NCBI RefSeq assembly: GCF_024722375.1
Contig: NZ_CP102734.1
Coordinates: 295,346 to 319,345, forward strand
Length of the DNA stretch: 24,000 bases
Direction of reading: 5' to 3'
Origin: Mycoplasma iguanae
GTDB taxonomy: Bacteria; Bacillota_I; Bacilli_A; Mycoplasmatales; Metamycoplasmataceae
In this document: positions 1 through 24,000 of the stretch, one piece after another
How positions within the stretch are numbered: the stretch's first letter is position 1
How the letters are laid out: every line of letters begins with the position of its first letter
Made by a program: the position numbers and the translations under genes
Notes under the pieces: model-generated
Seen by the model: the letters and a program-made list of their open reading frames with translations, nothing else
Database searches by the model: none
Told to the model about the DNA's origin: nothing

Positions 1-13
1 AGATTCTAAAAAG

Positions 14-868
14 TTATTTTTTATATTTATGTTTTCTATAACTTGTATATTTCTTATTTAAATGAAAAATAGCTGGAAGAATTGTTGACAAAGCAATTGT
101 ATAAATCGGGATTATAATAATAGATTTTAAAATTGCTGGAATTAAATAATAAACATAATATGCTTGAACAGTTCTTTGCGAACCTCTAGTAATAAATCGG
201 TTGTAGTAAACAATAAAAGCATATGGATTTCAAAGTCATCTAACTACAATCATTATTAAAACGATGATACTAAAAATATAAATAAGATTTAATAAATATT
301 GTTTTTTGTATTTATTAAATAAAAGAAAATTAACTAATATAAAAATAAAAGAAAAAATAAAAAAACTTGTAGCAATTATATAAATAGTTCAAATAGAAAT
401 TTCTTCCCTTTTTTCTACTCTATTAACCAGACTTGGATTTGAAGCAAAAGGGATAAAAAAGCTGTAAAAAATTATTACTGTAATAAAAAGAGTGATATGT
501 GGTAAAAAGATTTTAAATTTATGTTTTGAAAGATAAATTTTAAAAAATATCCAAGCAACCAGAGTAATGAATGGAGGAACAATTGCATATTCAATCATTC
601 AAAAACCAATTCTTCCAAAAATCAGAAGCGAAAAAGTATCCGATATCAACGATAAAAATACACCTTTAAAAGGTCCTAAAACTATTCCAAATAATATGTA
701 AAAACCAATTTCAAAACTTAAAGCTCATCTTCCGGTAATTGTTGTTTTAGAAATAAATTCAATAATTAAAAATAATGCTAAAAATATTCCTGCAATAGCA
801 ACGTCAAAAATTGAAAAACGCAAATGTTTTACAAGATAATTATTTCATTTTTGTTTAATTGTTATCAT
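14..868 (-). CDS. Multi-pass integral membrane protein, possibly an ECF-transporter S component (function tentative)
   Basis: The minus-strand ATG is at 868, with GGAGG (complement of 876-880) 7 nt upstream. The frame stays open to TAA (complement of 14-16) once in-frame TGA codons are read as Trp. Track ORF 389..598 is the middle piece. The 284-aa product is hydrophobic throughout (FDVAIAGIFLALFLIIEFI, GFYILFGIVLGPF, IVPPFITLVAWIFF). The S-component resemblance is by eye only. Confidence 0.6.
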
Positions 869-955
869 TATAAGTCCTCCTTTCAAATTATTATAGATTA
901 AATAATTAAAAATAAAAAATATTTTAATTTAGAAAATTCTATTATTTAAGTAAAT

Positions 956-1006
956 AAAATACAAGCAATTTAAAAATAATTTCTATTTCTAAATTGCTTG
1001 TATTTT
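956..1006. repeat. Perfect 17-bp inverted repeat with a 17-nt loop (terminator-like hairpin or operator) in the divergent intergenic region
   Basis: AAAATACAAGCAATTTA (956-972) is the exact reverse complement of TAAATTGCTTGTATTTT (990-1006). T-rich sequence follows the stem on both strands. No upstream gene reads into it from either side. Confidence 0.6.
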
Positions 1007-1038
1007 TAAGTAATTTAATCATGATATAACTAAAAATA

Positions 1039-1047
1039 TGGTAAAAT
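1039..1047 (+). promoter_or_regulatory. Candidate extended -10 element (TGgTAAAAT) upstream of rpoD
   Basis: TG-n-TAAAAT is read directly at 1039-1047. It would give rpoD a leader of about 150 nt. This is a sequence match only and no clear -35 is present. Confidence 0.3.
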
Positions 1048-1206
1048 TTGAAATCTATATTATTAATTTTTTTATTTATAAATTAATTTAAAAGTTGGAT
1101 TTAAATTAGCTTCAAAAGTGATAAGATCAAAATTTTCTTTTACTATTAAAAAATAGCGTTAATTTAAATACAGTCTTAGAAGTTTTTTTAGAAAGGAACA
1201 AAATAC

Positions 1207-2598
1207 ATGTCTAAAGAAACAAAACAAAAAAAAATAATTGATAACCAAAAAGACACAAAAACAACTAAATCTAAAAAACCTAAAAAAGAAATTTCTTTAG
1301 AAGTTATTGATGCAACTTATCCTTCAAAATTTCATACGCTGATTGAAGTTTTAAAAAAAGAAATATCTAAAAAATCTAAAACTAAAGGATCAAAAGCTTT
1401 TTTAACACAAGAAGAAGTTTATAGTTTTATCAACAAGAAAAAATATTTTGTAGATGAAAGTGAAGCGGATGAACTTTTTATTGAATTATTAAATCAAAAT
1501 ATTATCTTAAATGCAGCAGATACAGGTGATGAAGATGAAGCTAGTTTAAAAGATTTAGAAGGCTTAGATGATGTGTTGGAAGATGATGAAGAACTAGATA
1601 TCGATTCCTTTCATAATGATGAACTACAATTAAAAGATTATGACGATGATGATTCTTTAGGTTATGGTGAAATCAAAGAAAATAAACACCACAATGCACA
1701 GTTAAAAAATAAACTTACCGAAACTAATGATATCGTTAAATGATATATGCGTTGAATTGGTAAGTATGGAAAATTACTTACTCCAGAAGAAGAAAGACAA
1801 CTTGCAATTCAAATGCAAGAGCCAGGACGTAAAGGTCGCAAAGCACGAGATACATTAATTAAAAGAAATTTACGACTTGTAATTAATAACGCTAAAAAAT
1901 ATAAAAATCGTGGTCTTCCTTTTATAGATTTAATTTCTGAAGGGAATGCAGGTATTTTGAAAGCTGTTTCAAAATATGAATATGATCGAGGTTTCAAATT
2001 TTCTACTTATGCAACTTGATGAATTCGCCAAGCTATCACAAGGGCTGTAGCTGATCAAGCTAGAACCATTCGTGTTCCTGTTCATATGGTTGAAACTATT
2101 AATAAAATTGTAAAAATCGAAAGAGAATTACAACAAGAATTAGGGCATGCACCCACTGATGAACAAATTGCTGAAAGATATTCGCCTGATTTCACTGTTG
2201 AAAAAGTACAACAAATTAGAAAAATAAATGTAGATCCCATTTCCCTTGACAAAACCATCGGTAAAGAACAAGATTCATCATTTTCAGATTTTATTAAAGA
2301 TGAGGTAGTTATCTCACCTGTGGATTATGCAGCAAGTGAAGAATTATCAAAAATTCTAAATGATGTTTTGCAAAATCATTTAGAAGATCATGAAAGAATT
2401 TTAATCATGAAACGTTATGGAATTGGCGAGGATGAAAACGGAGTCCGTTATAGAGTACACTCTTTAGAAGAATTAGGACGTGAAAAAGGTGTCACAAAAG
2501 AAAGAATTCGTCAAATTGAAGCTAAAATTTTAAAAAAATTAAAACATCCACAAAAGAAAAGAAAATTGAAAGATTTTGTCCAAAATGAATATTATTAA
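1207..2598 (+). CDS. rpoD: RNA polymerase sigma factor RpoD/SigA (sigma-70 family)
   Basis: ATG 1207 follows AAAGGA (1192-1197). Track ORFs 1207..1743, 1813..2019 and 2086..2598 share one frame and are joined by TGA=Trp. The junction includes the conserved region 2.3/2.4 string [27 protein letters not shown], where both W are TGA. Region 2 ([29 protein letters not shown]) and the region 4 HTH ([26 protein letters not shown]) are present. The N-terminus is Lys-rich and then strongly acidic. Product is 463 aa. Confidence 0.95.
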
Positions 2599-3352
2599 TT
2601 TTCTAAATAAGAAATATCCCCTAGAAAATGCTGAAAAGTGAGATCCAGTGGGATTTTCTTTTCATTTTCATGATAATTTTAAAAAAATTTTAGTTTGTTT
2701 AGATGTAACAGAAGATGTTTTAAAATTTGCACAAGATAATAAAGTTGACACCATCATTTCTCATCATCCCTTCCTCTTTTATGAAACCTTAAAAGAAGAA
2801 TATGCAAAAGCCCCTTACAAGCGAAAAATGGTTAAAAAAATTAAAGAATCAAAAATAAATATTTTTGCTATTCATACTAATTTTGACTCTGCAAAAGATG
2901 GAACAGCAAAACAAATTATTAAAAACTTAAAAATAAAACCTGAAAAAATAATACAATTAGATAATTATAATTTAATGATTGAAACAAAAATAACCTTAGA
3001 TAAATTGATATTAAAATTAGAAAAAAATAATTTAAAAAATTTGGCTTCAAACTTTGATTTAGAAAAAGATTTAAATCAAGAAATAAAAAAGATAGCAATT
3101 TTACCAGGAAGCGGGGGAATTGAAGCGGTTATTAATGCTAAAAAATTTAAAGCAAATTTAATTATTACTTCAGATTTAAAATGAAGCGATTGATTAGTTA
3201 TAAAATCATTTAATAAAAAAGTAATTGTATTGGAAGTTGCTCACTTAATTGAAAGTGCCTTTATAAATAGAATTAGTGAAATATTAAAAAAACAAAATGA
3301 CAAATTAGAAGTTTTTAATTTTTTTGAAAATGAAATAAAAATTAACTTTTAA
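2585..3352 (+). CDS. Nif3-like dinuclear metal centre protein (YqfO/GTP cyclohydrolase 1 type 2 homologue family)
   Basis: ATG 2585 overlaps the rpoD 3' end by 14 nt. The N-terminus [24 protein letters not shown] (W = TGA) matches the family's AExWDxVG start. The ISHHPFLF motif is present. Track ORF 2648..3184 continues through two TGA codons to TAA 3350-3352 (..VLEVAHLIES..). Product is 255 aa. Confidence 0.8.
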
Positions 3353-3367
3353 TAAAAAAGAGGGAAA

Positions 3368-4195
3368 ATGATTAAATTGGGAAGTCATGTTTCTTTTAAA
3401 AAACCTGGATATTTACATGCTGCAATTACTGAATCGATTGCTAATGGTGCCAACTGTGCCATGATTTACATGGGAGCTCCACAAAGCACAATGCGCGCAA
3501 ATGTGCAAAATTATCAATTATTTGAGTATTTAAGAGATTTTAAAGATATTATTAAACCCGAAGACATAATAGTTCATGCACCATATATTACAAATGCAGC
3601 AAGTGAAGAAAAATTTCAGTTTGCTAATAATTTTTTAATTCAAGAAATTGAAAGAATGAACTATATTGGAGCTAAATATTTAGTACTTCATCCGGGAGCT
3701 TATACTAAGTTTACTAAGCAAAGTGCTTTAAATCAACTGATTAAAAGTATTGATTATATTTTAGAAAATACTAAAGATGTAGAAATTATTTTAGAAACAA
3801 TGGCTGGAAAAGGCACAGAAATCGGTACCACTTATGAAGATTTAATTTATGTTTTGGATAATGTTAAATCCAACAGAAAAGGTATTTGTTTAGATACTTG
3901 TCACGTTTGAGATGCAGGTTATAATTTGCACAATTATGATCAATTTATAGAAGATTTAAAAGATAAAAGAGTGTTAGAGTATTTAAAAGTAATTCACTTA
4001 AATGATTCAAAAAATGCTCTTTTTAGTAAAAAAGATCGTCACGAAAATATTGGTAAAGGATATATTGGAGTTGATATTTTAAAAAGGATTGTACATGATC
4101 CTTTATTTGATAATATACCTATAATTTTGGAAACACCATGGGTAGATAACAAACCTATTTATAAAGAAGAAATTAAATTACTTTTAGATAAATAA
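3368..4195 (+). CDS. nfo: Deoxyribonuclease IV (endonuclease IV, AP endonuclease family 2)
   Basis: ATG 3368 follows AGAGGGA. Track ORFs 3368..3910 and 3926..4195 are in one frame, joined at TGA 3908. This gives [15 protein letters not shown], the Endo IV DTCH..AGY metal-site motif. YLVLHPGAY and [13 protein letters not shown] are also present. Product is 275 aa. Confidence 0.9.
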
Positions 4196-4227
4196 AAAAA
4201 GAATGAAAACGTTTTTTCATTCTTTTT

Positions 4228-4230
<3 letters not shown>
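4196..4230. terminator. Bidirectional rho-independent terminator between convergent nfo and metG
   Basis: The stem AAAAAGAATGAAAA (4196-4209) pairs with TTTTCATTCTTTTT (4214-4227) around a 4-nt loop. It has an A-run on the left and a T-run on the right, so it reads as hairpin plus U-tract on both strands. Confidence 0.75.
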
Positions 4231-6538
<2,308 letters not shown>

Positions 6539-6603
6539 AGTAAAGCCGCCTCTCAGTATAAATCATTTATATTTTAATATAAGGGTAATTTAATCAAATG
6601 ATT

Positions 6604-7339
6604 TTATTCACCTTTATTTAATCTCTTTCGTATTTTCTTTCAATTAATTTCATATTTTTCAACTATTTCTCAAAATTTTTTAGAGTGATTAGCTTCAAAA
6701 TAGTGCGCTAGTTCATGGGCAACTACATACTTAATTTTTTCCAAATCATGATGTACTAGCTTGAAATTATAATAAATATTTTTTTTATTAACATGATTTG
6801 TTGCTCAACTATTTTTTTTCTTACGAATGTTAATTTTATGTTCTGGAACTTTCATAATTTTTTGGTAAGTATCGTGAAAAATTTGCAGTTTGTTTTTTAG
6901 TTGCCCAGCTAAAAAAATATTAATTTTATCTGTAATATATTCTTTTTCTAATTTTTTAATCAAAATTTTATACTCAATTATTTCCTTATCTCTATAAATA
7001 CCTAAGAATGTTTTATCATTTAAAACAATTATTTTATATTTATATTTTTGGCCAAACAAATAAAAAAATGATTATTTAAATCAATCATTTCTTCTATTTG
7101 TTCTTGTTTTTGTAAAATAGCAACAAATTTTTCAATATGGATATTACAAAATTTTTCTAAATCTTTTGAGTAGCATAAGTACCAACTCTTAAATATATTT
7201 GTTTATTTTTAATTTTTAAACTTGTAGTTTTGTTTTTTGTATAAATAAATTGAATGGAATATTCTTTATGATTATCATTTTCATTAAAGTAAGTAATTTT
7301 TGAAATTTTGTTGTTAACTTTAGTTATAAAATAATTCAA
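6604..7339 (-). pseudogene. DUF45/YgjP-type (M48-like) zinc metallopeptidase, disrupted by two single-base frameshifts
   Basis: Three consecutive minus-strand frames together give a complete DUF45 architecture. The pieces are ..YSIQFIYTKNKTTSLKIKNKQIYLRVGTYATQK, then DLEKFCNIHIEKFVAILQKQEQIEEMIDLNNHFF, then YLFGQKYKYKIIVL...NSWATNHVNKKNIYYNFKLVHHDLEKIKYVVAHELAHYFEANHSKKFWEIV. The last piece carries the HExxH...H..FW motif. The breaks lie at the run CAAAAG (about 7160-7166, TAG at 7157-7159) and at the A7/T7 run 7062-7068. One extra base in each run restores a single 245-codon frame. The only possible start is TTG 7339. Confidence 0.7.
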
Positions 7340-7988
7340 ATTTTTGTTGATCCTTTTTATTTTTTGTTTGAGCAGCTAAAATTTTTAATTGCAATTTTTT
7401 CATATCTTGTTTTGACATTGTAATTTTCAAATTTTTATAAACTTCTCACATTGTGTCAGAAATTTCTGATTCTTTAATTAATAAAACATGTTCAGGCACA
7501 TGACTTACCCGTAATGCTTTGATTCGATCAGCATAAATGATCATGGATAAAATAGGAATACCTCTTTTATTAATAACATTTAAAATATGATCAATGTGTT
7601 TTTCGTTTTGTATAATAGGATTGTTTATTTCAAATTCTTTATCATGAATTTTTTTTATTAATTTTGGTTGATTTCCAATTCCTAAAAGAGTACCACTCAT
7701 TGATTTCATTTCAACTACAATTACTGCACGAGAAGTAATTAAGATTCCATCAATTTCAAACAAAATATTTTTATTAATTTTGTAAAGTGAGCCATCAATT
7801 CAAATAGAATTGTTAACTTGTGCTCACTTTTCTAATTTTTGGCTAATTTCTACCTCAGCTAATTTCCCAATTTTATATATTTCAGACTTTTGACTGCCAA
7901 AGTGAACATTTAAATAAATAAAAGTAGTAAGTAAAAATAAGAAAACTAACAGGCCTAAAATGGTAAAAATGATATAAAACACCTCCAT
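7320..7988 (-). pseudogene. Membrane-anchored NERD (nuclease-related domain) protein, disrupted by two compensating single-base frameshifts
   Basis: ATG 7988 follows GGAGG (complement of 7996-8000). It encodes a TM helix, MEVFYIIFTILGLLVFLFLLTT, then hits TAA (7911-7913). The next frame reads FIYLNVHFGSQKSEIYKIGKL. The original frame resumes after TAA (7860-7862) as AEVEISQKLEKWAQVNNSIWIDGSLYKINKNILFEIDGILITSRAVIVVEMKSMSG..., which has the NERD-like pattern G..aE......L ... iD.ivi....v.viE.K. It runs to TAA (7320-7322). Track ORF 7446..7763 is the core piece. The net indel is zero, giving 222 codons if repaired. Confidence 0.65.
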
Positions 7989-8032
7989 TTAAAAGCCTCC
8001 ATATATTTTTTATGTTTTTTTATTTTTTTTAG

Positions 8033-8038
8033 TATAAT
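8033..8038 (+). promoter_or_regulatory. Candidate -10 box (TATAAT) for rpsT
   Basis: An exact TATAAT lies in the divergent intergenic region, 84 nt upstream of the rpsT ATG. This is a sequence match only. Confidence 0.35.
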
Positions 8039-8121
8039 AAAAAGCACTAATCAGTTTACGAGTTTATTTATTTTAAAATAATAATATATTATATAAAAAA
8101 TTACTGAAGGAGAAAAAATAA

Positions 8122-8385
8122 ATGGCTAATATTAAATCAAAAATAAAAAGAATTAAAACAAACGAAAAATCAAGAGTACGTAATGCTGCTATCAAATCAA
8201 GAGTACGTAAAGCTATCAAAAATGTAAAAATTGCTGTTAAAGAAAAATCAGAACAAGTAGAAGCATTAATGTCTAAAGCTCACAAAGAAATTAACAATGC
8301 TGCTTCAAAAGGGGTATTACATAAAAATAATGCTTCAAGAAAAACAGCAAGACTAGCTGATTTTGTTAATCAACATACTGAATAA
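8122..8385 (+). CDS. rpsT: 30S ribosomal protein S20
   Basis: ATG 8122 follows GAAGGAG (8107-8113). The 87-aa basic protein starts MANIKSKIKRIKTNEKSRVRNAAIKSRVR and ends ..HKNNASRKTARL.., typical of S20. Confidence 0.95.
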   Translation: MANIKSKIKRIKTNEKSRVRNAAIKSRVRKAIKNVKIAVKEKSEQVEALMSKAHKEINNAASKGVLHKNNASRKTARLADFVNQHTE

Positions 8386-8442
8386 TTTTTTATAAATAAT
8401 ATATTAAGTTTCATAAGTTTTTTTGAATAATCTACCTATAAT

Positions 8443-8488
8443 AAAAAACCTTTATAACTCAATTGTTATAATGGTTTTTTATTTTTTT
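8443..8488 (+). terminator. Rho-independent terminator after rpsT
   Basis: The stem AAAACCTTTATAAC (8445-8458) pairs with GTTATAATGGTTTT (8465-8478). It has one mismatch and a 6-nt loop, followed by a T-run. Confidence 0.65.
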
Positions 8489-8560
8489 AATGAATATTTC
8501 TATCAAAGTAATATAATTTTAGTCAAATTTAAAAATCATTAAATTTGGATAGGTGGATTC

Positions 8561-10886
8561 ATGAAATTAAAAAATAAGATTTTACTTTCATTAACAGCAG
8601 TTGGAGTTTTATCATCTGCTGCTTTTACTAGTATTCTTGTAAATCATTTTAAAAACTATAACGGATCAAATGATGGATATTTGATTTATGATCCAAGTGC
8701 TATTACCAAAGAATTAAAAAATGAAGAATTAGAACCATTGCCAGCTCCGGCAGCTACTCCAGAAACTAATTCAGAAGTTAAACAGCAAAATCCTGTTATT
8801 TTACAACCTAAGCCACAACCTCAACCTGTAAGCCCAGAACCAGCCCCTGCTCCAAAACCTGCTCCTCAACCCAGACCAGTTTTTGTGCAACCTCAACAAC
8901 CAACAACTCCAGAGAGTGCTCCTATTCCAGAAAGACGAATCGAAAGTAAAAGACCGGTTATTTTAGGAACAATTAGACCTTCTCAAGATTCTGATCTAGA
9001 TAGAGAATTAAGCAGAAAAATTCTATTAGATAGTGATTTAGGAGAAATTGAAGAAGTAAATTCACTAGAATTTGAAGCTGGAGCAGATGAAAAAATTCCA
9101 GCAAATGAGAGAATTTTTGGTGGTAAGGGAACCCACAGAGAAGCTCAAGGAACATTTAAAGATAGAAATCCAGATGGAACTGAATTTTGAGCTGATATTA
9201 AGAAAAGCTAAATATTTAAACAATTCATACGGTAAAGGTGGTCAAAATTATCCAGAAAGTTTGACTGATATTTTTTACAGCAAAAAACCTTTTAAAAAAC
9301 TTGCACCTGGTACAAAAATGAAATCAAAAGATTTTAAAAATGTTGATGTCAATTCCGTTGTTTTTACAGGTGAAGATTTTTTAATTTTAGATGATGATGA
9401 TTTTAATCAATTTGTTGAAGAAATGAACTACCATATTAATTGACACAACAAATTTAAATTAAATAGTTCACCACAACAAGCTAGAATACCATTACAACCT
9501 TATACAAAGAGTCAGATAACAGAAGAAATTAAATCATATTTACGTAAAGGTTATTGACCCGCTGGAGTTAGCCCTATAGCCGATCCTTCAACAGCAAATG
9601 ATAATAATCCTCCTGCTGTTCCTGCTTATGTTTCTGTTTGAGGTAAAAGACCAGCTTTTGTTAACAACACAACATATGGAATGATTTCAAAACAACTAGA
9701 TAAATATATTCCAAGTAGTAACATTGCAAGAACAAAAACTCAAATTGAAAATTTAGATTACAATGATCGTTCTGGTTCAACCAAATATGCTTGAACTAAA
9801 ACAACTAAACCAGTTGACGGTTTTGATAATGTTGAATTAAATACTTATTCACCTTCTAAAGAAATCGAAAATGTTAAAGATAGCTTTGAAAGATATATTA
9901 TTGATATCAAAAATATCAGTAATGGAGTTGATGTTAATGCTGTAATTGATAAAGTTAAAAAAGAAGTTAAACATGGTAACATCGGTTTTGGAATTGCTCT
10001 AAGAGATATAAATGACAGAAACATGGATAAGGCTAAAGAAATTATTAAAAGCCTGCCAAGAGATGTTAAATATCTGATAACTTTCTATAATTCAAATAAA
10101 CCAGACGCATTAGAAGCGCTAATGGATAATCCTAATTTTTCAGTAGATAATCGTTTATTTGAACTAGAAATTGTTATTAATCCACCACTTAATAGAGAAG
10201 GTCAAGAATTACTTGGTGATCCTAGTCTATTAAGAGAAATTGATCCTCGTTTATTTTTAAGAGTTGCACCTGCAGCTTTTAACTATAAATCTCAAGCTGT
10301 TTTTGAACGTTGAAAAATTAGAGATGTTGCTGCTTCTAAATCAATGAATGAAGCAACATTGGAAAATATTATTAAATATGTTTATGTGAAAGAAAAAGAT
10401 AGAAGAGAATTTCAAGGACCACATGGAGAAGGTGGTTATATCCATGAATTAGATTTAAGTGCAACAAGTTTTAAAACTATTAATAATATTGAAATTCCCA
10501 AAGTTCAAACTGATAGACAATTAAATTTTTCTCTTGTGATTTTCCCTGAAGTTCAAAACAAAAAGTTAGAATTAGATTTATCTAATTTAAGAATTGATAA
10601 TACTGATAAAATTATTCAAAATGGACAAACTAGATATGGAAAAGATGCTACTAAGCAGCCTGAAACTTTAGAAGTTCAAAATATTTCATCTCGAGGAGTA
10701 GCTGCTGACATAGCTACTTTAGGTAATATCATGGGTTATTCATGATCTATTAATGAATTAGATCTGTCTAAAACTAATATTACTATAGAACAAGCTAAAA
10801 GTATTTCTGGTGGAGCTAGAGGTTCTAAATTTACTGTTAAAGTTAAAACAGGTGAAACATTTGAATGAACTCCTCCTCCTAGATAG
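8561..10886 (+). pseudogene. Membrane-anchored proline-rich surface protein (hypothetical), split by a single-base frameshift near 9203-9206
   Basis: ATG 8561 follows AGGTGGA. The N-terminal anchor or signal is MKLKNKILLSLTAVGVLSSAAFTSILV, with no lipobox Cys, followed by a Pro/Gln-rich linker (PKPQPQPVSPEPAPAPKPAPQPRPVFVQPQQP). This frame ends ..PDGTEFWADIKKS-TAA (9209-9211). The +1 frame continues from 9204 as KAKYLNNSYGKGGQNYPESL... and is open through track ORFs 9072..9443, 10023..10313 and 10344..10745 (TGA=Trp) to TAG 10884-10886. Removing one A from GAAAAG (A4 at 9203-9206) gives one 774-codon ORF. Confidence 0.7.
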
Positions 10887-10900
10887 AAACTAAAATAATA

Positions 10901-10935
10901 AAAAAAATTGCAGCTAATAAAACTGCAATTTTTTT
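10901..10935. terminator. Bidirectional rho-independent terminator between the surface-protein gene and nusG
   Basis: The stem AAAAATTGCAG (10903-10913) pairs with CTGCAATTTTT (10923-10933) around a 9-nt loop, flanked by A- and T-runs. Confidence 0.75.
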
Positions 10936-11515
10936 ATTTTACTTTTAAAACAGTGTGATCCAATTGTGTTGGAGTTTTTTTTCCAAAAATTTCTAACTCT
11001 ACAACAGCAATACGATTGTCATCATCACTTTCTATAACCATTCCACTTTCACCTAAAAATGGACCATCAGTAATTTCAACAAAAACACCTTGAAAAAATT
11101 CGGACTTTGAAGCTGATACTTCAAAGTCTTTTGCTAAGCGTACTTCATTTTCTAACATTTTTTTAAACTTAGCATCAGAAATAGGAGTTGGTTTAGTTCC
11201 TTTTCCTGAAGAACCGATTAAACCTGTAACATATTGAGTATTACGTACTAAAAATCATGTTTCATCAGTCATTTGCATTCTTATAAAAATATAACCCTTA
11301 TAAATGTTATTCATTTTTACTGTGTATTTCTCACCTGCACGTTTTTTTTCTAAATCGCGTGGACTTAAGTGTGGTGCTTTGAAGATATAAACTTCTTCAT
11401 ACATCTCAGCAATTTCTGGTTGAGATTTTATTTTTGTTTCTAAAGCTTCCTTAACTTTATCTTCTTTTCCTGAAACTGTTGAAACCATATATCAATTAAA
11501 TAATTTATTATTCAT
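10934..11515 (-). CDS. nusG: Transcription termination/antitermination factor NusG
   Basis: ATG 11515 follows AAGGAG (complement of 11524-11529). Track ORFs 11255..11488 and 10934..11158 are in one frame, joined by TGA=Trp. The NGN start is WYMVSTVSGKEDKV and the KOW motif is GVFVEITDGPFLGESGMVIE...ELEIFGKKTPTQL. Product is 193 aa. Confidence 0.93.
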
Positions 11516-11532
11516 TTTTTAACTCCTTAGAA

Positions 11533-11736
11533 CTATTCTAAACCTACACCTAAACTTGTTCATAATATTGAAGCAACTAAAGTTATCACAAAAAAAATAC
11601 CCATAAAAATTAGAACAAAAACAATGATTTTTCAAAATGAACTTGATGAAGTTTTAGCAGAAGGTCAACGCACTCTTTTAAGTTCTAAAATAAAATTACG
11701 TAAAACATATTTTTTTTCTTTTGTTTTTTTAGTCAT
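11533..11736 (-). CDS. secE: Preprotein translocase subunit SecE
   Basis: The 67-aa product is MTKKTKEKKYVLRNFILELKRVRWPSAKTSSSSFWKIIVFVLIFMGIFFVITLVASILW... It carries the SecE signature E.k.V.WPs followed by a single TM helix. Its position between rpmG and nusG is the conserved gene order. It was missed by the track because it is under 60 aa between TGAs. Confidence 0.85.
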
Positions 11737-11879
11737 TATTTTTCTTCCTTGTGTATTTGATTAATTTTACATTTTTTACAGTATTTAGAAATTATTAATC
11801 TTGCTGTATTGGACTTGTTTTTTTGATAATTTTTAGTCCTACAAATTTCGCATGCTAAAGATATCTTTTTTTGAGACAT
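11736..11879 (-). CDS. rpmG: 50S ribosomal protein L33
   Basis: The 47-aa product is MSQKKISLACEICRTKNYQKNKSNTARLIISKYCKKCKINQIHKEEK, with the two CxxC zinc-ribbon pairs typical of L33. Its TAA overlaps the secE ATG (TAATG). Confidence 0.88.
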   Translation of the reverse strand: MSQKKISLACEICRTKNYQKNKSNTARLIISKYCKKCKINQIHKEEK

Positions 11880-11885
11880 AGCACA

Positions 11886-11891
11886 ATTATA
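11886..11891 (-). promoter_or_regulatory. Candidate -10 box (TATAAT on the minus strand) ending 6 nt before the rpmG ATG, possibly giving a leaderless transcript
   Basis: The minus strand reads ..TTAGTTATAATTGTGCTATG. No Shine-Dalgarno-like purine run lies between the box and the ATG. Confidence 0.3.
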
Positions 11892-12029
11892 ACTAAAAAG
11901 GTATTTTTTATGAGAAAAACACCGGATGTTATATTATTTAATATTGCACTTTTATATTTAAAATTATGTTTTTAAAAGTTGTATAATTTCAAATACTATT
12001 TTTTAAATTTAGTTTAAGAAAGGAACAAT

Positions 12030-12971
12030 GTGAGTCGTAATGCTATTTCATGACGTGGAAATCAATTAACTTTTGCCGCGTCAGCTCCGTTATTTTGAAC
12101 ATTTTTTGCACTAATACTTTTATTAATGATGTTAGTTTGAATTTATAAAGAAAAAACTTCTGCTTATTTTCAAAATGTAACTAGAATTATGTTTATGCCA
12201 AAAAGGATTTTTGAAATTTTTTCAGGAATCGCTATTATTACCTTTACTTTAATTAGAGTTTTATTTTTGGAACTAGATGACTATGCCCAAAAATGAGAAT
12301 ATTTTCAATTACATTTTTGTCGATTTTTTGTTTTTATTATTGGTGTTTTACTAATTATTAATAAAAAACATTACATTAAATATTTTGGAATTCTTTCAAT
12401 GTTGGGAGGATTGATAGGTATTTTATTTGCTGATTTAAAAAACTCTGCAGAATTAATCAACGCAGATCTAGCATATGAATTAACTAGATCTCCTGCAAAT
12501 GGTAAACCAGGATTGGAATGAGGTCATGATAGTTATTTCTGATGAGATTTTATTTTTGCTCATAATTTTGTTCTTATTGCTTCATTTATGTTATTCATTG
12601 TATCAGGTAAAAAAGCTAAAATTGATCAACAAGCTTTATTTATTTCAATTGTGGGAATGACAATTTTAACAGCTATAGTATTTTGACTAAATATTGTAAT
12701 GGACTATATTGCACCAGTTCAATGAAAATCAAATTGATTTTATTTAGGTAGCCAAGGAATTAATACATTAGGCAAATATAGTAAATGACCTTACTCCTTT
12801 TTCGTACTTTGACCAGCTGGTGTCTTTGCTTCAATTATTTTTACATTTTTATATTTTGCCCAAGATAAAATTCATTTTGAGTTTAGTGCAAAAGGTTTAC
12901 CTAAAAAAATAAAAATTGTTAAATCTCAAAATTGGGAATATTTCATCTCAAAAAAACTTTATACAAAATAA
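12030..12971 (+). CDS. Multi-pass integral membrane protein (hypothetical)
   Basis: GTG 12030 follows AAAGGA (12018-12023). The adjacent ATG 12028 opens only a 13-codon frame. I hand-translated this gene: it is open to TAA 12969-12971 with about 14 TGA=Trp codons, which is why the track shows nothing here. The 313-aa product has hydrophobic segments (TFFALILLLMMLVWI, IFSGIAIITFTLIRVLFL, FFVFIIGVLLII, ILSMLGGLIGILF, FVLIASFMLFIV, SIVGMTILTAIVFWL, PAGVFASIIFTFLYF). Confidence 0.65.
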
Positions 12972-12978
12972 AAAAATT

Positions 12979-12987
12979 TGCTATAAT
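12979..12987 (+). promoter_or_regulatory. Extended -10 promoter (TGcTATAAT) for tRNA-His
   Basis: An exact TG-n-TATAAT ends 15 nt before the first tRNA nucleotide. Confidence 0.55.
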
Positions 12988-13002
12988 AAATTAGCAATTT
13001 AT

Positions 13003-13079
13003 GGCGAATGTGGTGAAGTGGTTAACACACCTGCTTGTGGCGCAGGCATTCGCGGGTTCGATCCCCGTCATTCGCCCCA
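13003..13079 (+). tRNA. tRNA-His (anticodon GTG) with genomically encoded G-1 and 3' CCA
   Basis: I folded the cloverleaf by hand. The acceptor stem GCGAATG (13004-13010) pairs with CATTCGC (13069-13075). An extra 5' G at 13003 lies opposite the discriminator C13076. The anticodon stem is CCTGC/GCAGG with loop TTGTGGC (anticodon GTG at 13037-13039). The variable loop is 5 nt. The T arm is GCGGG-TTCGATC-CCCGT. CCA is at 13077-13079. Confidence 0.92.
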
Positions 13080-13131
13080 TTTTTTTAAATGCCAGTTTAT
13101 GTTTAAAAAAATGGACTGATAAAAATAAACA

Positions 13132-13176
13132 AAAAAATCGTTGTGATCTAAATTACAACGATTTTTTCATTTTTTT
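13132..13176 (+). terminator. Rho-independent terminator after tRNA-His
   Basis: A perfect 13-bp stem, AAAAAATCGTTGT (13132-13144), pairs with ACAACGATTTTTT (13155-13167) around a 10-nt loop. A further T-run follows. Confidence 0.75.
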
Positions 13177-13241
13177 AGTTATTTTTATTCTAAAAAAGCT
13201 GTTCAAAAAAGGGATAAAAAAAATAAAAAGTTAATTTTTTT

Positions 13242-13250
13242 TGTTATAAT
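13242..13250 (+). promoter_or_regulatory. Extended -10 promoter (TGtTATAAT) of the mraZ-rsmH-ftsA-ftsZ operon
   Basis: An exact TG-n-TATAAT lies 27 nt upstream of the mraZ ATG, immediately followed by the GTGGAA boxes. Confidence 0.6.
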
Positions 13251-13276
13251 GTGGAAGATAGTGGAAAGGAGTGGAA
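13251..13276 (+). promoter_or_regulatory. Putative MraZ operator: three GTGGAA direct repeats at exact 10-bp spacing
   Basis: GTGGAAgata GTGGAAagga GTGGAAatg sits at 13251, 13261 and 13271. It spans the predicted transcription start, the AAGGAG ribosome-binding site and the base before the mraZ ATG. MraZ proteins are known to bind arrays of three short G-rich direct repeats at 10-bp phase at their own promoter. Confidence 0.7.
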
Positions 13277-13717
13277 ATGTATGGGACTCATCCAAGAAGT
13301 TTGGATACAAAAAATCGCGTAGTAATTCCAGCTAATTTTAGAGAAGAACTAGGAGATATTTTTTTCATTACTTTTGGGCCTCATAACGTACTTGAAATGC
13401 GTTCTGAAAAAGAATTTATAGCTTTTTCAGAAAAATTCAACAATTCCAACCTACTAGATGCAGATTTAAGAAAGTTGTGACGGATTTTGTCATCGCGTAC
13501 TGTCCAACTTTCTGTTGACAAATTAGGTAGAGTAATTCTACCTAAAATGTTACTGGATCTGGCCGCTATCAAAAAAGAATTATCATTTATAGGAATGGGA
13601 AACATATGTGAAATATGGTCTCAAGAATTATTTGATAAGGACATTCAACAAAATGGTAATGCTTCTGAAATTACTAATTTAGTTGAAAAATTAAGTAAAA
13701 AAGGAATTGTTTTATAA
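13277..13717 (+). CDS. mraZ: Transcriptional regulator MraZ
   Basis: I prefer ATG 13277 (AAGGAG at 13266-13271) over the track's GTG 13271. The N-terminus MYGTHPRSLDTKNRVVIPANFREEL and the second half-domain VDKLGRVILPKMLLD are the duplicated MraZ D.KgR..iP motifs. Track ORFs 13271..13480 and 13487..13717 are joined by TGA=Trp. Product is 146 aa. Confidence 0.92.
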
Positions 13718-14613
13718 TGAAACACCAACCTGTTTTGCTTAAGGAGGTTCTCCAAGCACTGGATATTCAGGCTAATGAAACTTATGTTGATTTGACACTA
13801 GGTCGTGCTGGACACTCCGAAAAGATATTAGAAGGGCTGACAACGGGATTATTAGTAGCTTTTGATAAAGATCAAGAGGCTATAGAAGAAAGTAGTCTTT
13901 ATCTTAGCAAAAGATTTACCAATTTTCATTTAGTGCATGCTGATTTTCAGAATATAGAGCAAGAACTAAAAAAATTGAAAATTGAATCTGTCAAAGGAAT
14001 TTTAATAGACTTAGGAGTAAGTTCACCACAACTGGATGCCGCTGAAAGAGGTTTTTCTTATAACAAGAATGCCAGACTTGACATGCGGATGAACAAAGAT
14101 CAAGATCTGGACGCTCATTTTATTGTCAATAATTATTCTGAAGTGCAATTGGTTAACATTTTCAAAACATATGCTGATGTAAAACTTCCACAAAAAGTTG
14201 CGAAAAGCATTATTGAAAATCGACCAATTAATACTACTTTAGAATTAGTTGAAATAATTAAGCATTCATTGCCAGCTTATCTAGTGAGGCAAAAAAATCC
14301 AGCTAAAGCTGTATTTCAAGCCTTAAGGGTTGAAGTTAATAACGAACTTGAATCCTTAAAAAAAATGTTAAAAGATAGCTTGCAATTTTTAACCAAAAAT
14401 AGCAAGCTAGCAATTATCACATTTCATTCGATTGAAGATCGTATTGTCAAAAACTTCTTTGGTAACTTAATTAAAGGTGTTCATCATCACAAATTGCCAA
14501 TTCTCGAAGAAAAACAATGGAAAGTAAAAGTATATAATCCTTCCGCTGCAGAAATTTTAGAAAATCCCCGCAGTAGAAGTGCTAAATTACGTGTTTTAAC
14601 AAAATTATTTTAA
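13717..14613 (+). CDS. rsmH: 16S rRNA (cytosine1402-N4)-methyltransferase RsmH (MraW)
   Basis: The ATG overlaps the mraZ stop (TAATG). MKHQPVLLKEVL, DLTLGRAGHS, DLGVSSPQLD..ERGFSY and FHSIEDRIVK are characteristic RsmH motifs. Product is 298 aa. Confidence 0.95.
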   Translation: MKHQPVLLKEVLQALDIQANETYVDLTLGRAGHSEKILEGLTTGLLVAFDKDQEAIEESSLYLSKRFTNFHLVHADFQNIEQELKKLKIESVKGILIDLGVSSPQLDAAERGFSYNKNARLDMRMNKDQDLDAHFIVNNYSEVQLVNIFKTYADVKLPQKVAKSIIENRPINTTLELVEIIKHSLPAYLVRQKNPAKAVFQALRVEVNNELESLKKMLKDSLQFLTKNSKLAIITFHSIEDRIVKNFFGNLIKGVHHHKLPILEEKQWKVKVYNPSAAEILENPRSRSAKLRVLTKLF

Positions 14614-14628
14614 AAAAAGGAGGTGAAT

Positions 14629-15885
14629 GTGAAACGAGACATATTTGCGATATTAAAATTATCTAATAATCAAACTTCGATGATTATTATTGAAAAATCA
14701 AAAACTAATTATTTCCCACTTTTTGAATCAAACAGTCAAACTAATAATGTTGATCAACTAGAGAAATTTTTTGCAAAAACTTTAAATGAAGCACAAGCAT
14801 TTTTGAAGTGTAAATTAGATAAAATTTTTGTGCAAATTGATGATTCAAAAGAATTAAATATTAAAATAAATCTTGTGGAACATTCATTTCCCGGCGCTGT
14901 TGAGAAACTTTCAAAAAAAGATCTACAAAATTATTTAATTAATTTGCAACAAAAAAATAATGCAACTCAAGAAGTAATTTTTAGTCAACATTATCAATAT
15001 TTTGCAAAAGACTTAGAAAATAAGTGACATTATTTTTCTAATCCTCCATTAAATAAAAAAGATTTACATAATTTACATTTATCATCTGCAAAAATTGAAA
15101 TTAATCAAGAAATTGTAATTGCTCTAAAAAAGATTTTTGCAAAGTTTAATTGCCAGATAGTTCAAATTTTACCAACTTCTGCAATTATTCCTTATACAAT
15201 CGAAGATAGTATGTCTTCTAAAAAAGAATTTGTCAATTTTCATTTAGATGATAATTTTGCAATAGTAAGTTTAGTACAAAATAATGTTTTATTGAAATAT
15301 CAGTTTACTGAATTTAATATCAATATTTTAATTGATAAAATTGCAACTAGATTTAAGATTAATCAATCAATCATTCGAAAAATTTTAGTTGCAAAATACA
15401 ATGATTTAGATTTAGTACAATCTGATAGTGAAATCATAAATTCATTAGTATTATCTACAAGTAGTTTAAGATACAAAGATATTATTCAATTGTCAAAAAT
15501 ATTCTTTAATGAAATTCATTTAGAAATTCAAAAATTTTTGTTAAAAGCAAATCTTTCAAAATCTACGCCAATCTTAATTACTGGGAAAATTAATGATTTA
15601 ATAAATTTTGATAAATTTGTTAAGCAAATTTTTCAAACTCATATAATATATAGTTATAAAAATGAATTTCCTGATTTATTGCAACAATCAAATCAGATAA
15701 AAGAAGCAATCGGTTATATAAAATGTATTAATTATTTGGATGAAATTATCGATTACAAAAATTACAATACTATTATAGAAACTCAACCAATAAAAATATC
15801 ACATCTATTACCGAACAAAAAAAATCTTTTTTCATACATATTAAATATTTTTACAAGAAAAACCTTAGGAGAGAAACATGCTTAA
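14629..15885 (+). CDS. ftsA: Divergent FtsA-like cell division protein (actin/HSP70-fold, nucleotide-binding motifs degenerate)
   Basis: I prefer GTG 14629, which lies 5 nt after GGAGG (14619-14623), over the track's GTG 14623. Track ORFs 14623..15027 and 15211..15885 share one frame across one TGA. The gene sits between rsmH and ftsZ, and its end overlaps the ftsZ ATG by 8 nt. The length (418 aa) and local strings are colinear with FtsA, but similarity is weak (FVNFHLDDNFAIVSLVQNNVLL.. against vvDiGgGtTdiavf; ILITGKINDL against vlTGGga.l). Confidence 0.55.
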
Positions 15886-17026
15886 TGAACAACAAAATAA
15901 TTTAGAGACAAATGTTTCAAACGAACCATTAGCAAAAATCACCATCATCGGTGTTGGTGGAGGTGGAAACAATTCTGTTGACTCAATGATCAAAGCCAAA
16001 ATTGATGGTGTAAAATTTTTAATGGCTAATACTGATTTGCAAGTTTTAAACAAATATGATCAGGATATCGTTATACACCTAGGTAATTCTGCAGGTAATA
16101 GAGGATTAGGAGCTGGTGCAAATCCTGAAGTAGGACGTCAAGCAGCTCTAGAAACAGTTGAAGAAATCAAAACTAGAATTCAAGGTTCAGACATGGTTAT
16201 TGTTACTGCAGGAATGGGTGGTGGAACCGGAACTGGTGCTGCGCCTATTATTGCTCAGGTAGCAAAGGATATGGGAATTTTAACAATCGGGATTGTAACA
16301 ACTCCATTTGCATTTGAAGGTCCAAAAAGATCTAATAATTCAACAGATGGAATTGAACAAATGAAAACTGCAGTTGATTCATTAATTGTCATTTCCAATA
16401 ACAAATTATTGGAACAATTCGGAAATATTCCCATTACAGATTCTTTTAAATATGCTGATACAATTTTAAAACAAACTGTTAAAACAATGACTGATATTAT
16501 TTCTGTTCCTGCCTTAGTTAATCTTGACTTTGCCGATGTTACTACAGTGGTTAAAGATAAGGGTCTTGCAATTATTGGAATCGGTAAAGGATCAGGAAAA
16601 GATAAAGCAGTTAAAGCAGCTCATGCAGCAATTAATTCACCAATTTTAGAATCATCAATTCTAGGAGCAAAAGATTTAATTGTAAACGTTACAGGTGGAG
16701 CAAAAGATTTTTCTTTACAAGATGCTAATATTGTTGTGGAAACAATTAAAGATGCAGTTGGTGGAAATCCTAACGTCATCTTCGGAGTTGCTGTTGATAA
16801 TAACAAAGATTCAAATGATATTTATGTTTCAATTATTGCAACAGGACTAAGTGGTAAACAAAGTAGTCAATTAGAAGACGAAGAATGACAAGAAGTGCAT
16901 GAAAATATGACAGAAATTTTTACTTCAGAATTAGACATCGAAGAAGTTGAACTACAATATTCAAGAGATGAAGAATATCCTGAAGAAGATCTTGATGATG
17001 ATCTGCCTCCTTATCTTAAAAAATAA
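15878..17026 (+). CDS. ftsZ: Cell division protein FtsZ
   Basis: ATG 15878 follows AGGAGAG. The tubulin signature is GGGTGTGAAP, with GVGGGGNNSV, NTDLQVL and TTPFAFEG also present. The track ORF ends at TGA 16886, but the frame continues to TAA 17024-17026. This adds an acidic linker and the conserved C-terminal peptide DDDLPPYLKK. Product is 382 aa. Confidence 0.96.
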
Positions 17027-17101
17027 TTTCAGTGCGAAGTCTTAGAAGCGAAATATTTTTTTTAGATAAAAGTAGATTAATTACAAACTTTTACAGGTTT
17101 T

Positions 17102-17134
17102 AAATCAAAGCTAACTAACAGCTTTGATTTTTTA
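17102..17134 (+). terminator. Rho-independent terminator after ftsZ
   Basis: The stem AAATCAAAGCT (17102-17112) pairs with AGCTTTGATTT (17120-17130) around a 7-nt loop, followed by a T-run. Confidence 0.8.
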
Positions 17135-17170
17135 TTTGTAAAAACTTTTTTAATGTATACTTTTAACGCT

Positions 17171-17674
17171 ATGAAATTAAATAACTTTATTCGAGATGTG
17201 CCAGATTTTCCTAAAGCAGGAATTATGTTTAAAGACATCTCACCCTTACTAGCTAATGGTGCAGCATTAAACTATACAATTGAAAAAATGGCAGAACTTG
17301 CCAAAGATGCCGATATTATTATTGGACCTGATGCTCGGGGATTCTTATTTGGAACACCTACAGCTGCTAGATTAGCAAAACCCTTTATTATGGTTCGTAA
17401 ACCTAACAAACTTCCTGGTGAGGTTGTAGCTATGAGTTATGATTTAGAGTATGGTAAAAATACTTTAGAAGTACAAAAAGGCATGATTAAAAAAGGACAA
17501 AAAGCCGTTATTATTGATGATGTTTTAGCAACGGGGGGAACTTTAGAAGCTATCATAAAACTTGTAGAATCACAAGGTGCAACCGTTGATAAAATCATTG
17601 TTTTAATGGAATTAGAAGCACTTCAAGGACGTAAGAAACTAAAAGTTCCTGTAGATGCCTTAATCAATATTTAA
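17171..17674 (+). CDS. apt: Adenine phosphoribosyltransferase
   Basis: MKLNNFIRDVPDFPKAGIMFKDISPLL matches the APRT N-terminus, so I prefer ATG 17171 over the track's ATG 17153. Neither start has a Shine-Dalgarno sequence. The PRPP-binding motif is KAVIIDDVLATGGT. Product is 167 aa. Confidence 0.9.
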   Translation: MKLNNFIRDVPDFPKAGIMFKDISPLLANGAALNYTIEKMAELAKDADIIIGPDARGFLFGTPTAARLAKPFIMVRKPNKLPGEVVAMSYDLEYGKNTLEVQKGMIKKGQKAVIIDDVLATGGTLEAIIKLVESQGATVDKIIVLMELEALQGRKKLKVPVDALINI

Positions 17675-17711
17675 GAGAAGATGATAAAGAAACTTTCTTT
17701 AGGAGAAATAC

Positions 17712-19779
17712 ATGAAAGCTAAATACCAAAGTGAATTAGAAGCAATGAATGACTTTTATGAAGAATTAATTGCTCTAAGAGAGAGAGAGAGAGAGAGAGA
17801 CCTTAGAAATCGACTTTTCCTGTAATACTGATGGAAGAATTAAAGGAACTTTATTTGAATTTAAATTAAGATTTGAAAATATTAATTCACATTTAAAACA
17901 AATTAAAAGATATATCATTGCATTTAACGCAATGGGACAAAATCCACCACGTTATACTTATTTAGTAGATATCAATAATCGTAATTGTATAAAAATTGAT
18001 AATCTTAACTTTTCAATATTAAATGAATTTAATTGAAAAAGTCCTAAAGAATTTGTAATTTATGATGAATATATTGAAGGATGAATTGATGAATACAGCA
18101 TTGTAGGATGAAATAATACTTATTGTACCTATAAAAGTAATGCAACAAAAGAAGATGTTAAAAACGAATTAATTAATCCTAAAATATTAAATATTAAAAA
18201 ATTTGATTGAAATAAACAATTAGATTTTGAAAAAACTAATAGAACTGATAATAACTGATTAACTTTTAACATGAATTTATTAGGTAGTTCCTTGCTTAAA
18301 AAGCAATTAGGAGCTTTTTTTACTCCTGATAAATACGTGAAAATTTCAACTCAATTAGTTAGAGAAGCTATTGAAAACGTTCCTAAAGGGAATGATTATA
18401 TTATCCTGGATCGCTGCGCAGGTACAGGAAATTTACAAAAATTTTTAAGTGAAGATGAATTATCACACTGTGTTTTAAATACATATGATTACACAGAATG
18501 AACAACACTAAAAGGACTCTATGAAGGTAGAGTAAGGATGATAATTCCACCAACTAATAAATTACGTAATGAAAATGGTTTATTAGAAAACGGTAATGCA
18601 TTAAGTAAGAATTTTATTGACTATAGGCCTTTAGAAGATATTATTGCCAACAAAAAGATCACAATAATTATTTTAGAAAATCCACCATTTAGAAATATTA
18701 CTGATAATAAAATAAGTAAAGATGAAAATGATATTTACATTAAGACTATAATGGGAACACAAAAAGCAGGATTTAAAACAGATTTATCAAACCTTTTTAT
18801 TTGAAGTGCTGTAAATAAATATTTAAGACAAAAAGGTGATGCAATGGTTTTGTATAGTCCTATTAAATATTGAAAATCTTATAATGTAGTAGATACTTTA
18901 AAATTCGAAAAAGGTTATATAGTTAATAAAAAAGACTTTAATGCAAGTTCTGAAAGTGCTGTAAGTTTAATACATTGAAGCTGAAACTATTTAAAAAATA
19001 ATTATTCTAAATTAAATTTTGAAATCATTGATCATAATATTGATAAAAAAGATAAAAATTATGAAATAAAAAAAGTTTTTAATACACCAGCTCATCTATT
19101 TAATAAAATTAAACAAAGTGAAAAAGAAAAAATAGCTATATTGAATATTAGCGGTTTTTCTTTAGATTACCAATCAAGTTCAATTTATATTAATGATAAA
19201 GATGTAAAAGGGAATGGCTCACCTACAATTTTATATAAAAACAATTTTATTGAATATTTACCACTTTTTGCTGCTAAAAAATACAAAAGTGTTATTACAA
19301 ATTGGTGAGAAAATGAAACGATTTTTGCTACAGGTGATGGTGGTTTTGACTATAAAAATGATAAAGAGTTTTTAAAAAATTGTTTGATATGGACTTGCCT
19401 TACTGATTTAAATAAAGCTCGTGGTGATGAATTAAATCCCAATCCATTCGGATTAATGCAAGATACCATTTCAAACAAAATTTTGTATGACTTTGATTGA
19501 AATGATGATGATAAAAAAATTTTGGAATTATGAAAAATTGTTTTATCAGAAGCTAAAAAAACAAGTTTATACAAAGAAAACAAAATTTATAGTTTAAACG
19601 ATATAAATAATGAAATTAATATTAAAAAAGAAGACGGAAAAACTAAAACTGGCAAAGTAATAATGGTGCCCAAATATCATCAATTAGATTATCAAATATC
19701 CAATTTAAAAAATAATTTAAAAGAGTATTACAAATCAAAAATTGTCCCGAATTTATTTAAATATGAACTATTAAAATAA
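17712..19779 (+). CDS. Gamma-class N6-adenine DNA methyltransferase with a possible N-terminal PD-(D/E)xK nuclease module (Type IIG-like), currently out of frame at a (GA)11 tract (phase OFF)
   Basis: ATG 17712 follows AGGAG (17701-17705). In the present sequence the ATG frame stops at TAA 17823-17825. The +1 frame is open from the tract to TAA 19777-19779; I hand-translated all of it, with 15 in-frame TGA codons read as Trp, and track ORFs 18271..18501 and 18538..18804 are pieces of it. MTase motifs appear in the order X (LGAFFTPDKYV), I (IILDRCAGTGNLQKFL), IV (IIILENPPF). The N-terminus carries ..IDFSCNTDGRIKGTLFEFKL (D...ExK). The first in-frame ATG after the tract is at 17932. Confidence 0.75.
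17779..17800 (+). repeat. Uninterrupted (GA)11 simple sequence repeat inside the methyltransferase 5' coding region
   Basis: Read directly: cta-aGAGAGAGAGAGAGAGAGAGAGA-cc. It would encode an (Arg-Glu)n stretch in the ON frame. Confidence 0.97.
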
Positions 19780-19831
19780 TTTTTTTTCTAAAAAAAGAAA
19801 TTGAAAAGCTAGTAATATGTTAATTTTCTAA

Positions 19832-24000: not shown

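Follow-up and report, generated by a model that had tools for sequence, protein, structure and literature searches.

The question raised by this locus is whether a dinucleotide tract near the start of a long open reading frame can switch a gene of Mycoplasma iguanae on and off and, if so, what kind of enzyme would be switched. The window, the whole 24 kb stretch of M. iguanae DNA that was analysed, has a base composition of 26% GC, and TGA is read as tryptophan. All features of the gene described below lie on the plus strand. The start codon ATG 17712 is located 6 nt downstream of a Shine-Dalgarno-like AGGAG (17701–17705) and opens 22 codons (17712–17778) that lead into a perfect, uninterrupted (GA)11 repeat at 17779–17800, a candidate slipped-strand switch. 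The repeat was scored by TRF as (AG)11.5 starting at 17778, with 100% matches. At the present length of 11 units, the frame from ATG 17712 reads MKAKYQSELEAMNDFYEELIALRERERERDLRNRLFL and ends at TAA 17823–17825, for a peptide of 37 aa. The long body frame is shut by TAA 17776–17778 directly 5′ of the tract, and downstream it is open for 666 codons under translation table 4. A preliminary description of this DNA had reported the same start, ribosome-binding sequence, tract, closing stop codon, and 37-residue product; its coordinates are all correct, and the product is reproduced by translation.

The repeat unit of 2 nt is not a multiple of three, so a change in length toggles the gene between a full-length and a truncated product. 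Tracts of 6, 9, 12, and 15 units give proteins of 685, 687, 689, and 691 aa, respectively, all of which end at TAA 19777–19779. Both wrong frames run into stop codons within two to eight codons past the tract. TAG 17804–17806 ends the frame of 7, 10, or 13 units (30 aa at 10 units), TAA 17823–17825 ends that of 8, 11, or 14 units, and every non-productive length results in 28–39 aa. As the preliminary description had expected, 12 or 9 units fuse the start to the body, 10 units hit the TAG, and only every third tract length is productive. The body frame contains thirteen in-frame TGA codons and is therefore open only with translation table 4; with table 11 the gene was broken up in ORF calling, and table 4 was preferred. 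The probability of such a frame being open by chance at the local composition is about 4e-22. The (GA)11 tract is the sole dinucleotide repeat of at least five units within the 24 kb window, and it passes the threshold of at least five dinucleotide units used in a survey of intragenic SSR tracts (PMC5909438). The longest GA/AG run in first-order Markov simulations (n = 300) had a mean of 3.3 units and a maximum of no more than 6. A promoter scan of this AT-rich DNA gave fewer matches than were obtained in shuffles.

The 20 residues encoded 5′ of the tract align with MxxxYxSEIEGMxDFYxEL, the N-terminus conserved in the protein family to which the body belongs. Because of this match, ATG 17712 is the real start codon, and the tract is thus part of the ancestral coding sequence and not of a leader. 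The segment 5′ of the tract encodes α-helix 1 (residues 8–19 in the models), including the family-invariant Glu8. Relative to the rest of the family, the GA tract is an insertion. Read in the ON frame, it is translated as (Arg-Glu)n, positioned in a surface loop between α-helix 1 and the first strand.

Downstream of the tract, the body encodes a putative γ-class N6-adenine methyltransferase catalytic core (18316–18690), delineated from family-conserved columns and the model of a homolog. The core contains FFTP (motif X; 18316–18327, residues 203–206), motif I LDRCAGTGN (18406–18432, residues 233–241), and motif IV ENPPF (18676–18690, residues 323–327), which are invariant or nearly so among 58 family members and follow one another in γ-class order. 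The C-terminal half (18691–19779), an open frame that is modelled confidently, presumably comprises a target-recognition domain and a terminal helix. The AlphaFold model of a homolog (P0004), 46% identical to the M. iguanae protein, has a pLDDT of 90.7; since the model was made from this homolog, the fold evidence for the M. iguanae protein is indirect. Foldseek matched the model to Type IIG, IIL, and ISP restriction-modification fusions and to M.TaqI. The best match was BpuSI (E = 1e-7), followed by BsaXI, LlaGI, M.TaqI, MmeI, and BrxX, and match probabilities were 0.8–1.0 for these proteins and for M.BseCI. Beyond the catalytic core, the model continues to align with the structures of Type IIG enzymes and M.TaqI. 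Because the whole-chain TM-scores of the structural matches are low (0.2–0.3, at sequence identities of 9–14%), the resemblance to solved Type IIG enzymes is architectural only. BpuSI, MmeI, and M.TaqI (PDB 3s1s, 5hr4, 2adm; PMC3185434, PMC3874165), which are among the best matches, resemble the M. iguanae protein in their order of R, γ-M, and TRD domains and in their NPPF/NPPY catalytic motif, and MmeI, like the M. iguanae enzyme, has no companion methylase. In contrast, the N-terminal domain, searched by itself, has no significant match to their nuclease domains, and SSR control is not known for them.

Sequence searches gave a different picture. The 689-aa protein had no match in Pfam, NCBIfam, PADLOC, or the PDB (phmmer), the family profile had none among PDB sequences, and Pfam scans of individual members returned scattered noise only, with N6_Mtase touched by two of the 58 members (E = 0.0024). 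The initial assignment of the gene to DNA methyltransferases is thus supported by the modelled fold and the motifs and is not backed by any sequence model, and a fused enzyme of Type IIG type is more likely than a plain methyltransferase.

The case for a fused enzyme is based in part on the N-terminal domain of approximately 118 aa, the remainder of which follows the tract at 17801–18129; its 3′ limit (about residue 140) is approximate, as it was judged by eye on the alignment. Invariant columns and the topology of the model (α-β-β-β-α-β) suggest that the domain is PD-(D/E)xK-like. The residues invariant in the family are E8, D30, E39-x-K41, and Q53-xxx-Y57, and the D, ExK, and QxxxY columns are kept in all three mycoplasma orthologs. 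In the numbering of the 12-unit product, these motifs are Asp41 in NTDG (17824–17835), Glu50-x-Lys52 (17857–17865), and Gln64-xxx-Tyr68 (17899–17913). Pfam gave weak matches of the domain to PDDEXK_9 and NucS_C. Judging from these residues and the modelled topology, the domain may cleave DNA.

The enzyme is stand-alone, and the locus holds no separate gene for a specificity or restriction subunit. Within the window, the gene is flanked by housekeeping genes: rsmH, an ftsA-like gene, ftsZ, and, immediately upstream, apt on one side, and a convergent K+ channel gene and the gene for RNase J on the other. No recurrent partner gene was found across 47 family loci. Assignment to the Type III Mod proteins was rejected. 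Those are β-class enzymes in which DPPY is followed by the recognition domain and then by FxGxG, whereas in the M. iguanae protein motif I (233–241) precedes motif IV, which reads NPPF (324–327); in addition, the protein does not match N6_N4_Mtase in Pfam, and neither neighbouring gene is res. Type I HsdM was rejected as well, as neither the window nor the family loci contain hsdS or hsdR neighbours and Pfam matches, which for HsdM would be HsdM_N and N6_Mtase, are missing.

The alternative that survives best accepts the switch and alters the enzyme: the protein would be a solitary methyltransferase without an endonuclease, its N-terminal domain would serve in DNA binding or dimerisation, and the tract would constitute a purely epigenetic switch of the phasevarion type, as the preliminary description suggested. 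Consistent with this, a fold search with the isolated N-terminal domain gave no significant structural match to any nuclease, the Pfam matches of the domain are weak, and UniRef names the protein only as a DNA methylase domain protein. With its 689 aa, the product also falls well below the length of characterised Type IIG enzymes (751–1232 aa for the target chains), and the gene resides among housekeeping genes and not in a defence island. However, the E, D, ExK, and QxxxY residues are invariant in a very diverse family and are placed on a canonical nuclease topology, and the top structural matches of the whole protein are nuclease-methylase fusions. Moreover, the ortholog in Ca. M. pogonae adjoins GmrSD restriction genes and an integrase gene, and the family is spread across phyla and occurs on a phage, as restriction-modification genes do. 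We therefore regard a solitary methyltransferase as possible but doubtful, and a fused nuclease-methyltransferase of Type IIG type as more likely than either a plain or a Type III methyltransferase.

The orthologs bear on whether the switch is alive or a relic. The two closest ones, from other mycoplasmas and 50–54% identical, have a GA/AG tract, likewise perfect, in the corresponding loop. One ortholog was taken from an NCBI MAG/draft and the other from a Logan assembly. The tract has 12 units in L001 and 9 units in L002, as these two orthologs are labelled; both genes are OFF and one unit away from ON, and at ON tract lengths they encode 703–710 aa. Both also have the AGGAG-to-ATG arrangement seen in M. 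iguanae. The three tract-bearing genes (11, 12, and 9 units) form one clade and differ in genomic context. Tract length thus varies between species, and bodies are intact in all three genes, with M. iguanae represented by one assembly. Together with the family N-terminus encoded upstream, the tracts at the same loop support the proposal that the repeat is the sole link between the true start and the body. A pattern search of JGI metagenomes for further tract-bearing orthologs returned no matches.

The gene could instead be a dead or dying pseudogene, inactivated by one slippage event, with the tract as a mutational accident. It is OFF in the sole M. iguanae assembly, in both orthologs, and in three Rickettsiales relatives with an AT tract, and restriction-modification genes commonly erode in mycoplasmas (PMC9465063). 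The OFF state of all three tract-bearing orthologs fits decay, but it is also the outcome expected about 30% of the time under random phase. Further arguments against decay are the fully open 666-codon body in DNA of 26% GC and the retention of all invariant catalytic residues. The perfect tract is shared at the same site by three diverged genes in different contexts, which requires that purifying selection has long acted on the tract as well as on the body. A pseudogene is therefore an unlikely explanation.

The public annotation implies another reading, in which the OFF state is translated from an internal start at ATG 17932 (17932–17934) into a 615-aa methylase, so that the tract would toggle the nuclease-like domain only or be part of a leader. 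This start was chosen by the gene caller for the 615-aa "hypothetical protein" (NV226_01530, P0001), and the product would keep FFTP, motif I, motif IV, and the C-terminal half while being without the D/ExK/QxxxY motifs. In addition, a preprint shows that a mycoplasma AG-tract gene expressed in E. coli can have leaky OFF states (bioRxiv 10.64898/2026.04.01.715767), and by analogy low-level leak from the OFF states of the M. iguanae gene may occur. However, ATG 17932 has no Shine-Dalgarno site upstream, conservation of its methionine does not extend even to the two nearest orthologs, the annotated internal starts of which are at other positions, and initiation at 17932 (residue 75) would split the N-terminal domain midway through its sheet. 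The conserved family N-terminus encoded upstream of the tract also speaks against this reading. We consider it very unlikely: ATG 17932 is probably not a real start, and since ATG 17712 is, the NCBI call is an artefact. From the sequence, the "hypothetical protein" appears to be a mis-called, frame-shifted gene for a 689-aa product.

The least probable explanation is that the assembly shows a wrong tract length, owing to a sequencing or assembly error, or the length of a minority variant, and that most cells have the gene in frame. Repeat tracts can be mis-sized in assemblies, and for this reason GA tracts of M. agalactiae were checked by Sanger sequencing and fragment length (PMC9465063). However, the two independent ortholog assemblies are out of frame too, short-read or HiFi consensus sequences uncommonly contain a 2-nt error in such a tract, and the switch geometry would be unchanged even if the error were real. 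The exact product was absent from the contig index searched for a second M. iguanae genome, and a single 100% match, from the one assembly, was found.

Based on the frame geometry, the orthologs, and the model of the homolog, a mechanism can be proposed. The locus is likely to encode a compact Type IIG-like enzyme of about 689 aa that stands alone and is switched ON and OFF by strand slippage; in this enzyme, an N-terminal PD-(D/E)xK-like domain would be followed by a γ-class N6-adenine methyltransferase core and, at the C-terminus, a recognition region. A lineage-specific (GA)n would have been inserted in the loop past the first helix, 22 codons into the gene. GA units are presumably gained and lost at replication through slipped-strand mispairing, and the slippage may affect gene expression. 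Because each unit shifts the frame by 2 nt, only tracts of 6, 9, 12, 15, and so on would yield the full protein. In M. iguanae, the 11 units would correspond to OFF, and the gene would turn ON after one gain (12) or two losses (9). The tract is upstream of every catalytic motif except Glu8, and therefore the nuclease-like and methylase activities would be switched together. As a result, cells that have this specificity of methylation and restriction would coexist in one population with cells that lack it. Programmed ribosomal frameshifting or transcriptional slippage is not favoured as the main mechanism, because the wrong frames stop within a few codons and the tract lengths of the orthologs differ in the manner of slippage at the DNA level.

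GA-tract methyltransferases are established in mycoplasmas, and the proposed switch is of this known kind, but it is located in an enzyme family without annotation. GA[n] tracts of 5–25 units switch mycoplasma Type III mod genes, and clones of M. mycoides with AG10 and AG12 differ in enzyme activity (PMC3498834, PMC5909438). The mod genes (M.MmyCI of M. mycoides subsp. capri and those of M. bovis, M. hyopneumoniae, and M. agalactiae) resemble the M. iguanae gene in the AG/GA unit and similar tract lengths, in the position of the tract in the 5′ part of the coding sequence with stops soon after it in both wrong frames, in the many sequenced alleles that are out of frame, and in the N6-methyladenine product, which for the M. 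iguanae enzyme is predicted (PMC3498834, PMC5909438, PMC9465063). Apart from the methyltransferase class, they differ in that the mod tract lies upstream of the recognition domain, whereas that of M. iguanae is at codon 23, inside the nuclease-like domain. Mycoplasma CpG methyltransferases carry poly(GA) and poly(G) tracts; those of M. pulmonis, M. crocodyli, and M. agalactiae are solitary enzymes switched by an intragenic GA/G tract just 5′ of the catalytic domain (PMC9465063). These are C5-cytosine enzymes of another fold class, in contrast to the N6-adenine-type motifs (NPPF) of the M. iguanae protein. As a point against a switch in M. iguanae, some GA tracts of M. agalactiae did not vary actively in the laboratory (PMC9465063).

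Should the N-terminal domain be an active nuclease, the closest functional analogy would be Cj0031, a known phase-variable Type IIG enzyme of Campylobacter jejuni NCTC11168, which likewise is a stand-alone single chain of nuclease and γ-class methylase with ON/OFF control by an intragenic repeat (PMC4889913). However, Cj0031 has 1243 aa and a mid-gene poly-G at nucleotide 2573, in comparison with 689 aa and GA at nucleotide 68 in M. iguanae, and its homology to known Type IIG enzymes can be recognised, whereas the M. iguanae protein escapes all sequence models.

The family comprises at least 986 proteins of approximately 650–770 aa from Bacillota, Mollicutes, Actinomycetota, Bacteroidota, Patescibacteria, Rickettsiales, and one phage. 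Although it is large and confidently foldable, Pfam, NCBIfam, and PADLOC contain no model for it. Other branches independently carry frame-shifting repeats. Members from Rickettsiales have (AT)n at about codon 349, just past the NPPF motif. In oral and animal streptococci, a short ORF that lies upstream and overlaps the start codon of the main gene contains, at its codon 4, 5–22 copies of the 7-nt repeat TCACAGC; no mention of this heptamer was found in the literature searched. We tentatively propose, with somewhat less than even confidence, that the family is made up of compact restriction-modification enzymes, each a single chain with a RecB-like nuclease head, in which control by hypermutable repeats was gained at least three separate times, in three designs.

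M. iguanae is a reptile pathogen with almost no literature, and the gene is a candidate contingency locus of this organism. Surveys of phase-variable methylases that start from REBASE lists of Type I and Type III systems (PMC5909438, PMC7383803) miss it, as it belongs to neither type. The locus could give rise to subpopulations with different genome methylation and different barriers to foreign DNA, which would matter for transformation attempts, for the interpretation of methylomes, and possibly for host adaptation. If the proposal for the family is true, the repeated appearance of mechanistically distinct repeat switches in one family would represent convergent evolution of hypermutable restriction-modification control.

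The tract gene of M. iguanae starts on the forward strand at ATG 17712, preceded by a Shine-Dalgarno-like AGGAG site (17701–17705), and runs into a perfect (GA)11 tract at 17779–17800. The long frame downstream of the tract, referred to as the body frame, is shut just 5′ of the tract by TAA 17776–17778 and ends at TAA 19777–19779. It comprises 666 sense codons, including 13 TGA, and the probability of its being open by chance at the composition of the window (26% GC) is ~4e-22. Frame calling yielded long reading frames in the window only when TGA was read as Trp. Modelling of the tract length showed that the present frame ends at TAA 17823–17825 after a 37-residue peptide, and that a 10-unit frame ends at TAG 17804–17806. 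Tracts of 6, 9, 12 or 15 units give a full-length protein of 685–691 residues (ON), and OFF lengths give peptides of 28–39 residues. No other dinucleotide repeat of at least five units occurs in the 24 kb window, and no GA run exceeded six units in 300 Markov simulations. Rechecking of the window reproduced the tract, ATG, AGGAG site, stops and frame lengths of the preliminary description, which proposed phase variation of a DNA methyltransferase gene. This interpretation is supported by the true start of the gene, the tracts of its orthologs, and the fold and motifs of its product.

In the public annotation, the gene is represented by NV226_01530, a hypothetical protein of 615 residues encoded at 17932–19779 from the internal ATG 17932; the record bears no flag for a frame-shifted 689-residue gene. 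A search with the reconstructed 12-unit product identified at least 986 homologs. The majority are 650–700 residues long, with 100% query coverage. In the alignments, the 20 residues 5′ of the tract, MKAKYQSELEAMNDFYEEL, agree with the family consensus MxxxYxSEIEGMxDFYxEL, and, compared with all other family members, RERERERE is inserted at the loop that leads from the first helix into the first strand. ATG 17932 is not preceded by a Shine-Dalgarno site, and its methionine is not conserved in the alignment, even in the nearest orthologs. The conserved N-terminus ahead of the tract and the unsupported internal start indicate, from sequence comparison, that the tract lies inside the ancestral coding sequence. 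This placement removes the refutation raised in the preliminary description, namely a tract within an untranslated leader.

Of the nearest two relatives of the protein, P0003 comes from Candidatus Mycoplasma pogonae, and P0002 from the Logan assembly of SRR19044774. Their database records were truncated at the N-terminus by gene callers, as for the M. iguanae protein, because in the DNA of both orthologs AGGAG, ATG and the conserved N-terminal codons are followed by a perfect repeat, which occupies the loop of the M. iguanae tract. The Ca. M. pogonae locus (L001) carries (AG)12 and is OFF, with ON lengths computed at 8, 11 and 14 units (706–710 residues); the SRR19044774 locus (L002) carries (GA)9 and is also OFF, with ON lengths at 5, 8 and 11 units (703–707 residues). 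That all three mycoplasma genes are OFF is unremarkable, with a probability of ~0.3 under random phase. Their products form a single clade in a neighbour-joining tree, share only 50–54% identity, and are encoded in differing genomic neighbourhoods. Judging from these sequences, the repeat has stayed perfect, and the body intact and constrained, across deep divergence. Such joint persistence is predicted by a selected contingency locus, and not by a one-off inactivating slip.

The tract gene is flanked in the window by housekeeping genes, with rsmH, an ftsA-like gene, ftsZ and apt upstream, and genes for a K+ channel, RNase J and thioredoxin downstream. Since no recurring partner gene was found in 47 loci of the family either, the enzyme must work alone, as do MmeI-type enzymes (PMC3874165). 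The setting of the ortholog in Ca. M. pogonae (L001, 6082–9896) is defence-island-like, with two GmrSD-type (Type IV restriction) genes and a phage-integrase-family gene between them following it; the M. iguanae copy lies among housekeeping genes. Elsewhere in the window, at 8543–10886, a pair of overlapping long ORFs is read in different frames under table 4. The first (8543–9211) encodes a Pro-rich, lipoprotein-like product with a signal peptide, and the second (9069–10886) encodes 599 residues with no Pfam match. An imperfect tandem duplication of 29 nt (8988–9047) is located just 5′ of the overlap, and the two ORFs could be a frame-shifted surface-protein gene.

Searches of Pfam, NCBIfam, PADLOC and the PDB with the single protein and with a 58-member profile found no sequence model or PDB sequence match for the protein or its family. 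Pfam methyltransferase models work on proteins of this genome, since 15 of them match an NPPF methyltransferase of 233 residues with an MTS domain (5768–6589, reverse strand), which seems to be an adenine methylase of tRNA or rRNA and is unrelated to the tract gene. The family spans many phyla, has a confident fold, and includes one phage-borne member (BFVD A0A8S5SDC8, 739 residues). FFTP, D-x-CAGTGN (motif I) and ENPPF (motif IV) are invariant in the family, and by sequence their order is the gamma-class arrangement. The structure was modelled for the full-length homolog P0004, 46% identical to the M. iguanae protein, from a 58-sequence alignment (pLDDT 90.7, pTM 0.84). Its best PDB match in Foldseek was the Type IIG enzyme BpuSI (E = 1e-7), and the other best matches were BsaXI (Type IIB), LlaGI (Type ISP), M.TaqI, MmeI (Type IIL), M.BseCI and BrxX. 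Every one of these proteins is a gamma-class N6-adenine DNA methyltransferase, and the majority are nuclease-methylase fusions; the whole-chain TM-scores are low (0.2–0.3), so the matches show fold and architecture, not close kinship. The motifs and the predicted structure show that the tract gene encodes a protein with a methyltransferase fold and motifs.

Residues 1–118 of the P0004 model (pLDDT 95.9) form a helix, three strands, a second helix and further strands. Invariant in the family are E8 in the first helix, D30, which precedes the second strand, the E39-x-K41 of the third, and Q53-xxx-Y57 in the helix after it, a layout typical of PD-(D/E)xK nucleases of RecB/Cas4 type. These residues are kept in all three mycoplasma genes, and their M. 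iguanae equivalents, in 12-unit numbering, are E8, D41, E50, K52, Q64 and Y68. The initial assignment as a methyltransferase holds for the fold and motifs, and is refined: the enzyme is probably a compact fusion resembling the Type IIG enzymes, with putative nuclease activity, and its family has no annotation.

Among the Type III mod genes of mycoplasmas, GA[n] tracts of 5–25 units are well recognised (PMC5909438). Clones of M. mycoides with AG12 (OFF) and AG10 (ON) differ in M.MmyCI protein and activity (PMC3498834), and methylated motifs of M. agalactiae correlate with GA length (PMC9465063). Mycoplasma CpG methyltransferases are controlled by poly(G) and poly(GA) tracts (PMC9465063), hsdS genes also carry AG tracts (PMC7383803), and Cj0031 of C. 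jejuni is a Type IIG enzyme whose phase variation affects methylation, expression and restriction of phage (PMC4889913). The M. iguanae gene would work like these enzymes, yet lies outside their families. Type I identity fails on partners and domains, and Type III identity on motif order, domain and res neighbour; Type IIG enzymes resemble the 689-residue protein in architecture only, with no detectable sequence homology. The literature search found no mention of the tract gene, and M. iguanae itself appeared only in unrelated work.

The gene geometry, true start and conservation of the tract, shown by the comparisons, provide the basis for a proposed switch. Slipped-strand mispairing at the GA tract is the most likely mechanism, with slippage, we infer, at a useful rate. 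Mispairing of strands in replication would change the number of units and toggle translation between a 28–39-residue peptide and the full enzyme. The present OFF state would be reversed by the gain of one unit (12 units) or the loss of two (9 units). The tract lies between E8 and every other catalytic motif, so the methylase and the putative nuclease would be switched together. In the ON frame, the tract would encode (Arg-Glu)n in a surface loop, a position that varies in length among the aligned family members, which would explain tolerance of different ON lengths. The enzyme presumably methylates or cleaves DNA, and its switching may have regulatory consequences. A recent preprint (bioRxiv 10.64898/2026.04.01.715767) describes low-level leakage in E. 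coli from the OFF frames of an AG-tract mod gene of a mycoplasma, and the OFF state in M. iguanae may therefore not be absolute.

Other repeat designs that shift the frame were found elsewhere in the family, of which 80 genomic loci were scanned. Three Rickettsiales MAGs contain in-gene tracts, (AT)6 (L020, 5034–5045), (AT)6 (L021, 2820–2831) and (AT)9 (L022, 5034–5051), at approximately codon 349, just past NPPF, where the structure model has a loop of low confidence. All three genes are OFF, and products of 672–691 residues are restored at 4, 7, 10 or 13 units. These tracts mark a second, independent position for a dinucleotide switch in the family. The six dinucleotide-tract copies of the window, L001, L002 and the Rickettsiales are all OFF in the consensus assembly, each one unit from ON, which has a probability of ~0.09 under random phase and is not significant, but may hint at a costly ON state. 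In 12 Streptococcus loci (L024, L025, L033, L034, L036, L037, L039, L067, L070, L074, L075, L080), 5–22 copies of the heptanucleotide TCACAGC precede the family gene (~768 residues). In the eight loci with a readable upstream start, the repeat starts at the fourth codon of a short ORF that lies upstream and encodes MNA-[ITAHSSQL]n-.... One copy number in three lets this ORF read on, overlapping the main start by 23 nt, as exemplified by L037 (upstream ORF 3781–3996, repeat 3791–3860, main gene 3974–6280). The states are mixed between species, with 10 and 22 copies reading through and 5, 8 and 9 stopping early; no mention of this repeat was found in the literature search. In an Acholeplasmatales MAG (L047, ~3893–3902), G10 separates TTGTGC from a TATAAT-like hexamer, the two hexamers being similar to −35 and −10 promoter elements; the arrangement lies ~108 nt 5′ of the family gene, and the G10 could be a repeat in a promoter spacer. 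A Mycoplasmataceae MAG (L014, ~3905–3920) has (AT)8 ~96 nt upstream. These repeats suggest that the family has repeatedly been drawn under hypermutable control, and their recurrence lends the interpretation of the M. iguanae tract indirect support. For a specialist, a GA switch in a mycoplasma is expected biology, and the convergence of the family on repeat control is a more novel lead than the M. iguanae switch.
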